This document shows, one piece after another, positions 1 through 64,000 of a stretch of 64,000 bases of DNA. Numbering within the stretch: position 1 is the first letter of the stretch; each line of letters begins with the position of its first letter. Both the position numbers and the translations under genes were made by a program. Below the pieces are notes generated by a model. It did no database searches and was not told the origin of the DNA. It saw only the letters and a program-made list of their open reading frames with translations. Source of the DNA: Candidatus Krumholzibacteriota bacterium (GTDB lineage Bacteria > Krumholzibacteriota > Krumholzibacteriia > JAJRXK01); NCBI GenBank assembly GCA_963727455.1, contig CAVSGG010000005.1:320001-384000 (forward strand), in the 5' to 3' direction.

Positions 1-327
1 GCGGGATTTCAGGTTCACGGAGTCACCTTCAGTTCTCCGAGCGAACTGGAGCGCTTCAAGGAGAGCTTCCAACCCAACTATCCCATTCACCGCATCTCCA
101 AGCAGGCGTTCAACCGGCTCATCGATGTCTATCCCGGCGCCATCTGGTTCAAGGATGGAGAGGTGGCGGAAGCGTGGAGTGGATTCGTACCCTCGCACCG
201 CGAACTGGCGAATCTCGGTGGTTACGACATTCGGCAGAACGCCGCGAACCCAACGTCCCAAAGCGGAGAGACTCAGCCCTCCGGTGCGGGACTCTTTGGC
301 GGCACGGTCAGCGGCCGCCATCACTGA
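1..327 (+). CDS. partial CDS (5' truncated), C-terminal part of a probable thioredoxin-fold protein
   Basis: Frame +1 is open from base 1 to TGA at 325-327: ...GFQVHGVTFSSPSELERFKESFQPNYPIHRI...VYPGAIWFKDGEVAEAWSG... The cis-Pro-like YP followed by KDGEV resembles a redoxin fold. Absent from the ORF track because it has no start. Confidence 0.5.
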   Translation, partial: AGFQVHGVTFSSPSELERFKESFQPNYPIHRISKQAFNRLIDVYPGAIWFKDGEVAEAWSGFVPSHRELANLGGYDIRQNAANPTSQSGETQPSGAGLFGGTVSGRHH

Positions 328-360
328 GCGCTCCTCCAGTTTCGATTTTGGCCCGTACGA

Positions 361-3300
361 TCAGCGCACGAGGGCCATTTTTTTGGTCTCCGTGAAGCCC
401 AGCCCCTTCACCTGGTAGAGATAGACTCCGCTGGAAACGGCCGTTCCCAGCTCGTCCTTCCCGTCCCACTTTACCGCGGTTGTGGCGCCTCCTTCCACCA
501 CCTGGTGGAAGAGCAGGCGCACGAGCTGGCCCTTGAGGTTGTAGATCCTCACGCTGACCTCGCCGCGGGAGGGTGCGATGAATCGGATCGTGGTCGAAGG
601 ATTGAAGGGATTGGGATGATTTTGCTCCACCACCAGGCGGCGGATCCCCGGCGTGCCGACCTGGGTCGCGGCCCCCGGATTCACGCTCTCGCCGAACGCA
701 TTCAAAATTTCGGCCAGGAAGACCGAGCGGTCCGAAACCCCCGCCGAGGTTTTCGCAAAGGTGTCGGCCAGGTAGTTGAAACCGAAGGGGAAGGTGAGGT
801 CCACTCGACGGTAGGAGTCGATCCCCACGAATTCGTTGCGTTCGTACCAGATGCCCGCGGCAGGGGGCAGAATGGGCCCACCGACGCCGCCGTCGGTGAA
901 GTTATGCGATACCACGGCGCCCGTTCCATTGAAGGGCTGAATGTAATCGAACTTGTTGATGGAGGGGCATCCTCCATTCGCGACCACACCAGTAACGAAA
1001 GTCGAGGCGGGCGTTCCACTGGGTTGCAGGTAGGGGGTGACCTGTCCGTTCAGGGCATAATTCGCGTCGTTTGTGATGTAATCGACTCCCATAGTGCTCT
1101 GCAAGTAGCTGAGGGTGCTCAGCCCTTGACTGTTGAGACCCGAAGCGATGTTGTCGGCGAAGTAGGCTATGTAGCGGTCACCCGCCAAGTGATGCCAGGC
1201 TTCCAAGGTCGCCAGATCGTTGCTCTTGTCATTTCCATTCTGATTGCTTCCGTCGCAGATCAGTCCCGAGGACAGGTTGCCCGCCAGGTAGAGAATGGTG
1301 TGATAGCCGCCGAGCTGTGCTCCCGTGGCACCATGGACTCCAGCCGATCCGATCCCGTTTCCCACCAGCGAGCTCGGACCCACCACCGTATAGGTGTCGA
1401 AGTCGATTCCCTCTACCAGACCATTCTGGGCCATCGCATAGAGGAACTCGGATTCGCCGCCGCGGGGACCGAAATCCTTGATCGTGATCGAGTTTTCGTC
1501 GCCGATGTCTCCCGCCACCGCTTGCTTCGTCTGCGCCGACAAAATGGGAGACTCCTCACCGCGACGTCCGAAGTCGTTGATCAGTAGGATCGTGGGTTGC
1601 TTCAAGCCGCCGATGCCATCCGCCACGACCGAAGGCAGAGCCCGCACCGTGGCCAGGCGCGAGTAGCCACTGCCGGAGAGGAAACCGGTAGTGTCCGCCG
1701 GCATGGTACTCGTCTCTCCGAAACTGTCCTCCGCCTCGATGAACCAGCGGAAGATGTCGCCAGGGAAGAACATGGCGTCCTCGTCGCTCTGGTAAGACGC
1801 AACCGCGGGGCCATCGTTCGGCGCGTCGAAGAAAAACAAGTCGTCGACCGGATCGCCAAAGGTAGTGCGAGCGCTATCACCCTCGACCGTTCCGGTCCAG
1901 ACCGGGAAGCCACGCGTGCTGATGCCCGACATGCTCGCACCGGCCGGCAGTATTCTCACCGAGTCGAAATCTGGATTGGCCTCGAGAGCCCAGCGCATTA
2001 CCGGCAGTCCATTGCTTCCGGGACCAACCAGGGTGGCCCCAGGGTTGACCGCCTTGATGCTCATGACCAGTGAATCCCCGGCAACGTTTGCCGTACCGTT
2101 GACATTGATGTCCTTCGCGGCGTCGATACGCACCGAGGCGTTGGCGGCGTCGCCCTGCCAATCGCTGGTGCCGCTGTTGGGAAAGCCGTCCTGGAAGAGA
2201 TCGACCTCATTGCTACTGAACTGGGGACCCGAAGCCTGGTACTTCCAAAAACTCACGTCGTCAAAGAGAGGAGAGGGGGTTGCATCTCCGCCGGGAAGCG
2301 AAAAATACTGGGCCAAGTCTCGCACGCCCAATGCGATCTGGACTTTCTCCGGATAGTCCACGAGTAAGTCGCTGACATCGTTCGTGATGGTGAAATAGAG
2401 CGGATTGTTGCCATAGTAGACGAAACCGCGATCGCGCCAGGGGGACCACTTACCGTTTGCGTCGGGATAACTGCGGATCCTCCAGGTCCAGAAGATCCCG
2501 TTGTTCAGCGGCAGATGTTGCCACACCGTAAATTGCAGGATCGCACCGCCCACGATGCCATCGTCGTAACTGGTGTTGGAATCGTCCCACGCGATTTCGG
2601 GCGACCAGAACTCGTTCATGAGCGTGCCTGCGGTAGGATCCACCCCGCCCTGGTAGTTGACGACGAATCCTTCCTTCGTGCCGTAGGTCCACATCCCCGA
2701 GACCGAACCTCCCGTGCTCTCCGTGGAGTTCAAGGGTGGTGTGCCATCGTCGATGAACCCGATTTGGGGCGTCTTGTTGGTCGAGCACGGATCGATGTCG
2801 AAGAAAATGGGCCAGACCCGACCGAAGTTCCCCACGAGGCTCGACGGGGTGGCGCTCCATCCCTCCGTATCGTAATCCCCTCCGCCGAGATCCTCGAAAG
2901 TGGCCAGACCGTCGCCGTAAGTGGTCACCGGGACCCCATTGAAGTAGACCCGAAGGTTGTCGACCTGAACGGCCCCGTCGCTGGGATACAGACCGTCCGC
3001 ATCGGATCCCGAACTATCCGTCTGGACGCGAAGGCGTAAGTGCACTTTGTAACTGGAGTACATGAGTGGAGTGAAGAAGATGCTCTGATCGAAATGCCCC
3101 GGTGTCGTGAAGTTCCCTTGAGTGTCTCGTGTATCTCCGGTGAAGGTGGCAAGGGTCTTCAGGACGCCCGCGGAATCGTATTCGACCACGAAGAAATCCG
3201 CGTTGGGTTCAAGGTCCATGTTGTAGTCGAAGACGAGACGTACGTTGACGCTCACCACGGGATTGGTGGGCGCGCTCCAGTCGAGCCAGTCGTCCATGTT

Positions 3301-3735
3301 GTTCGCGTAACCGGGGGCCGTGCTGAAACCGGCTTCCCCCGCCTCGGCACCGCAGAACATGGCGTGATTTTGTGCGTTTGCATCCAGGTTCGCCGCATTG
3401 AAATCGCTGACGTGCCAGAGGGGAGTGTCCTCGGTGAGATCCACTGGGGTCCAGCCCTGTAGGGAGGGGACGAGGTCGAGGGAGTTGAATTGCCCCTCGG
3501 GAAGCCGATCGTTGAGTCCGCCAGGATGTTCGCCGCCGTAAATGTTCCAATAGAGAGTGGAAGTTCCAGTGAGCTTTTGATCGGAGCTGTTGACGGTCAC
3601 GTTCGAACCGAACTCCGCGATGTGCGGTGCTTCAGTGGGCACCGCGCTGTGTTGGTTGGAACTGGCGAGGGAGGGGAGAGGCAGCGAGATCAAAATCAAC
3701 GCGAGGCCGCAGACGAGGACGCGGATCGTGCTCAT
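361..3735 (-). CDS. large secreted protein with C-terminal FlgD-Ig/T9SS type A-like sorting domain
   Basis: Signal peptide MSTIRVLVCGLALILISLPLPSLA; acidic Gly/Asp-rich beta body with MAM/jelly-roll-like segments; C-terminus QNHPNPFNPSTTIRF...IYNLKGQLVR...WDGKDELGTAVSSGVYLYQV...KKMALVR. Confidence 0.85.
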   Translation of the reverse strand: MSTIRVLVCGLALILISLPLPSLASSNQHSAVPTEAPHIAEFGSNVTVNSSDQKLTGTSTLYWNIYGGEHPGGLNDRLPEGQFNSLDLVPSLQGWTPVDLTEDTPLWHVSDFNAANLDANAQNHAMFCGAEAGEAGFSTAPGYANNMDDWLDWSAPTNPVVSVNVRLVFDYNMDLEPNADFFVVEYDSAGVLKTLATFTGDTRDTQGNFTTPGHFDQSIFFTPLMYSSYKVHLRLRVQTDSSGSDADGLYPSDGAVQVDNLRVYFNGVPVTTYGDGLATFEDLGGGDYDTEGWSATPSSLVGNFGRVWPIFFDIDPCSTNKTPQIGFIDDGTPPLNSTESTGGSVSGMWTYGTKEGFVVNYQGGVDPTAGTLMNEFWSPEIAWDDSNTSYDDGIVGGAILQFTVWQHLPLNNGIFWTWRIRSYPDANGKWSPWRDRGFVYYGNNPLYFTITNDVSDLLVDYPEKVQIALGVRDLAQYFSLPGGDATPSPLFDDVSFWKYQASGPQFSSNEVDLFQDGFPNSGTSDWQGDAANASVRIDAAKDINVNGTANVAGDSLVMSIKAVNPGATLVGPGSNGLPVMRWALEANPDFDSVRILPAGASMSGISTRGFPVWTGTVEGDSARTTFGDPVDDLFFFDAPNDGPAVASYQSDEDAMFFPGDIFRWFIEAEDSFGETSTMPADTTGFLSGSGYSRLATVRALPSVVADGIGGLKQPTILLINDFGRRGEESPILSAQTKQAVAGDIGDENSITIKDFGPRGGESEFLYAMAQNGLVEGIDFDTYTVVGPSSLVGNGIGSAGVHGATGAQLGGYHTILYLAGNLSSGLICDGSNQNGNDKSNDLATLEAWHHLAGDRYIAYFADNIASGLNSQGLSTLSYLQSTMGVDYITNDANYALNGQVTPYLQPSGTPASTFVTGVVANGGCPSINKFDYIQPFNGTGAVVSHNFTDGGVGGPILPPAAGIWYERNEFVGIDSYRRVDLTFPFGFNYLADTFAKTSAGVSDRSVFLAEILNAFGESVNPGAATQVGTPGIRRLVVEQNHPNPFNPSTTIRFIAPSRGEVSVRIYNLKGQLVRLLFHQVVEGGATTAVKWDGKDELGTAVSSGVYLYQVKGLGFTETKKMALVR

Positions 3736-4144
3736 GGATGTGTACCTTCCGAGCGATCGAGATCGGGAATGTAGGCGAGGAGGGTCTGCGAAAGCCCATG
3801 CCCTCCTTTACGTTCGAAACGAACGCGCGCCCTCTCAGGTAGGCAGCTGGCAGGACTGGATCCGACTGCTTCGACAAGGATGTTCAGCAGCGGATACAGG
3901 CAGCCTTCCCGCACGATACCGCGGGGGGAGCCGGCTAGACCTGGAGTCGGGCCCGTCACTTCAGCTCACTGAGTCTATCCGATCGCGCGCCGTCTTGGCA
4001 ATATGGCCGACTCCACTTGGCGTTGGACGGAGGGCGCCAAGCGTCTATATTGCTCCGAATTAGGGGTTTTTCCTCAGGACATCGGCCAGGGGTGCCCGGC
4101 GTGCCGGGCGCGGTATCCGGAATTCAGAGTCGGGAGGGTGGAGA

Positions 4145-6106
4145 ATGCGGCAGAACGCCATCGAGAAGATCGTGCAGCGCTACGCGGTCGGGTTGGCGGA
4201 AGGAGTACTCGTGCGCGCGGAGGATTTCGTGACCGTGCGCCCCTTGCACGTGATGACGCACGACAACAGCGGCGCCGTGCTCAACAAATTCCAGGCGCTG
4301 GGCGCAAAGAGAGTCTTCGATCCTTCGCAACCCGTGTTTGCTCTCGACCACGACGTGCAGAATACTTCCGAGTCGAACCTGTCGAAGTACGAGCGCATCG
4401 AGGCCTTTGCGCGCCAGCAGGGGATCGCCTTCCATCCGGCGGGAAGAGGGATCGGCCATCAGATCATGGCCGAGGAGGGATTCGCCCTTCCCGGAGCGCT
4501 CGTGGTTGGCAGCGACTCGCACTCCAATCTCTACGGTGCCCTCAGCGCCCTCGGAACGCCCGTAGTGCGTACCGATGCGGCTGCCATCTGGGCGACGGGT
4601 ACGACCTGGTGGCAGGTACCCAAGACGGTGCGAGTGAATCTGCTGAACAAATTGCGCCAGGGGGTGAGCGGGAAGGACGTGATTCTGAGCCTCATCGCGC
4701 TCTATCGCCACGACGAGGTCCTCAACCACGCGATCGAGTTCCATGGCCCCGGAGTGCGCGCTTTGAGCATGGACGCCCGGATGACGATTGCGAACATGAC
4801 TACGGAATGGGGAGCGCTCGCGGGCTGGTTCCCCTTCGATGAGGGTTTGCGGGACTGGCTCCATACCCGCGCGCGTCATTTCCAAGAGCGCGGTGACGAG
4901 GCTCCTCGCCTCACGTCCGAATCGGTCGAAGAGCTCTATTCGGAGCGCGTGGAGGCGGACGAGGACGCGTGGTACGCCAAGGAGATCGACTTCGATCTTT
5001 CGCGCGTGAGTCCTTACGTGGCGGGGCCGGATCAGGTCAAGGTGGCTGCCTCGGTGGCGGAGATGGAGCCCAAGAAGATCAAAGTCGACAAGGCATTTTT
5101 GCTCTCCTGCGTGAACAGTCGACTGGAAGATCTGCAGCAAGCAGCGGCGGTGTTGCGCGGCAAGCGCGTGGCGGATGGGGTGCAACTTTACCTCGCCGCC
5201 GCCTCCAGCGAGATCGAATCGGCCGCCACTGCCGACGGAAGCTGGCAAGCTCTCTTGGAGGCCGGAGCCATTCCTCTACCACCCGGATGTGGTCCCTGTA
5301 TCGGACTGGGGCAGGGTACTCTCGAGGAGAACGAGGTGGGGATCAGCGCCACCAACCGCAACTTCAAGGGGCGGATGGGTAATCGCAGCGCGCAGTGCTA
5401 CCTGGCCAGTCCCGCGGTAGTCGCCGCGTCCGCGGTTGCGGGTTACATCGCGGGGCCCAGCGCGCCGGAGGACTCCATCCCCGCGGCACAGCTGCGCGCG
5501 AATCCCGCGCCGAAACGGACGGCCAGCACCGTCCGCACCCTGGAGGGCTTTCCCGAGAAGCTCTCAGGTCGTCTGCTCTTTCTTCCCCAGGACAACCTCA
5601 ACACCGATGGGATCTACGGGAAGGACTGGACCTATCGCGACGACATGAAGCCACAGGAAATGGCCGAGGTTGCCATGCTGAATTACGATCCGAAGTTCCA
5701 GCAGATTGCGAAGCAGGGCGACATTCTGGTCGGGGGAAAGAACTTCGGCTCGGGTTCGTCCCGGGAGCAAGCGGCAACCGCGCTGAAGTTCCGCGGAATT
5801 CAGCTCATTCTCGCGGCCTCGTTCAGCGAGACCTACAAACGCAACGCGTTCAACAATGGTATTCTCGTAGTCGAGTGTCCCGAGCTGGTGGTTGCGCTGC
5901 TGCAAGCCCAGAGTGAAGCAGTGCGGGCCGATCACAGGACCATCCCGTGCCCCGGATTGGCGGAGGTGGACTTCTTGAATGCAACGGTCAGCTACGAAGG
6001 AGCGAACTATGTCATCGCGGCCCTTTCCAGTACTGCACAAGAGTTGGTGCTGGCCGGGGGAAGCGAAGGTCTCGTGCGGCAGCAGCTCGCGCGTCAAGCC
6101 CGGTAG
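4145..6106 (+). CDS. lysF: homoaconitase (homoaconitate hydratase), single-chain fungal Lys4/LysF type
   Basis: Aconitase motifs THDNS, DHD, GIGHQ, DSHSN and TIANM; Fe-S cysteines SCVNSR and GCGPCIG; fused swivel domain NTDGIY...NFGSGSSREQA; GTPVVRTDAAAIWATG.TWWQ.P matches my recollection of fungal Lys4. Confidence 0.85.
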   Translation: MRQNAIEKIVQRYAVGLAEGVLVRAEDFVTVRPLHVMTHDNSGAVLNKFQALGAKRVFDPSQPVFALDHDVQNTSESNLSKYERIEAFARQQGIAFHPAGRGIGHQIMAEEGFALPGALVVGSDSHSNLYGALSALGTPVVRTDAAAIWATGTTWWQVPKTVRVNLLNKLRQGVSGKDVILSLIALYRHDEVLNHAIEFHGPGVRALSMDARMTIANMTTEWGALAGWFPFDEGLRDWLHTRARHFQERGDEAPRLTSESVEELYSERVEADEDAWYAKEIDFDLSRVSPYVAGPDQVKVAASVAEMEPKKIKVDKAFLLSCVNSRLEDLQQAAAVLRGKRVADGVQLYLAAASSEIESAATADGSWQALLEAGAIPLPPGCGPCIGLGQGTLEENEVGISATNRNFKGRMGNRSAQCYLASPAVVAASAVAGYIAGPSAPEDSIPAAQLRANPAPKRTASTVRTLEGFPEKLSGRLLFLPQDNLNTDGIYGKDWTYRDDMKPQEMAEVAMLNYDPKFQQIAKQGDILVGGKNFGSGSSREQAATALKFRGIQLILAASFSETYKRNAFNNGILVVECPELVVALLQAQSEAVRADHRTIPCPGLAEVDFLNATVSYEGANYVIAALSSTAQELVLAGGSEGLVRQQLARQAR

Positions 6107-6969
6107 AGATCGTAGCTGAAGAGCCCCAGTGCGCTCCAGATGAACAGGAAGCTGAGCAGTTTCTCGCGACCAAAGGGTTCGTGGAACGCGAGAACCGCGA
6201 GGAGAAACTGCAGCGAGGGCGCCACATACTGCAGCACACCCACTGTCGAGTAGGGCAAGCGACGCGCCGCGTTGGTGAACCACAAGAGCGGCAACGCGGT
6301 GATCATCCCCCCCGCGGCCAAGAGGAATTTCAGAGGACTTTCGGCCCTCGTGAAGATCAGGGCGTCGTCGGCGCGCAGATGGGCGAGCCAGAGGAGGGCC
6401 AGAGGGGAGAGGAGAAGGGTCTCGAGGCAGAGCCCCTCCATGGGTCCAGCGGCAACTCTTTTTCTTACAAGACCATAGAATCCAAAGCTCAGAGCTAGGA
6501 TGAAGGCGAGGCCGGGGAAGCTCCCCTGGCTGAGAGTGAGTGTGAGCACGCCGATGACAGCCAAGAGCACCGAGATTTTCTGCCGGGGCCGCAGCTTCTC
6601 ACCCAGAAATGCGACGCCCAAGAGCACGTTCAAGAGCGGGTTGATGAAGTACCCCAGGCTGGCCGAGAGCACCTGATCGTGGCCCACGGCCCAGATGAAG
6701 GTGTACCAGTTGATGGCGATGAGCGCGGTGGAGAGGAGGAGCAGTCGGAAGGTGCGCCACTCTCGGAGAGTGTGCCAGGATTTCACCAGATGGCCGCGCA
6801 GAGCCAAAAGAGACAAGAGGAAGAGGGCCGACCAGAGCACGCGGTGGCAGAGCACTTCCAGGGGAGTAGCGCTGGCGACCGCTTTGAAGTAGAGGGCGAT
6901 GAACCCCCACCACAGGTAGGCGGCCAGGCCGTAGGCCACTCCGACTTTGGTTTGCCGATCCGAGCTCAA
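6094..6969 (-). CDS. rarD: EamA/DMT transporter RarD
   Basis: AYLWWG, HRVLWS, NWYTFIWAV, SLGYFINPL, LQYVAPSLQF; about 10 TM helices; TTG start overlaps the SDR stop. Confidence 0.9.
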   Translation of the reverse strand: MSSDRQTKVGVAYGLAAYLWWGFIALYFKAVASATPLEVLCHRVLWSALFLLSLLALRGHLVKSWHTLREWRTFRLLLLSTALIAINWYTFIWAVGHDQVLSASLGYFINPLLNVLLGVAFLGEKLRPRQKISVLLAVIGVLTLTLSQGSFPGLAFILALSFGFYGLVRKRVAAGPMEGLCLETLLLSPLALLWLAHLRADDALIFTRAESPLKFLLAAGGMITALPLLWFTNAARRLPYSTVGVLQYVAPSLQFLLAVLAFHEPFGREKLLSFLFIWSALGLFSYDLYRA

Positions 6970-7739
6970 CGGGCGCAGGTCTGTCGGCGACCGCCGTCGA
7001 TGGCAATGGTCTCGCCGGTGATCCAGCCCGCATCGTCACTGGCCAAGAACGCGATGAGCGCGGCGACTTCTGCAGGTTCACCAACTCTACCCAAAGGATG
7101 CGTGGACTTGCTGTGCTCGAGGAAGTTGGCGTAGTGCTCTTCGTCCATCCCGCCGTTGCGGTGCAAATTCGTGCGCACCACTCCGGGATTGACCGCATTC
7201 ACGCGGACTCTGCTCTCTGCCAGTTCCAGCGCCAGGCAGCGCGTCAGCTGATCCACCCCCGCCTTGCTCACACAGTACGCGAGGACACCGGGGAAGGCCC
7301 TCGTTCCCGTCACGCTACTCAGGTTTACGATGTTGCCCTGGCTCGTCTTCAAGTGGGGGATCGCGTTGCGGGTGAGTGCGTACAGTGAACGCAGATTGAT
7401 GTCCATCATTCCGTCATAGCTCGCGAGATCGGTGTGCTCCCAATCTCCACTAGCGATGATCCCGGCCGCGTTGATCAGGATGTCCAATCCGCCCAGTTCC
7501 TCCGCCGTGGTCTCGACAAGTTGGGCGCGGAATTCCTCCTGGGTGAGGTCGCCGTCGATGGTCCCCAGGGGCAGCTCGGCTCCCGCTTCCTGAGCGAGAG
7601 CGGCGAGTGCCTCCTTGTTGCGGCCGGTGGCGAGGACGATCGCTCCCTCGCGCACGAAGTGAAGCGCGGTGGCCCGTCCAATACCGGAGCTGGCGCCGGT
7701 GACGAGCGCGCGTTTGCCTTCGAGTTTCCCTTTGGTCAT
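6966..7739 (-). CDS. short-chain dehydrogenase/reductase (classical SDR)
   Basis: VTGASSGIG, INAAG, catalytic YCVSK, VNAVNPG. Confidence 0.9.
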   Translation of the reverse strand: MTKGKLEGKRALVTGASSGIGRATALHFVREGAIVLATGRNKEALAALAQEAGAELPLGTIDGDLTQEEFRAQLVETTAEELGGLDILINAAGIIASGDWEHTDLASYDGMMDINLRSLYALTRNAIPHLKTSQGNIVNLSSVTGTRAFPGVLAYCVSKAGVDQLTRCLALELAESRVRVNAVNPGVVRTNLHRNGGMDEEHYANFLEHSKSTHPLGRVGEPAEVAALIAFLASDDAGWITGETIAIDGGRRQTCAR

Positions 7740-7780
7740 GAGAGTTCCTTTGTCCGCGCGCCTTCAGAAGCGACGCATTC

Positions 7781-9319
7781 TTAGTGCGCTTCCGTGACGG
7801 GAGCTGGCTCGCGTAAACGGCCCGGCATTTCGGCCAGGATGTAAGCCATGAGCGCCATGCTCCCCACGTTCACGCGCAAGTCCTTCTCTACAATCTTGTC
7901 GAAGGTATCCGCATTCGTGTGGTGGATTTCGAAGTATTTCGAGGTGTCGTGATCGAGTCCCAAAGCGACCACACCGCGCAGAGCCATGGGGCCTACGTCG
8001 GTTCCCGAGTACGAAGAAAAAATCCGGGTGCTCGAAAGGGGCGCGAAGAGAGCCGCAAAGCGCTCGAGCTTGCCGATCGCGAAACCACGCTCGCGATTGA
8101 GTACCGACTGCTCTTCTTCGCTCAGCTCGCGTTTCTCTCCCTCGACCACGCTATTGGCTGGTCGGAGGTCCAATCGAAAACCGTCGGCCAATCCGTTTCC
8201 CGAGTCGGATTCGATGGCCGCGATGTGATTGGCGAGTTCCGCCTCATGACGACGCGCGTATTCCTTGCCGCCATGATCGCCGTTTTCCTCGTTGGTGAAA
8301 AGCACGAGCCGGATGGTGCGCCGCGGATGCAGATTCAAGCGCTGGAGGGTCCGAACCGCTCCCCAGGCGATGATGCATCCCACGCCGTCGTCCTGCGCTC
8401 CCTGCCCGACGTCCCAGGAATCCAGATGCCCCCCCAGGACTACCACTTCGTCGGGCTTTTCGCTGCCAGGATAATCCGCCACCACGTTCGCGCTCTCCAC
8501 CTCCGGCAGCGTCTTCGCGCCCATTTCGAGATGGCACTTCATCTTCACCCCGCGCCTCTGCAGACGATGCATGAGAGTGGCTCCCTCGATGGTGACGGCA
8601 GCCGCGGGGATCTTGGCCTCTTCCTCGTCGTAGAGCAGGGTACCGGTGTGAGGCGTATCGTAGGAGATGGGTCCCACCGAACGCACGAGCGTAGCGAGCG
8701 CTCCCCAACGCGCGGCACGGCTCGGACCGGCCGTGCGGTAACGCACCGTCTTGCCATAGCTCACGAAGGGCGCGTCGTAGAGTACGATCTTGCCCTTCAA
8801 CTCGCCCTTCTCACCCCAGCTTTGCAGCTCCTCGAAGTTGCTGACGACGACGACCTCCGCGTCAATCCCCCCCGGTGGGGTGCCGACGCTCATGCCCAGT
8901 CCCAAAATGTTCAGGCGATGTTTGGTTGTTGGAGTCGTCAGCCAAGCTCGCTCTTCGCCCCGGACCCAGTGCGGAACCTCGACCTTTTCGCGGTGGACGT
9001 TCGAGAAGCCCTGAGCCTTCAACTTCGCGATGGCCCAATCGATTGCGTTTTCCAGGGTCTGTGTTCCACTCAAGCGGTTGCCGTAGTCGTCACAGAGCTC
9101 GGAGAGAGTCGCATAGGGTTCACTGGAGAGCAGGGCTTCACCGAGGATCCGCCGCGCGGGACCGCGGTAGGCAGCGAGTTCATCCTCGTCCGCGCAAACC
9201 TGCTTGGGAAGGGGCAGGAGCAAGAGTGAAAGACAAAGAAATGTGTAGAAGCCGACGGCTCGCGAGTTCACGATCCACTCCAGAGTCTGCGGGAAAACAG
9301 AGACATTAGCACCACCCAT
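7781..9319 (-). CDS. secreted M28 peptidase with PA domain (carboxypeptidase Q-like)
   Basis: Signal peptide; GGHLDSWD, AQDDG, NEENG, ESDSG and HHT.ADT metal-binding motifs; start uncertain. Confidence 0.9.
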   Translation of the reverse strand: MGGANVSVFPQTLEWIVNSRAVGFYTFLCLSLLLLPLPKQVCADEDELAAYRGPARRILGEALLSSEPYATLSELCDDYGNRLSGTQTLENAIDWAIAKLKAQGFSNVHREKVEVPHWVRGEERAWLTTPTTKHRLNILGLGMSVGTPPGGIDAEVVVVSNFEELQSWGEKGELKGKIVLYDAPFVSYGKTVRYRTAGPSRAARWGALATLVRSVGPISYDTPHTGTLLYDEEEAKIPAAAVTIEGATLMHRLQRRGVKMKCHLEMGAKTLPEVESANVVADYPGSEKPDEVVVLGGHLDSWDVGQGAQDDGVGCIIAWGAVRTLQRLNLHPRRTIRLVLFTNEENGDHGGKEYARRHEAELANHIAAIESDSGNGLADGFRLDLRPANSVVEGEKRELSEEEQSVLNRERGFAIGKLERFAALFAPLSSTRIFSSYSGTDVGPMALRGVVALGLDHDTSKYFEIHHTNADTFDKIVEKDLRVNVGSMALMAYILAEMPGRLREPAPVTEAH

Positions 9320-9367
9320 CCACCGAGGAAAGGCTGGCCGAGAGAGCTTTCCGTGACGGCCGGGGTC

Positions 9368-10003
9368 TCATACCATAGGGCCGCCCAGACTCGACCAGAG
9401 GTACCAACTCGCCACGCTGCGCCAGGGTCGCCACGCCTCCGCCAGTTCCACGAACTGTTTTGCGCTGGGTCGCTCCTTCAATCCGTAGAGATTGCGTACG
9501 GCATTTTGAAGTCCGAGATCGCCTACCGACAGGACATCGGGGCGGCCCAGCACGAAGAGCAGGAACATCTCACCCGTCCAGCGGCCGATGCCCTTCACCT
9601 GACTCAAGTGCTCGATGACGCTATCGTCGTCGAGGCGGTGGATACTGCGGAGTTTCAGATCGCGATTCTGCTGGCGACGTGCCAAATCTTGCAGGTAATC
9701 GCGCTTCTGGCGACTCACCCCACACTCGCGATAGCCGCTCTCCTCGAGCTGCAAGAGCTTGACGGCCGAGAGTCTACCTCCCAGGCGCGCGCGGAGCCGG
9801 CGACGGACCGTTGCCGCGGCCTGAATTGAAATCTGTTGTCCGAGGATCATGTGCGCGAGCGACTCGAATCGGGTGCGACGTGGTAGGGGCGCGGAAAGCG
9901 CGCCGACACGTTTTACCACCTCGCCCAGGACAGGGTCGCGTCGGCAGAGGTACCGGCGAGCCTCACGCCAAGCCTTTTCGTCGTGAAGGGTCGTAAGCTT
10001 CAT
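9368..10003 (-). CDS. alkA: DNA-3-methyladenine glycosylase II (HhH-GPD)
   Basis: ILGQQIS, HhH motif VKGIGRWTGEM, GDLG, WRPWRSVASWYLW. Confidence 0.85.
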   Translation of the reverse strand: MKLTTLHDEKAWREARRYLCRRDPVLGEVVKRVGALSAPLPRRTRFESLAHMILGQQISIQAAATVRRRLRARLGGRLSAVKLLQLEESGYRECGVSRQKRDYLQDLARRQQNRDLKLRSIHRLDDDSVIEHLSQVKGIGRWTGEMFLLFVLGRPDVLSVGDLGLQNAVRNLYGLKERPSAKQFVELAEAWRPWRSVASWYLWSSLGGPMV

Positions 10004-10058
10004 CCTAGGATCGAGACTCTCGAGCTGCCGGCAAGAGTGAACCTCGCACCCTCATCCG

Positions 10059-11435
10059 CTAGGCGTTCCCGACGCCCTCATTGCGGACACCAACCAGCAG
10101 CCAGCGCCGGGCCAGGATCAGGCCGAAGGGACTGATGAGTGCGGTGACGCCATAGATTAACCAGAGAGCTCCGGGGTCCTGGGGACCGTTCATGGGAACG
10201 TAGCGGTCCAGCATCGTACCCGCGTAGAGCCCCGTGACCGTCTTCGCCAAGAACCAGGGGATCCCCGCGATTCCCATGTAGATTCCCACTCGATTGCCCG
10301 GCGCGAGGTCCGCCACGTACTCCAAGAAGCGTGACGACCACATCGCCTCGCCCAGGCTCCAGATGATCATGTAGCCGATCAAGAGGAACACGCTGGGGCT
10401 GGGTACCAGAATGAAGCACGAGAGTGCGCTCACCAAAGTCCCCGCGATCATCATGTCGACGACCTTTTTCTTCTGCGTCAGGGCGGCGATGAGGGGGACT
10501 CCGATCACGATGACCGTGGGATTGATGGCGTAGACCCACTCCCAGTAGCGGCTGATCTCGGCGGGGAATGCCCGGGTCACGTAGTCGGGCATGGTGAGAA
10601 ATTGGTGCGCGAAGAGGGTACGAACCGGCAAGAGCACGAAGATAAAGAACATGAATCGCTTGTCGAGAATGGGAAGCCGCCGCAGCTTCTGCAACATGTT
10701 CAGTTGATCGCCCGACGAGTCCTCCTCGACGACGCGGACGCGATCCCGGTCCTCCACTTTCTTGGTGAAGAAGACGATGTTGATGAGAATGACGATCGCG
10801 GTAATGCCGATGAAGAACCAGAACGAACCCGAGATCCCCGCAGTGGGCACGACGTTGACGTCAACGTGTTCGACACGTGCGGCCCACACCTGCCGTACCT
10901 TGGGGGACAGCATCTCGCCCGCGACGATCCCCAGGTTCATGATGGAGTAGAGGAAGGCGTAACCGAGCGTGGCGGTGCGAGCATCGGTATAGTCTTTGAC
11001 CCCCGAATAGAGCGCGGGCTGGAGGATCCCTTCTCCGATTGCCATGATGATCAGGGCCACCCACGCGGCGGAGTGAACCATGACCTCCCCGGCGAACAGA
11101 GGGCTCTGAACCAGCAGGATCCTCCCCAGGAGCACCACGACCATCGAGAGGGTCAACGCGCGCCTGACACCCAGGCGGTCCGAGAGCCATCCGCCGCCCA
11201 GGGCCATGGTGAGGGTCACCAGGCCCGAGAACACCGAAATGCTCATCGTGGCGTGATTCGTGCTGAAACCGACGTTGCGCTGCATGAACAGCGTCATGAG
11301 CCCCAGCATGCCGAAGTAGGCGATTCCGTCGCCGAAATTGACGGAATTCACCAGCCAGAAACCCTTGGAGGCGCCGAATAGAATGCGGATGGACTCGCGG
11401 AGGGCTGGTTTCTCTGGGGAGCTGGTATCAGTCAC
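10059..11435 (-). CDS. MFS transporter (POT/peptide transporter-like)
   Basis: GGWLSDRLG motif A, FLYSIMNLG, INPTVIV, SLGEAM; about 12 TM helices; start moved to GTG at 11435. Confidence 0.8.
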   Translation of the reverse strand: MTDTSSPEKPALRESIRILFGASKGFWLVNSVNFGDGIAYFGMLGLMTLFMQRNVGFSTNHATMSISVFSGLVTLTMALGGGWLSDRLGVRRALTLSMVVVLLGRILLVQSPLFAGEVMVHSAAWVALIIMAIGEGILQPALYSGVKDYTDARTATLGYAFLYSIMNLGIVAGEMLSPKVRQVWAARVEHVDVNVVPTAGISGSFWFFIGITAIVILINIVFFTKKVEDRDRVRVVEEDSSGDQLNMLQKLRRLPILDKRFMFFIFVLLPVRTLFAHQFLTMPDYVTRAFPAEISRYWEWVYAINPTVIVIGVPLIAALTQKKKVVDMMIAGTLVSALSCFILVPSPSVFLLIGYMIIWSLGEAMWSSRFLEYVADLAPGNRVGIYMGIAGIPWFLAKTVTGLYAGTMLDRYVPMNGPQDPGALWLIYGVTALISPFGLILARRWLLVGVRNEGVGNA

Positions 11436-11750
11436 GGAAAAGAGCCCACGCTCGCTGGGGAAGGAACTGGTATTGCCTCGGGGGGGCGCGAACCGGGGGA
11501 AAATAGCATCCGCCGCAGAATGGGGAAAGGGGAGAAAGCCCCTTTTTTCGCTCTCCATCGCGACGAAAGATTTGCCAGAACGCGACCTTTGCACTAAAAA
11601 TGAAAGTATAGACGGCGAGATTCAGGCCGCTGCCAGCGGCTCGCCCCACCCCGCGCAGTTCAGAACCAGCTCACAAGCTCCCAGAGCCCAGTGACGCCAT
11701 GGCGCGCGCGAGGTCCCTCCAGAAAGAAGATCTGAATAGGTCTGCCCCGT

Positions 11751-12926
11751 ATGAGTAGCGAGAAAAACGGTAATACCCGCCGGCGCCGCAAAAGGTCGCC
11801 ACGGAAAGAAGCCAACGGTAACGTGGCCGTGGCCGATGGCCAGCAGCCGGCAGGGCAACAAAAGAATTCGAAGAACGGTTCGCAGCGCCGTAAGGGAATG
11901 AACGCATTCCGACCCCGTCACCAGAGACGGAGCGGGGGCGAGGTGGAAAACGACACCTCGAGGCGGCGCCACAACGGAAACGGACGGCGGAACGGCCGCT
12001 CCAACCGCGACCGCAGCCGCAACCGTGAAGAGCAGCTGCGCCGCATTTTCTCCCAACTGCAACGCGGAACGAGTATCGACCCGCACGAGCGTTTCAATCT
12101 CGAACGAGCCGATGGAGCCTTCACCCCGCGAGTGATCGATCTGGTCGCACCCATCGGAAGAGGGCAACGCTGTCTCATCGTGGCTCCTCCCAAAGCGGGG
12201 AAGACCACGCTTCTGATGGAGATCTGCAAGTCGATCGAGGTGAACCACCCCGCAGTGAAGGTTTTCGCGCTTCTGGTGGACGAGAGACCCGAAGAAGTCA
12301 CGCATTTCTCCCGTTCGACGCACGCCGAGGTCATCGCCTCCTCCAGTGACCGGATTGCCGACGAACATGTCAAAGTGGTGGAGGAGGGGATCCAGCGCGT
12401 TCTCGAACCCGTTCTGGAGGGCCAGGACGTCGTCCTGATGCTCGACTCGATCACTCGCTTGGCCCGCGCTTACAATACGGCGCGGGGCGACTCGGGACGG
12501 ACCCTGACCGGTGGACTGGATGCCAACGCGATGCAGACACCGCGGCGTCTTTTCGGGGCCGCGCGCAACATCGAGGACGGAGGCAGTCTCACGATACTGG
12601 GCACGGCTCTGGTGGAGACCGGGTCGCGCATGGACGAGGTCATCTTCCAGGAGTTCAAGGGAACCGGGAACAGCGAGATCGTCCTGTCCCGTCAGCTCTT
12701 CGAAAAGAGAATCTTCCCTGCCATCGACATCGGAAAATCGGGGACGCGCAAGGAGGAGAAGCTCCATCCTCCCGAGTATCTCGAGCACATCCGAAAGATG
12801 CGCCGGGTCCTCAGCGACATGCCCCCCGACCGCGCCATGGACGGACTCTTGAAGCTCATGGCCAAGTGCCCCACGAACAAAGAGCTACTGGACGCCCTTC
12901 CTACTTCCTCGAATCAGCATCAATAG
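11751..12926 (+). CDS. rho: transcription termination factor Rho, atypical short form lacking the OB-fold RNA-binding domain
   Basis: PIGRGQR, Walker [52 protein letters not shown]; the N-terminal ~95 aa are Arg/Asn/Gly low complexity. Confidence 0.9.
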
Positions 12927-15529
12927 GCGGCCGAGCTCTTCGCAGCGACGCGATCCAGGGCAGCAAGGGCGCTCTCCACGATTGCCTGCTCATCCACTTG
13001 GAAGAAGCGGCGCAGGTTCTCGCGCGTGTCGCTCCGTCCGAAGCCATCGGTGCCCAGGATCGTGAAGTCCGCGTCGATCCAGCGGCCGGCCAACTCGGGT
13101 ACCGCGCGCAGATAGTCGGTACTGGCAATGAGCGGAGTGTCCTCCGCTCCGAAGAGCTGTTTGACCCAGGGCGATGAGTCGCGGGGCGAACCGTCGTTTT
13201 CCCACTCGATGGCTTCGCGCCGCAACTCGGTCCACGAGGTCACGCTGTACACGTCCGCCGCCACCGAGTGTTTCTTCTCGAGTACCTCGGCCGCACTCAG
13301 AGCTGCGCGCAGGATGGGACCGCTTCCGGCCAGCCGCACCTTGCGCTTGCTCTTTTTCGCGCTCTTGCGGAAGAGGTAGGCACCGCGAATGATACCCTCT
13401 TTGATCTCCTCGGGCATCGTGGGCATCCGGTAATTTTCGTTGTAGAGCGTGATGTAATAGAAGATCTCCTCACCATCTTGGTACATCCGCTTCAGTCCCT
13501 CTTCGATGACAGTTGCCGTCTCGTAATGCCAACACGGATCGTAGGCTCGACAGGAGGGTACAGTCGAAGCGAGAAGGTGACTGTGTCCGTCCTGGTGTTG
13601 GAGACCCTCCCCGTTGAGGGTGGTGCGTCCGGCGGTGCCTCCCAAGAGAAAGCCCTTGCCGCGCGCGTCCGCAAAGGCCCAGATGGAGTCTCCCGTCCGC
13701 TGGAATCCGAACATGCTGTAGAAGATGTAGAAGGGAATCATGGGCTGACGCAGGCTCGCGTAGGAGGTTCCGGCGGCGGTCAGGGAACCCACGCTTCCCG
13801 CTTCGTTGATCCCCTCCATGAGGAGCTGACCTCGCTCCGATTCGGAATAGCTGAGGAGAACCTCGGCATCGACCGGGGTGTATTTCTGCCCGATCGCCGA
13901 GTAGATCTTGAACTCGCGGAAGAGGCTCTCCATTCCGAAGGTGCGCGCCTCGTCGGGGATGATGGGCACGATCCTCTTTCCGAAGGCCTTGTCCTTCATG
14001 AGCTTCCTCAAGAGTCGAACGAAGGCCATGGTGGTGGAGGCCTCCACCTTCTCACCGGTGTCCTGCTTGAACTCGTCGTACAGATCGCTCTTGGGGAGTT
14101 CGATCTCTACCGGCACGACGCGCCGTAGAGGCAAGCAGCCACCTAGGCTCCGGCGTCTCTCCAGCATGTACTCGATCTCCGGACTCTTGGGCCCGGGATG
14201 GTAGAGTGGCGCGCTCGCGAGCTGATCATCGGGAATGGGAAGTTCGAGTCGGTCCCGGAATACCCTCAGCTCCTTCTCGCTCATCTCCTTCATCTGATGG
14301 GTCACGTTGCGTGACTCGATGCCCTCGCCAAGGGTCCATCCCTTGACGGTCTTGGCGAGCACGCAGCTCGGCACTCCGGCCTGTTCGGTAGCGACCGTGT
14401 AGGCCGCGTAGAGCTTGCGGTAGTCGTGACCGCCGCGGCGCAGCCTCTGAATCTGCTCGTCGCTCAGATGCTCCACCAGCTTCAGCAGTCTGGGGTCGCC
14501 CCCGAAGAACTCCTCGCGGATCTTCCCGCCGTCCATGGTGGTGTACCGCTGCCAATCACCGTCCAGGGTCTCCATCATCTTCTTCACGAGCACGCCATCG
14601 ATGTCCCGGTGGAGCAGCTCGTCCCACTCTCGCCCCCAGATCACTTTGAAGACGTTCCAGCCGGCCCCCCGGAAGCGGGCCTCCAGCTCCTGGATGATCT
14701 TCCCGTTTCCACGCACCGGCCCGTCCAGGCGCTGCAGATTGCAGTTCACCACGAAGGTCAGGTTGTCCAGACCCTCCCTCGCCGCGAGAGAAAGCGCGCC
14801 CAGGGCTTCCGGTTCGTCCGTCTCCCCGTCGCCCAGGAAGGCCCACACCCGGCTATTGGAGGTGTCAGCCATCCCTCGCTGGTGCATGTACTTGAGAAAG
14901 CGCGCCTGATACACCGCGTTCAAAGGGCCCAGTCCCATCGAGACGGTGGGAAACTCCCAGAACTCGGGCATGAGCCGAGGATGGGGATACGAAGACAGTC
15001 CGGGGCTCAGCGCCTCGCGGCGAAAACGGTGCAGAAGTTCCTCACTGAGCCTTCCTTCCAGGAACGCGCGCGCGTAGATCCCTGGCGCGGCGTGACCCTG
15101 GTAGTAGATGAAATCACCCAGCTGCTCGCCGTCCTTGCCGCGAAAAAAGTGATTGAATCCCACCTCGTAAAGACTGGCGGCGCTGGCATAGGTGGAGAGA
15201 TGCCCCCCGAGTCCGTGAAATTTCCGGTTCGCATGCGTCACCATCGCAGCCGCGTTCCAGCGGATCAGCCGGCGGATTCTGCGTTCCATGTTCTCGTCGC
15301 CAGGGAAGGGTGGCTCCTGCTCCGGGCTGATGCTGTTGATGTAGCGAGTGCTCACCGTTTGCGGAAGACCCAAGTGAAGCAGCCGCGCCCGTTTTAGAAT
15401 TTTGTAGAGCAGGAACTGCGCGCGGAGTTTGCCCGATACTTCCGCGACGGAATCGAGGGCCTCGATCCACTCGGAAGTCTCTTCGGGGTCGAGATCGGGG
15501 AGTTGCTGCTTGAATTGATCAAAGACCAT
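12920..15529 (-). CDS. aceE: pyruvate dehydrogenase E1, homodimeric type
   Basis: DPEETSEW, QGHAAPGIYARAFLEGRL, FPTVSMGLGP, TPP motif GDGETDEPE...NCNLQRLDGPV, GEGLQHQDG, LGTDGFGRSD. Confidence 0.97.
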   Translation of the reverse strand: MVFDQFKQQLPDLDPEETSEWIEALDSVAEVSGKLRAQFLLYKILKRARLLHLGLPQTVSTRYINSISPEQEPPFPGDENMERRIRRLIRWNAAAMVTHANRKFHGLGGHLSTYASAASLYEVGFNHFFRGKDGEQLGDFIYYQGHAAPGIYARAFLEGRLSEELLHRFRREALSPGLSSYPHPRLMPEFWEFPTVSMGLGPLNAVYQARFLKYMHQRGMADTSNSRVWAFLGDGETDEPEALGALSLAAREGLDNLTFVVNCNLQRLDGPVRGNGKIIQELEARFRGAGWNVFKVIWGREWDELLHRDIDGVLVKKMMETLDGDWQRYTTMDGGKIREEFFGGDPRLLKLVEHLSDEQIQRLRRGGHDYRKLYAAYTVATEQAGVPSCVLAKTVKGWTLGEGIESRNVTHQMKEMSEKELRVFRDRLELPIPDDQLASAPLYHPGPKSPEIEYMLERRRSLGGCLPLRRVVPVEIELPKSDLYDEFKQDTGEKVEASTTMAFVRLLRKLMKDKAFGKRIVPIIPDEARTFGMESLFREFKIYSAIGQKYTPVDAEVLLSYSESERGQLLMEGINEAGSVGSLTAAGTSYASLRQPMIPFYIFYSMFGFQRTGDSIWAFADARGKGFLLGGTAGRTTLNGEGLQHQDGHSHLLASTVPSCRAYDPCWHYETATVIEEGLKRMYQDGEEIFYYITLYNENYRMPTMPEEIKEGIIRGAYLFRKSAKKSKRKVRLAGSGPILRAALSAAEVLEKKHSVAADVYSVTSWTELRREAIEWENDGSPRDSSPWVKQLFGAEDTPLIASTDYLRAVPELAGRWIDADFTILGTDGFGRSDTRENLRRFFQVDEQAIVESALAALDRVAAKSSAAY

Positions 15530-15799
15530 GAGATCTCACTTCCATCTCGGACTCATGCACCTGCGCCGGTTCGAAGCTTTCACGCGGGAACTCGATCAGT
15601 CTGCTGGGGTGAAAGAAGCGCTTGGATTCCGTATGCCGTAGGCATTACTTCTAGCAAAAGCTGCTGCTTGCGGCCAGCGATCGTGCTAGCTTACTCCCCG
15701 GCCAGAATAGGGAGCGATCGCGATTTTCGACCCTGAGGTTCCCTCGGATTCTTCCAGAATATTAAATTCGTAGTTCGTTTTATGACAAGGAGTTGAGGG

Positions 15800-16582
15800 A
15801 TGAAGATCCTGTGTTGCGTGAAGCAAGTGCCCGAGAAGGATGCCCGTGTGCGGATCGCCTCGGACGGCGCTTGGATCGTGGAGGACGGACTCGCCTACGC
15901 GCTCAGCGAATGCGATCGGTACGGCGTGGAAGCCGCACTCCGACTGAAGGAGAGCGGAGGGGGAGAGGTCGCGGTGCTGTCTCTGGGGGGTGAGCGGGCC
16001 TCCAAGGGGATCAAAGAGGCTCTGGCGATGGGCTGCGACCGGGCCATCCACGTGCAGAGCGAGGAGTTCGCCAGGGCCGACGCGATCACCATCGCACGGG
16101 TAATTGCAGCCGCAGTGCGCGAGGAGAACTTCGACTTGGTACTGGCCGGGGTGCAATCGGACGATCTGGGCTACAACGCGGTGGGCCCGGCGCTGGCGGA
16201 GTTCCTCGATGCGCGTCACGCCCAGATCGTGCTGAGCATGGAACCCGTCGACGACGGCGCGCTGAAAATCACGCACGAACTCGACAACAACCTCATCGAA
16301 ACCGCCGAAATCAAATTGCCGGCGGTCCTCGGGGTGCAGAGTGGCATTCTCGACGTCCGCTACGCTTCGCTGAAGGGGATCATGGGCGCTGCTTCCAAGC
16401 CGCAGAAGAAACTCACGGTGGACGATCTGAACCTCGAGCAGGAAAGCATCGTTTCCAAAGTAGAGATCGAGAGCCTGTCCTTGCCCCTGAAGACGAGCCA
16501 GGCGGAGATGATCGAGGGTGATCCGGCGACCATGGCGAGCACCCTCCTGAAGAAACTCAAGACCGAGGCCAAAGTTCTCTAG
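15800..16582 (+). CDS. etfB: electron transfer flavoprotein beta subunit
   Basis: MKILCCVKQVP, ALAMGCDRA, AGVQSDD, RYASLKGIM; GGAG-type RBS upstream. Confidence 0.95.
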   Translation: MKILCCVKQVPEKDARVRIASDGAWIVEDGLAYALSECDRYGVEAALRLKESGGGEVAVLSLGGERASKGIKEALAMGCDRAIHVQSEEFARADAITIARVIAAAVREENFDLVLAGVQSDDLGYNAVGPALAEFLDARHAQIVLSMEPVDDGALKITHELDNNLIETAEIKLPAVLGVQSGILDVRYASLKGIMGAASKPQKKLTVDDLNLEQESIVSKVEIESLSLPLKTSQAEMIEGDPATMASTLLKKLKTEAKVL

Positions 16583-16595
16583 GGAGGATGGAAGA

Positions 16596-17573
16596 ATGGC
16601 GAAGCAGATTCTAGTCATCGCCGAGGTACGTGATGGCGCGTTGAAGCCCATCACCAAGGAAGCTCTCGCTGCCGCACTGTACGTGGCGGACGAACCTTCG
16701 GATGTAAGGGCAGTATTGTTGGGAGAGGGCATCGAGAACCTGGCGCAGGAGCTGAGCGCGTTTGCTCCAGGTGGCGTGCTGTATCTGGAGGATCCAGGTC
16801 TGAAGACCTACACTCCAGAAGCCTACGTCTGTGTGCTGAAGAACTTGGTGCAGGAGAGCTCGGCCAAGTACGTCTTTATCGGACATTCCTATCAGGCCAT
16901 CGATTTCTTTCCGCGATTGGCCGCCACTCTCGACGCCGCCTTCATCCCCGACTGCACCGGAATCGAGAGCGACGAGAACGGCCTAGTCTTCAGCCGCAAG
17001 GTGTTCAACGGCAAGCTCAACGCGAGTTGCCGCGTGCGCTCCGAAGGGACCGTACTCACCAGTCTCCAGCAGGGGGCGTTTCCGGCGGGCGAGGCGCCAG
17101 GCGGGGGAAGCGTGGAAAAGCGCGGCGTCGATCTGAGTGGAGTCGAGGCCCGCAAGGTACTATCGATCGAAGCCGGGGAGACCGGAGAGGTGGATCTGTC
17201 CGAGGCTGACATCATCGTGGCCGGGGGGCGTGGGGTCGGGGACAAGGACAAGTTCGAGGTGGTCTTCCAACTCGCGAAGGCCCTTGGCGGCGCAGTGGGC
17301 GCGTCCCGTCCACCCTGTGATAGCTCCTGGGTCGAGCCCTTCCGGCAGATCGGCTCGTCCGGTCAGGTGGTGGCGCCCAAACTCTACATTGCCCTGGGCA
17401 TCTCCGGCGCCATCCAGCATTTGGTGGGGATGCGTGGCTCGCAGTGTATCGTGGCCGTCAACAAGGATCCGAACGCTGCGATCTTCCAGGAGGCCAGCTA
17501 CGGGCTGGTGGGAGATCTTCACGAGATCGTACCGGCTCTCATCGAGGCCGTGAACGAGGCGCGGGAAGCATAG
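16596..17573 (+). CDS. etfA: electron transfer flavoprotein alpha subunit
   Basis: [50 protein letters not shown]. Confidence 0.95.
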
Positions 17574-17576
17574 CAC

Positions 17577-18845
17577 TTGTCGCAGCTGACAAACTCTCCG
17601 GAGATCGAGTTGGGAACCTCGCGACGGGTCAGCGCCGTGGCGGGTCTTTCGGCGCTCTACGGTCTGCGTTTGTTGGGCATGTACCTGGTGCTCCCCGTGC
17701 TCAGCCTCTATGCCGCGAACCTGCGCGGCGAAACCGCTCTTCTCATCGGCATGAGTCTGGGGATCTACGGATTTTCTCAGGCTCTTTTTCAGATCCCCTT
17801 CGGAATCTGGAGTGATCGTTACGGCAGGCGCCGAATCATCGCGGCGGGCCTCTTGCTCTTTGCGATCGGGAGTGCCGTCGCGGCGCAGACCCACTCCATT
17901 TACGGCCTCATTCTGGGGCGCTTTCTCCAGGGTTCGGGCGCAGTGGCTTCGGCGCTGGTAGCGCTCATGGCCGATCTCAGCGGTCCGCGCTACCGCGCGC
18001 GAGCCATGGGGGCCGTCGGGGTTTCGGTGGGCATTGCTTTCGCGACGGGAATGGTGTTCGGACCCACTGTCTACGAGCGTCTGGGGGCTCCGGCGATATT
18101 TTGGCTCACGGCCGCGCTCTCCCTCCTGGGAATTTTCTACGTCGGGATCGCCGTTCCCAAGGGTCGCGCCTGGGAACACGATCACGAGATGGAGTGGACG
18201 AGAGGCCAGACCACAACCCTCCTGCACCATCCCACGCTTCTGCGACTCGACGCGGGCATTCTCGTGCTTCACCTCTTGGTGACCGCAGCCTTTGTCGTGG
18301 GCCCGACCTACCTCTCGCTCTACCGTCCGGTGGAGCAGCACGGCAGTATCTATGCACCCATCGTTTTGGCCGGCGTCGTCGTACTTGCGATCTCCGTTTT
18401 CATTTCCGATCGCTGGGGACGTTTGCGGGAGGCCATCGTGGTGGGGGGGCTGCTCCTCTTGGCCTCGACCGTGTTGTTGCTCTTCGCCACCCGCGGTCTC
18501 GGCTACTCCATCGCGGTCATCGCCTGCATGGTGGGTGGGATCGCGATCGCCGAGCCCGCGATGCCCGCCCTCCTCACGCGCCTCGTCTCCTCTGATCAGA
18601 GGGGAACCGCCGCGGGCATCTTCCACACTTCACAGTTCATGGGCTCGTTCTTGGGGGGGATGCTCGGCGGCGCTATGCTGCGCCATCCCAAACTCATCGG
18701 TTTCATTCTGGTCGCCATCGCGAGTAGCTGGGCCATCGTCAGCGTGGGTCTTCTCACCAAGAGGGACAGGGCTACGAGTGCCAGTCCCTCCGCTCCTGCC
18801 AGCGAGCATGCAGAAAAAAGGCGAGAGGCGCGAGGGCGAGGGTGA
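17577..18845 (+). CDS. MFS transporter (YajR-like)
   Basis: LRLLGMYLVLPV, QIPFG.WSDRYGRR, GRFLQGSGAV, SQFMGSFLGG. Confidence 0.85.
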   Translation: MSQLTNSPEIELGTSRRVSAVAGLSALYGLRLLGMYLVLPVLSLYAANLRGETALLIGMSLGIYGFSQALFQIPFGIWSDRYGRRRIIAAGLLLFAIGSAVAAQTHSIYGLILGRFLQGSGAVASALVALMADLSGPRYRARAMGAVGVSVGIAFATGMVFGPTVYERLGAPAIFWLTAALSLLGIFYVGIAVPKGRAWEHDHEMEWTRGQTTTLLHHPTLLRLDAGILVLHLLVTAAFVVGPTYLSLYRPVEQHGSIYAPIVLAGVVVLAISVFISDRWGRLREAIVVGGLLLLASTVLLLFATRGLGYSIAVIACMVGGIAIAEPAMPALLTRLVSSDQRGTAAGIFHTSQFMGSFLGGMLGGAMLRHPKLIGFILVAIASSWAIVSVGLLTKRDRATSASPSAPASEHAEKRREARGRG

Positions 18846-19734
18846 GAATCCAGCCCGCGAGCGCGTCCACCCCGTAATGGAATCCGCCGTAGACCGTGCC
18901 AACGGTCAAGGCGGGGACGAGCGCCGCGAGGAACCAGCTTGCCTTCTTGCTGCGCGCCTTGAGAACCACGATCCAACAGATTGCGGCCACGGCACAGTGC
19001 GAACTGGGGAAGGCCGTTCCCACCGAAGAGCCCGAGTGCAGAATGGAATGTACAAGCGGGGGGAAAAAGGGTCCCATGAGATGGGGATCGGGCTCGGGGA
19101 AGTGATGGAAGGGACCGGCCACGGGAAAGCCTACGAACACGAGTTGACAGGCCACGAAGACGAGAACCAGGGCAGTGAGATACTCCTCGACATCCGACCA
19201 GCGCCCCTTTGCGGCGAAGGCCACGAGCGGAGTGGGTATGATCAGGTAGTAGCTCAAGTACGCGAAATGCAGATATTCGGACAGCCACAGGTATGGCAGG
19301 CGTTGGTGAAGGATGAGAGGTAGCACCTGCCCATGGAAGAGCGCGCGTTCCAGAGTCAGAATCGAGGAGTCGAAATAGCGCGAGGCGAAGAACATGTCGT
19401 TCAGTTCGCGCGCCTCGGTATAGAGCAGGGGGATGAAAAGCAAAGGTAGAATGCGGCGTGCTAGCGCCAAGGTTCTGCTCGGAATCCGAGGCGGCGACCA
19501 GCGCAGGCTGAAGATCACAAGAGTGAGCGACAGGTTGACGAGGAACAAGCGCAACCAGTGGGCGACTCCCGCGTGAAAGAACGGGAGCAGCAGGACCGTC
19601 AAGAACAGGTAGGCGCACAGAATTGCCTCGGAGGGGCGCAGACCGCGACCGAACTGTTCCAGGCCCAGGCTCCGAACGGAAGGGCCCGGTAGCTCCTTCT
19701 CGACCTTTGACTGTGTGCGCTCCGTCACAGCCAT
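18772..19734 (-). CDS. PAP2_3/Aur1-like membrane phosphotransferase (putative ceramide phospho-headgroup synthase)
   Basis: Multi-TM; FPVAGP, AFPSSHCA and HYGVDALAG motifs; no K-x6-RP C1 motif seen; ATG at 19734 overlaps the upstream stop. Confidence 0.75.
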   Translation of the reverse strand: MAVTERTQSKVEKELPGPSVRSLGLEQFGRGLRPSEAILCAYLFLTVLLLPFFHAGVAHWLRLFLVNLSLTLVIFSLRWSPPRIPSRTLALARRILPLLFIPLLYTEARELNDMFFASRYFDSSILTLERALFHGQVLPLILHQRLPYLWLSEYLHFAYLSYYLIIPTPLVAFAAKGRWSDVEEYLTALVLVFVACQLVFVGFPVAGPFHHFPEPDPHLMGPFFPPLVHSILHSGSSVGTAFPSSHCAVAAICWIVVLKARSKKASWFLAALVPALTVGTVYGGFHYGVDALAGWILTLALAPLAFFLHARWQERRDWHS

Positions 19735-20699
19735 CCTTCCCCACGATACCAGCGCATCGTCGCCTCCATTCCCTCCAGGAGGGGAATCTGGGGCCGGTAA
19801 CCAAAGGCCGCTTCTGCCGCCTGGCTGCTGCAGCTGTAGGAGGGAGCGCAGAAGTCGCGCGCTTTCTCTCTGCCGAACATGGCCTGAACTCGCACGAGGC
19901 CGTGCACGGCGTCGTTCAAGGTTCCTGCTGCGAGGACCAGCCAATCGGGCAGAGTCACAACGAAGACGCGATGCGACGAGGCGTTCGCGAGAGCTTGGCC
20001 GATTTCCCGCCAGGTGTGGGGCGAACCATCCGTGAGAAAGTAAGTTCCCACGCCGCGCCTGTGCTCAGAGGCAGCCAAGAGGCCTGAAACGAGATCGTGC
20101 ACGTGGACCAGTGAGAGATGACGCTCGGCAGAGCCCACGCAAAAGGCAAAGCCACGCTCGGCCAGGCGGAAGAGGGAAAGGGTCGCGGTGTCTCTGGGGC
20201 CGTAGACTGCTGGGGGACGGATCACGGTCAAGTCCGGTCCGGAGAGGGCCGCCAGCGCCACTTCCGCTTCCAGCTTGGAACGGCCGTAGAGGCTGTGTGG
20301 ATGCGCATCGTCTCCCTCGCGGTAGATGGTCCCCTTCTCGCCACGACCCATGGTGGCGAGACTGGAGACGAAGATGAAGCGCCCCTCGGCTGGCGCGACC
20401 TTCGCGAAGCGGCGGTAGAGGGTGAGGGTGGCATCGATGTTCACGCGCCGGAAGATCTCCCACTGCGCCCCCTTGAGGACAGCCGCGACGTGAAAGACGC
20501 GGTCGACCCCATCGAGCGCCTGTGGGGGAATCTCGCCGTGCGCGAGCTCGCCGTGGTGGACCTGCACTTTCGAGGTGTCTAGAAAGCGGAGATTCGAACT
20601 GGCACGCACCAGCACCCGAACCTCCTCCTTTGCCCGCACAAGCGCATCCACGAGATGGCTTCCCACGAAACCGTTCGCGCCGGTTACCAGAACCGCCAT
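19725..20699 (-). CDS. NAD(P)-dependent epimerase/dehydratase family protein (putative 3-keto-ceramide reductase)
   Basis: Extended SDR: VTGANGFVG, VSSLA, YGRSK, RPPAVYGP; function inferred from operon context. Confidence 0.75.
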   Translation of the reverse strand: MAVLVTGANGFVGSHLVDALVRAKEEVRVLVRASSNLRFLDTSKVQVHHGELAHGEIPPQALDGVDRVFHVAAVLKGAQWEIFRRVNIDATLTLYRRFAKVAPAEGRFIFVSSLATMGRGEKGTIYREGDDAHPHSLYGRSKLEAEVALAALSGPDLTVIRPPAVYGPRDTATLSLFRLAERGFAFCVGSAERHLSLVHVHDLVSGLLAASEHRRGVGTYFLTDGSPHTWREIGQALANASSHRVFVVTLPDWLVLAAGTLNDAVHGLVRVQAMFGREKARDFCAPSYSCSSQAAEAAFGYRPQIPLLEGMEATMRWYRGEGWL

Positions 20700-20708
20700 G
20701 GCGGAACC

Positions 20709-21830
20709 TCAGAGCTCTCTCTGATAAATGCGGTAGATGCGGTAGGGTTCTCCCGCGAACTTCTTCAGAGGAACGATCATCGGTAAATTGTCTTCCAGAA
20801 CCCAGGAGCACTCGGCCCATTCGTAGCCCTTGGCCAGCCCCGCTCGTACCACGGCTTGAATGAGTACCCCGTCCAGACCCCTTCCGCGCATTTCGGGCAC
20901 GATGCCCAGAGTGACGACTCGGATCCCGTCGATCTTGCGCTTGTACCACAGAATCTTTAGCAGGCCGAACGGAAAGAGGCGGCCGTTGGCCTCCTTCAGG
21001 GCCACATTCAAATCGGGCAGCCCGAGGATGAAGCCGTGAGCTTCCCCGCTCTGGGCATCCTCCAAGAAAAAGACCACGTCGGGATCGATGCCGTAGCGCA
21101 GTTCGGAAGCGAAGTGGCGCACTTCGCCTTCGGTCATGGGAACGAATCCCCAGTTCTTTTCCCAGCAGCGGTTGTAGAGCGCGAGGATGCGGTCGACTTC
21201 ATTGGAGAAGTCTTTCATGTTGAGTTTGCGCAAACGGACTCCGTGTCGCTGCATGAGCTTGTCCGCCAACGCGAGGAGCCTGTCGAGCTCATTGCTCTTG
21301 CGCACCTTGAAGGCTAAGAGGTCCTTCGCCTTGCGGAGGCCGGCCGCTTCGTAACGCGCGGGATACCAGGCTGGATTGTAGCTCATCATGACGACCGGCG
21401 GACCGGGCTCTCCCTCCACCAAGAGCCCACAACTCTCGTTGGTGGAGAGTTCGAACGGTCCCATGGCGTGCGTGCGTCCCCTCTCCTTCAGCCAGGAAAA
21501 CGCCTCCGCGAAGAGCGCATTCGAGGCCTCGTCATCTTCGCGCAGTGCGTCGTGAAATCCGAAGAACCCCGCTTTGTCTCCGTGGAACTCGTTGTGAGCC
21601 CGATTGACGTGCGCCACCACTCGGCCCACCACCTCGCCGTTGCGCAGGGCAAGGAAGGGCTGCACCTCGGCGTGCTCATGGAAGGGATGCTGCCCAGGGG
21701 TGAGCAGCTTGCTCACATCTGCCTTGAGAGGAGGCACCCAGTTGGGGTCGCCCTGATAGATCTTCCATGGAAAGTCGATGAAACGCTTCAGATCGGCGCG
21801 ACCTTGCACCGGATGGATACTCAGGCTCAT
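20709..21830 (-). CDS. GNAT N-acyltransferase, bacterial ceramide synthase family (bCerS/YghO-like)
   Basis: FIDFPWKIY.GDPNWVPPL, VVGRV, GFFGF, GLLVEG, MMSYNP.WY, WEKNWGFVPMT, LPDLN, GIVPEMRGRG, ECSWVLEDN; directly downstream of spt. Confidence 0.8.
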   Translation of the reverse strand: MSLSIHPVQGRADLKRFIDFPWKIYQGDPNWVPPLKADVSKLLTPGQHPFHEHAEVQPFLALRNGEVVGRVVAHVNRAHNEFHGDKAGFFGFHDALREDDEASNALFAEAFSWLKERGRTHAMGPFELSTNESCGLLVEGEPGPPVVMMSYNPAWYPARYEAAGLRKAKDLLAFKVRKSNELDRLLALADKLMQRHGVRLRKLNMKDFSNEVDRILALYNRCWEKNWGFVPMTEGEVRHFASELRYGIDPDVVFFLEDAQSGEAHGFILGLPDLNVALKEANGRLFPFGLLKILWYKRKIDGIRVVTLGIVPEMRGRGLDGVLIQAVVRAGLAKGYEWAECSWVLEDNLPMIVPLKKFAGEPYRIYRIYQREL

Positions 21831-21851
21831 GAACGCTCTCCCTGCTGAAAC

Positions 21852-23081
21852 TCAGATGAGTCCCAGTTCCTTTCCGACCCGGCGGAAGATCTCGAGAGCG
21901 CGGTGAAGCTGATCGTCGGTGTGCGTTGCGATGTACGAGGTCCGCAGCAGCGCCTTGCCTTCGGGTACCGCGGGGGACACCACCGGGTTCGTGAAAACTC
22001 CACCGTCCAAAAGCGCCCTCCACAATTGGAAGGCCATCTGTGATTCACCGATGACGATGGGTATGATCGGTGTCTCGGTGCTTCCCACGTCCCAACCCAT
22101 TCCGGCCAACTCGTTCTTCATAAGATTCTGGATCTCCCACAGCCGAACGCGCCGCTCGGGCTCGGTCCGGATGATCTCCAGGCTCTTCAAAACGGTGGCT
22201 ACCGCATAGGGGGGCATGGCGGCTGAGAAGATCATGGGTCGCGCGTTGTGGCGCAGGAAATCGATGACCGAGCTGTCTCCGGCCATGAATCCGCCGATCG
22301 AGGCGAAGGACTTGGAGAAGGTTCCCATGATGAGATCCGTTTCCCCGGCCAGTCCGAAGTGGTCGGTGACCCCGGCTCCTTTGGGACCGACGACTCCCAG
22401 CGAATGGGCTTCGTCGACCAGGACGCGCGCCCCGGCGGCATGCGCCAGATTGAGAACATCGGGTAAGGGTGTCAGGTCACCGTCCATCGAGAAGACCCCG
22501 TCGACCGCGATGAGCACGCCGCGGGTGGTGGGGATCCTCTCGAGTTGGTCCGCCAGATCGCGCATGTCGTTATGGCGAAAACGCGCGACCTGTCCGGGGG
22601 ACATGATGGCGCCGTCGACGATGCACGCGTGATCCAGCTTGTCGATGAGGGCAGTGTCGTCCCGACCCACCAGAGCCGCTATGCAGCCCAAGTTGGTTTG
22701 GTATCCGGTGGAGAAGACGAGGGTCTCCTCCTTGCCCACGAAATCCGCCAGCTCGGCTTCCAGTTTCAAGTGCAAGTCGAGGGTGCCATTCAAGAAGCGG
22801 CTTCCCGTGCAGCCTGCCCCGTAGGAGCGGGAAGCGGCCTCACCCGCCTCGAGCACGCGGGGATCATGGGTGAGCCCCAGGTAATTGTTCGAGCCCAGCA
22901 TGACCACCGGCTTGCCAGCGATCGTAACCTCGGTCCCTTCGCTTCCCTCGATCGGGATGAAATAGGGATACAGCCCAGTGGCGCGAGTTTCGCGGGCTCG
23001 GGTGTAGGAGGCGGCCTTCTGAAAGACATCCTCGCGCTCTTGGGTATTGGTTTTCCGACTGGTCTGTGGATTTGGATTCAT
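21852..23081 (-). CDS. spt: serine palmitoyltransferase (alpha-oxoamine synthase)
   Basis: LYPYF, GSNNYLGLT, GSRFLNGT..LH, DHACIVDG, DEAHS; PLP-lysine motif GTFSKS (SPT-type, not the GTLGKA/GTLSKA of KBL/BioF). Confidence 0.85.
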   Translation of the reverse strand: MNPNPQTSRKTNTQEREDVFQKAASYTRARETRATGLYPYFIPIEGSEGTEVTIAGKPVVMLGSNNYLGLTHDPRVLEAGEAASRSYGAGCTGSRFLNGTLDLHLKLEAELADFVGKEETLVFSTGYQTNLGCIAALVGRDDTALIDKLDHACIVDGAIMSPGQVARFRHNDMRDLADQLERIPTTRGVLIAVDGVFSMDGDLTPLPDVLNLAHAAGARVLVDEAHSLGVVGPKGAGVTDHFGLAGETDLIMGTFSKSFASIGGFMAGDSSVIDFLRHNARPMIFSAAMPPYAVATVLKSLEIIRTEPERRVRLWEIQNLMKNELAGMGWDVGSTETPIIPIVIGESQMAFQLWRALLDGGVFTNPVVSPAVPEGKALLRTSYIATHTDDQLHRALEIFRRVGKELGLI

Positions 23082-23654
23082 CGATTTTCAGACATCCAGG
23101 AGAAAGAGATCCTCGGTGTCGCCGCCGGATGCCGAACCGGCTTCCTTGGTGTGCGGCGCGCGCGGGGCAAAAAACAATAGCGCTAAGATGGCACTCAGCA
23201 ACAGTCCAGCAAGAAGGACGGGAAACGACCTGAACTTCGCAGCCGCCCGCGGATTCTCGCCAAGATAAGTCCATGCATGCGCTTCCCGCGGATTCAACAC
23301 GATTTTGCCCGGCAATGCCAAGAAAGAACTGCCCGAATCCGGTCCCAGCAGCCCCCCATCCGGCGCGCTTTGGGCGAGAAATTGCCCCCTTCCACGGCAG
23401 AAAGTGGGTGGATTTGGGCCCCTGGACCGCTCCGCAAGCCCCAAACCCTGTGCTCCGGTGCAGGCTCGATCCGTGGAAATTTTCTTCAATCCAGCGCACT
23501 CGGCCCTCCTTGCGGAGCGAAGGCAAAGAACTCCCTCCCCGCGAGCGCTCAGGCCAAACCCCAACTCCCGGGAGAACCCGAGCGTTGCCATCCGGGCCTG
23601 GTCGAGGCATTCTGCGAGCTGTCTCTCGCGGAGGCGCCGGGAGCGCTTTGGAAT

Positions 23655-24770
23655 ATGCGAATCCTCGAGCTGGGAAAATTCTACCCCCCGGTGCGTGGCG
23701 GGATGGAGAGCACCCTCGAGCAGATCTGCCTCGGGTTGCGCCGGCGTGGGCACCGGGTCCTGGCCCTGGTGTCCGCCGACGAGCGGCGAGCGAGCGCGAG
23801 CTACCGCAAGGGAGTGGCGGTTTGGCGTCTGGGACGCTGCGGACAGATCGCCAGCAGCCCGGTGAACCCTGGCTTGGCGCGCGCGCTGCGGCGTGCTCGC
23901 TCGCAATTTCGCCCGGAACTTGTGCACCTCCATCTGCCCAACCCTGCGGTGGCGGTGGGCTGGCTGCTCTTCGGCGACCCCGAGCTGCCTCTGGTCGTCA
24001 GTTACCACAGTGACATCATTCGGCAGCGCCGTCTGGCCTCGCTACTGGAGCCTTTGCGCCAACGGGTTCTCACCCGCGCGAGGAGAATCGTGGTGAGCAG
24101 CGAAGATCTGAAGCGCTCGAGCAGAAGCCTGGCGGCACATCGGGAGCGCTGTATCGTCATCCCATGGGGCATTGACGTGGAGACGATTCTCCCCGGTGGG
24201 GCCCCGAGTCGGGAGAGTCTCCCCTTTCCTCGCTATTTTCTCTTCGTCGGCCGAATGGTGTATTACAAAGGTTTGGACGTCTTGTTGGCCGCTCTGAAGG
24301 GTGAGAACATGTCCCTGGTCGTGGTCGGAGAAGGACCTCTGCGGGCGCGCTGGGAAAAACAAACGCGCAGATACGAGCTCGGCGATCGTGTGTACTTCGC
24401 GGGCGACGTCTCCCCCCAAGCGCTGGACAAGCTCTATCGCGGTTGCGTAGCCCAAGTCTTGCCCAGTACCGCGCCGAGTGAGACTTTCGGATTGGTGCAA
24501 CTGGAAGCCATGGCGCGTGGCCGGCCCGTCGTGGCGGCAAGGGCGTCGGGTGGTGTGGCCTCCGTGCAGGAGGATGGAATCACCGGACTGCTAGTACCCC
24601 CGGCTGAGGTCGATTCCCTGCGGAGTGCACTCAAGACCCTGTGGGACGATCCGCGCCGTGCCGAGAGCATGGGACAGGCGGCGCGCAAAAGGGTGGTCGC
24701 GCATTTCGACCAGGGGCAGCGGATGAGGCAGCTGGCCAGAGTTCTCGAGGGGCTCGTCGCGAATGAGTGA
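23655..24770 (+). CDS. glycosyltransferase family 4
   Basis: MRILELGKFYPP..GGME, HLHLPNP, YHSDI, FVGRMVYYKG, ETFGLVQLEAMA.G.PV; start reassigned to ATG at 23655. Confidence 0.9.
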   Translation: MRILELGKFYPPVRGGMESTLEQICLGLRRRGHRVLALVSADERRASASYRKGVAVWRLGRCGQIASSPVNPGLARALRRARSQFRPELVHLHLPNPAVAVGWLLFGDPELPLVVSYHSDIIRQRRLASLLEPLRQRVLTRARRIVVSSEDLKRSSRSLAAHRERCIVIPWGIDVETILPGGAPSRESLPFPRYFLFVGRMVYYKGLDVLLAALKGENMSLVVVGEGPLRARWEKQTRRYELGDRVYFAGDVSPQALDKLYRGCVAQVLPSTAPSETFGLVQLEAMARGRPVVAARASGGVASVQEDGITGLLVPPAEVDSLRSALKTLWDDPRRAESMGQAARKRVVAHFDQGQRMRQLARVLEGLVANE

Positions 24771-25602
24771 ACAGGATCAGGTGCGCTTTCTCACCCCCTG
24801 GACCCTTCTCTTGCCCGAGGGAAGGGGCAGCGTTCTCGCTGTGGTCGGCAGCGGGGGCAAGAGCGCACTTCTGCAGCGTCTCTACCGGCACTATCGAGCC
24901 GAGGGTTACCGCGTCTTGTGGACCCAGACGGTGGATCATCCTCCTCCTCCGCAGATACCTGCCTACAGCATCGCGACGTCCTTCGAGCTGCTACAACGCG
25001 AATTTCAGCATCACGCCGCGCTGTTCGTGGCTGGAGAGCGTGAGGAGGAGGGCAGGGCCAGCGGCCTGTCCGCGCGTGAGATCGAAGTGCTGCGCCACCG
25101 GCTCGTGCCGGATGTCGTTCTCGTCGAAGCCCAAGCGCAGAGTGGCAGGCCTCTCCTGGAGCAAGGGGCAGCGCCCATCTGGCCGCAACCGCTCCACCTG
25201 ATCTTCGCGCTCGCCGGTTTGCACGCGGTGGGAAGATTGAAGAGCTCTCCAGAAAAAGTTTCTGCCGGAGAAGACCCACCGCGTTTCACCAGCGAGGATG
25301 TACTCCATCAGTTCACTGCCGCCGGAGGGCTTCTCGAGCAGATTCCCCACGGGGTCCCCTCTTTTCCCTTCCTTGCCGGACTGGGGAGCTTTCGCGATCT
25401 CGACGGCATGTTTGAGCTGGTGGCGAAACTGTGGGAAATTCCTGGAGTCAAAGCGGTGCTTCTCGGGGAACTCACCGGACATGCGCGTATCGACGCCGCC
25501 GAAGAAGCTGCGGCTGCCCAGCTCGGAGGAGGAGCACCTCATCTTGCCGGTGAACGGATCTACGCGCTCTATCCCTCACACTTGGACGACGCGGAAGGGT
25601 AG
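24763..25602 (+). CDS. YqeC-like (selenium-dependent Mo-hydroxylase accessory) P-loop protein, divergent
   Basis: AVVGSGGKS, DVVLVEAQAQSGRPL (compare canonical EADG...PLK), GLHAVG; overlaps the GT4 stop. Confidence 0.55.
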   Translation: MSEQDQVRFLTPWTLLLPEGRGSVLAVVGSGGKSALLQRLYRHYRAEGYRVLWTQTVDHPPPPQIPAYSIATSFELLQREFQHHAALFVAGEREEEGRASGLSAREIEVLRHRLVPDVVLVEAQAQSGRPLLEQGAAPIWPQPLHLIFALAGLHAVGRLKSSPEKVSAGEDPPRFTSEDVLHQFTAAGGLLEQIPHGVPSFPFLAGLGSFRDLDGMFELVAKLWEIPGVKAVLLGELTGHARIDAAEEAAAAQLGGGAPHLAGERIYALYPSHLDDAEG

Positions 25603-25606
25603 GCGG

Positions 25607-25635
25607 TTGTCCCCTCGTCTCCTGGACTCTATACT
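25607..25635 (+). promoter_or_regulatory. sigma70-type promoter
   Basis: TTGTCC-N17-TATACT upstream of the exonuclease gene. Confidence 0.6.
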
Positions 25636-25729
25636 GACGCGCATCGAGGCCAAGCCGAGCGACCATCTCGCGCATGCCATCTTCAAAATCGCCCCCCTTA
25701 TGAAGGAACTCTCCGAGAAGGAGCTTTGC

Positions 25730-26581
25730 GTGTCACACATCGAAATCAACGATCCGCTGCGAGATCTCGATTTCGTCGCATTCGATACGGAAACCACCGG
25801 TCTCTCCGCGGCGATGGAGCGCGTGGTGGAACTTTCCGCGGTGCGGTTTCGATTCAACGGTGAGGAGCTCGGAACCTTCGACGAGTTGATCGATCCCAAG
25901 CGTTCGATTCCCGAGGATGCGGCGCGGATTCACGGGATCAGTGACGCCATGGTGAAGGGCAAGCCGCTCATAAACGAAGTGCTGCCCCGCTTCCTCGAGT
26001 TTTGCGAGGGCGCGGTCCTCTTGGCGCACAACGCGGAGTTCGATCTCGGTTTCTTGGTGCACGAAGCTTCCCGTTCTGCAATCACTCTGCCGACGCCGCC
26101 GGTGCTGGACACGGTGGAGATTTCGCGTCGCCTGCGACCCGATCTGCCCAATCACAAACTGGAGACGATCGCGCGCGCCCTGGGTTGTGAGCCGACCACC
26201 TACCATCGAGCGCTGGCTGACGCGGAAACTCTCAAATCGAGTTTTCTCAAATTGCTCGAGGAAAAGCACCAGCAGAGCAAGCTCGGAGAACTTCTCAAGG
26301 ACACCGGGAGTGCGTTGACCTACGGCTGGCCAGATCGTACGCGGGCGTGGCTGCCCCCTCGACTGCGCGCCATCGACGATGCCATGATCGCCGGGAGTAA
26401 AGTCACCATCGTCTACCAGCCGGAGGGCCAGCGGGAGGAGGCGCGAGAGATCGTGCCAAGGGCGTATTTGCGGCGCCCGGGAGTCACTTTGCTGCTCGGT
26501 CGTCTGGATGGGGGAGTGGAGCGGAATTACCGCCTCGCGTGGATCACGCGCGCGCACATGGCGCAGGCCACCCTATTCTGA
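25730..26581 (+). CDS. DEDDh 3'-5' exonuclease (DnaQ-like) fused to a C-terminal WYL-like domain
   Basis: ExoI FDTETTG, ExoII HNAEFD, ExoIII HRALADA; C-terminus AIDDAM...VTIVY...REIVP...ERNYRLAWI; AAGGAG precedes GTG at 25730 (alternative ATG at 25700). Confidence 0.8.
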   Translation: MSHIEINDPLRDLDFVAFDTETTGLSAAMERVVELSAVRFRFNGEELGTFDELIDPKRSIPEDAARIHGISDAMVKGKPLINEVLPRFLEFCEGAVLLAHNAEFDLGFLVHEASRSAITLPTPPVLDTVEISRRLRPDLPNHKLETIARALGCEPTTYHRALADAETLKSSFLKLLEEKHQQSKLGELLKDTGSALTYGWPDRTRAWLPPRLRAIDDAMIAGSKVTIVYQPEGQREEAREIVPRAYLRRPGVTLLLGRLDGGVERNYRLAWITRAHMAQATLF

Positions 26582-26670
26582 GAGATCCAACTACGCTCGC
26601 GGGCGCCCGATGGGAACCGCCGGCGCTGGGCGCAATATAAAGCACAGACCGGTGGCAGGAGCCTCCAAGA

Positions 26671-26700
26671 TTGACAGGTGGGTGATCTCACTCTTATCTT
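26671..26700 (+). promoter_or_regulatory. sigma70-type promoter
   Basis: TTGACA-N18-TATCTT upstream of the TPR gene. Confidence 0.6.
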
Positions 26701-26775
26701 GCCGCGATTCAAAGCTCACGAGAAACGGTCAATTTGGCTCGAAATTCCACCTTTTGTTCTGGAGGTTCGTGAACC

Positions 26776-27915
26776 GTGAAGTCTCTCGCAATCAGCGTCC
26801 GGGCCGGCGTTTTCTTCTTTCTGCTCATGCTCATGAGTGCCGGACCCGTTCTCGCCGAATGCTCTCCGAGTGAGATGGCAGCCGCTCGGCAGTCCTACGA
26901 TACCGCCTATGCTTTCGTGCAACAGGGCAAGTGGAATACGGCCATCAAGAGTCTGGAGAAAGCTCAGGAACAGTGTCCGCAGCACTGGCAGAGCAAGGAA
27001 CTCCTGGCACAGGCTTATCTTCGGACCAAGGACTACGAAAAGTCCGTGGCCGAATACAAGGACCTCATCCAAGGTCGCTACCACGGGAGCGTGGACAGTA
27101 CGGAGACTCGAGTGCTTTCCGGATACGGATTCGCGCTCTTGAAGGCCCACAACGCCAAGGATGCCGAGGCCGTCTATCTCGCCATCGTCAAGAAGAGCCC
27201 TGAGAAGGAAGATCCACTCAAGCGATTGGTCTACGTGTACGAGGCCACCAAACGCTACGACAAGGCCATCGAGTACGAGAAGAAGCTCTATACGATGAAC
27301 CCCGACGAGCACGAGTACACCAAGAAGATTGGTGATCTCTACCTCAAGAAGGGTGACGAGGCGAAAGCGCAGGAGTGGTATTCCAAAGCCGCCGCCGAGG
27401 GGATCGCAACGCGCGGCTCCTACGACATCGGCGTCGACCACATGAAGGCCGGGCGTTTCGCCCAGGCCGCGAAGGCCTTCGAGGATTACGTGGCGGGAAA
27501 GCCCAAGAGCGCGTCAGGCTTCCAAAACTTGGGCTACTGCTACACCAAGCTGGGGAAGAATGAAAAGGCGATCCAGGCCTACCAGACGGCCCTGTCCATC
27601 GAAGGAGATCGACACAGCGTCGCTTCGAGTCTCGGATTTCTCTACCTGGACAACAAGCAGATCGACGAGGCCGAGAAGATCGCCAAGAACGCCATCGATA
27701 GTTGGCCTTCAGACGATCCCAAGAAGCCCGGCATGTACTACTTGATGGGACAGATCCTGGAGAAGAAAGGCGAGTACCGCTCGGCCATCGACAGTTTCAG
27801 CCAGGTTCTCGATGATCCCCAGTGGGGCGATCGAGCTGCCAAGCAAGTGGAACGTCAACGCCAGCTCATCGCGCGCCAGAAGGCGCTGGAAGAGCAGAAG
27901 AAACAGCGCGGCTGA
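26776..27915 (+). CDS. exported tetratricopeptide repeat protein
   Basis: Signal peptide ending VLA; multiple TPRs (e.g. NLGYCYTKLGKNEKAIQAYQTAL); GGAGG RBS. Confidence 0.9.
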   Translation: MKSLAISVRAGVFFFLLMLMSAGPVLAECSPSEMAAARQSYDTAYAFVQQGKWNTAIKSLEKAQEQCPQHWQSKELLAQAYLRTKDYEKSVAEYKDLIQGRYHGSVDSTETRVLSGYGFALLKAHNAKDAEAVYLAIVKKSPEKEDPLKRLVYVYEATKRYDKAIEYEKKLYTMNPDEHEYTKKIGDLYLKKGDEAKAQEWYSKAAAEGIATRGSYDIGVDHMKAGRFAQAAKAFEDYVAGKPKSASGFQNLGYCYTKLGKNEKAIQAYQTALSIEGDRHSVASSLGFLYLDNKQIDEAEKIAKNAIDSWPSDDPKKPGMYYLMGQILEKKGEYRSAIDSFSQVLDDPQWGDRAAKQVERQRQLIARQKALEEQKKQRG

Positions 27916-27920
27916 GAAAC

Positions 27921-29063
27921 TCAGCGCTTGTTCCGTCGCTGCGGAGGCGGCGCGATCCAGTCCTTGGTCTTCATGATCTCCACCATGTAGGCCTTGTCCT
28001 CTGGCCGGGGTTGGGTGTCGAGCAGATGCTGCCGGTACTCGTCCTCGGTCAGACGGGCGCCATCCACACTCCAGTATTCTCCCGCGTGATCGCCGATCCG
28101 CCGACAGTAGCGCAGATCGGGGAGCGTGAACTCCTGCCAGTCCTCCGGCTTCACCTTGTTGAGGGTGGCTACGACCTTTTGCACCTCGGCGAGGTACTTG
28201 GAGCGCGCATTTTCATTGAGATGCTCCTTGTCCAGCGCTTCCTCGTCACGAGACTTGCGCTCGTCGTAGCGTCCCTTGATCCCCCACACGTAACCCCACT
28301 GCGCACTTGAACTGTGATCGGTCCCGAAGAGATCGAAGGCGGTGGAGAGCCACTTGTTCAGGTAGCGCTGGATGATGTGCTGCGGCACCACTCCGGCCTG
28401 GACTACGCGCCGCAAGCCCGCGTTCCCCGTGCCCAGATGGAACGCCTCTTCCTTCAGCATGGGACCCATGCTGCGCGCGAGGGGGGAGAAGGAGGAAGTG
28501 GAGAGCATGTTGAGCTGGAACTTGCCATCGCGGTCCACGAAATTCGTGTAGACGAAGAAGTCGAGCCAGTTATCGACATCCTCATTGAAGGAACCCAAGA
28601 GGCGTTCACGATTCCAGGCCCTGCGTTCCAGCAGCTTGACTGCTTCGCGTTTGCCCTGTTCGCCGAAGTGCGAGACCAGAACGTGGCACATCTGCCAGCC
28701 GTGGCGCATCTCCTCGGCGTTGATACGGACCAGACTGTAGAGGTCGTAGTCACTCGGGGCGGTATCGACCAGATTCTTCTGTTGCTCCACGGAGGCGAAT
28801 TCGGTGTCCCCCTGGTAGACGATCAGGGTGAGCAAGGCGTCCCGGATCCGCTGATCGGGGATCTCGATGACGCGCTCCCAGCGGGGACGGCCCGCGAAGT
28901 CTCCGTATTCGATCTCCGACCCGGGCAGTTCCCCGTACTTGGCAGAAAAATCGAACTCGTGCAGGTCCATCAAGGACTCGTCGTATCCGATGTCTTTGCG
29001 CCAGGAGTGGAAGAGATCGATCCATTCGTCGAAGGTGGAGACAGTCTTGGCGTGGAGAACCAT
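27921..29063 (-). CDS. BoxB/PaaA-like ferritin-fold diiron aryl-CoA epoxidase subunit (short form)
   Basis: QGDTEFASVEQQ, APSDYDL, EEMRH, LLGSFN...WLDFF, DRDGKFQL, EEAFH; AAAGGA RBS before ATG at 29063. Confidence 0.8.
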   Translation of the reverse strand: MVLHAKTVSTFDEWIDLFHSWRKDIGYDESLMDLHEFDFSAKYGELPGSEIEYGDFAGRPRWERVIEIPDQRIRDALLTLIVYQGDTEFASVEQQKNLVDTAPSDYDLYSLVRINAEEMRHGWQMCHVLVSHFGEQGKREAVKLLERRAWNRERLLGSFNEDVDNWLDFFVYTNFVDRDGKFQLNMLSTSSFSPLARSMGPMLKEEAFHLGTGNAGLRRVVQAGVVPQHIIQRYLNKWLSTAFDLFGTDHSSSAQWGYVWGIKGRYDERKSRDEEALDKEHLNENARSKYLAEVQKVVATLNKVKPEDWQEFTLPDLRYCRRIGDHAGEYWSVDGARLTEDEYRQHLLDTQPRPEDKAYMVEIMKTKDWIAPPPQRRNKR

Positions 29064-29106
29064 GAATGTGTCCTTTGGGCTGAGGAAGTCGGCAAGGGGG
29101 CAAAAC

Positions 29107-29120
29107 CGAACAAGTGTTCG
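29107..29120. promoter_or_regulatory. palindromic operator matching the LexA/Cheo box CGAAC-RNRY-GTTCG
   Basis: CGAACAAGTGTTCG lies just downstream of the predicted -10 of the BoxB-like gene. Confidence 0.55.
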
Positions 29121-29130
29121 AACTTTTTCC

Positions 29131-29159
29131 AGGATAGCGACGGCCGGCTCCAGCAGCAA
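29131..29159 (-). promoter_or_regulatory. sigma70-type promoter for the BoxB-like gene
   Basis: Minus strand TTGCTG-N17-TATCCT. Confidence 0.5.
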
Positions 29160-29180
29160 GTCCGAGGGGCATGCTGCGAC

Positions 29181-29209
29181 TTGGAAAAGTCCCGTGCGGT
29201 TGTTAGGGT
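29181..29209 (+). promoter_or_regulatory. sigma70-type promoter for the folK-pan operon
   Basis: TTGGAA-N17-TAGGGT with TG extended -10. Confidence 0.45.
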
Positions 29210-29267
29210 ATGGCCCGTGGTGAGCGAAGATGCACCCCCACTGGGGCTCGTGCCCGGAGAGTGATCG

Positions 29268-29786
29268 ATGAGCCTCGCGTACGTGGCCTTGGGGAGCAAC
29301 CAGGGAGCAAGACGGCACGAACTCGCGCGGGCCGTTCAGGGCCTGCAGCGACTGCCGAAGACCCAGCTCCAGGGGGTCAGCCGCCTCTACGAGACTGCCT
29401 ATCAGGGTGCCGGAACCCAGCGCCCCTATCTCAACGCATGCCTCGTTCTCGAGACCTCGCTCTCGCCTCAGCGGCTCCTTCAGGCCGGACAGGAAATGGA
29501 GCGACGGGCCGGACGTGAGCGCGACGGCCATATGAAGCCCAGGCCCCTGGACGTGGACCTTCTCCTGGTCGACGATCTGCGTCTCGACGAGGCGCATCTC
29601 CGCCTGCCTCATCCGCGCATGCACGAACGGCGATTCGTCCTCCAACCCCTGGCCGATCTCGATCCCGAGCTGGAGCTTCCCGGGCAGGAGCTGCGGGTAG
29701 GGCAGCTTCTTCAGGAGCCGCGCATCCGCAGGCAGGAACTGAGGGAGGCCGCACGCGGCCGCTGGTGGGAGGTGAAGGAAGAGTGA
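29268..29786 (+). CDS. folK: 2-amino-4-hydroxy-6-hydroxymethyldihydropteridine pyrophosphokinase
   Basis: YVALGSN, YLNA, PRPLDVDLL, LPHPRMHERRFVL.PL. Confidence 0.95.
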   Translation: MSLAYVALGSNQGARRHELARAVQGLQRLPKTQLQGVSRLYETAYQGAGTQRPYLNACLVLETSLSPQRLLQAGQEMERRAGRERDGHMKPRPLDVDLLLVDDLRLDEAHLRLPHPRMHERRFVLQPLADLDPELELPGQELRVGQLLQEPRIRRQELREAARGRWWEVKEE

Positions 29787-30439
29787 GTCCCGTGGATTCC
29801 CCTTGGCGCTACATCGTGGTCGAAGGGGTCATTGGAGCGGGCAAGACCAGTCTCTGCCGGCTCCTCTCGGAGAGCTTGGGGGCACGGCTTACCCTGGAGG
29901 TGGTGGAGGAGAACCCCTTCCTGCCCAAGTTCTATCAGGATCGCGCCGCCTACGCCTTCGTGACGCAGAACTTCTTTCTGCTGAGTCGCTACCAGCAACA
30001 GATGAATCTCGTGCAAATGGACCTCTTCGACAATAGTCTTGTCGCGGACTATCTCTTTGCCAAGGATCGTATCTTTGCTAACATCAACCTCAGCGACGAC
30101 GAGTTGCGGCTTTACGAACGTTTGGCGTCCATTTTGGAGGAGCGGGTTCGGCGCCCGGACCTGGTGGTCTATCTGCAGGCGAGCACCGAAGTCCTCATGA
30201 CGCGGATCCGCTGGCGTGGCCGCAGCTACGAGCGTGACATGGACGTGGATTACATTCAGACGCTCAACGAGGCCTACAACTACTTCTTCTTCCACTACGA
30301 TGAGACGCCCCTGCTCATCGTGAACACCAACGAACTCGATTTCGTGAAGAACCGCGACCACTATGCGGATCTCCTGCACCGCATTCTCCAACCCTTTACC
30401 GGAACGCAATACTACGTTCCGCCATGGAAAGAGGAATGA
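29783..30439 (+). CDS. deoxynucleoside kinase
   Basis: VEGVIGAGKT, ENPFL..FY, Q.FFLLSR, PDLVVYL, RGRSYE. Confidence 0.9.
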   Translation: MSPVDSPWRYIVVEGVIGAGKTSLCRLLSESLGARLTLEVVEENPFLPKFYQDRAAYAFVTQNFFLLSRYQQQMNLVQMDLFDNSLVADYLFAKDRIFANINLSDDELRLYERLASILEERVRRPDLVVYLQASTEVLMTRIRWRGRSYERDMDVDYIQTLNEAYNYFFFHYDETPLLIVNTNELDFVKNRDHYADLLHRILQPFTGTQYYVPPWKEE

Positions 30440-31275
30440 TGGCCAAGACCACGCGTCTGGATCTCCTCCGTTCCAAGAAAGAGCACCGCAAGATCGCGGT
30501 CGTGACCGCGTACGACTATCCCACCGCGCGTCTGGTGGACATGGCGGAAGTGGACGCGATCCTGGTAGGGGATAGCCTGGGAAATGTCATTCAGGGACAC
30601 GACAGTACGCTGCCCGTGACCTTAGAACACATGATCTACCACACGAGTTGTGTGAGCCGCGCCCGGCCGCGCGCGATGATCGTCGCCGATTTGCCCTTCG
30701 GCACCTTTCAACGCGGTCCCCAGGTGACCTTGGACGCCTCCATTCGATTGATGCAGGAAGCCAATGCGGAAGCGGTAAAAATCGAGGGCGCCGGCCCGCG
30801 ACTCGCTTCCATCGAGACCGTCGCCAGCCAGGACATTCCCGTGTGGGCGCACCTCGGTCTCACTCCTCAGTCGGTGCACGGCTTCGGAGGGCATCGCGTC
30901 CAGGGGAAGGAATCCGAATCGGCGCACCGGATTTTGGAGCAGGCGCGCCGCGTCGAGTCCGCGGGAGCCTGCGCGCTCGTGCTCGAGTGTATTCCCCACG
31001 AACTGGCAGGCGAGATCACCAGGACTCTGGCGATTCCGACCATCGGCATCGGCGCTGGCCCTGAATGCGACGGCCAAGTCCTGGTCTTCCACGACTTGCT
31101 GGGCTTCGACAAGAGTTTCGTACCGCGCTTCGTGAGGCAATACGCACAGATGGAGGACCTGATTCCCGAAGCCCTCCGGAGGTTCGTGAGCGAGGTACGT
31201 GATGGGAGCTTTCCCACCCTCGAAGAGAGCTATGCCTCCGCCAAGGAGCTCGCGAAAAAGGCCAGGAGGCGTTGA
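30436..31275 (+). CDS. panB: 3-methyl-2-oxobutanoate hydroxymethyltransferase
   Basis: TAYDY, LVGDSLG, AVKIEG, HLGLTPQ, IGIGAG..CDGQVLV. Confidence 0.97.
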   Translation: MMAKTTRLDLLRSKKEHRKIAVVTAYDYPTARLVDMAEVDAILVGDSLGNVIQGHDSTLPVTLEHMIYHTSCVSRARPRAMIVADLPFGTFQRGPQVTLDASIRLMQEANAEAVKIEGAGPRLASIETVASQDIPVWAHLGLTPQSVHGFGGHRVQGKESESAHRILEQARRVESAGACALVLECIPHELAGEITRTLAIPTIGIGAGPECDGQVLVFHDLLGFDKSFVPRFVRQYAQMEDLIPEALRRFVSEVRDGSFPTLEESYASAKELAKKARRR

Positions 31276-32219
31276 CCTTGCCCGCCCCGAGGCTCATTCG
31301 GTCTGAAGCGCAGATCGAAGAGGCCCTCGCGCCCGCGCGTCAGAGCCCCAGTCCGCTCGTCTTCGTTCCCACCATGGGCGACCTTCACGAGGGCCATCTG
31401 ACCCTGGTGCGCATGGGGGCCAAGCTGGGTCGCGTGTTGGTGAGCATTTTCGTGAACCCCACCCAATTCGGACCCCACGAGGATTTCGAGAGCTATCCGC
31501 GCAATTTGGAACGCGATCTGGGGCTTTTGCAAGAAGTGGGTGGAGTGAGCGCGGTCTATGCCCCTTCGGTGGAGGAGATCTACCCCAAGGGCGATTCGAC
31601 TTTCGTCGAAGTGAAAGGACTCGGAGAAATTCTGGAGGGGGAATACCGCCCCGGCCATCTCCGTGGAGTCAGTACCGTGCTCGCCAAGCTCTTTCTGAAG
31701 TTGCGGCCGCAGATTGCCATCTTCGGTCAGAAGGATGCGCAGCAGTGTTTGGTGGTGAAGAGGATGGTCCAAGACCTTCGCATTCCCCTGCGCCTGCTCT
31801 TTGGCCCCACGGTGCGCGAGAGCGACGGACTCGCATTGAGCTCACGGAACCGCTATCTCTCGGGCGAGGAGAGGGTCCAGGCACTCGCACTGCATCGCGC
31901 ATTGCGTTTGGGCGAGAGACTCTTAGGGGAGGGTGAGCGCAAGGCGGCAATGGTAGAGTCCGCCATGGCCAGCTCTCTGGAGGCGGAGCGGGTGCGGATA
32001 GACTACGCAGTTCTGCGGGCGCTGCCGGAGCTCGAACGGGTGCCCAGCGCGGAAGGACATCTTCTGCTCGCGGTTGCGGCCCGGGTGGGTAAGGCGCGGC
32101 TCATCGACAACCTCTGCCTCCGCGTGAGCGAGCAAGGTGTGAAGGAGTCCCCTCTGGACGAAGGATCCACCCTGGAGGCGCTGCAAAAGGAGTTTGAAAC
32201 GCGAAGGAGCGGTAGCTGA
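31272..32219 (+). CDS. panC: pantoate--beta-alanine ligase
   Basis: VPTMGDLHEGH, SIFVNPTQF, FGQKDAQQ, DGLALSSRN, RLIDN. Confidence 0.97.
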   Translation: MTLPAPRLIRSEAQIEEALAPARQSPSPLVFVPTMGDLHEGHLTLVRMGAKLGRVLVSIFVNPTQFGPHEDFESYPRNLERDLGLLQEVGGVSAVYAPSVEEIYPKGDSTFVEVKGLGEILEGEYRPGHLRGVSTVLAKLFLKLRPQIAIFGQKDAQQCLVVKRMVQDLRIPLRLLFGPTVRESDGLALSSRNRYLSGEERVQALALHRALRLGERLLGEGERKAAMVESAMASSLEAERVRIDYAVLRALPELERVPSAEGHLLLAVAARVGKARLIDNLCLRVSEQGVKESPLDEGSTLEALQKEFETRRSGS

Positions 32220-32962
32220 TGAGCGCGAGCTTCGCGGTAGTTTTGGCCGCGGGCAAGGGGACCCGCATGAAGAGCGACAAGGCGAAGGTCCTGCACGAGC
32301 TTGCGGGGAGGCCAATGCTGAGTCACGTGCTGGACGCGCTCGAAGAACTCGGAGTGGAGCAAACGGTTGTGGTGGTGGGGCACCAGGCCGATGCGGTATC
32401 CGAGATCTGTCGTGAGCACGCGGTGGATACGGTGCTTCAGGCCGAGCAATTGGGAACGGGGCATGCGGTGGAGCAGACCCGGCCCCTCCTCGAGGGGCGG
32501 GAGGGACTCACGCTCATTCTGAGCGGTGACGTGCCGCTGCTCCGGTCGTCGACCCTGCGCGCGATGCAGGAAGCGGTGCAGACCGACAGTGCCGCGGCTT
32601 GCGTTCTCACCGCCATCACGGAGGATGCGAGCGGATACGGACGGATCCTCCGCGGGCGGGCGGGAGAAATTCTCGGCATCGTGGAAGAAAAGGACGCGAG
32701 CGAGGAGCAGCGACGCATCGGCGAGTACAATACCGGCACATACTGTTTCAAGAATGTACTACTGTGGCCGCTCATCCGGCAGTTGGACACGGACAATGCG
32801 CAGGGCGAATTTTATCTCACCGATCTCATCGCCCTCCTGGTACAAAGCGGCGAGAGAGTCGAAGGCGTCCTCTGTGAGGACGAGCGAGAAGTGCAGGGAG
32901 TGAATACGATCGAGGACCTGGCACGGGCACGGCGCGACTGGGAGGAACTTCACCGTGGATAG
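32219..32962 (+). CDS. GlmU-like nucleotidyltransferase (uridyltransferase domain only)
   Basis: LAAGKGTRMKS..AKVLH, QLGTGHA, GDVPLL, GYGRI, NAQGEFYLTD, GVN; ends before any hexapeptide LbH domain. Confidence 0.85.
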   Translation: MSASFAVVLAAGKGTRMKSDKAKVLHELAGRPMLSHVLDALEELGVEQTVVVVGHQADAVSEICREHAVDTVLQAEQLGTGHAVEQTRPLLEGREGLTLILSGDVPLLRSSTLRAMQEAVQTDSAAACVLTAITEDASGYGRILRGRAGEILGIVEEKDASEEQRRIGEYNTGTYCFKNVLLWPLIRQLDTDNAQGEFYLTDLIALLVQSGERVEGVLCEDEREVQGVNTIEDLARARRDWEELHRG

Positions 32963-33443
32963 ACTTTTTACCCCCTGGCGCAGGTCCTATGTCACCTCTC
33001 TCAACGAACCCTCCACCTGTGTCCTCTGTGAAGTCGCGCAGGCCGACGATCGCGCATCACACATACTCTTGCGAGAGAGCGGCTGGTACCTCGTACTGAA
33101 CAAGTATCCCTATACCACGGGCCACATGATGCTGGTGGTGCAGCGTCATATCGGCAGCCTGGAGGAGCTCGACGAACGCGAGACCGAGAGCCAGGCGCGG
33201 CTCTTGGCTCTCTGTGAGCACGCGTTGCGCGAGGCCTATCATCCCCATGGCCTGAACGTAGGTCTCAATCTGGGACGTGCGGCCGGAGCCGGGGTCAAGG
33301 GCCACCTGCACTGGCACATTCTGCCGCGCTGGGAAGGGGACGCAAATTTCGTGTCGATCGTGGGCGACACGCGCGTTCTGCCCGAGACCCTGCAGGAGAG
33401 TTACGAACGGCTCTTGCCCTGCTTTGCCCGGGAGGACTCGTGA
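32955..33443 (+). CDS. HIT family hydrolase (Ap4A phosphorylase-like)
   Basis: PWR, CVLC, LNKYPY..GH, NLG.AAGAG, HLHWH. Confidence 0.9.
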   Translation: MDRLFTPWRRSYVTSLNEPSTCVLCEVAQADDRASHILLRESGWYLVLNKYPYTTGHMMLVVQRHIGSLEELDERETESQARLLALCEHALREAYHPHGLNVGLNLGRAAGAGVKGHLHWHILPRWEGDANFVSIVGDTRVLPETLQESYERLLPCFAREDS

Positions 33444-33835
33444 GCCGCACCTCGCTGAGCTTAGGCGGGCTACTGTTGCTCTGTGTGATCCCGGCTGCCG
33501 TTGCCCATTTCAGGCACCACGAGGAGGCGCCTCTGGCGCGGCTCACCATCGAGGTACTGAACGGTTGCGGTGAGGAGGGCGCGGCGGCCACGACCGCGCA
33601 GAAGTTGCGAAGTCTCGGCCAAGACGTGGTCAAGGTGGCCGATGCCGAGCGTAAAGACTACGATCACTGCGTCTTGGTGGACCGCCGGGGGCGCGCCTGG
33701 CTGGCCCGCAGGCTGGCCCGGCGCCTGGGGGGGATCCTGGTGGTCCTGGAGCGACGCGCGGGCGCGGATGCGGACTTGACCCTCATCGTGGGAAGGGACT
33801 ACGCCAAGATCCCCGGCCCCAAGCCTGGCCTCTGA
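33440..33835 (+). CDS. LytR C-terminal domain protein
   Basis: N-terminal TM; IEVLNGCG..GAA, ADLTLIVGRDY. Confidence 0.8.
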   Translation: MSRTSLSLGGLLLLCVIPAAVAHFRHHEEAPLARLTIEVLNGCGEEGAAATTAQKLRSLGQDVVKVADAERKDYDHCVLVDRRGRAWLARRLARRLGGILVVLERRAGADADLTLIVGRDYAKIPGPKPGL

Positions 33836-33903
33836 GAGGGCCTCTTTGTTCCTTGCGAGGCTCGTGCTATGGTGCAGCCCGGTGACCCGAGCGGGAAAGG
33901 CAG

Positions 33904-34179
33904 GTGGACAAACTGGCTAAGCGGCGACTGGGAACGGTAACCCTGATTTTCTTCCTGGGAATCCTCGTGGGAAGCGTCATCAGCCAGGCCGTGGGGCTGT
34001 TTCTCCCCGAGGGCTCGACTGCACACCAGCTCTTCGTCCAATATCTTTCGTTTGGTTTCGGGCCGGCGCCTCTCAATCTCATTATCTTTGATGTGACGCT
34101 GGGTTTTCACATCCACGTGAATCTGTTGAGTGTCATCGGGATCTTCCTGGTGGCGCAGGTTCTCCGCTGGTACCGCTAG
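33904..34179 (+). CDS. small membrane protein (DUF4321-like)
   Basis: Hydrophobic 91 aa, LNLIIFDVTLGF.I.VNLLSVIG; extended -10 TGcTATGGT upstream. Confidence 0.65.
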   Translation: MDKLAKRRLGTVTLIFFLGILVGSVISQAVGLFLPEGSTAHQLFVQYLSFGFGPAPLNLIIFDVTLGFHIHVNLLSVIGIFLVAQVLRWYR

Positions 34180-34197
34180 CGGAGTTTGGGAGGGATC

Positions 34198-34440
34198 ATG
34201 GTCGATCTGAATCTGCCGCTCGCTCTCATTCCCAGTTTCGGCTGGCAAGAGGGTCTGGTCATCCTTGCCGTCGTTCTCTTGGTCTTCGGGCCATCAAAAC
34301 TGCCAGAGGTCGCGGAGGCCATGGGGAAGTCCATTCGGAAGTTCAAGAACGCGACTCGTGACGTCGAGGACTCGATCAAGGATGAAGTCAACCGCATCGA
34401 CGAGGGAGAGAAGAAGGAGAAGGAGAAGGAGAAGGAGTAG
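34198..34440 (+). CDS. tatA: twin-arginine translocase TatA/E subunit
   Basis: GWQEGLVIL.VVLLVFGPSKLPE...MGKSIRKFK. Confidence 0.9.
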   Translation: MVDLNLPLALIPSFGWQEGLVILAVVLLVFGPSKLPEVAEAMGKSIRKFKNATRDVEDSIKDEVNRIDEGEKKEKEKEKE

Positions 34441-34475
34441 GAAAGCGTTTCGCCTCACCCGCCCTCGCCAGAGCC

Positions 34476-36785
34476 TTGGGAGCAGCCTTGAATCTGCATC
34501 AGCTCCTTGCGCGCTTGCAAAGCGACGCAGAATTTAACCGAAACGTCACCCTCTGGCACACGCTGCCCGCCGAGACGGCTCGGTATGTCCCGTTCCCGGA
34601 AGACCTGGACCCACGCCTGTCCAGCGCCCTGCGCCAGCAGGGGATCGAAGCGCTGTACACGCATCAGGGCGAGGTCTACGAGAAGGTCAAGAGTGGTCGG
34701 CACACCGTCGTGGTGACGCCGACCGCGAGCGGGAAAACCCTCTGCTACAACCTGCCGGTGCTGCAGGCCTGTTTGCAGAACGAGGAGGCTCGCGCCCTCT
34801 ATCTCTTTCCCACCAAAGCTCTCAGCCAGGACCAGATGCAGGGTCTGCACGGCCTCATCGAAACGATGGGCGTGGACATCAAGACCTACACTTTCGACGG
34901 AGACACTCCGGCCACCGCGAGGCGCACCATTCGCAGCAGCGGGCACATCGTTGTCACCAATCCCGACATGCTGCACCAGGGAATCCTTCCGCACCATACG
35001 GCGTGGATCAAACTCTTCGAGAACTTGCGCTACGTCGTAATCGACGAGGTTCACCAGTACCGGGGTGTTTTCGGAAGCCACCTCGCCAACGTCATCAGAA
35101 GGTTGCGCCGCATCTGCCGCTTCTACGGCAGCGACCCGGTTTTTCTCTGTTCCAGCGCCACTGTCGCGAACCCAACGGAGCATGCAGGGCGCTTGTTGTC
35201 CGAACCGGTGGAGCTCGTGGACGACAACGGAGCTCCGCGCGGAGAGAAACACCTCGTGTTCTACAACCCTCCGGTGGTGAACGCGGAGCTGGGAATTCGT
35301 CGCAGCGTCATCAAGGAAGCGGCCCGTCTGGCGGAGCCCTTCCTCTCGACCGGAGTGCAGGTCATTCTCTTCGGACGCAGTCGCCTTCGGGTCGAGTTGT
35401 TGCTCACCTACCTCAAGCGATCCCTGAGTAAGCTGCACAAGTCTCCGGCGCTCGCGCGAGGCTATCGCGGAGGATATCTCCCGAGCGAACGTCGCGCGAT
35501 CGAGTACGGACTGCGCGAAGGAAAGATTCTAGCCGTGGCGTCGACGAATGCCCTGGAACTCGGCATCGACATCGGTCAGCTCGATGTCTGCATCATGGCC
35601 GGCTACGCGGGAACCGTGACCTCCACCTGGCAGCAGGCGGGTCGTGCGGGGCGGAGGAAAGGGATGAGCGTCGCAATCGTGGTAGCGTCCAGCAATCCCC
35701 TGGATCAGTACATCATTTCTCATCCGGATTTCTTTCTAGATTCCAATCCCGAGACCGCCATCGTGGACCCCGACAATCTCGCGATTCTGCTCAGTCATTT
35801 GAAGTGTGCGGCGTTCGAACTTCCTTTCACGCGCGAGGAACGTTTCGGGGAGCTCTCGGCCACTTCGGAGATGCTGGGCTATCTCGAGGAAAAGGGCGTT
35901 TTGAACTCGAGCGGGGACCAGTGGCATTGGATTGCGGACACCTACCCCGCCGAGGACGTGAGTCTGCGTAGCGCCGCGGTGGAAAACGTCGTGATCGTGG
36001 ATACGACCAAGAACCATCGGGTCATCGGGGAAACCGATCTGTTTAGCGCGCAGCTCTTGCTCCACGATGATGCCATCTACATGCACGAAGGCAGACAGCA
36101 TCACGTCGATCATCTGGATTGGGAACGTAAGGAAGCTTATGTGCGCCAGGTCGAAGTCGACTACTACACCGACGCACAGCTCAAGACCGAACTTCACGCA
36201 CTGGATCAGTTGGAAAGTGAAGAACTCGGGCTGGGAACGAAGGCACATGGAGAGATCGGCTTGATCACCAAGGCCACCATGTTCAAGAAGATCAAGCTGG
36301 GCACGCACGAGAACGTGGGGGCGGGCAAGATCCAGCTGCCCGAGTTGGAACATCACACGACGAGCTACTGGTGGCGGCTCGACGATACGCTATCTTCGAC
36401 GATGCGCGAGCGGGAGCTCGATCTGGGCGAAGGGCTCAAGGGATTGGCGCACCTTCTGGGCAAAGTGGCGCCCCTTTACATCATGGCTGATCCGGCGGAC
36501 GTACGCGCGGTGCCCATGCTGAAGTCTCCCTTCACTCAGAGCCCCACTCTATTCATCTACGACGTCTATCCGGGCGGAGTGGGTTTCGCACGCAAACTGT
36601 ATTCTCTTCACGAGCTGCTTCTGGAGGCTGCTGCGGCGCGTCTCTTCGAATGTCCCTGCCATGACGGCTGCCCCTCGTGCGTCGGGTCGAACTTGGAAAC
36701 CGGCGGACGCGCTAAGGCATCCGCTCTCTTCCTTTTGAATGAGGGTGGCGTGAAAAACTCGCGCCGCGCGGCGGGCGGCGCCTGA
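34476..36785 (+). CDS. mrfA: DEAD/DEAH helicase with DUF1998 (MrfA/YprA/Hrq1 family)
   Basis: TPTASGKT, PTKALSQDQ, DEVH, SAT, ALELGIDIG, QQAGRAGR; C-terminal IYD.YPGG.G and CPCHDGCPSC; start may be TTG at 34488. Confidence 0.9.
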   Translation: MGAALNLHQLLARLQSDAEFNRNVTLWHTLPAETARYVPFPEDLDPRLSSALRQQGIEALYTHQGEVYEKVKSGRHTVVVTPTASGKTLCYNLPVLQACLQNEEARALYLFPTKALSQDQMQGLHGLIETMGVDIKTYTFDGDTPATARRTIRSSGHIVVTNPDMLHQGILPHHTAWIKLFENLRYVVIDEVHQYRGVFGSHLANVIRRLRRICRFYGSDPVFLCSSATVANPTEHAGRLLSEPVELVDDNGAPRGEKHLVFYNPPVVNAELGIRRSVIKEAARLAEPFLSTGVQVILFGRSRLRVELLLTYLKRSLSKLHKSPALARGYRGGYLPSERRAIEYGLREGKILAVASTNALELGIDIGQLDVCIMAGYAGTVTSTWQQAGRAGRRKGMSVAIVVASSNPLDQYIISHPDFFLDSNPETAIVDPDNLAILLSHLKCAAFELPFTREERFGELSATSEMLGYLEEKGVLNSSGDQWHWIADTYPAEDVSLRSAAVENVVIVDTTKNHRVIGETDLFSAQLLLHDDAIYMHEGRQHHVDHLDWERKEAYVRQVEVDYYTDAQLKTELHALDQLESEELGLGTKAHGEIGLITKATMFKKIKLGTHENVGAGKIQLPELEHHTTSYWWRLDDTLSSTMRERELDLGEGLKGLAHLLGKVAPLYIMADPADVRAVPMLKSPFTQSPTLFIYDVYPGGVGFARKLYSLHELLLEAAAARLFECPCHDGCPSCVGSNLETGGRAKASALFLLNEGGVKNSRRAAGGA

Positions 36786-36790
36786 GAGAA

Positions 36791-38029
36791 ATGATGGAGA
36801 GAGATCTGCGTTCCCGCCTGGCGTTCTTCGACAAGAAGCGCGCCCTACCGGCCGAAAAATCGCCGAGACTTCAGCAGAGTGCTCGCGACGAGCTTCTCGC
36901 CGCACTGGGGGGGGAACTCCGAGGGAGCGGCGCATCTCGGTATCTTAAAATCGAGGAATCGGTAGAGCCAGGGCTGTTCCCGGGCTCTCCCGCCGATGTC
37001 GTTTCGCCCGAGGCCTGGTTCCGGCTGAGCGGCAAGCCCGCACCCGGCGGTAACCACTGGCTGGTTCTGGATACCGAGACGACAGGACTGCAGACCGGAG
37101 CTGGCACCCTGGTATTTCTGGTGGGGCTCTTGCACTGGCGTGACGACGGTGCACAGCTGGTTCAGTATTTCATTCCCGAGCCTGCGGGCGAGAGGGGAAT
37201 GCTGCAAGATCTGTGGCGTGAACTCGAGGCAGCCGACGCGCTCGTCAGTTTCAACGGACTCGCCTTCGACTGCTCACGCCTACGGACGCGGGGGATTCTC
37301 TCGCGTCTGGACCCTGGAGTTCTGGACCGGCCGCAGTTGGATCTCGTGCATCCGGCGCGGAGGATCGCCGCCAATTGGTTGCCCGACTGCCGCCTCAAGA
37401 GTCTGGAGCAGAGTCTCTTGGGGAGAGAGCGCGAGGGCGACTTGCCGGGGAGCGAGGTTCCCGAAGTCTACCGCAGATGGCTGGTCGGAGGCTTCCAGTC
37501 GGAGCTGCCACGGGTCCTCGAGCACAACCGCCACGACGTGGAAAACCTCATGCACTTGGCGGCGATCCTGGCCGCGATCTATTCCGACGGAGAGGATCCG
37601 CTCGAGCTTCCACCGAGCGCACACCATCGCTTGGGCCGGACACTGATGACCCGCAAACGTCTCACCGCAGCGAGAACCCGATTCGAGCGAGCCATGAAAG
37701 AAGGCGAGGAAGCCATATCCTGTCGAGCTGCCCTCGAGTTGGCCCGCCTACACAAGAGATCCGGGGAATGGAAAAGTGCGGAAAAAATCTATCGGCGCTG
37801 TGTCCAGCGCTGGCCGCGGTGGATTCCCGCCCAGGTCGAATTGGCCAAGATCCAGGAGCACCGTCAGAAGGATCCGGCGGCGGCCCTGAAAACGGTGACG
37901 GCGGCACTCGAGTCCTTGGGGAAGCTGCCCGCGGCGGAACGAGATGAGGTTTTTCCCGCGAGAGTCGATACGCTAGAATACCGGCGGCAACGGTTGAGCC
38001 GCCGCCTTCGCAAGGTCGCCCTATCGTGA
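36791..38029 (+). CDS. mrfB: RNase H-like exonuclease with TPR tail (MrfB/YprB family)
   Basis: LDTETTGL, SFNG.AFD, LKSLE, HNRHDV; C-terminal TPR with ELAK.QEH; directly after mrfA. Confidence 0.85.
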   Translation: MMERDLRSRLAFFDKKRALPAEKSPRLQQSARDELLAALGGELRGSGASRYLKIEESVEPGLFPGSPADVVSPEAWFRLSGKPAPGGNHWLVLDTETTGLQTGAGTLVFLVGLLHWRDDGAQLVQYFIPEPAGERGMLQDLWRELEAADALVSFNGLAFDCSRLRTRGILSRLDPGVLDRPQLDLVHPARRIAANWLPDCRLKSLEQSLLGREREGDLPGSEVPEVYRRWLVGGFQSELPRVLEHNRHDVENLMHLAAILAAIYSDGEDPLELPPSAHHRLGRTLMTRKRLTAARTRFERAMKEGEEAISCRAALELARLHKRSGEWKSAEKIYRRCVQRWPRWIPAQVELAKIQEHRQKDPAAALKTVTAALESLGKLPAAERDEVFPARVDTLEYRRQRLSRRLRKVALS

Positions 38030-39039
38030 GTTTGAACGAACAGAGCCAACGAGTCGCTGCCCGAAAACGCGCGGCCGCATTCTCCATTCTCCTCAGCGTA
38101 GTGCTGTTGGCGGCCAAGGTCTTCGCTTGGCATCTGACCGCCTCCACCGCGATTCTCTCCGACGCCATCGAGACGATCATCAACGTGGTCGCGGCATCGC
38201 TGGCCTACTTCTCGATCGTGCAAGGAGCCAAGCCGCCGGACAGCGATCACCCCTATGGACACGGTAAGGCCGAGGACTTCTCTGCCGGAGTGGAGGGGAC
38301 GCTCATCGTCATCGCGGCCCTGCTCATCGTGTGGCATGCTCTGCATCGGCTCCTCGAACCGCGCGAAATCGGACAGCTCGACATTGGACTTCTGATCATT
38401 CTGGCCACCAGCTTCGCGAATGGTGCGGCGGGAATGTACCTCATCCGGCAGGGGAAGAGCCAGGCGAGTCAAGCCCTGATCGCCGACGGCTATCACCTTC
38501 TCACCGACACCGTTACCAGCGCCGGGGTTGTGGTTGGCTTGATCCTGGTGCGCGTCACTGGGCAAGTGTGGCTCGATCCTGTGGCGGCCATCGCAGTGGC
38601 GGCCCACATTCTCGTGGTGGGCCTGCGCCTGATGCGTCAAGCCATCGGGCGATTGATGGATGAAGCCGACGCCGAGCTCCTCGAAGAGATCGCGCGGCGT
38701 CTACAAGCCACGCGTCTCCCCGAGTGGATCGATCTGCACGAGCTCAGAGCATGGCGAAGCGGCGATCTCAGGCACATCGACCTCCACCTGACCCTGCCGC
38801 GCTACTGGAGGATCGATCAGGCCCACGAGACCCAAGCGCATCTCAAGGATGTGCTCCTCGCGCCCTACGATGGGCGGGGAGAGTGCATCGTCCACCTCGA
38901 TCCCTGTACCCCGGAATGCTGTCGAATCTGTGCCGTCAGCAATTGCCCGGTGCGCGCGGAGCCCCTGCAGACCCGTCCGGAGTGGACGGGAGAGGTCCTC
39001 GTTCTGGGGCCGAAAGAAGCCAGGGCGATTCGGAATTAA
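38026..39039 (+). CDS. cation diffusion facilitator (FieF-like)
   Basis: SDAIE, PPDSDHPYGHGKAE, ADGYHLLTD, DPVAA, VHLDP; Cys-rich tail. Confidence 0.9.
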   Translation: MSLNEQSQRVAARKRAAAFSILLSVVLLAAKVFAWHLTASTAILSDAIETIINVVAASLAYFSIVQGAKPPDSDHPYGHGKAEDFSAGVEGTLIVIAALLIVWHALHRLLEPREIGQLDIGLLIILATSFANGAAGMYLIRQGKSQASQALIADGYHLLTDTVTSAGVVVGLILVRVTGQVWLDPVAAIAVAAHILVVGLRLMRQAIGRLMDEADAELLEEIARRLQATRLPEWIDLHELRAWRSGDLRHIDLHLTLPRYWRIDQAHETQAHLKDVLLAPYDGRGECIVHLDPCTPECCRICAVSNCPVRAEPLQTRPEWTGEVLVLGPKEARAIRN

Positions 39040-40850
39040 AGAAAATTTGCCCGATGATCCTCGATCACGGCGTCTTTCTTCAGCTTGGCCTGCCAGGCGA
39101 GCAGAAGTTCGCGGCGTCTCGTGAAGAGCAGCGACTGGCAGATCGACTTCCGCTGTGCTTTGAACTGCGCCTCGTCGAAAGGCGTCTTGTAGAGCAACTT
39201 GATGATGTAGACTCCACGCTGCGTTCTCACGTCGGACATCATCTCGCCGGGCTTCATCCCGAGGGCCGCTCTCGCAAAGGAAGTGGCGAAGCCGATCCCG
39301 GCGATGTTCTCGCGCAAGGTGAAGGTGTCGGTCACCGCGTGCTCCAGGCCGAGCTTCTTGGCCGCGGCGGCGAGAGTGGATCCACCCTTGATCTCTTCCC
39401 AGGCCTTCGAAATCTCGTTCGCCGCCTGGTCCGTGCGACGCTTGCGCTGGATTCGGCTCACGACGAGGGTCCGGACGTCTTTCAGAGGGCGGTAACCCGC
39501 GGGAATTCTCTGAGCGACCTCGAACAGGTAGAAGCTGTCCTGCGTCTCGAATACGGGAGAGAGGGTACCCGCGTCGTGCTCGAACGCGAAGTTGGTGCCG
39601 CTCAGACTGTTGGGAACATTGGGGATGTTCAAAGTGGATTGGAACGGCTCCGTCGTGGTGACCTCGAGGTCCGCGTTTTCGGCGGCTTTCTCCAGCCCGA
39701 CGTTTTCGGCGGAATCGTGCAGGTTCTTCGCCTTGGTCCGAAGCTCGTCCGTAGTGGCTTGACTTGCCACGCTGTGCAGGAGGATGTCGCGCACCTTGAC
39801 CTCGGTCCTCTTGCCTTTCGCGTCGGTTTTCTCGTCCTCGACCGTAATGAGGTGGAAACCCGATTGGGTCTTGAAGGGCTTGGAAATATCGCCAACCGGC
39901 AGAGCAAACGCCGCGTCGGTGAACTCCTGGGACATCCGATTCCGGCCGATGAAGCCCAGTTCGCCGCCCTGGCTCGCGTTACTGGTGTCCTCGCTGTAGG
40001 TCTGGGCCGCCTCTTCGAAGGTTGTCTTGCCGCTGAGAACGTCCTTGCGGACGTCGTCCAGAATCGAAATCAATTCCTGTTCGTCCTGGGCGCTGGGCTC
40101 TTTGGGAATGGTCACCAGGCGCACTGTAACCTGCTCGGGAACCTTGTAATCGTCCTTGAATTCGTCGTAGATCTTCTGGATTTCGTCGTCCGTGACTCTC
40201 TCGTTCTTCAGATCGACTGCACTCAGTTCGGCTCCCACGTACTCGGCCACAGCGTGGGTATTCTGCTGGGAGAAGGCCTCGCGCAATTCGGCCTCGCTCA
40301 CCAGGGCCTTGCCGCTGATGTAGTTCTCCAGCTTTTGCAGTGGGACGGTGGAGCGGATGTAGGTCTCGATCTGGTCCCAGGGCAGATTGGGATTGTTCAG
40401 GGCACGCACGTAGGCTTCGGTGTCGACCTTGCCGTTCTCGTCCGTGAACTGCGAGAGCAGGAAAGGAGGGGGATTGTTGGAGAGGATGTCGACGATTTCG
40501 TCGTCGCTCACCGAGAACCCCAATTTGTTGGCCTGTTCTCTCTCGAGCGTTTCCAGGACGAGATCGTTGTAGGCCTGCTCCCGGGCGCGCATCATTTGAT
40601 TTTCGCTGAGGTTCTCGCCCTCGGGGAGCTGTTTGCGCATCTGCTCGAGGATGCCGTTGACACGCTGGTTGTATTGGTCGTAGCTGATGTCGGTGCCGTT
40701 GACGGTGACGATCGCATTGGTGGGCCGTTGTGACTGTCTGTTCTTTCCGCCCTCGAGCCCGATTCCCCAGACGAGAAAGGTGAGACCCAAGAAAGTGACG
40801 ATCACCACCAAGTAGATTATCTTTACCCGGTCTCGCATCGCTTGCATCAT
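39036..40850 (-). CDS. ppiD: periplasmic chaperone PpiD (SurA N-terminal plus parvulin domain)
   Basis: MMQAMR plus TM, VNGTDIS, FEEAAQTYSED..ASQGGELG, FTDAAF, KPFKTQSGFHLI; start set at ATG 40850. Confidence 0.85.
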   Translation of the reverse strand: MMQAMRDRVKIIYLVVIVTFLGLTFLVWGIGLEGGKNRQSQRPTNAIVTVNGTDISYDQYNQRVNGILEQMRKQLPEGENLSENQMMRAREQAYNDLVLETLEREQANKLGFSVSDDEIVDILSNNPPPFLLSQFTDENGKVDTEAYVRALNNPNLPWDQIETYIRSTVPLQKLENYISGKALVSEAELREAFSQQNTHAVAEYVGAELSAVDLKNERVTDDEIQKIYDEFKDDYKVPEQVTVRLVTIPKEPSAQDEQELISILDDVRKDVLSGKTTFEEAAQTYSEDTSNASQGGELGFIGRNRMSQEFTDAAFALPVGDISKPFKTQSGFHLITVEDEKTDAKGKRTEVKVRDILLHSVASQATTDELRTKAKNLHDSAENVGLEKAAENADLEVTTTEPFQSTLNIPNVPNSLSGTNFAFEHDAGTLSPVFETQDSFYLFEVAQRIPAGYRPLKDVRTLVVSRIQRKRRTDQAANEISKAWEEIKGGSTLAAAAKKLGLEHAVTDTFTLRENIAGIGFATSFARAALGMKPGEMMSDVRTQRGVYIIKLLYKTPFDEAQFKAQRKSICQSLLFTRRRELLLAWQAKLKKDAVIEDHRANFL

Positions 40851-40965
40851 GAGAAGACACTCTCCCGCCCAGGATTCTGCCAAGTGCTCCGGCCGCGCGT
40901 GCATGCGCCGCCGCGAGAGTTTCCCCGCGGCGGCACAGGACCGCTTTCGGGAAACAAGACCAAAA

Positions 40966-40994
40966 AGATTATCATTGGCCCCACGCACTGGCAA
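40966..40994 (-). promoter_or_regulatory. sigma70-type promoter for ppiD
   Basis: Minus strand TTGCCA-N17-TAATCT with TG extension. Confidence 0.5.
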
Positions 40995-42843
40995 GCTTGC
41001 CGCTCTTTCTCTTGGAATTCGGCGGCCTGCCGTCTTGGCCGGATTTCTCTTGCTGGCGGGTTTGACCCAAGGGGCCGCGGCGGAGGACTTCCTTTGGCCT
41101 CTGCCGGATGCTCCGCGCCGGATGACGGGGACTTTCATGGAGTTCCGCGCCGGGCGGTACCACAGTGGAGTGGATTTGCGCACGGAGGGCCGCGAGGGCC
41201 TAAAGGTAGTGGCGCCCGCCCCGGGTTCGGTGGTACGGCTGCGCACCAGCGCGAGGGGCTATGGAATCGCGGTCTATCTGCGGCTTCAGGATGGCCGGGA
41301 ACTGGTCTTCGCTCATCTCTCCGCCCTGGCCGACCGTCTGCGAGCGCCTCTCTTGGCCGCATGGCGCGCGAGCGGAAGCTACGAGCAGGACCTGCGGCTC
41401 CAGGCTGACGCCCTCCGGGTGAAACGAGGCGAGCTCTTGGCACTCAGCGGTTCTACCGGCGTGGGAGCGCCGCACCTGCATCTGGAGCTGCGAGATACCG
41501 CGGAGCGGCCTCTGAACCCGCTGACGCACGGCTTCGCTCTGCCGGATAGCGTCGCCCCCCGCATCACGGCGGTGCGATTGGTGCCGCTTTCACCGGGGGC
41601 GAGAGTGCAGGGCGGGCGCGCGTCGCGCGTGCTTGTCCCCGGAGAGTCGGTCGCGGTAGCGGGAAGCTTGGGCGTAATGGTGGCGGTGGACGATCGTAGC
41701 GGCTTCACGCCGTTTCGACTCGGCCCGGCCGAGGTGCGTGCAACGCTGAACGGACGCGAGATCTATCGTCTGCGTAACGACTCCTTCGCCTTCTCCCAAA
41801 CCGGCCAAATGCGACTGGAACGAGCCGAGGATCCGCTGGATCCAAGGGTTTCGTGGCTGCGGCTCTACCGGCGTTCGGGCAACGAATTGCCGGGGCGCAG
41901 CGCAGCCGGTCCCGAGGGGATGAGCTTCTCGATCGCGGCGGGCGAGGACGCAATTCTCCGGCTGAGTGCGCGCGACGCAGCGGGGAACGAAGGCAGCGCC
42001 GAATTCAGGCTGCGCGGCGAAGGCGCTGCGTCCACGGCTGCTTCCGCGGCGTCGACCTGGGTACCCTACGCTGCGGAAGGGGCGGCTGGTTCTGCAGAGT
42101 CCGGCCGCGGACTGTTGGGAGGTGTTGGCGGCGCAAAGCGCCTGGTCTTCGCCCTAGGCCGCCAGGATTCGCTCTGGGTCGAGGACCCCGACGGGCGGGC
42201 CCTCTATCCCGGTGGGGTGGTCTGGCTCGAGCCGCGGACCGACCGATTGCCGCCCCCTTCGGGGATGCGGATCTCGGGTTCGGGGTGCGTTCTGAGAACG
42301 GCGGGAGCGGTGTTTCGTGAGGGACTCCAGGTCGATCTCCGCACGACCGGCCTAGCGCACCCCCGGCAGTATGCTCTCTACCGACGGGGACCCAAGCAAC
42401 GCTGGAATTTCGTGGCGGGACCCCTGGATTCGACCGGTGTTCTCTCCGGTAGGGTGGACGGTCCGGGGACCCTGGCCCTCTGTCGTGATCGAAGGGCGCC
42501 GCAGCTCGGCAGCTTCGCCGCCGGGACCAGGAGACTTCATTCCGGGGCGAAACTCGCGGCATTGTCCGCCGGCGCGCGTCGGGCCGCGGCAGGGATGACG
42601 CTTCCTCCCTGGCCCGCGATCAGTCTTCGGGTGGTGGATGAAGGAGCGGGAATTGGGGACGAGGGTCCCGCCGCTCTCCTGGATGGCGAACCCTATCCCG
42701 CGCGCTGGGATCCGGAGGGGGGGCGCCTCGTCTTCGAGTTCTGGCTCGACCCGGGTCCCGGGGAGCATCGCCTGACCGTACAGGCCCAAGACCGCGTGGG
42801 AAATTCCGCAAGCCGCGAAATTCGCCTGAATTTCGGCTCTTGA
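40975..42843 (+). CDS. exported M23 family peptidase
   Basis: GTFMEFR.GRYHSGVD, GYG, FAHL, SGSTG..APHLHLE; start uncertain (40903, 40975 or 41035). Confidence 0.8.
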   Translation: MAPRTGKLAALSLGIRRPAVLAGFLLLAGLTQGAAAEDFLWPLPDAPRRMTGTFMEFRAGRYHSGVDLRTEGREGLKVVAPAPGSVVRLRTSARGYGIAVYLRLQDGRELVFAHLSALADRLRAPLLAAWRASGSYEQDLRLQADALRVKRGELLALSGSTGVGAPHLHLELRDTAERPLNPLTHGFALPDSVAPRITAVRLVPLSPGARVQGGRASRVLVPGESVAVAGSLGVMVAVDDRSGFTPFRLGPAEVRATLNGREIYRLRNDSFAFSQTGQMRLERAEDPLDPRVSWLRLYRRSGNELPGRSAAGPEGMSFSIAAGEDAILRLSARDAAGNEGSAEFRLRGEGAASTAASAASTWVPYAAEGAAGSAESGRGLLGGVGGAKRLVFALGRQDSLWVEDPDGRALYPGGVVWLEPRTDRLPPPSGMRISGSGCVLRTAGAVFREGLQVDLRTTGLAHPRQYALYRRGPKQRWNFVAGPLDSTGVLSGRVDGPGTLALCRDRRAPQLGSFAAGTRRLHSGAKLAALSAGARRAAAGMTLPPWPAISLRVVDEGAGIGDEGPAALLDGEPYPARWDPEGGRLVFEFWLDPGPGEHRLTVQAQDRVGNSASREIRLNFGS

Positions 42844-42863
42844 GAGGTGTTTCTGTGCCCCGC

Positions 42864-42892
42864 TTGCTCCGGCGGGCGGCATTCGCTAGGGT
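42864..42892 (+). promoter_or_regulatory. sigma70-type promoter for dnaE
   Basis: TTGCTC-N17-TAGGGT. Confidence 0.45.
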
Positions 42893-42965
42893 GGCGGCGG
42901 TTGGCCGCGTGTGCCCCAGGCGCGAGCCCGAAAATACCATCACGACATGAGCAACCCCGAGGGCC

Positions 42966-45900
42966 ATGAACGGCGAAACCGGTTTCGTCCATCTCCACGT
43001 ACACAGCGACTACAGCCTGCTGGACGGCGCGGTGAAAGTGAAGGCGCTCGCTCACCAAGCCGCCGCCCTCAAGATGAATGCGCTCGCGCTCACCGATCAC
43101 GGGAATCTCTTCGGAGCCATCGATTTCTATCAGGCTTGCCGAAAGGAAAAGATCAAGCCCATCCTCGGGATGGAGGCCTACATCGGCCGTAACCGGGGCG
43201 AAGCGCACAGCGAGCACCTCGGGGCGCTGTACCACCTCATTCTTCTGGCCGAGAACGCCACGGGTTGGCGCAACCTCATCAAACTCGCCTCCTTGGGATA
43301 CCTGGAGGGTTTGCACGAGAAGCCGCTTCTGCACAAGGAGATGCTGGCCCAATATCACGAGGGAATCATCGCCACGGGATCCTGCCTCAAAGGGGAGCTC
43401 AACGCGGCTCTGATGGAGCAGGACCTTCCAAGGGCCAAGCAAATCCTCGCCGAATACCAACAGATTTTCGGGCGGGATTCCTTCTTCGTCGAAATCCAGA
43501 ATCACGGCCTAGAGGGGGAGGCGCGGCAGCGCGAGCTGGCTGCAAAGTTGTGCGCGGAAACGGGGGCTCGCATGGTTGCCACCAACGACGTGCATTATTT
43601 GAAAGCCCGCGATGCGGTAGCGCACGACGTTCTCATGGCGATCCAGAGTTCGCGCACGATCGACGATCCCTCGCGTCCGCGCTACGAGGGCAACCAGCAC
43701 TATCTGAAGTCGGCGCAGGAAATGGCGGAGGTGTTCCCTGACTTTCCCGATGCTCTGGCCAACACGGTCGAGATCGCCGAGCGCTGCCAAGTGGAACTGG
43801 AAATGGGGAAGCATCTCCTGCCGGTCTTTCCTCTGCCACCACGCTTCTCGGAGCCGGACGATTATTTGAGAGAACTCGCGCGGGAAGGCGCATGCGAGCG
43901 CTATGGGGCCATCGATGAGACTATCACGAGCCGCCTGGACTACGAACTGGAGGTCATTCGTACCACCGGCTTCGCCGGCTACTTTCTCATCGTCAGCGAT
44001 TTCGTGCGCAATGCGAGAGAGATGGGGATCCCCGTGGGTCCCGGCCGCGGGAGTGCCGCGGGAAGCTTGGTCTGCTACTGCATTCGCATCACCGATGTGG
44101 ATCCGCTGGCTCACGGTCTCCTGTTCGAACGCTTCTTGAACCCCGAACGCGTATCGATGCCCGATATCGACATCGACTTTTGCTTCGAGCGCCGCGGAGA
44201 GATCATCGACTTCGTGAACCAAAAATACGGCGCGGAGAGCGTTTGCCAGATCATTACCTACGGCGCAATGCTGGCGCGCGGCGTTCTCCGCGACGTGGGA
44301 CGGGCCATGGGGATGAACTACGGCGAAGTCGACCGCATCGCGAAGATGGTTCCCGAGCAACTGGGGATCACTCTGAAGAAGGCGCTCGAGGACACTCCGG
44401 AGCTGCGGGAAGTTCGGGACGAGGATCCGCGCTACAACCGCCTGCTCGACACTGCGCTCTCTCTCGAGGGCCTCTACCGCCACACCTCGATCCACGCGGC
44501 CGGGGTTCTCATCGCGCCCGGCGACCTCACCGACAACGTTCCTCTCTACAAGACGAGTAAGAACGAAATTACCACGCAATGGGACATGAAGACGGTGGAG
44601 ACCATGGGTCTGCTCAAGATGGACTTCTTGGGGCTGAGAACGCTCACCGTCATCGAAAAAGCGTTGGAGTTCGTGCGCGCGGAACATCCCGAACGGAAGG
44701 ACTTGGATGCTTCGCAAATTCCGCTCGCAGATCCCGCGGTCTACGAAATGCTGTCGCGCGGGGAAACGGTGGGCGTGTTCCAGTTGGAATCCAGCGGCAT
44801 GCGTGAGGTGCTCAGGAAACTGAAACCCACTGGATTCGAGGACATCACCGCCGTGAACGCGCTCTACCGCCCCGGCCCCTTGGGAAGCGGCATGGTGGAG
44901 GACTTCATCGAACGCAAACACGGCCGCAAGCGCATCGAGTATCCGCACCCCCAGCTCGAACCCATTCTCAAGGAGACCTACGGCGTCATCCTCTATCAGG
45001 AGCAGGTCATGCGCATTGCCGGCGACATGGCCGGGTTCAGCATGGGACAAGCCGATACGCTGAGAAAGGCGATGGGCAAGAAGAACCATGCGGTGATGAC
45101 GCAGATGGAAAAGGCCTTCGTGGACGGCGCGGTGCAGCGCGGGGTGAAGCGCGCCACTGCCCAAAAGATCTTCGACCTCATGGCCTACTTTGCGGGCTAC
45201 GGATTCAACAAGAGCCACAGCGCCAGCTATGCCGTGCTCTCGGTGCGCACGGCCTGGTTGAAGACGCACCATCCGGCCGCGTTCTTGGCGGCAACTCTGA
45301 CCAGCGAAATGAACAACACAGACCGGGTCGTGGCTCTGATCGATGAGGCACGTCATCTCTCGCTCGAAGTTCTGCCGCCGGACGTGAACACCTGCACCGC
45401 CGATTTCAAAGCCAACGGCCGCAGCATCCGCTTTGGGCTGGGCGCGGTGAAGAACGTGGGCCGGGGCGCGATCGAGGCCATCGTGCAGGCGCGTGAGGAA
45501 CTGGGGGGGAGCTTCGGCGGTTTCTACGAGTTCTGCGAGAAGATCGACGGTTCGCGGGTGAACCGAAGGGTCATCGAGAGCCTGATCTATGCGGGTGCGC
45601 TGGACTCTCTGCCGGGGAGACGGGAGCAGAAGCTGAAGGTCCTGGATCAAGCGCTTCGGAGGGCCGCCCGGCGCCAGCGCGATCGGCTGCGCGGGCAGAC
45701 CGGGCTTTTCGAGAGCAGCGAGGAGACGCGCGGCGGCGAGAGCCCGCTTCCGGAGGTTCCGCCGTGGGACGAGGGGAAGCGGCTGGAGAAGGAGAAGGAA
45801 CTTCTGGGTCTCTACCTCACGGGTCATCCTCTGAACCAGTACCGACAGATTCTGAACTGGCTCGAGCCCGAGAGCATCGGACAACTCGAACAGCGCGGCG

Positions 45901-46490
45901 ACGACCAGGCCCTCAGCGTGTGCGGGGTAATCCACGGGCTCAAAACGGTCGTGACGCGCTCGAGCGGTCGCGTCATGGCCTTTCTCACCCTGGAGGATTT
46001 CGCGGGACAGTGCGAGGTGATCTGCTTCCCGGACGCCTACGAGGAGCACCGGGCCCTCCTGACCGGGGGAGAGGAGATCCTCTTCGTGATCGGGCGGACC
46101 AGTTCGCGATCGGGCGAGGAGAGCAAGCTGGTGCTGGAAAAGGCCTATGGACTCGACGGTGCCTGCCGTCTTCTCATTCGTTCGCTGAAGGTCACCGTTC
46201 CCGCCGATCTGCCCGCGGCCCGCGCCGAGGAGCTGCTTGCCCTCATTCGGGCGCATCCCGGCCGTACCCCTTTGAATTTGCGAATCCTGGAGGAGGATTT
46301 CGAGGCAGAAGTGACCGCAACCAAGGCCTCCGTGGAACCGGTACCGAGTTTGCTGCTGGGCCTTGCCGGGCTATTGGGCGAAGAAGCGGTCGAACCCGTT
46401 TGCTTGAACCCGAATGGCTTCGTAGAGTCCACGCGCGCCAACGGCCGGAAGCGCCGCGGGATGGCGGCCAACGGCCAGTCCAAGCATTGA
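42966..46490 (+). CDS. dnaE: DNA polymerase III alpha subunit
   Basis: PHP HLHVHSDYSLLDG, TDHGN, GRGSAAGS, PDIDIDF, HAAG, KMDFLGL, YGFNKSH; no intein seen. Confidence 0.98.
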   Translation: MNGETGFVHLHVHSDYSLLDGAVKVKALAHQAAALKMNALALTDHGNLFGAIDFYQACRKEKIKPILGMEAYIGRNRGEAHSEHLGALYHLILLAENATGWRNLIKLASLGYLEGLHEKPLLHKEMLAQYHEGIIATGSCLKGELNAALMEQDLPRAKQILAEYQQIFGRDSFFVEIQNHGLEGEARQRELAAKLCAETGARMVATNDVHYLKARDAVAHDVLMAIQSSRTIDDPSRPRYEGNQHYLKSAQEMAEVFPDFPDALANTVEIAERCQVELEMGKHLLPVFPLPPRFSEPDDYLRELAREGACERYGAIDETITSRLDYELEVIRTTGFAGYFLIVSDFVRNAREMGIPVGPGRGSAAGSLVCYCIRITDVDPLAHGLLFERFLNPERVSMPDIDIDFCFERRGEIIDFVNQKYGAESVCQIITYGAMLARGVLRDVGRAMGMNYGEVDRIAKMVPEQLGITLKKALEDTPELREVRDEDPRYNRLLDTALSLEGLYRHTSIHAAGVLIAPGDLTDNVPLYKTSKNEITTQWDMKTVETMGLLKMDFLGLRTLTVIEKALEFVRAEHPERKDLDASQIPLADPAVYEMLSRGETVGVFQLESSGMREVLRKLKPTGFEDITAVNALYRPGPLGSGMVEDFIERKHGRKRIEYPHPQLEPILKETYGVILYQEQVMRIAGDMAGFSMGQADTLRKAMGKKNHAVMTQMEKAFVDGAVQRGVKRATAQKIFDLMAYFAGYGFNKSHSASYAVLSVRTAWLKTHHPAAFLAATLTSEMNNTDRVVALIDEARHLSLEVLPPDVNTCTADFKANGRSIRFGLGAVKNVGRGAIEAIVQAREELGGSFGGFYEFCEKIDGSRVNRRVIESLIYAGALDSLPGRREQKLKVLDQALRRAARRQRDRLRGQTGLFESSEETRGGESPLPEVPPWDEGKRLEKEKELLGLYLTGHPLNQYRQILNWLEPESIGQLEQRGDDQALSVCGVIHGLKTVVTRSSGRVMAFLTLEDFAGQCEVICFPDAYEEHRALLTGGEEILFVIGRTSSRSGEESKLVLEKAYGLDGACRLLIRSLKVTVPADLPAARAEELLALIRAHPGRTPLNLRILEEDFEAEVTATKASVEPVPSLLLGLAGLLGEEAVEPVCLNPNGFVESTRANGRKRRGMAANGQSKH

Positions 46491-46582
46491 CAAGCCCCGG
46501 CGGACGTTTTTAGCTATGATTCCAGCCGCGGAAAAGGGAACCGGGAAAGACTCCGCGCGCCGCGGGTTCGCAGGAGGGCGCG

Positions 46583-47563
46583 ATGGCTGATCCGAAGAAA
46601 GCAGGAATCCACCTCGAGTTCGAGCGACCGATGGTGGAACTCGAGGAGCGCATCCAGGCGCTTCAGGAATCGGCGCGGGGTACCGAGCTGGACGTGAGCT
46701 CCGAGGTGGAGCAACTCCGTCAGCGCGTCAACAAGCTCGGGGTGCAGATCTTCTCGAAACTGGAGCCCTGGCAAAGGGTCCAACTCGCCCGTCATCCGCG
46801 CCGGCCCTACACGCTCGACTACATCGATCTCATTTTCGAGGACTTCCACGAACTCCACGGAGATCGTTCCTTTCGGGACGATGCAAGCATCGTCGGAGGT
46901 TTCGCCTACCTGGACGAGCGCCCGGTCATGGTGATCGGACATCAGAAAGGACGCGACACCAAGAGCAACATCTACCGCAATTTCGGGATGCCCCATCCCG
47001 AGGGGTATCGCAAGGCCCTTCGACTGATGGAACTCGCGGCGAAGTTCCGGCGCCCCATCGTCACCTTCGTCGATACTCCGGGTGCCTTTCCCGGTCTCGG
47101 CGCCGAGGAGCGGGGTCAGGCCGAGGCCATCGCACACAATCTGAAGGTCATGTCTCGCCTGCGCGTGCCCATCGTGGTGTTTATCACCGGGGAGGGGGGC
47201 AGCGGTGGCGCCCTGGCTCTGGCCGTGGGCGATCGGGTCTACATGTTGGAGAATTCCATCTATTCGGTGATCAGTCCGGAGGGTTGTGCCGCGATTCTCT
47301 GGAAGGATCGCGCCAAAGCCTCCCAGGCCGCCGGTGCCATGCGGATCACCGCGCCCCAGGTCCACGAGCTGGGGGTTGTCGATGGCGTGCTGAGGGAGCC
47401 CTTGGGTGGGGCCCATCGCGACCCGGAGGCCATGGCCGCCACCGTCCGCGAAACCCTGGTCAAGACACTGGGGGAGCTGTCCGCTCTTTCGGTTCAGGCT
47501 TTATTGGACAATCGCCTCTCCAAGTACCTGAACATGGGGGTCTGGCAGCAAGAGGGAAGCTGA
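46583..47563 (+). CDS. accA: acetyl-CoA carboxylase carboxyltransferase alpha
   Basis: ARHPRRP, ELHGDR, GHQKGR, PEGYRKA, DTPGA.PG..AEERGQ, GEGGSGGA, VISPEGCA. Confidence 0.98.
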   Translation: MADPKKAGIHLEFERPMVELEERIQALQESARGTELDVSSEVEQLRQRVNKLGVQIFSKLEPWQRVQLARHPRRPYTLDYIDLIFEDFHELHGDRSFRDDASIVGGFAYLDERPVMVIGHQKGRDTKSNIYRNFGMPHPEGYRKALRLMELAAKFRRPIVTFVDTPGAFPGLGAEERGQAEAIAHNLKVMSRLRVPIVVFITGEGGSGGALALAVGDRVYMLENSIYSVISPEGCAAILWKDRAKASQAAGAMRITAPQVHELGVVDGVLREPLGGAHRDPEAMAATVRETLVKTLGELSALSVQALLDNRLSKYLNMGVWQQEGS

Positions 47564-47572
47564 GCCTCCACC

Positions 47573-47602
47573 TTGACGAAAAGCGCCTATCTCCGCTATT
47601 CT
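47573..47602 (+). promoter_or_regulatory. sigma70-type promoter ahead of the Trm112/porU locus
   Basis: TTGACG-N18-TATTCT. Confidence 0.55.
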
Positions 47603-47754
47603 TTGAAGAGCCAACCATCTAAGAATTGGGAGGGAGAGGCCCCTCGCCCCGGCTTCTTTTTCCCGCCTCCCGCATGCGCCGACGAAGGTTTCGTCAGCGT
47701 TGTTCTGTGTCTCGCCCAGAGGTTCCCCTGGGGACCCATCGAAAGAGGAGCATT

Positions 47755-48018
47755 TTGATCGCAGACGAACTCTTGAAGCTCTTGGTGTGCCCGCAGACGC
47801 GGACACCAGTCCAGCTCGCGGATTCCGAGCTGCTCGCGCGGGTCAACGATCGTATCGCCCGCAAGGAGCTGCGAACCCACGACGGACGGACGCTGACCGA
47901 GCCTCTCGAAGAGGCTTTGGTTCGAGAAGACGGTGCGGTACTCTATCCCGTTCGCGACGGGATTCCGGTCATGCTCATCGGCGAGTCCATTCTCTTGGAG
48001 GAAACCCACGAGACTTGA
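47755..48018 (+). CDS. Trm112/YcaR family protein
   Basis: LL.LLVCP.TR, YPVRDGIPVML; GAGGAG RBS before TTG at 47755. Confidence 0.85.
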   Translation: MIADELLKLLVCPQTRTPVQLADSELLARVNDRIARKELRTHDGRTLTEPLEEALVREDGAVLYPVRDGIPVMLIGESILLEETHET

Positions 48019-48097
48019 TCTCGACCTTCGGAGGTGGGTTGGTGCTTGCGGCTTGATTCTCACGCCGAGGCGGGCCCTCCGAAACAAGCAGACAAGA

Positions 48098-51000
48098 ATG
48101 AGAGCAGTACCCCAGACTCCACGAGTGCTGTTGGGGGCGATTTTTGTCCTGACCTTGACGCACTGTGCCGCGATGGCGAGCCCGGCGTTCGAACTTCAGG
48201 TTCTGGAGCAGAGCGCCGACCGTACGACCTTCCGCGTGATTCTCCCCACTCAGGGCGAGCGCTTCGCGCGCGTCCAAAAGTTCGTCCTCGCGCTTCCTTC
48301 CTCTCGTGCCCCCCGGCTCGAGGTTCTGCATCGCCGGGATGTCTACGATGAGAGCGATCAGCGTGGGGTAGAGCTCCCCGGGATGGAGGATTTGACCCAG
48401 CTGGGCAGGCCGCATCGCGTGCGCGGGGTCTGGCGCGCCGTGCTCTCTCTCTCCTTGCTCTACCGAGGGCAGGATGGGCGTCCGCGTCGTCTGCAGGAGA
48501 TCGAAATCACGGTGAACCATCCGGCGGCGGCTGGGGAATTTGCACCGCCGCCCGCACTGGGGGCCTTCGACCCGGCCGTACACTTCGCTGCGGCTCCCTT
48601 CGTCAATCCGGCCGCGGCGCGCTCCTTCCGCCGGGCCTCCATCCTTCGCCAATCGGCTTCTGCCAAAGTGGCCGGGGAAAACGACACCTTCGCCCGTAGC
48701 TCGCACTGGCTTCGCCTGGAGATCTCACGGACAGGTCTCTACCGCCTGCGCTACGAGGACCTGGAGGCCCTTCTGCAGGCAGATGCTGCTTCCATCGATC
48801 CCGCTTCCCTGCGGCTCTTCTCGGCCCCGCAACTCCTGCAAGCGATCGACCCCAATAAGCCGGGACAGAGTTGGGAGTCCGATTACGAGCTGAAGGAACG
48901 CGCGATCTCCGTGGTGGCATCCGCTCCGGCCGCTGGGATGGGAGCCGGCGACTACATCCTATTCTATGCCGGCGGCATCGATACCTGGATGGATCGTCAC
49001 GACCCCTCGGTCGACGATCCCTACGCCCACGTGGAACACCAGTACGCGGATCACCTCGCGCTGTGGTTGAGTTGGGACGAGATTGGCCTGAGCGATTCCA
49101 CCTTTCCCGCCAGCCCGCAGCGAATGAGTCAACTCGATGCGACTCCGGATCCGGACCCTGCCCAGGATCTCTCCGACTACCGCGACCGACTGCACCTCGA
49201 AGACTCCGCCGCCATGCGATACGGAATCGTCAAGGACAACTGGACCATGACCTCTAGCCCACTGCGTGCGGGGGAGGGGTTCACGAAGAACTGGACAACG
49301 GACCACGTATTGGCGGACAGCACCGCTTACATCTTCGTGAATCCGGTCATGATTCCCGCCAGTAGCGTGGCGAGCATCGAGCTGCTCTCCAACGGGACCA
49401 ACGCCGGGAACTACACTTGGTCCTCTGCTCTTCAATTGAGCGGCGAGATCGTTCGCTTCGGGGGCGCGGCGATGGCACCGCTCGATGGCGGCAATCAAAT
49501 CCAGATCGTGAATCGCTCTACGAGTGTGAAGATCGATCTTGATCTCATCGACCTGAGCTATCGTCGCGGCTTCTTCACGCGTTCGGGCAGCCTCGAGTGG
49601 ATGGTATTTCCCGATGAGGCGGCCACTCCTGTCTCACGGACCATGCATCTACGGGACGAAGAGCAGGCGAGCGCGGGCTTCGACCTGGAGAGCCTGGTGT
49701 TGAACACGACGGATCCCGATCATCCCGTCATCCTCACCGGGGCTGCCGTCGATCAGGACTCGCAAGGGCTTCGTTTCAAGTCCGTCTTGCAAGCCGGGGA
49801 ACACTTCGCCGCGTACGAATCGGCGGCGCTCCTCAAGGTCGAAGCCATGAAACTCGGACGCCCGCGACTCTTGCGGAGTGAAGTTTTCGCGCAGGGAGGC
49901 TGGGACTATCTCGCGGTGGGACCGGCGGACCTGATCGCTGGTGCCGACGAACTGGTGAATTACCACAGTCAGGTGCTGCGCGACCCGAACGGCCAACTTC
50001 TGCCCGCTCCGCGCGTGACGGACGTCGACCTGCAGGATATCTGGGACAATTTCGGCTACGGTGTCAAGGAGCCGGCAGCGCTGCGCAATTTCCTGAAATT
50101 CTGCTACCTCCATCCGGTCCGTCAGGAAGCGGGTCGGCAAACCCAATACGCACTTCTGGTGGGCGATGCCAGCCGGGACTACCGCAGTCGGCTTCCCGGG
50201 AGCACCGGCGAAGAGGAGCGCGATCGCTGTCCCACCTTCGTGCAGACCCACTGGCCCTACAGCAACGAGACCCAGGCGGGGCAGTCGCAGTATGCACCCT
50301 ATGCCAGTGACGACTGGTTTGGGGCCTTCGACGCGCCGGACAGTTCCACCAGTGTCTTCAGTAGCCATCTCGCCCCCTATGACTTGCCCGAACTGGGCCT
50401 GGGCCGAATGCCGGTAGCTGATCTCTCAGAGGCTCGGCTGATGGTGCGTCGCGCCACCGAGTACCAGACCGCACCCGAACCCGGCGGCTGGCGCAACGAC
50501 GTCCTCTTGGTCTGCGACGACGAGGTCGGTCTCGCATCGGGATCGGTCAGAGAGACAATGCACATCAATGAGGGGGAGATCCTGGCCGAGAGTCTCATTC
50601 CGGACGTGGTGGACGTGACGAAGCTTTATCTGACCGAGTACCCCAATCCGCCGGGGCCGCGCAACAAGCCGGCGGCGCGCGCGGAGATGCGACGCTCCTG
50701 GTCGGACGGAAAGCTCATCGTGCACTACATCGGCCATGGTTCGCCGCGCCAGCTGGCCGACGAGAAGGTCTTCCTCATCGAGGACGTTGCCGCCTTGACC
50801 AACGAGAGCCGGCTGCCCCTGTTTCTCGCCTTCTCCTGCGACGTTTCGATCTTCGATTCACCCACCGAGAAGAGCATGGCGGAACAGCTGGTACTCCATG
50901 AGGGGGGAGGGGCGATCGCGAGCATCGCGGCCACTCAGGTGACCTTCGTCCAGTCGAACGACAACCTGACCAACGACTTCTATCCGCTGCTCTTTCCCAG

Positions 51001-52174
51001 CGACGATCCGGCGGATTCACCGCCAATCGGGGCTGTTCTGCGCGACGCCATCGTGATGCTCGGCGGCAGCGCCTTCACCGATCACAACTCGCTCAAGTAT
51101 GCACTCTTCGGGGACCCAGCCTTGTCTCTGGCCACCGCAAAGAAGGGCCTGGTGCTGACTGGCGCGCTCACCGACACCATCGCCACCGGTACGCTCTCGC
51201 AAGTGGTGGGCCGCAAGACGGACGGCCAACTCCTCTCCGGTCGCTACGAGCTCCTCGCGCGGGAAGCCCGCGATCACTCCGGCTATTCGCGCGTGGACAA
51301 CGACACCACCATTTTCCACATCCCCTATGTGCTGGACGGGGCGGCGTTCTTCAAGGGCCAGGGCACTGCCTCCGGGGAGAGCCTGCGAGTCGATCTTCCC
51401 GTGCCCGTCAGCTTGCGCGCGGGGAGCGATGGCCGGGTCCGTATGCTCTACGAAGACGATGGCCTGGAAAGCTCGGAGCTGGTCGGCATCTCCGATCCCG
51501 TGCCCGTCGTTCTCCGTTCCAGCTCCAGCGATGACACCGACGGCCCCACCATCCAGCTGAGTTTTTCCACCGCCTCGGTCATCGTGGTCCCCGGAGACAC
51601 CCTCAGCGTTCGGATCAGCGACCCGAGCGGGATCAACGTGTTGGGCACAACCCCGGCCAGCCGCATCAACGTCGATTTCGATTCGCGCGGTTTCCCGTTG
51701 GACATCACTCGCCTCTTTCGGCTGGATGAGGGACGCTTCGACAGCGGCGGCCTGAACTATCCGCTACCGTCCGATCTGGAGCCGGGCGCACACACCATGC
51801 AGGTGAGCGCCAGCGATACGCGCGGAAATCTCTCGAAGGCTTCGATAAGTTTTACTCTGCGTCAGCCGGGCGCGCTGGAGATCACCGACGCGGTGGCCGT
51901 GCCCAATCCGTTTTCACGGGCCACGAGATTCGTGGTCGATTTGAGCGATGCGGCGCGCGTCGAGATTGGGATTCACTCACTCGACGGGCGGCTCATTCGC
52001 AAGCTCGAAGACGTACAGAATCAGCGAGGAGTTCTCGTCATCGATTGGGATGGCTTGGATTTCCGGGGGGACGAGATTGCCAACGGCGCGTATCTCTATA
52101 CGGTACGGGCGACCTTTCTTCAGGCATCACAACTCAGCTTGACCAAGACGGGTCGAGTGGTACGGATGCGTTAG
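48098..52174 (+). CDS. porU: T9SS sortase PorU-like C25 (gingipain-family) protein with C-terminal sorting domain
   Basis: Signal peptide; TGLYRL.Y, IWDNFG, LLVGDAS.DYR, SDDWF, LGRMP; catalytic YIGHG and FSC; D.DGP.I; CTD PNPF...WDG.D..G..IANG.Y.Y; adjacent to porV. Confidence 0.85.
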   Translation: MRAVPQTPRVLLGAIFVLTLTHCAAMASPAFELQVLEQSADRTTFRVILPTQGERFARVQKFVLALPSSRAPRLEVLHRRDVYDESDQRGVELPGMEDLTQLGRPHRVRGVWRAVLSLSLLYRGQDGRPRRLQEIEITVNHPAAAGEFAPPPALGAFDPAVHFAAAPFVNPAAARSFRRASILRQSASAKVAGENDTFARSSHWLRLEISRTGLYRLRYEDLEALLQADAASIDPASLRLFSAPQLLQAIDPNKPGQSWESDYELKERAISVVASAPAAGMGAGDYILFYAGGIDTWMDRHDPSVDDPYAHVEHQYADHLALWLSWDEIGLSDSTFPASPQRMSQLDATPDPDPAQDLSDYRDRLHLEDSAAMRYGIVKDNWTMTSSPLRAGEGFTKNWTTDHVLADSTAYIFVNPVMIPASSVASIELLSNGTNAGNYTWSSALQLSGEIVRFGGAAMAPLDGGNQIQIVNRSTSVKIDLDLIDLSYRRGFFTRSGSLEWMVFPDEAATPVSRTMHLRDEEQASAGFDLESLVLNTTDPDHPVILTGAAVDQDSQGLRFKSVLQAGEHFAAYESAALLKVEAMKLGRPRLLRSEVFAQGGWDYLAVGPADLIAGADELVNYHSQVLRDPNGQLLPAPRVTDVDLQDIWDNFGYGVKEPAALRNFLKFCYLHPVRQEAGRQTQYALLVGDASRDYRSRLPGSTGEEERDRCPTFVQTHWPYSNETQAGQSQYAPYASDDWFGAFDAPDSSTSVFSSHLAPYDLPELGLGRMPVADLSEARLMVRRATEYQTAPEPGGWRNDVLLVCDDEVGLASGSVRETMHINEGEILAESLIPDVVDVTKLYLTEYPNPPGPRNKPAARAEMRRSWSDGKLIVHYIGHGSPRQLADEKVFLIEDVAALTNESRLPLFLAFSCDVSIFDSPTEKSMAEQLVLHEGGGAIASIAATQVTFVQSNDNLTNDFYPLLFPSDDPADSPPIGAVLRDAIVMLGGSAFTDHNSLKYALFGDPALSLATAKKGLVLTGALTDTIATGTLSQVVGRKTDGQLLSGRYELLAREARDHSGYSRVDNDTTIFHIPYVLDGAAFFKGQGTASGESLRVDLPVPVSLRAGSDGRVRMLYEDDGLESSELVGISDPVPVVLRSSSSDDTDGPTIQLSFSTASVIVVPGDTLSVRISDPSGINVLGTTPASRINVDFDSRGFPLDITRLFRLDEGRFDSGGLNYPLPSDLEPGAHTMQVSASDTRGNLSKASISFTLRQPGALEITDAVAVPNPFSRATRFVVDLSDAARVEIGIHSLDGRLIRKLEDVQNQRGVLVIDWDGLDFRGDEIANGAYLYTVRATFLQASQLSLTKTGRVVRMR

Positions 52175-52249
52175 AGAAAGGGGCAACCTACGATTCATGT
52201 TTCACATCAGCTGGAGCGCCAACCCATTCCGACACAGGAGGACGAATCA

Positions 52250-53242
52250 GTGAACCGCTCCCTAATGGCCGTCTTGGCCGCACTCATCATCGTGACCGCA
52301 TTTTCAGGGCAAGCTTTGGCGGTGAGCCAGGCAGGCGCGATTTCCCTGACCTTTCCCATCGGAGCGCGCTACAACGCGCTGGGGGAGGCGGGGACTGCGC
52401 TCAGTACGGATATCGCTGCCATGTGGTGGAACGCGGGAGGATTCGCATTCGCGGCAGACGGCGGGAAACGCCGTGGCTTCGAATTCATGGATACCAAACT
52501 CGTACCCGATCTTGCCAATGACGTGCGCTTGGATTTTCTCGGCTACGGCCAGTACGTCGAGGGCTGGGGCATGATGGGGGTCTACATCGACTACCTCAAC
52601 AACGGACAGCAGACGCAAACCGACGAAGGAGGGCAGGTTCAAGGGACCTTCGGTTCGTACGAGTTCTCGGTGGGCTTTGCCTACGGCGTGAAAATGACTC
52701 CGCATTTGGGGGTCGGCGTCGGCGTCAAGTACTTCCGCAACGAGCTGGCGCCGGACAGCGCAACCCAGGACCGTGGCTCAGGCTCCGGTTCGACCTGGGC
52801 CATCGATACGGGTCTGCACTACCGGGTCAACGATCGCGTGCAACTGGGGGCCGCCCTGACCAACCTCGGTCCGGACATCACCTTCATCGATGCCGACCAG
52901 TCCGATCCCATGCCGCTCACGCTTCGCCTGGGAGTCGCCACGACGGCCTACCAGTCCGAGTACATGGGATTCTTGGTGGTTGGCGATTATCTCAACAGTC
53001 TGGTTAGCCAGGACAACACGCAGATCTACGGCGGTGGCGTCGAGTGGAACTACGTGGAAAGTCTTTTCATCCGCTTGGGCTACAAGGATGACAGGGAAGG
53101 AGAGATCCAGGACTACACTTGGGGCTTGGGTGTCGACCTGACCCGTTGGACGGGGCAATCGATTTCGATGAACTACGCGAGCGTGCCGCAGGCCAAGGAC
53201 CTGGATCGCGTGAACCGAATCTCCCTCAGCTTCCTCTTTTGA
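52250..53242 (+). CDS. porV: PorV/PorQ family outer-membrane beta-barrel (FadL-like)
   Basis: L.FPIGARYNALGEAG.A, WWN.GG, LTNLGP.I, DPMPLTLRLG, GVEW.Y; terminal Phe; AGGAGG RBS. Confidence 0.85.
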   Translation: MNRSLMAVLAALIIVTAFSGQALAVSQAGAISLTFPIGARYNALGEAGTALSTDIAAMWWNAGGFAFAADGGKRRGFEFMDTKLVPDLANDVRLDFLGYGQYVEGWGMMGVYIDYLNNGQQTQTDEGGQVQGTFGSYEFSVGFAYGVKMTPHLGVGVGVKYFRNELAPDSATQDRGSGSGSTWAIDTGLHYRVNDRVQLGAALTNLGPDITFIDADQSDPMPLTLRLGVATTAYQSEYMGFLVVGDYLNSLVSQDNTQIYGGGVEWNYVESLFIRLGYKDDREGEIQDYTWGLGVDLTRWTGQSISMNYASVPQAKDLDRVNRISLSFLF

Positions 53243-53306
53243 GCTGAGACAGAACGACTTGAAACGCGAAGCTCAGTTGAACGCGATCAGAGCCGGAGGT
53301 CAGTGA

Positions 53307-56300
53307 ATGTCATGCCGAGCAAGCCAGGGCCCAAGGCCTTCGTCGAGTGCATCACGCTCGCTGACTCTGCGCGCTCTTGGATTGTCTGGTCTGCTCCTGT
53401 GGGGGTTGGCGCTCCCTCTTCACGCCGATGCGGCCAGACCAAGTCAATCCGAGGTGGTGCGCGTACGCTCCTATCCCTCGCTCACGCTTCGCCGTTCCCC
53501 TTTGCCCAGCCAGCTGCCGCCGGCGCAGCTGCAAGAGCTGGAGAAGAGAGAGGAGAGCGAGGAACTGGTGCGGCGCCATCTGGGACCGCACGGAATTTCG
53601 CGCAAGGGTCTGGCGCGCGCGCAACGCCGCCGCGAGATCGTGTCGACCAAGGGCCTGGCCGCGGCGGGAGTCGATACGCTGCACGTCTTGGTCGTTCTCA
53701 TCGACTTCGACACCGATAAATCGGGTTCTCTCACCAGTGTCACGAAGGATGGCGGTTTCAGCTGTGATCCGGATACCTCGCTCATCTTCGACCCACCACC
53801 GCACGACCGGAACTTCTTCCGCTCTCACATCGAAGGTCTGGGACGCTATTGGTCGTCCATGAGCAACGGCCGGCTCGTGGTGGATGCGCGGGTGTATCCA
53901 CCGGCCGATCCCAGTTCGGACCGCTATCCCTGCAACGCCATCAGCTTGAGCGACATCGCCGATTTTGGTCCCGGCTCGGGGGGCTTCTGGGATCTCGACG
54001 GGCTGGTGAAGCTGGTGCAATCCATGATCACCGCGACGGACGAAGCTTCCTTGGATGACCCAAGCTTGAATCTGGCGGATTTCGATTTCGACAACCCGAA
54101 CTCCTACGTGATCTTCGCGCACGCGGGAGGCGACCTCCAGAGCAACCTGGTATGGACTCCGGGGAGCGAGGGTTATTCGCCCAACGACATCCCCACCTTT
54201 TTCGTGCTCTTCGGAGACGATGATAAGGTTCCCTTGCAATCGGTGGACGATGTCACCAGCACCCAGGGTCTCATGACCGAGTGCAGCATCATTCCCGAGA
54301 GCACCACCCAGGACGGATTGGTGGGGAGCATTGCCGCCGCGCTCTACCACGAGTTCGGGCATTCCCTGGGCCTGCCCGATCTCTACAGTACCTATACTGG
54401 GCAACCCACGGTGGGCTGGTGGGATCTCATGGACAGCGGGACGAATCTACCCGCGGTGGTTCAGCTGCAAGCGGGGGGCGATCCCATCCAGGTGACGGGA
54501 CTGCTCCCACCCAGCATTGGGCTCTGGTCGAAGTGGTTTTTGGGATGGGTCGATCCGATCCGGGCCACCGCGCAGACCAAGTCGATCGATCTTCCGGCCT
54601 CCTACCTGCAGGGCCGAGACGACAAGGGCTTGCTCCTGGATACCGGGAGCGACGAATTCTTTCTGGTGGAAAATCGCTGGGTTCCACCCTTCGTTCCGGT
54701 GGACGGGAGTGGGAACCCGAAGTGGGTGCTGATCCGCGATCCGGATACCGGAGTGGTTCTCTATCTGGGTGAGAACACTGACGAGGCTCGCCCCGCGAAC
54801 ACCAATCTCTATGACTTCTTCATGCCCTGGGCGGGTGGTGCCATGGTGTGGAGAGTTCGCGAGGACCTGATCGACCAGCGCATCGCCACCAACGAAGTTC
54901 AGGGAGCACCGGGTGATTTCGCACTGGAAATCGTGGAAGCCGACGGGATCCAGGATATCGGAATCTTCGATTTTCGGACTTTTGGATTCGTGGGCAGCGA
55001 CAACGACGCATTTCGCGCGCAGGGCCTCTATCCGAATCCTCCGGTGAATCCTTTCTTCAGCGTGAATTTCGATTCCACCCAAACTGCCTTTGGACCGTGG
55101 ACCATCCCCAGCAGTGAAAGCGCACTCAAAGTGCCCACCGGCGCGGCAATCTGGGACATCTCACGAAGTGATACCATGATGACCATGAAAACCGCGCTCA
55201 AGGTTTCCTCGGTCGCGGACAATTCGCTCTTTCCCGTAGTCTTGCCCCCGGTGGATCGTGCGGAGGGCCCCGTGCCCCTCTTGGGCGACGCGGCGAGCGT
55301 GACGACTCTGGGCGGCCTGGATGCCAGCAGCGCCGTGGAACCGGCCATTCTGGTGAGCGCGGTGCCTTCGGACGGTGGCGCAGGTGCGGGGGTCTTTGCG
55401 TTCACGCCAGCGGGGGAGCCCATTGGCAGCGGGGCCGTGGCAGCTCTGAGTGCACCCACCGCGGGACCCATTGCCTATCTGCCCTCTTTCCGCGGCGCTC
55501 CCGTCTACGCCCTGGCGACGGTGGACGGAAGCCTGGACGTGCGCGATACCGATCTGCTGGCGGGTGGTGCCTCGCTCTCCGGTTTTCCGCTCGCTCTCGG
55601 GGATTCGATCAGCGCCGGTCCCATCGTGCTGCGCCGGGGCTCGGAGTCGCTCTTGGTGACGACGAATCTCGCGGCGAGCCGGATTCACATCGTCGATGAG
55701 AGCGCCACGCTGCACGAGGATTGGACCGACTGGGAGAGCACGAGCGGTTTGGGACTGGCCCCCAACGAGGCCCTGCGCTCTACGCCCGTCGCCGCCGACC
55801 TCGATGGCGACGGAAGCGTGGAATCGATGGTCTTCTTGGCGGGAGGCCGCATCGTGGGCTACGACCTCAGCGGTGCCATGCCCAATCGCGTCCTCGATCT
55901 GCCCGTGCTGGACAAGTTGGGGCCGGTTGGCCCCGACGCTCACTTCGATTTGATCGCTTGGCCCACGGAGGCCGGCGCTTCCCGCGATCGCATTCTGCTG
56001 GCCTTCAGCGAGGCCAGGAGTGGCGATCCCGACGCGATTCTCCTGCGAGTGTTCTACGAGAACGGGGCGTGGAGGTCGGAGTACTTCGGCGAGCGGATGC
56101 CCTATCCCCTCACAGGAGCTCCCGCCTTGGGTGACTTGGATGGAGATGGCCACCGCGACGTGGTGGTCCTGGATCACCAGCGCATCTGGGCCTTCGGCGG
56201 ACCGAGCGGCGCATCCTTGGCTGGCTTCCCGATTCCTCTGCGCGACCAGCATCTCGTCAGTCCCGGTGATAAGCTCATCGACGAGCCCAAGGGCAGTGCA

Positions 56301-56969
56301 ATCGTCGTCGACGTGGACGGTGACGGCCAGAACGAGCTCGTATTCGAAAGCGCGCTGGGACTGCTCTACGCTCTGGAGGCTGACGGCAAGGACAGCTCAG
56401 GCTATCCACGCAAAGTCAGTGGGGGCGGAGTGATCTCCCCGCAGCTCTTCGACTACCTCGATGGAGCACAGCCGAGACGAGCGTTGCTTCTCTTCGAAGC
56501 CGAAGGAGATACCGTGGCGCAGGGGAACGCTCTGCGCAATCCACGTCTGCAAAAACTCGAGCTCCCGCCGCCTCCCGCGCCTCGCCACGACCAGAGACTG
56601 GCCGAATGGCGCGGCCTTTTGGGAAGCGTGCTGCGCACGGGGAGAGCGGTCCCGGGACAGGGTCCGCAGAGTAGCGTTGCTTCGGTCCATGAGGACAAGG
56701 GAGCATTCGTCTATCCCAATCCGGCAGGCGCACAGCTCTACGCCAGAGTGCGTTTCGAGAGTGGGGGCGAACAGACTGCTTCTGCGACGCTGATGAATCT
56801 CGAAGGCGAGAAGCGTTACACGACCACCAAAGAGATTTCCACGGCAGGGACCAACGAGATCGATCTTCCCATCGAGACCCTGGCTTCCGGGCCGTATCTC
56901 TGCCGTATCGAATACCTGGCGCCGGCCGGGCGCCGAGTCGAAATCGTCCCCTTCTACATCGAGCACTGA
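53307..56969 (+). CDS. M6 (immune inhibitor A-like) metalloprotease with FG-GAP repeats and T9SS-like CTD
   Basis: HAG, HEFGHSLGLPDLY, Met-turn WDLMDSG, K..LGW, EFFLVENR; repeats ADLDGDG, GDLDGDG, VDVDGDG; CTD FVYPNPA...LASGPY. Confidence 0.85.
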   Translation: MSCRASQGPRPSSSASRSLTLRALGLSGLLLWGLALPLHADAARPSQSEVVRVRSYPSLTLRRSPLPSQLPPAQLQELEKREESEELVRRHLGPHGISRKGLARAQRRREIVSTKGLAAAGVDTLHVLVVLIDFDTDKSGSLTSVTKDGGFSCDPDTSLIFDPPPHDRNFFRSHIEGLGRYWSSMSNGRLVVDARVYPPADPSSDRYPCNAISLSDIADFGPGSGGFWDLDGLVKLVQSMITATDEASLDDPSLNLADFDFDNPNSYVIFAHAGGDLQSNLVWTPGSEGYSPNDIPTFFVLFGDDDKVPLQSVDDVTSTQGLMTECSIIPESTTQDGLVGSIAAALYHEFGHSLGLPDLYSTYTGQPTVGWWDLMDSGTNLPAVVQLQAGGDPIQVTGLLPPSIGLWSKWFLGWVDPIRATAQTKSIDLPASYLQGRDDKGLLLDTGSDEFFLVENRWVPPFVPVDGSGNPKWVLIRDPDTGVVLYLGENTDEARPANTNLYDFFMPWAGGAMVWRVREDLIDQRIATNEVQGAPGDFALEIVEADGIQDIGIFDFRTFGFVGSDNDAFRAQGLYPNPPVNPFFSVNFDSTQTAFGPWTIPSSESALKVPTGAAIWDISRSDTMMTMKTALKVSSVADNSLFPVVLPPVDRAEGPVPLLGDAASVTTLGGLDASSAVEPAILVSAVPSDGGAGAGVFAFTPAGEPIGSGAVAALSAPTAGPIAYLPSFRGAPVYALATVDGSLDVRDTDLLAGGASLSGFPLALGDSISAGPIVLRRGSESLLVTTNLAASRIHIVDESATLHEDWTDWESTSGLGLAPNEALRSTPVAADLDGDGSVESMVFLAGGRIVGYDLSGAMPNRVLDLPVLDKLGPVGPDAHFDLIAWPTEAGASRDRILLAFSEARSGDPDAILLRVFYENGAWRSEYFGERMPYPLTGAPALGDLDGDGHRDVVVLDHQRIWAFGGPSGASLAGFPIPLRDQHLVSPGDKLIDEPKGSAIVVDVDGDGQNELVFESALGLLYALEADGKDSSGYPRKVSGGGVISPQLFDYLDGAQPRRALLLFEAEGDTVAQGNALRNPRLQKLELPPPPAPRHDQRLAEWRGLLGSVLRTGRAVPGQGPQSSVASVHEDKGAFVYPNPAGAQLYARVRFESGGEQTASATLMNLEGEKRYTTTKEISTAGTNEIDLPIETLASGPYLCRIEYLAPAGRRVEIVPFYIEH

Positions 56970-56983
56970 CGCCGGGAGGAAGC

Positions 56984-57952
56984 ATGCGCGCCACCATATC
57001 ACTTCTTCTTTTCCTCGTATTTTCCGCCGGTACCGCGCGGGCGGCAGAGACTTCGACTCCCTTCAATCCCGCAATCCAGACGACCCATCTCGTGTCGCGC
57101 GGATCGGCTGCGGAACTCCTCGAAGATGCTTCGAGCCCGGATACGCCCACGTATCGCTTCAGCGCGAGGCAGGCCGATCGGCTCCTGGCGCAGGAGGGCG
57201 AATCGGTCCCGCACTGGGAGGGAGGTCAATCTTCGGGGGCACCGCGGCGCTGGTGGTCGCTTGCTCTCTCCGCCGCCGTTCCCGGACTCGGCGAGGCAGT
57301 GACCGGGCATCGCCGCGGATACTTTTTCATGGCGGCCGACGCGGCATCGATTTTCGGTGCGATCCACTACAACAAAAAGGGCGATGACAAGGAGAATGAG
57401 TACATCGCCTTCGCCGACGCACATTGGCATCAAGCGGATTGGGAGGAGGCGCTGCGAACCGTGGACACTTCGCCTTGGTTTGGAACAAATTATGAGAAGA
57501 AGGAGGACGTTCCGCTCTACGTTTCCAAGGAAGAGGACGCGCGAGAGTATTATGAGAACCTGGGCAAGTGGGACATCTTCTGGTACGGCTGGGAGGATTC
57601 CAAACCCACCAGCATTGGCGACACCGACATCACCTGGGACTGGACGAATCCTCCCGCGGACTTCATTACTCCGCTGCGCAACCAATACCTCGACATGAGG
57701 ACCGCGAGCAACGATGCCTATGGCAACCGAGACAAGTTCCTGACTGCGAGTTTGCTCCTCCGGCTGGTCAGCGTCCTCCAGGTCGCGTACTTGGAGGGTT
57801 TTATCGGCGGGCGATACAAGAACGACTATGAGGGACCGGGAGTGGGCGGCTCCCTGGCGCATTGGCAGAAGAGTCACGGCGCTCAGGTGAATTGGTTCGT
57901 CGATGCGAGGAGCATCGACCACACCCGCTTGGGTCTTCAGGTGAGGTATTGA
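56984..57952 (+). CDS. exported DUF5683-like protein
   Basis: Signal peptide; LSAAVPGLGE..G motif; C-terminal amphipathic strand LGLQVRY. Confidence 0.6.
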   Translation: MRATISLLLFLVFSAGTARAAETSTPFNPAIQTTHLVSRGSAAELLEDASSPDTPTYRFSARQADRLLAQEGESVPHWEGGQSSGAPRRWWSLALSAAVPGLGEAVTGHRRGYFFMAADAASIFGAIHYNKKGDDKENEYIAFADAHWHQADWEEALRTVDTSPWFGTNYEKKEDVPLYVSKEEDAREYYENLGKWDIFWYGWEDSKPTSIGDTDITWDWTNPPADFITPLRNQYLDMRTASNDAYGNRDKFLTASLLLRLVSVLQVAYLEGFIGGRYKNDYEGPGVGGSLAHWQKSHGAQVNWFVDARSIDHTRLGLQVRY

Positions 57953-57954
57953 TC

Positions 57955-58739
57955 ATGCGCGCGAAATTCACCATCTACTTGGCACTTGTGACCCTTCTCA
58001 CCGGACTCGGTTCGGCCCGAGCGGAAGATGGAGGAAGATTGAGCTCCATCATGAGGGAGAGCTCGGATCGCGCGGTCGCCCAGCAATCCCATCCGGACCA
58101 CGTCACTGCACCGGTCTTCGGGGGAGAAATCGGGGCCCGACTGAAGCACGCGTCGCATTCTCTTCTGCTTCCAGGTTGGTCGCAACTCCGCTCGCACCAC
58201 AAGTACCGGGCTGCCTTCTTCTTGACGGCGGAGGCCGCGATCTGGACTTCTTTCGCGGTGTTCAAGGTACAGGGTCACAGCCGGGAAAACACCTACCAGG
58301 ATTACGCGGTAAATTTCGCCGGAATCTCTCCCGGCAATCGAGATGACAACTACTGGCGCGCCTTGGGTGTCTACTCAGACAGCGATGCGTACAACGAGGA
58401 CCGGCGCCGCGACCTGCGGATCGGTCTAGATCCCTCCGGGCCGGAGTATGCCGGGGGTGACGCCTGGCAGTGGCAGAGTGAGGCCCGTTTCGAGGACTAC
58501 AACGCCCTCCGGCGAGACGCCAACAGCGCTTATGACAATGCGGACCTGGTGGTGGTATTGGCCTTGGTCAACCGCCTCGTGTCGTTCGTCGACGCCATGC
58601 GGAGCGGCCCCCCCAAGAAGGGGCAGACGACGCTCCGAATCATCTGCTGAACGCCGGTGGGTTTGGGATGGATCTCGGCGTGGGCCCCGATGCGAACGGG
58701 GGGGTGGCCTCCTCGTTCACTCTAAGCCGGAGCTTCTGA
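57955..58739 (+). pseudogene. DUF5683-like paralogue with a -1 frameshift at a C7 tract (stops at 58650 as assembled; restored frame ends at 58739)
   Basis: SLLLPGWSQ motif; adding one C at 58608-58614 gives ...GPPQEGADDAPNHLLNAGGFGMDLGVGPDANGGVASSFTLSRSF*, ending 4 nt before the next ATG. Confidence 0.6.
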
Positions 58740-58743
58740 GGGT

Positions 58744-59709
58744 ATGCGCTGGCGCGTCACCCTCTGGTTTCCTCTCGCAGCTCTGCTCTTGGGCGCCTGC
58801 GGGGACGCGCCTCCGCCGCGTCTCTATGGCCTGGCGAAATTGGATGCGCCCGCTCCACGCGAATTTCAATTCGAAGGCGCGCTGGAGAACCGGAGGTCCG
58901 AACCCTACGCACCCCTGATGCAAATATCAGCCGTCGCCGTACTGCCGGACGGTCGCATGTTTTTTTCCGACATCGGGAGTGGACGCATTCACCGCTTCGA
59001 CAAAGACGGCGAGTATCTGGGAGCGGTGGATCGCCCTTCGGTCGGTTTTGCTCCCTTGGACCTTGCCACTCTTGGCTTTCACCTCTACGCACTCGATCGG
59101 AGCGAACAGAAGGTCTATCGCTTCAACCGAGACGGGGTATTGCGCGACATGGTGCTCGACCTCAATGCGCTCGATCTGGATCGGCCGGTGCGAATTTCCG
59201 CATTCGACTTCGACCGTGACGGACGCTTGGCACTCGCGGACGTGGCGGGACATCGGGTCCTGGTCACCAGCCCCTTCCTGAAGTTCGATTATTCCGTCGG
59301 TGAGTACGGCCAATTCCTGGGACAGTTGAACCAGCCGGACGGCGTGTGTTTCGGTCCCAGCGGTTTTCTCTACGTTTCTGACAAGGGCAACTCGAGAGTC
59401 GAAGTGTTCGACGAAACTGGTCAAGTTCTGGCGGCGACTCCGGGGCTCGAAGCGGTCCACCCGCTGATGGTCGCGCCGGCCGGTCTCGATACGGATCGTT
59501 TCGGGAACGTCTACGTCACGGACGCCGGAATGGGTGTGGTCCACGTCCTGGCGCCCGACCTCCACTACCTGACGGCGGTGGGAGGCGATGAGTTCGCCTC
59601 CGACCACTTGCGGTCCCCGGTGGACTGTGTGGTGGGGCCGGACGATCGACTCTACGTGATAGATGCGGGTCGAAACGCCCTGCTCGTCTATCGAATCGTC
59701 TTCCCCTGA
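58744..59709 (+). CDS. NHL-repeat beta-propeller lipoprotein
   Basis: Lipobox LLGA-C; repeats LNQPDGV..GPSG.LYVSDKGNSRV, PAGLDTD..GNVYVTD, P.D..VGPDDRLYVID. Confidence 0.85.
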   Translation: MRWRVTLWFPLAALLLGACGDAPPPRLYGLAKLDAPAPREFQFEGALENRRSEPYAPLMQISAVAVLPDGRMFFSDIGSGRIHRFDKDGEYLGAVDRPSVGFAPLDLATLGFHLYALDRSEQKVYRFNRDGVLRDMVLDLNALDLDRPVRISAFDFDRDGRLALADVAGHRVLVTSPFLKFDYSVGEYGQFLGQLNQPDGVCFGPSGFLYVSDKGNSRVEVFDETGQVLAATPGLEAVHPLMVAPAGLDTDRFGNVYVTDAGMGVVHVLAPDLHYLTAVGGDEFASDHLRSPVDCVVGPDDRLYVIDAGRNALLVYRIVFP

Positions 59710-59723
59710 GAGGGGACGGGCCC

Positions 59724-62700
59724 GTGCCCAGACGATCCCTCTTGATTCTCTGCGGGTTCTTCTCCCTGGCGCTTCCTAGGCTCGCCTGGGGCGGTCCGGT
59801 TTCCTTGCCGCTCTCGTTGTGGTCCACGGCCGCAGGCGATTCCAACGCGATTGATTGGTTGGACGCAACTCAGCTGGCCACCGGCAGCGACAGTTTCACG
59901 GTCGAGCCGGGGCAGCTGCGATTTGTTCTGTCCACGAGTCATCTTGTCGATCCGGTGAATGTCTCCTGGAACGGCCAGCCGCTACGAGCTCTCCAGGATT
60001 TCGAGCTCGATCGTGCGCGCGGCGTGGTCGTCTTGCTGCATCCCCGAGCCAAGGCCGGCATCTTGCGCGTCGACTATCACTTCGATCCTGTCGCCGCCCC
60101 TCCCCGTGTGCAACTTCATCCCATGCTGCGTCAGGCCGAGCTGGGGGAAGAGCCGGAAGGAGAAGGGACGCCGGGATCCGGGACTCAGGCCACGGAAGGG
60201 TTCGCCGAAGCGGCAACGGCCTCCAGCCCGGGACTCTCGGTCAGCGGATCCAAGACCGTTTCGGTTCAGGGCGGAACCAACCGGGATGCCACCGTCGATC
60301 AGGGTCTGCATCTGGCCGTCAACGGTCAGCTCACCGACAATACCTTCGTGCGCGCTGAGATCTCTGACGAGAACCTCCCGATCACTCCAGAGGGCAATAC
60401 CGAACAGCTCAAGGACATCGATCAAGTGCGGATCGAGATCTACGGGAGTGGAGGCAGGGCGCTCCTGGGGGACTTCGAGATCGATCAACCCTTGGGAGTC
60501 TACGTTCCCTATCAGCGAAAGCTACAGGGCTTGTGGTTGCACGGACGTCAATCGATCGGCAGCGCAACGCTCATGGGAGGTTCCCCTCGCGGCAGGCGAG
60601 TCGAGCTGGAACTGCGCGGACAGGAGGGTGTGCAGGGTCCCTATGAACTTCTCAACGGACTGCGCGAGACCGAGAGCTTCATCATCGCCGGTTCCGAGCG
60701 AGTTTGGTTGGACGGTGCGCGGCAGACCCGCGGGGAGAACCGCGACTACACCATCGATTACGTGCGCGGCACCATCACCTTTACCGAGCTGCGCCCGATC
60801 GGACCGGAAAACCGCATCGCGGTGGATTTCGAGGTCTCCGCCACCGGTTACAGCCGAACCGTGTTGGGGGCGGCGGCGGACAGCTTGTCCCTCGGCCCGA
60901 CTTCGTTTCACCTCTCGTGGATTCTCGAGGCGGACGATCCCGATCGCCCCATTGGAGGACCTCTGAGCGATGAGGACGAACAGGTCCTGCGTGAGGCGGG
61001 AGACAATCCGAACAGAGCCCTCGGAAGCGGGGTCACGCGGGTGGCCGCGGGGGAGGAAGGTACCGGAGACTACCTGAAACGGACGCAAGGCGGGACGGAG
61101 TACTACGTTTTCGCGCCGGGTGATTCTCTTGCCAATTACTTTTTGAGTTTTCAACGCGTCGAAGCGAACCAGGGCGACTACACCCAGAGCGAGATCACCA
61201 AAAAGGGCCAACGAGTGTACGAGTACGTGGGTCCCGGCAAGGGCGAGTTCGTGTTGGGCCGGAGGCTCTCTCTCCCAAGCAAGAGCGAGGCGATCGTCGT
61301 TGGCACCACTCTGGGACAGCGCGGCAATGCGAAGGGATTTCTGGCGGCCGAGGCGGACATGACCCGACGCGATGAAAACGTGCTCAGCCCCCTGGACGAC
61401 GGAAACAACGACGGAGTCGCCTGGAGAGTCGAAGGGGCGAGTCCGTGGATTTTTGGTGGTGGCGAACCATCGGGAGTGAGAATCCGGGGCTTGGCTGAGG
61501 GAATCGGTCCCGAGTTCTATGAGTTCGGTCGCATCCGCGCTCCCTTTTTCTACGACGCGTGGAATCTCCAAGACAACCCGCGTGCACAGCACGAGGGGAG
61601 GGAGCTCGCCGCGTTGACAGCCCGCGCCGCCGAGCGCGAGACGGATGCAAGCGTAGAGAGGCTCCATCGGCACGGCAGCTTTCAAGGGACGCGCGCGCGT
61701 TGGACCGCGGACGGGAGATTGATCGGGCCCCTCGAGTGGCAGCACGACCTCGCGTTCATGTCGCACCGGGGGGAGAGCGGCTCGACGGGTCATCGCCGAA
61801 ACCGTTCGGCCCGGCTCGGGGTGGACTTGGGACGCTTCGAGCCCTTCGTTCGCCTCCGCGACGAGCGCTACGACGAGGGTCCGGCTCGACAAAAGCAGGG
61901 TTATCAGGATCAGGAATGGGGTGTGGGGGTCCTGAGCCGCAATCGCATCGCGAGCGGCCGCTTCGAGTTTCGGCGGCTGCTCGCGGACAGTCTTTCCACT
62001 GAGGGAAGTAGCTGGCGATTCCAACAGGACCTACGGGAATGGAGAGCCGCCGCCGAGGGCCTGGAAGGAGCCTTCCGCTGGAACCTGGACGGAACTTGGC
62101 GTGAGAGCGATCTCGATGGCGGCCAAAAGGAGAGCACGCGCCTCGCACGTATCGGTTTGGGCTTTCGCCCGACGGACCGGCTCTTTGGCGCTGACCTGGA
62201 CTACCGTGCGGGTAACGATCGCTCTCGCGTGATTCAGCGCACTACCATCTTCGTGGGGGAGGGCCAGGGGGACTACGACCAGGAGGGAAATCGGATCGGG
62301 AGGAATCTCGGCGATTACAATGTGGTCTTCAGTCCAAGCGATAGCCTGATCGCAGCGACCGACGTTGAGCTTGCCGCCAAAGTGGACGCGGAATGGCGGG
62401 ACGCCCCGCTAGTCAAGGGGATCTCGTTCAACGGACTGTACAAAGTGAGTGAGCGTTCGCGCAGTGAGGACGTGGGAGGAGTCCTGCGCCTGAAGCCCTC
62501 GTTGCTGCGACAACCCGACACCACGATTTTCGGAGAGGAGCACGTACGCGGTGATTTCGTGTTGCTGCGCCGTGTGCGCAACACGGAACTGCGGTTGACC
62601 TTCGATCAGACGACTCAGCTGGACCGACGCTATACCGTTACCCCCGAGGCGAGTGTGCGCCGCGAGCGTAGCTTCCGGATCGATCGCGAACTTACCCGTG

Positions 62701-63173
62701 GCTTCAACCTACGGCTTGACGGAGGCAATCGGCAGCGAGAGAGGACGGCGGACCCAAACGCCTCCAGCTTTCTGAATTCCTACCAGGTGGATGATCTCTA
62801 CGCCGGGTTGCTGCTGGGTTACCGGGCCACTGCCCGCACTAGAGCCAGTCTGGAGGGACGGGGCACGCGAAGGCGGGACGGCTTCAGCAGCATCTCGCAA
62901 AAGGTGTTGGAGTTCGTGCCGAGTGTCACGTCGGATTTCTTGCGCGCCCGCTGGACAGTGAGCTACCGCTGGGCCGAAGTGAACGAGTCGGGCGGTGATC
63001 CCCTGTTGCGGCCATTCTTCTTTGAGAGACCGGGTAGCAACCAGCGTCTGGCCACGGTGGCGCAGTGGACTTTGGGAAAATCGCTCTCTCTCACCTTCCG
63101 CTACCAGCTCCGTGATGAGCCGCAACGCAAGATGGTTCAGGACCTCAGCGTGGAAACGAGAGCGAGGTTCTGA
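59724..63173 (+). CDS. large outer-membrane beta-barrel protein with SprA-like segments
   Basis: Signal peptide; SGSKT.SV, L.L.VNGQL, ISDENLPITPEGNTEQL..ID, IIAGSERVWLDG...DYTIDYVRGTITF; long amphipathic beta strands; ends ...ETRARF. Confidence 0.6.
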   Translation: MPRRSLLILCGFFSLALPRLAWGGPVSLPLSLWSTAAGDSNAIDWLDATQLATGSDSFTVEPGQLRFVLSTSHLVDPVNVSWNGQPLRALQDFELDRARGVVVLLHPRAKAGILRVDYHFDPVAAPPRVQLHPMLRQAELGEEPEGEGTPGSGTQATEGFAEAATASSPGLSVSGSKTVSVQGGTNRDATVDQGLHLAVNGQLTDNTFVRAEISDENLPITPEGNTEQLKDIDQVRIEIYGSGGRALLGDFEIDQPLGVYVPYQRKLQGLWLHGRQSIGSATLMGGSPRGRRVELELRGQEGVQGPYELLNGLRETESFIIAGSERVWLDGARQTRGENRDYTIDYVRGTITFTELRPIGPENRIAVDFEVSATGYSRTVLGAAADSLSLGPTSFHLSWILEADDPDRPIGGPLSDEDEQVLREAGDNPNRALGSGVTRVAAGEEGTGDYLKRTQGGTEYYVFAPGDSLANYFLSFQRVEANQGDYTQSEITKKGQRVYEYVGPGKGEFVLGRRLSLPSKSEAIVVGTTLGQRGNAKGFLAAEADMTRRDENVLSPLDDGNNDGVAWRVEGASPWIFGGGEPSGVRIRGLAEGIGPEFYEFGRIRAPFFYDAWNLQDNPRAQHEGRELAALTARAAERETDASVERLHRHGSFQGTRARWTADGRLIGPLEWQHDLAFMSHRGESGSTGHRRNRSARLGVDLGRFEPFVRLRDERYDEGPARQKQGYQDQEWGVGVLSRNRIASGRFEFRRLLADSLSTEGSSWRFQQDLREWRAAAEGLEGAFRWNLDGTWRESDLDGGQKESTRLARIGLGFRPTDRLFGADLDYRAGNDRSRVIQRTTIFVGEGQGDYDQEGNRIGRNLGDYNVVFSPSDSLIAATDVELAAKVDAEWRDAPLVKGISFNGLYKVSERSRSEDVGGVLRLKPSLLRQPDTTIFGEEHVRGDFVLLRRVRNTELRLTFDQTTQLDRRYTVTPEASVRRERSFRIDRELTRGFNLRLDGGNRQRERTADPNASSFLNSYQVDDLYAGLLLGYRATARTRASLEGRGTRRRDGFSSISQKVLEFVPSVTSDFLRARWTVSYRWAEVNESGGDPLLRPFFFERPGSNQRLATVAQWTLGKSLSLTFRYQLRDEPQRKMVQDLSVETRARF

Positions 63174-64000
63174 TGACCAAGCGGAGTTGCACATGGGTTT
63201 TCTTCGCGCTCCTCGTGCTCGGAGCAAGCGCTGGCTCAGGTTTAGCGCAGGGGCCGCGTGAGATTCGCGCGCCCATTCTGAGCGCGCCGCCGACGGCGGC
63301 GAGCATCGTGACGAGCGCATTTGCTCGTCCTCCCGCTCTGCGTACGGCACGTGGCTGGGAACGCGACGCTTGGGACGCCCTGCGCAAGGAGGGCTGGTTG
63401 TGGGCCAAAGTCGCTCTCGGAGTTCATGCTGACACCCTCTTCGTCGACGCCGGTCCGCGCGCCCGCATCTTGGAGATCTCATACAGCGGAGCGGACAGCC
63501 TGCAGTGGAGGGTATTCCAGCGAGCCTCAGGCTTCTTCGAGGGTGCGATCTACCGGCCGGGTCACTGGGAGATCGACAGCACACGAGGCCTCCGGGAGTT
63601 GGGCAACAGGGGCTTTGCCTTCGCGAGTCTCACCGTGCGCCGCGTCAAGACCGATCGCGCGGCGGGTGGGGTGCGATTGGATCTCTTGCTTCTGCCGGGC
63701 ACCGCTGCTTCGGTGGGCAAAGTGGTGGTGATGGGAGCCCGGCACACGCGGCCTTCGGTTCTCGCCAAACTCTCCGGTCTTCGCGCCGGTCAGCCTTGGA
63801 GCGAGGAACGTCTTCAGCGAGCGAAGGAGCGTCTGGATGCCAGGGAGGTGGTGAGCGAAGTAGTAGATGCGCAACCCATGCTTTCGGGAGCCCAGCTGGA
63901 TACGGTGGATGTTTTGTTGCGGGTGGAGCAGCCGCCTTCCACCGGACAGCTATCCGCGGCGCTGGGAGTTGCGCAGGGTGACCCCGGACAGGGCACGCGC
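63173..64000 (+). CDS. POTRA-domain Omp85 (BamA/TamA-like) protein, 3' truncated
   Basis: ATG overlaps the previous TGA; signal peptide; POTRA patterns LRKEGWLWAKV, LGNRGFAFA, V.V.GARHTRPSVL...G.PWSEERLQRAKERL; open to the window end (not in ORF track). Confidence 0.75.
   Translation, partial: MTKRSCTWVFFALLVLGASAGSGLAQGPREIRAPILSAPPTAASIVTSAFARPPALRTARGWERDAWDALRKEGWLWAKVALGVHADTLFVDAGPRARILEISYSGADSLQWRVFQRASGFFEGAIYRPGHWEIDSTRGLRELGNRGFAFASLTVRRVKTDRAAGGVRLDLLLLPGTAASVGKVVVMGARHTRPSVLAKLSGLRAGQPWSEERLQRAKERLDAREVVSEVVDAQPMLSGAQLDTVDVLLRVEQPPSTGQLSAALGVAQGDPGQGTR

Follow-up and report, generated by a model that had tools for sequence, protein, structure and literature searches.

A PAP2_3 gene closing the ceramide operon of a Krumholzibacteriota bacterium encodes a candidate Aur1-like head-group transferase

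The PAP2_3 gene and its operon

We analysed a window of 64,000 nucleotides (the whole stretch of DNA to which the coordinates of Table 1 refer) from a Krumholzibacteriota bacterium. Four genes of this window lie on the same strand in the order Spt-like, bCerS-like, CerR-like and PAP2_3, the PAP2_3 gene being the fourth and last. The spacing between the first three genes is 21 and 9 bases, and the CerR-like and PAP2_3 genes overlap by 10. The best NCBIfam match of the Spt-like protein was serine palmitoyltransferase, with 518 bits for a cut-off of 640, and the BioF and Kbl models reached 373-381 bits. No gene for a small membrane protein was present in the list of open reading frames within the four-gene operon.

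Table 1. Genes and motifs of the ceramide operon region, with positions in the window
Feature	Position	Strand	Length and evidence
Serine-palmitoyltransferase-like (Spt-like) alpha-oxoamine synthase, operon gene 1	21852..23081	-	409 aa; NCBIfam
bCerS-like GNAT-type acyltransferase	20709..21830	-	373 aa; weak Pfam Acetyltransf_1 match
CerR-like NAD-dependent epimerase/SDR-family reductase	19725..20699	-	324 aa; Pfam Epimerase, 91.8 bits
PAP2_3 (Aur1-like) membrane enzyme, candidate ceramide phospho-head-group transferase	18772..19734	-	ORF, 320 aa; Pfam PAP2_3
C2-type motif FPSSH	18997..19011	-	residues 242-246; H246 corresponds to Aur1 H255 by motif position
C3-type motif HYGVD	18865..18879	-	residues 286-290; H286 and D290 correspond to Aur1 H294 and D298 by motif position
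GT4 glycosyltransferase, divergent neighbour, possible accessory gene	23655..24770	+	Pfam Glycos_transf_1, Glyco_transf_4
MFS transporter, convergent neighbour	17577..18845	+	Pfam MFS_1

The 320-aa PAP2_3 protein is read from an ATG at 19734, inside a minus-strand open reading frame that extends from 18772 to 19944. The gene may start instead at a GTG at 19728, since the database copy of the protein (P0002) is 318 aa long and the upstream GGAAGG is better spaced for the GTG. The stop codon of the upstream reductase gene is overlapped by the PAP2_3 start with either the ATG or the GTG (ATGGCTGTGA).

The MFS gene overlaps the 3' end of the PAP2_3 gene by 74 bp, and an MFS gene was also found near the PAP2_3 gene in the three closest loci (L007, L008 and L010) and in five Eisenbacteria loci. 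The GT4 gene is separated from the operon by a spacer of 573 bp and occupies the same place in these three closest loci. An Rfam scan of positions 15000-27000 gave no match. In positions 17000-25000, the promoter scan found 0 promoter-like sites, and 10 terminator-like sites were found for 5.6 expected, none of them convincingly placed.

The 80 related loci that we compared belong to Krumholzibacteriia, Gemmatimonadota and Eisenbacteria, with one locus from Poribacteria. In 47 of them the three ceramide genes lie on the same strand upstream of the PAP2_3 gene, and eight further loci were cut by contig ends. No cultured Gemmatimonadota species with the operon was represented in this set of 80. 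The bCerS-like protein was 40-73% identical across the operon loci. In a phylum sample of 201 genomes, the bCerS-like gene was present in 84 of the 89 PAP2_3 carriers, compared with 2 of the 112 non-carriers. The conserved order and the overlap of the PAP2_3 start with the reductase stop thus bear out, from the genomic arrangement, the coupling to ceramide genes that the preliminary description of this DNA had proposed. For 13 of 14 stand-alone homologues (L082 was left out, and 66 of the 127 candidate open reading frames were scanned), no head-group genes were found nearby. Among their neighbours were genes for MacB-type ABC transporters, for hybrid histidine kinases and for a PALP enzyme, beside others without relation to these.

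Catalytic motifs, family and predicted fold

A regular-expression scan located PSSH at residues 243-246 of the PAP2_3 protein and found no K-x6-RP, K-x6-R or SR-x5-H-x3-D. We then compared the protein with its homologues in an alignment (A1) of 29 sequences that are 32-83% identical to it. Residues F242, P243, S244, S245, H246, H286, Y287 and D290 were invariant in all 29, PSSH and H-Y-x-x-D were present in every row, and neither the C1 motif K-x6-RP nor the C3 arginine occurred in any of them. The invariance of these residues argues against a chance occurrence of the motifs. The pattern noted in the preliminary description, FPSSH and HYGVD without K-x6-RP, was therefore found again in the 320-aa frame and is a property of all its aligned homologues. 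By contrast, the proteins of this genome's remaining two PAP2 genes, on contigs C6 and C7, have the canonical K-x6-RP and PSGH together with H-x3-D or SR-x5-H-x3-D. Absence of the C1 K-x6-RP and of the C3 arginine is what we take to be the mark of Aur1-type sphingolipid synthases.

The Pfam PAP2_3 profile matched the protein with 70.4 bits (cut-off 27) over positions 2-188 of 190, and PAP2_C, the family of SMS and SMSr, gave 21.6 bits, which is below its cut-off of 27. NCBIfam models gave a weak match of 20.7 bits to the undecaprenyl-diphosphatase SepP and a match of 17.4 bits, limited to the C-terminal 72 residues, to the Bacteroides PI-DHC synthase (NF052609, cut-off 480). In the ESM Atlas, the PAP2_3 protein and the GNAT protein fell into generic "PAP2" and "GNAT" clusters, respectively. 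A search of PDB sequences with the A1 profile gave marginal matches to LpxE and PgpB (E 0.009-0.04) and did not reach Aur1, so the family cannot be placed by sequence alone.

The structure model of the protein (pLDDT 92.3) contains eight transmembrane helices. Its best structural matches were the Aur1 chains 9vj4_A and 9ivc_A (Z 19.6, rmsd 4.1, 256-260 residues; Foldseek E of 2e-4), at a sequence identity of 17-20%. The alignment with Aur1 spans model residues 21-311 and includes the extra N-terminal helices, for which the six-helix phosphatases offered no such match. LpxE was the next entry after Aur1 (Z 16.0) and was aligned over 164 core residues only, and SMSr (8ijq_A) ranked 24th with a Z of 10.8 over 197 residues, under Aur1 and several phosphatases. 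The H-H-D residues, the missing C1 motif and C3 arginine and the best whole-fold match to Aur1 support the earlier assignment, by sequence and model, to an Aur1/SMS-type enzyme rather than to a phosphatase-type PAP2.

Aur1 of Saccharomyces cerevisiae (PDB 9vj4, 9ivc; PMC13133130, PMC12122681) shares with this protein the PAP2_3 family, the H-H-D triad, the lack of C1 and the eight-helix fold. Its active site lies on the non-cytoplasmic face and it acts on ceramide right after ceramide synthesis, both of which are predicted here as well. Unlike the yeast enzyme, which works with a Kei1 subunit, the Krumholzibacteriota gene is bacterial and operon-borne, and its donor is putative. PMC13133130 describes H255, H294 and D298 of Aur1 as each essential and as a catalytic triad. 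The states presented in the available sections of the Aur1 papers are ceramide- and inhibitor-bound, none of them PI-bound, and no solved structure is known to show the inositol head in the Aur1 site.

The sphingomyelin synthases of animals and SMSr (PDB 8ijq) are likewise PAP2-type enzymes without C1 that move a phospho-head group from a glycerophospholipid to ceramide. However, they matched our protein less well in both fold and profile, and no genes for making their donors, PC and PE, could be recognised in the genus. The PAP2 lipid phosphate phosphatases (PgpB, LpxE, LPP) differ from it by their C1 motif and C3 SR.

Genes for the head-group donor

The preliminary description had reasoned, from the lack of inositol genes nearby, that the head group might be phosphoethanolamine, phosphoglycerol or phosphocholine. 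MIPS was indeed absent within 8 kb in all 80 related loci, but the genome search for this myo-inositol-phosphate synthase that the same description called for did find it, on contig C10, where the region beside it holds polysaccharide genes only and no lipid genes. The genome also carries a PIP-synthase-like gene on contig C7, a PgpA-family phosphatase 157 kb upstream on contig C5, and CdsA. The non-inositol inference is thus not supported by the gene content of the genome. The PIP-synthase-like protein scored 136-156 bits with three PIP/AIP-synthase models, which is below all three curated cut-offs, and 38 bits with pgsA.

The genes for PE, PG and PC were sought in four to five genomes of the genus and family, of 89-99% completeness, and were not found. 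Psd was present in 0/5 genomes of the family, and the PIP-synthase-like gene was the sole CDP-alcohol transferase in 4/4 genomes of the genus, none of which had a PgsA, PssA or Pcs-type enzyme. The PgpA-family phosphatase and CdsA were each present in 5/5 genomes. A PLD-like protein on contig C9 was set aside as evidence for or against PS or cardiolipin synthesis, its matches (DrmC, cardiolipin synthase, nuclease) being weak and ambiguous. With MIPS, the PIP-synthase-like gene, the PgpA-family phosphatase and CdsA present and neither Psd nor a PgsA-like gene found, phosphatidylinositol is, as judged from gene content, the only recognisable donor in this genome.

In the phylum sample, neither Psd nor a PgsA-like gene was found in 88 of the 89 carriers (Psd 1/89, PgsA-like 1/89). 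The argument from these absences concerns known families in MAGs and comes down to a very small number of events in evolution (families f1 and f5). Carriers had the PIP-synthase-like gene in 85/89 cases and non-carriers in 108/112, the figures for MIPS being 82/89 and 100/112, respectively. Since both are near-universal in the phylum, this profile cannot discriminate; it shows availability and no specific co-variation. MIPS was present in 110/112 carriers and 63/89 non-carriers of the Gemmatimonadota. In other phyla the relatives of the gene live with other possible donors: three Gemmatimonadota carriers (G201-G203) have both Psd and PgsA, and MIPS was missing from 8 of the 9 Poribacteria genomes with a homologue. 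The head group may therefore vary, and the family may use several donors.

Proposed reaction, alternatives and meaning

The explanation that we favour, with a little better than even confidence, is that the PAP2_3 protein is a PI:ceramide phosphoinositol transferase of a family distinct from Bacteroides BT_1522. We infer the reaction, its acceptor and donor and the topology of the enzyme as follows. It would be an Aur1-type phosphotransferase that crosses the inner membrane with eight helices, has its active site toward the periplasm and follows the three enzymes encoded just upstream (Spt, bCerS-like and CerR-like) in the pathway. By analogy with Aur1, H286, activated by D290, would attack the phosphodiester of phosphatidylinositol, releasing diacylglycerol and leaving a phosphoinositol-enzyme intermediate. 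In the second step, H246 would activate the hydroxyl group at C1 of (dihydro)ceramide, and the phosphoinositol would pass to this lipid, producing ceramide phosphoinositol (IPC).

The predicted periplasmic orientation of the active site is consistent with the loops of the model and sequence, in which those that bear the motifs contain no lysine or arginine and those on the opposite face are basic. The three enzyme types upstream and their reaction order are, matched by enzyme type, those of Caulobacter, from which a ceramide pathway of three enzymes, Spt, bCerS and CerR, was reportedly first described. A periplasm-facing PAP2_3 step agrees with the periplasmic location of CerR in Caulobacter (PMC11087976). 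The account of the pathway there differs in that its available sections speak of no fourth gene of the PAP2 type.

BT_1522 of Bacteroides thetaiotaomicron (NF052609; PMC9246714) is the other bacterial Aur1 homologue considered here. Both genomes have MIPS, a PIP synthase or PIP-synthase-like gene and a PgpA-type PIP phosphatase, that is, the same PI route. As the preliminary description had stated for the Bacteroides homologue, and as that paper confirms, BT_1522 sits in an inositol cluster away from ceramide genes, whereas the Krumholzibacteriota gene shows the reverse arrangement. Its score with the Bacteroides model, far below the cut-off, argues that the two are separate families.

A transferase of the same kind could also work with another donor, taking phosphoethanolamine from PE, phosphoglycerol from PG, phosphocholine from PC or phosphoinositol phosphate from PIP, so that its product would be a phosphosphingolipid different from IPC. 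The two characterised IPC synthases are both distant from this protein, the Poribacteria and Gemmatimonadota gene contents given above point in this direction, and the two or three PAP2_3 paralogues found in 30/112 Gemmatimonadota carriers would fit a diversified specificity. Nevertheless, the PE, PG and PC genes were not found in the genus genomes, nor Psd or PgsA-like genes in nearly all carriers of the phylum sample, and the PIP-synthase-like gene is kept in all five Poribacteria genomes checked. We therefore regard a different head group as unlikely, and a non-inositol one is, for the Krumholzibacteriota organism, now less likely than inositol.

Hydrolysis instead of transfer, whether by a lipid phosphatase or by an enzyme resembling phospholipase C, with substrates such as ceramide-1-phosphate, PIP or PI, seems improbable. 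LpxE, PgpB and G6PC1 do share the core fold of the model (Z 13-16), SepP was matched weakly, and SMSr is reported to be a PE-specific phospholipase C (PMC12594915). However, the C1 lysine or arginine and the C3 arginine that bind a phosphate monoester are absent from all aligned homologues while both remaining PAP2 genes in this genome retain them, the extra N-terminal helices are those of Aur1 and not of six-helix phosphatases, and it is not evident what a phosphatase would do as the last member of such an operon. E. coli LpxT is a PAP2 enzyme capable of phosphate transfer from undecaprenyl diphosphate, and a similar enzyme could make ceramide-1-phosphate here. The only points in favour of this reaction are the predicted periplasm-facing PAP2 active site and the link to the ceramide operon; the protein has neither the C1 motif nor the C3 arginine to hold a diphosphate or monophosphate, and its best fold match is Aur1, which makes such an activity very improbable.

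If the protein transfers phosphoinositol as we propose, a wider and decidedly more tentative reading is that the operon carriers of families f1 and f5 gave up PG and PE, leaving inositol phosphate as the sole head group of their phospholipids, borne by glycerol in PI and by ceramide in IPC. The ceramide/PAP2_3 operon might then replace the anionic lipids derived from PgsA, in a fungus-like membrane chemistry that relies on a separate IPC synthase family. Among open-access papers and preprints, we found none that connects inositol lipids or a homologue of Aur1 with these phyla.

The ceramide-making genes of bacterial sphingolipids are known, but the genes for their phosphate head groups have been assigned in very few cases, such as BT_1522 in Bacteroides. 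The PAP2_3 family described here is a concrete candidate for the ceramide head-group step in no fewer than four phyla about which little is known. To our knowledge, PG is generally held to be near-universal in bacteria, which would make a glycerophospholipid route to PI only an unusual one. If the inositol reading is true, these genes would represent a second, independent bacterial family of IPC synthases, in bacteria whose sole recognisable glycerophospholipid route ends in PI.

The PAP2_3 gene and its ceramide operon

Translation of the PAP2_3 reading frame from its ATG gives a protein of 320 amino acids; the GTG, which has GGAAGG just 5' of it, is an equally good start, and the database copy of the protein (P0002) has 318 amino acids. 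The protein matched Pfam PAP2_3 at 70.4 bits (cut-off 27) over nearly the whole model, while its matches to PAP2 and PAP2_C were both under the cut-off. A motif scan located PSSH at residues 243-246 and HYGVD at residues 286-290, and detected neither K-x6-RP nor SR-x5-H-x3-D. Residues F242 to H246, H286, Y287 and D290 were invariant in an alignment of 29 homologues (32-83% identity to the PAP2_3 protein), all 29 of which had the same pattern of motif presence and absence, so that the combination of FPSSH and HYGVD without the C1 motif, reported in the preliminary description, was borne out. The two further PAP2 genes of the genome carry the canonical K-x6-RP and PSGH motifs; since they keep K-x6-RP, the C1-less state is a trait of the PAP2_3 gene and not of the organism.

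Features of the PAP2_3 locus (window positions)
Feature	Position	Strand or orientation
Putative EtfB and EtfA ORFs	15800-17573	
MFS transporter gene	17577-18845	convergent with PAP2_3 gene
PAP2_3 ORF (ATG at 19734, GTG at 19728)	18772-19944	minus
Epimerase/SDR-family gene	19725-20699	same strand as PAP2_3 gene, upstream
GNAT-type gene (373 aa)	20709-21830	same strand, upstream
SPT-like gene	21852-23081	same strand, upstream
GT4 glycosyltransferase gene with spacer (probable start 23655)	23082-24770	divergent from SPT-like gene
YqeC-like gene	24763-25602	

The top NCBIfam model for the SPT-like gene was serine palmitoyltransferase, at 518 bits, which is below the cut-off of 640 but above the scores of the BioF and Kbl models (373-381). 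The SPT-like, GNAT and epimerase/SDR types are those of bacterial Spt, bCerS and CerR (PMC11087976, PMC11334938), and the putative names bCerS-like and CerR-like follow from these enzyme types in the literature. The operon genes are separated by gaps of 21 and 9 bases, and the final junction is a 10-base overlap, ATGGCTGTGA.

The GT4 gene lies across a 573-bp spacer from the SPT-like gene, in which Rfam gave no match, and was retained at the same position in L007, L008 and L010, which are the three closest loci; ceramide or an inositol head could be its putative substrate. The start of the YqeC-like gene lies 8 bases inside the end of the GT4 gene; the gene scored 55 bits for the selenium cofactor biosynthesis family, under the NCBIfam cut-off of 73, and is conserved in L007 and L008. 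On the other side, the 3' ends of the MFS and PAP2_3 genes overlap by 74 bp, and an MFS homologue was located near the PAP2_3 gene in L007, L008, L010 and five Eisenbacteria loci (L012, L045, L058, L061 and L070). The two electron-transfer-flavoprotein-like ORFs adjoining the MFS gene, provisionally EtfB and EtfA, were syntenic in L007, L008 and L010, with 63-73% identity.

Fold and predicted topology

The AlphaFold2 model, built on the homologue alignment, had a mean pLDDT of 92.3, a pTM of 0.89 and eight long helices. Foldseek matched it to the Aur1 chains 9vj4_A and 9ivc_A (E values of 2.1e-4 and 3.4e-4, respectively), and VIA-align gave a Z of 19.6 and an rmsd of 4.1 for both chains, with 256-260 residues aligned across positions 21-311 of the model. 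The Z values were 16.0 for LpxE (164 core residues), 13-14 for PgpB, G6PC1 and acid phosphatases, and 10.8 for SMSr (8ijq). In Aur1, H255, H294 and D298 are each essential, and a two-step mechanism via a phosphoinositol-histidine intermediate has been proposed (PMC13133130). Judging from motif position, H246, H286 and D290 would occupy motifs equivalent to this triad. The PAP2_3 enzyme shows every feature of the Aur1 family that could be tested, and it may work in an Aur1-like manner.

Lys and Arg are missing from the motif-bearing loops, in contrast to the alternate loops and the two termini, which are basic; the positive-inside rule therefore predicts a periplasmic active site. Caulobacter CerR is periplasmic (PMC11087976), with which a periplasm-facing step after CerR would be consistent. 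Motifs, fold and operon context together give good support to the earlier proposal of an Aur1-type enzyme coupled to ceramide synthesis.

Relatives and arrangement across loci

The protein search scored 8000 candidates and gave 953 matches, the named ones belonging to Krumholzibacteria, Eisenbacteria, Gemmatimonadota and one 'Saccharimonadales' record. A search of species-representative genomes gave 594 matching stretches, of which the best 80 were analysed as loci; within these 80, the nearest titled records were Candidatus Krumholzibacteriia MAGs with 65% identity. All three ceramide genes were upstream on the same strand in 47 of the best 80 loci. In 8 loci a contig end cut the set short, 3 had a partial set despite sufficient sequence, and the arrangement was different in 2. 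Ceramide genes were absent from 6 loci with too short an upstream sequence and from 14 loci with at least 4.5 kb upstream (7 Gemmatimonadota and 7 Poribacteria). None of the best 80 loci had MIPS within its 8-kb flanks.

A quick maximum-likelihood tree of 79 loci and the window (one locus was removed by a length filter), with SH-aLRT as its only support measure, placed the window in a clade of five operon-linked Krumholzibacteriia-type rows (SH-aLRT 99) and the stand-alone copies in two derived clades, Gemmatimonadales and Poribacteria. In three of six scanned Poribacteria loci (L059, L069 and L084), the stand-alone gene is directly 3' of a MacB-type ABC pair (ABC_tran and FtsX/MacB_PCD).

A search of open-access papers and preprints found none on Aur1 homologues in Krumholzibacteria, Eisenbacteria, Gemmatimonadota or Poribacteria, or on inositol lipids in Krumholzibacteria. 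A Black Sea study reported Spt-like genes in 38 phyla; its main text names none of the phyla carrying PAP2_3 and no PAP2 gene, and its supplementary tables may list them.

Donor genes and the probable head group

The preliminary description had suggested that the head group may be one other than inositol, and had proposed a genome search for MIPS as a check. The genome, an assembly of 3.46 Mb in 18 contigs with 88.85% completeness and 6.68% contamination, speaks against such a head group: MIPS was found on contig C10, at 329.5 bits amid polysaccharide genes, together with a PIP-synthase-like gene elsewhere in the genome, and Psd was found in none of five genomes (this one, three others of the genus and one of the family, 89-99% complete). 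The surface-polysaccharide genes around MIPS (C10:10000-29999) encode DegT aminotransferases, Bac_transf, Wzy_C and Polysacc_synt_2, and a stretch of about 1.2 kb adjoining MIPS holds only ORFs without a Pfam match. The single CDP-alcohol phosphatidyltransferase of the genome scored 155.6 bits against archaetidylinositol phosphate synthase (cut-off 180), 136.4 against PIP synthase (cut-off 170), 127.8 against the Bacteroides BT1523-type PIP synthase (cut-off 350) and 38 against pgsA; this PIP-synthase-like gene was the only CDP-alcohol transferase in all four genomes of the genus. A PgpA-family phosphatase, the family of the Bacteroides PIP phosphatase BT_1525 (PMC9246714), and CdsA were present in 5/5 genomes of the set, which also had one PLD-like protein with ambiguous matches.

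Gene content of genomes with (carriers) and without (non-carriers) the PAP2_3 family gene
Gene	Own phylum, carriers	Own phylum, non-carriers	Gemmatimonadota, carriers	Gemmatimonadota, non-carriers
bCerS-like	84/89	2/112		
MIPS	82/89	100/112	110/112	63/89
PIP-synthase-like	85/89	108/112	111/112	84/89
Psd	1/89	3/112		
PgsA-like (TIGR00560, E <= 1e-15)	1/89	74/112		

Each phylum sample comprised 201 genomes. In the own phylum, carriers were 7/9 genomes of family f1, 80/86 of f5, 1/12 of f8 and none of any other family. PgsA-like genes were not found in the two operon-bearing families (0/9 in f1 and 0/86 in f5) and were common in three families without the operon (12/12 in f2, 22/23 in f6 and 8/8 in f7). 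PgsA-like genes and the operon were thus nearly mutually exclusive by family, a single genome (G027) having both, and 88 of the 89 carriers had neither Psd nor a PgsA-like gene, G027 being the exception. Psd occurred in just 4 of the 201 genomes and in 1 of the 125 high-quality ones. The carriers without MIPS (7) or without the PIP-synthase-like gene (4) were 59-95% complete. These genomes are kin and the pattern amounts to few evolutionary events, so that Fisher values overstate it.

Three genomes flagged as unpublished (G262, G387 and G362) contribute to the Gemmatimonadota counts; when they are left out, the counts for carriers and non-carriers become 108/110 and 62/88 for MIPS and 109/110 and 83/88 for the PIP-synthase-like gene. 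MIPS adjoins the PIP-synthase-like gene in many of these genomes (e.g. G336, G281 and G288), and it often shares a contig with the PAP2_3 gene at a distance of 30-80 kb. Other donors are possible in this phylum, since Psd and PgsA were present in the three carriers examined and 30 of the 112 carriers had two or three PAP2_3 copies. MIPS was missing from 8 of 9 Poribacteria genomes with a PAP2_3 homologue, several of them complete chromosomes; five examined had a PIP-synthase-like gene plus PgsA, the former scoring 116-165 bits with PIP/AIP-synthase models and the latter being two PgsA-like genes in each (G205, G406, G407, G408 and G410, all without MIPS). In Eisenbacteria, 7 of 11 genomes, listed without completeness, had MIPS.

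For the genome studied here, a head group other than inositol is less likely than an inositol one. The availability of PI, with the known PE, PG and PC routes not found in carrier genomes, is the main reason for reading the enzyme as an IPC synthase. It differs from the Bacteroides enzyme in its genomic setting, and its score of 17.4 bits against a cut-off of 480 places it outside the BT_1522 equivalog. Gene content thus points to ceramide phosphoinositol as the most likely product, and the enzymes making it would form a bacterial family separate from that of the characterised Bacteroides enzyme.
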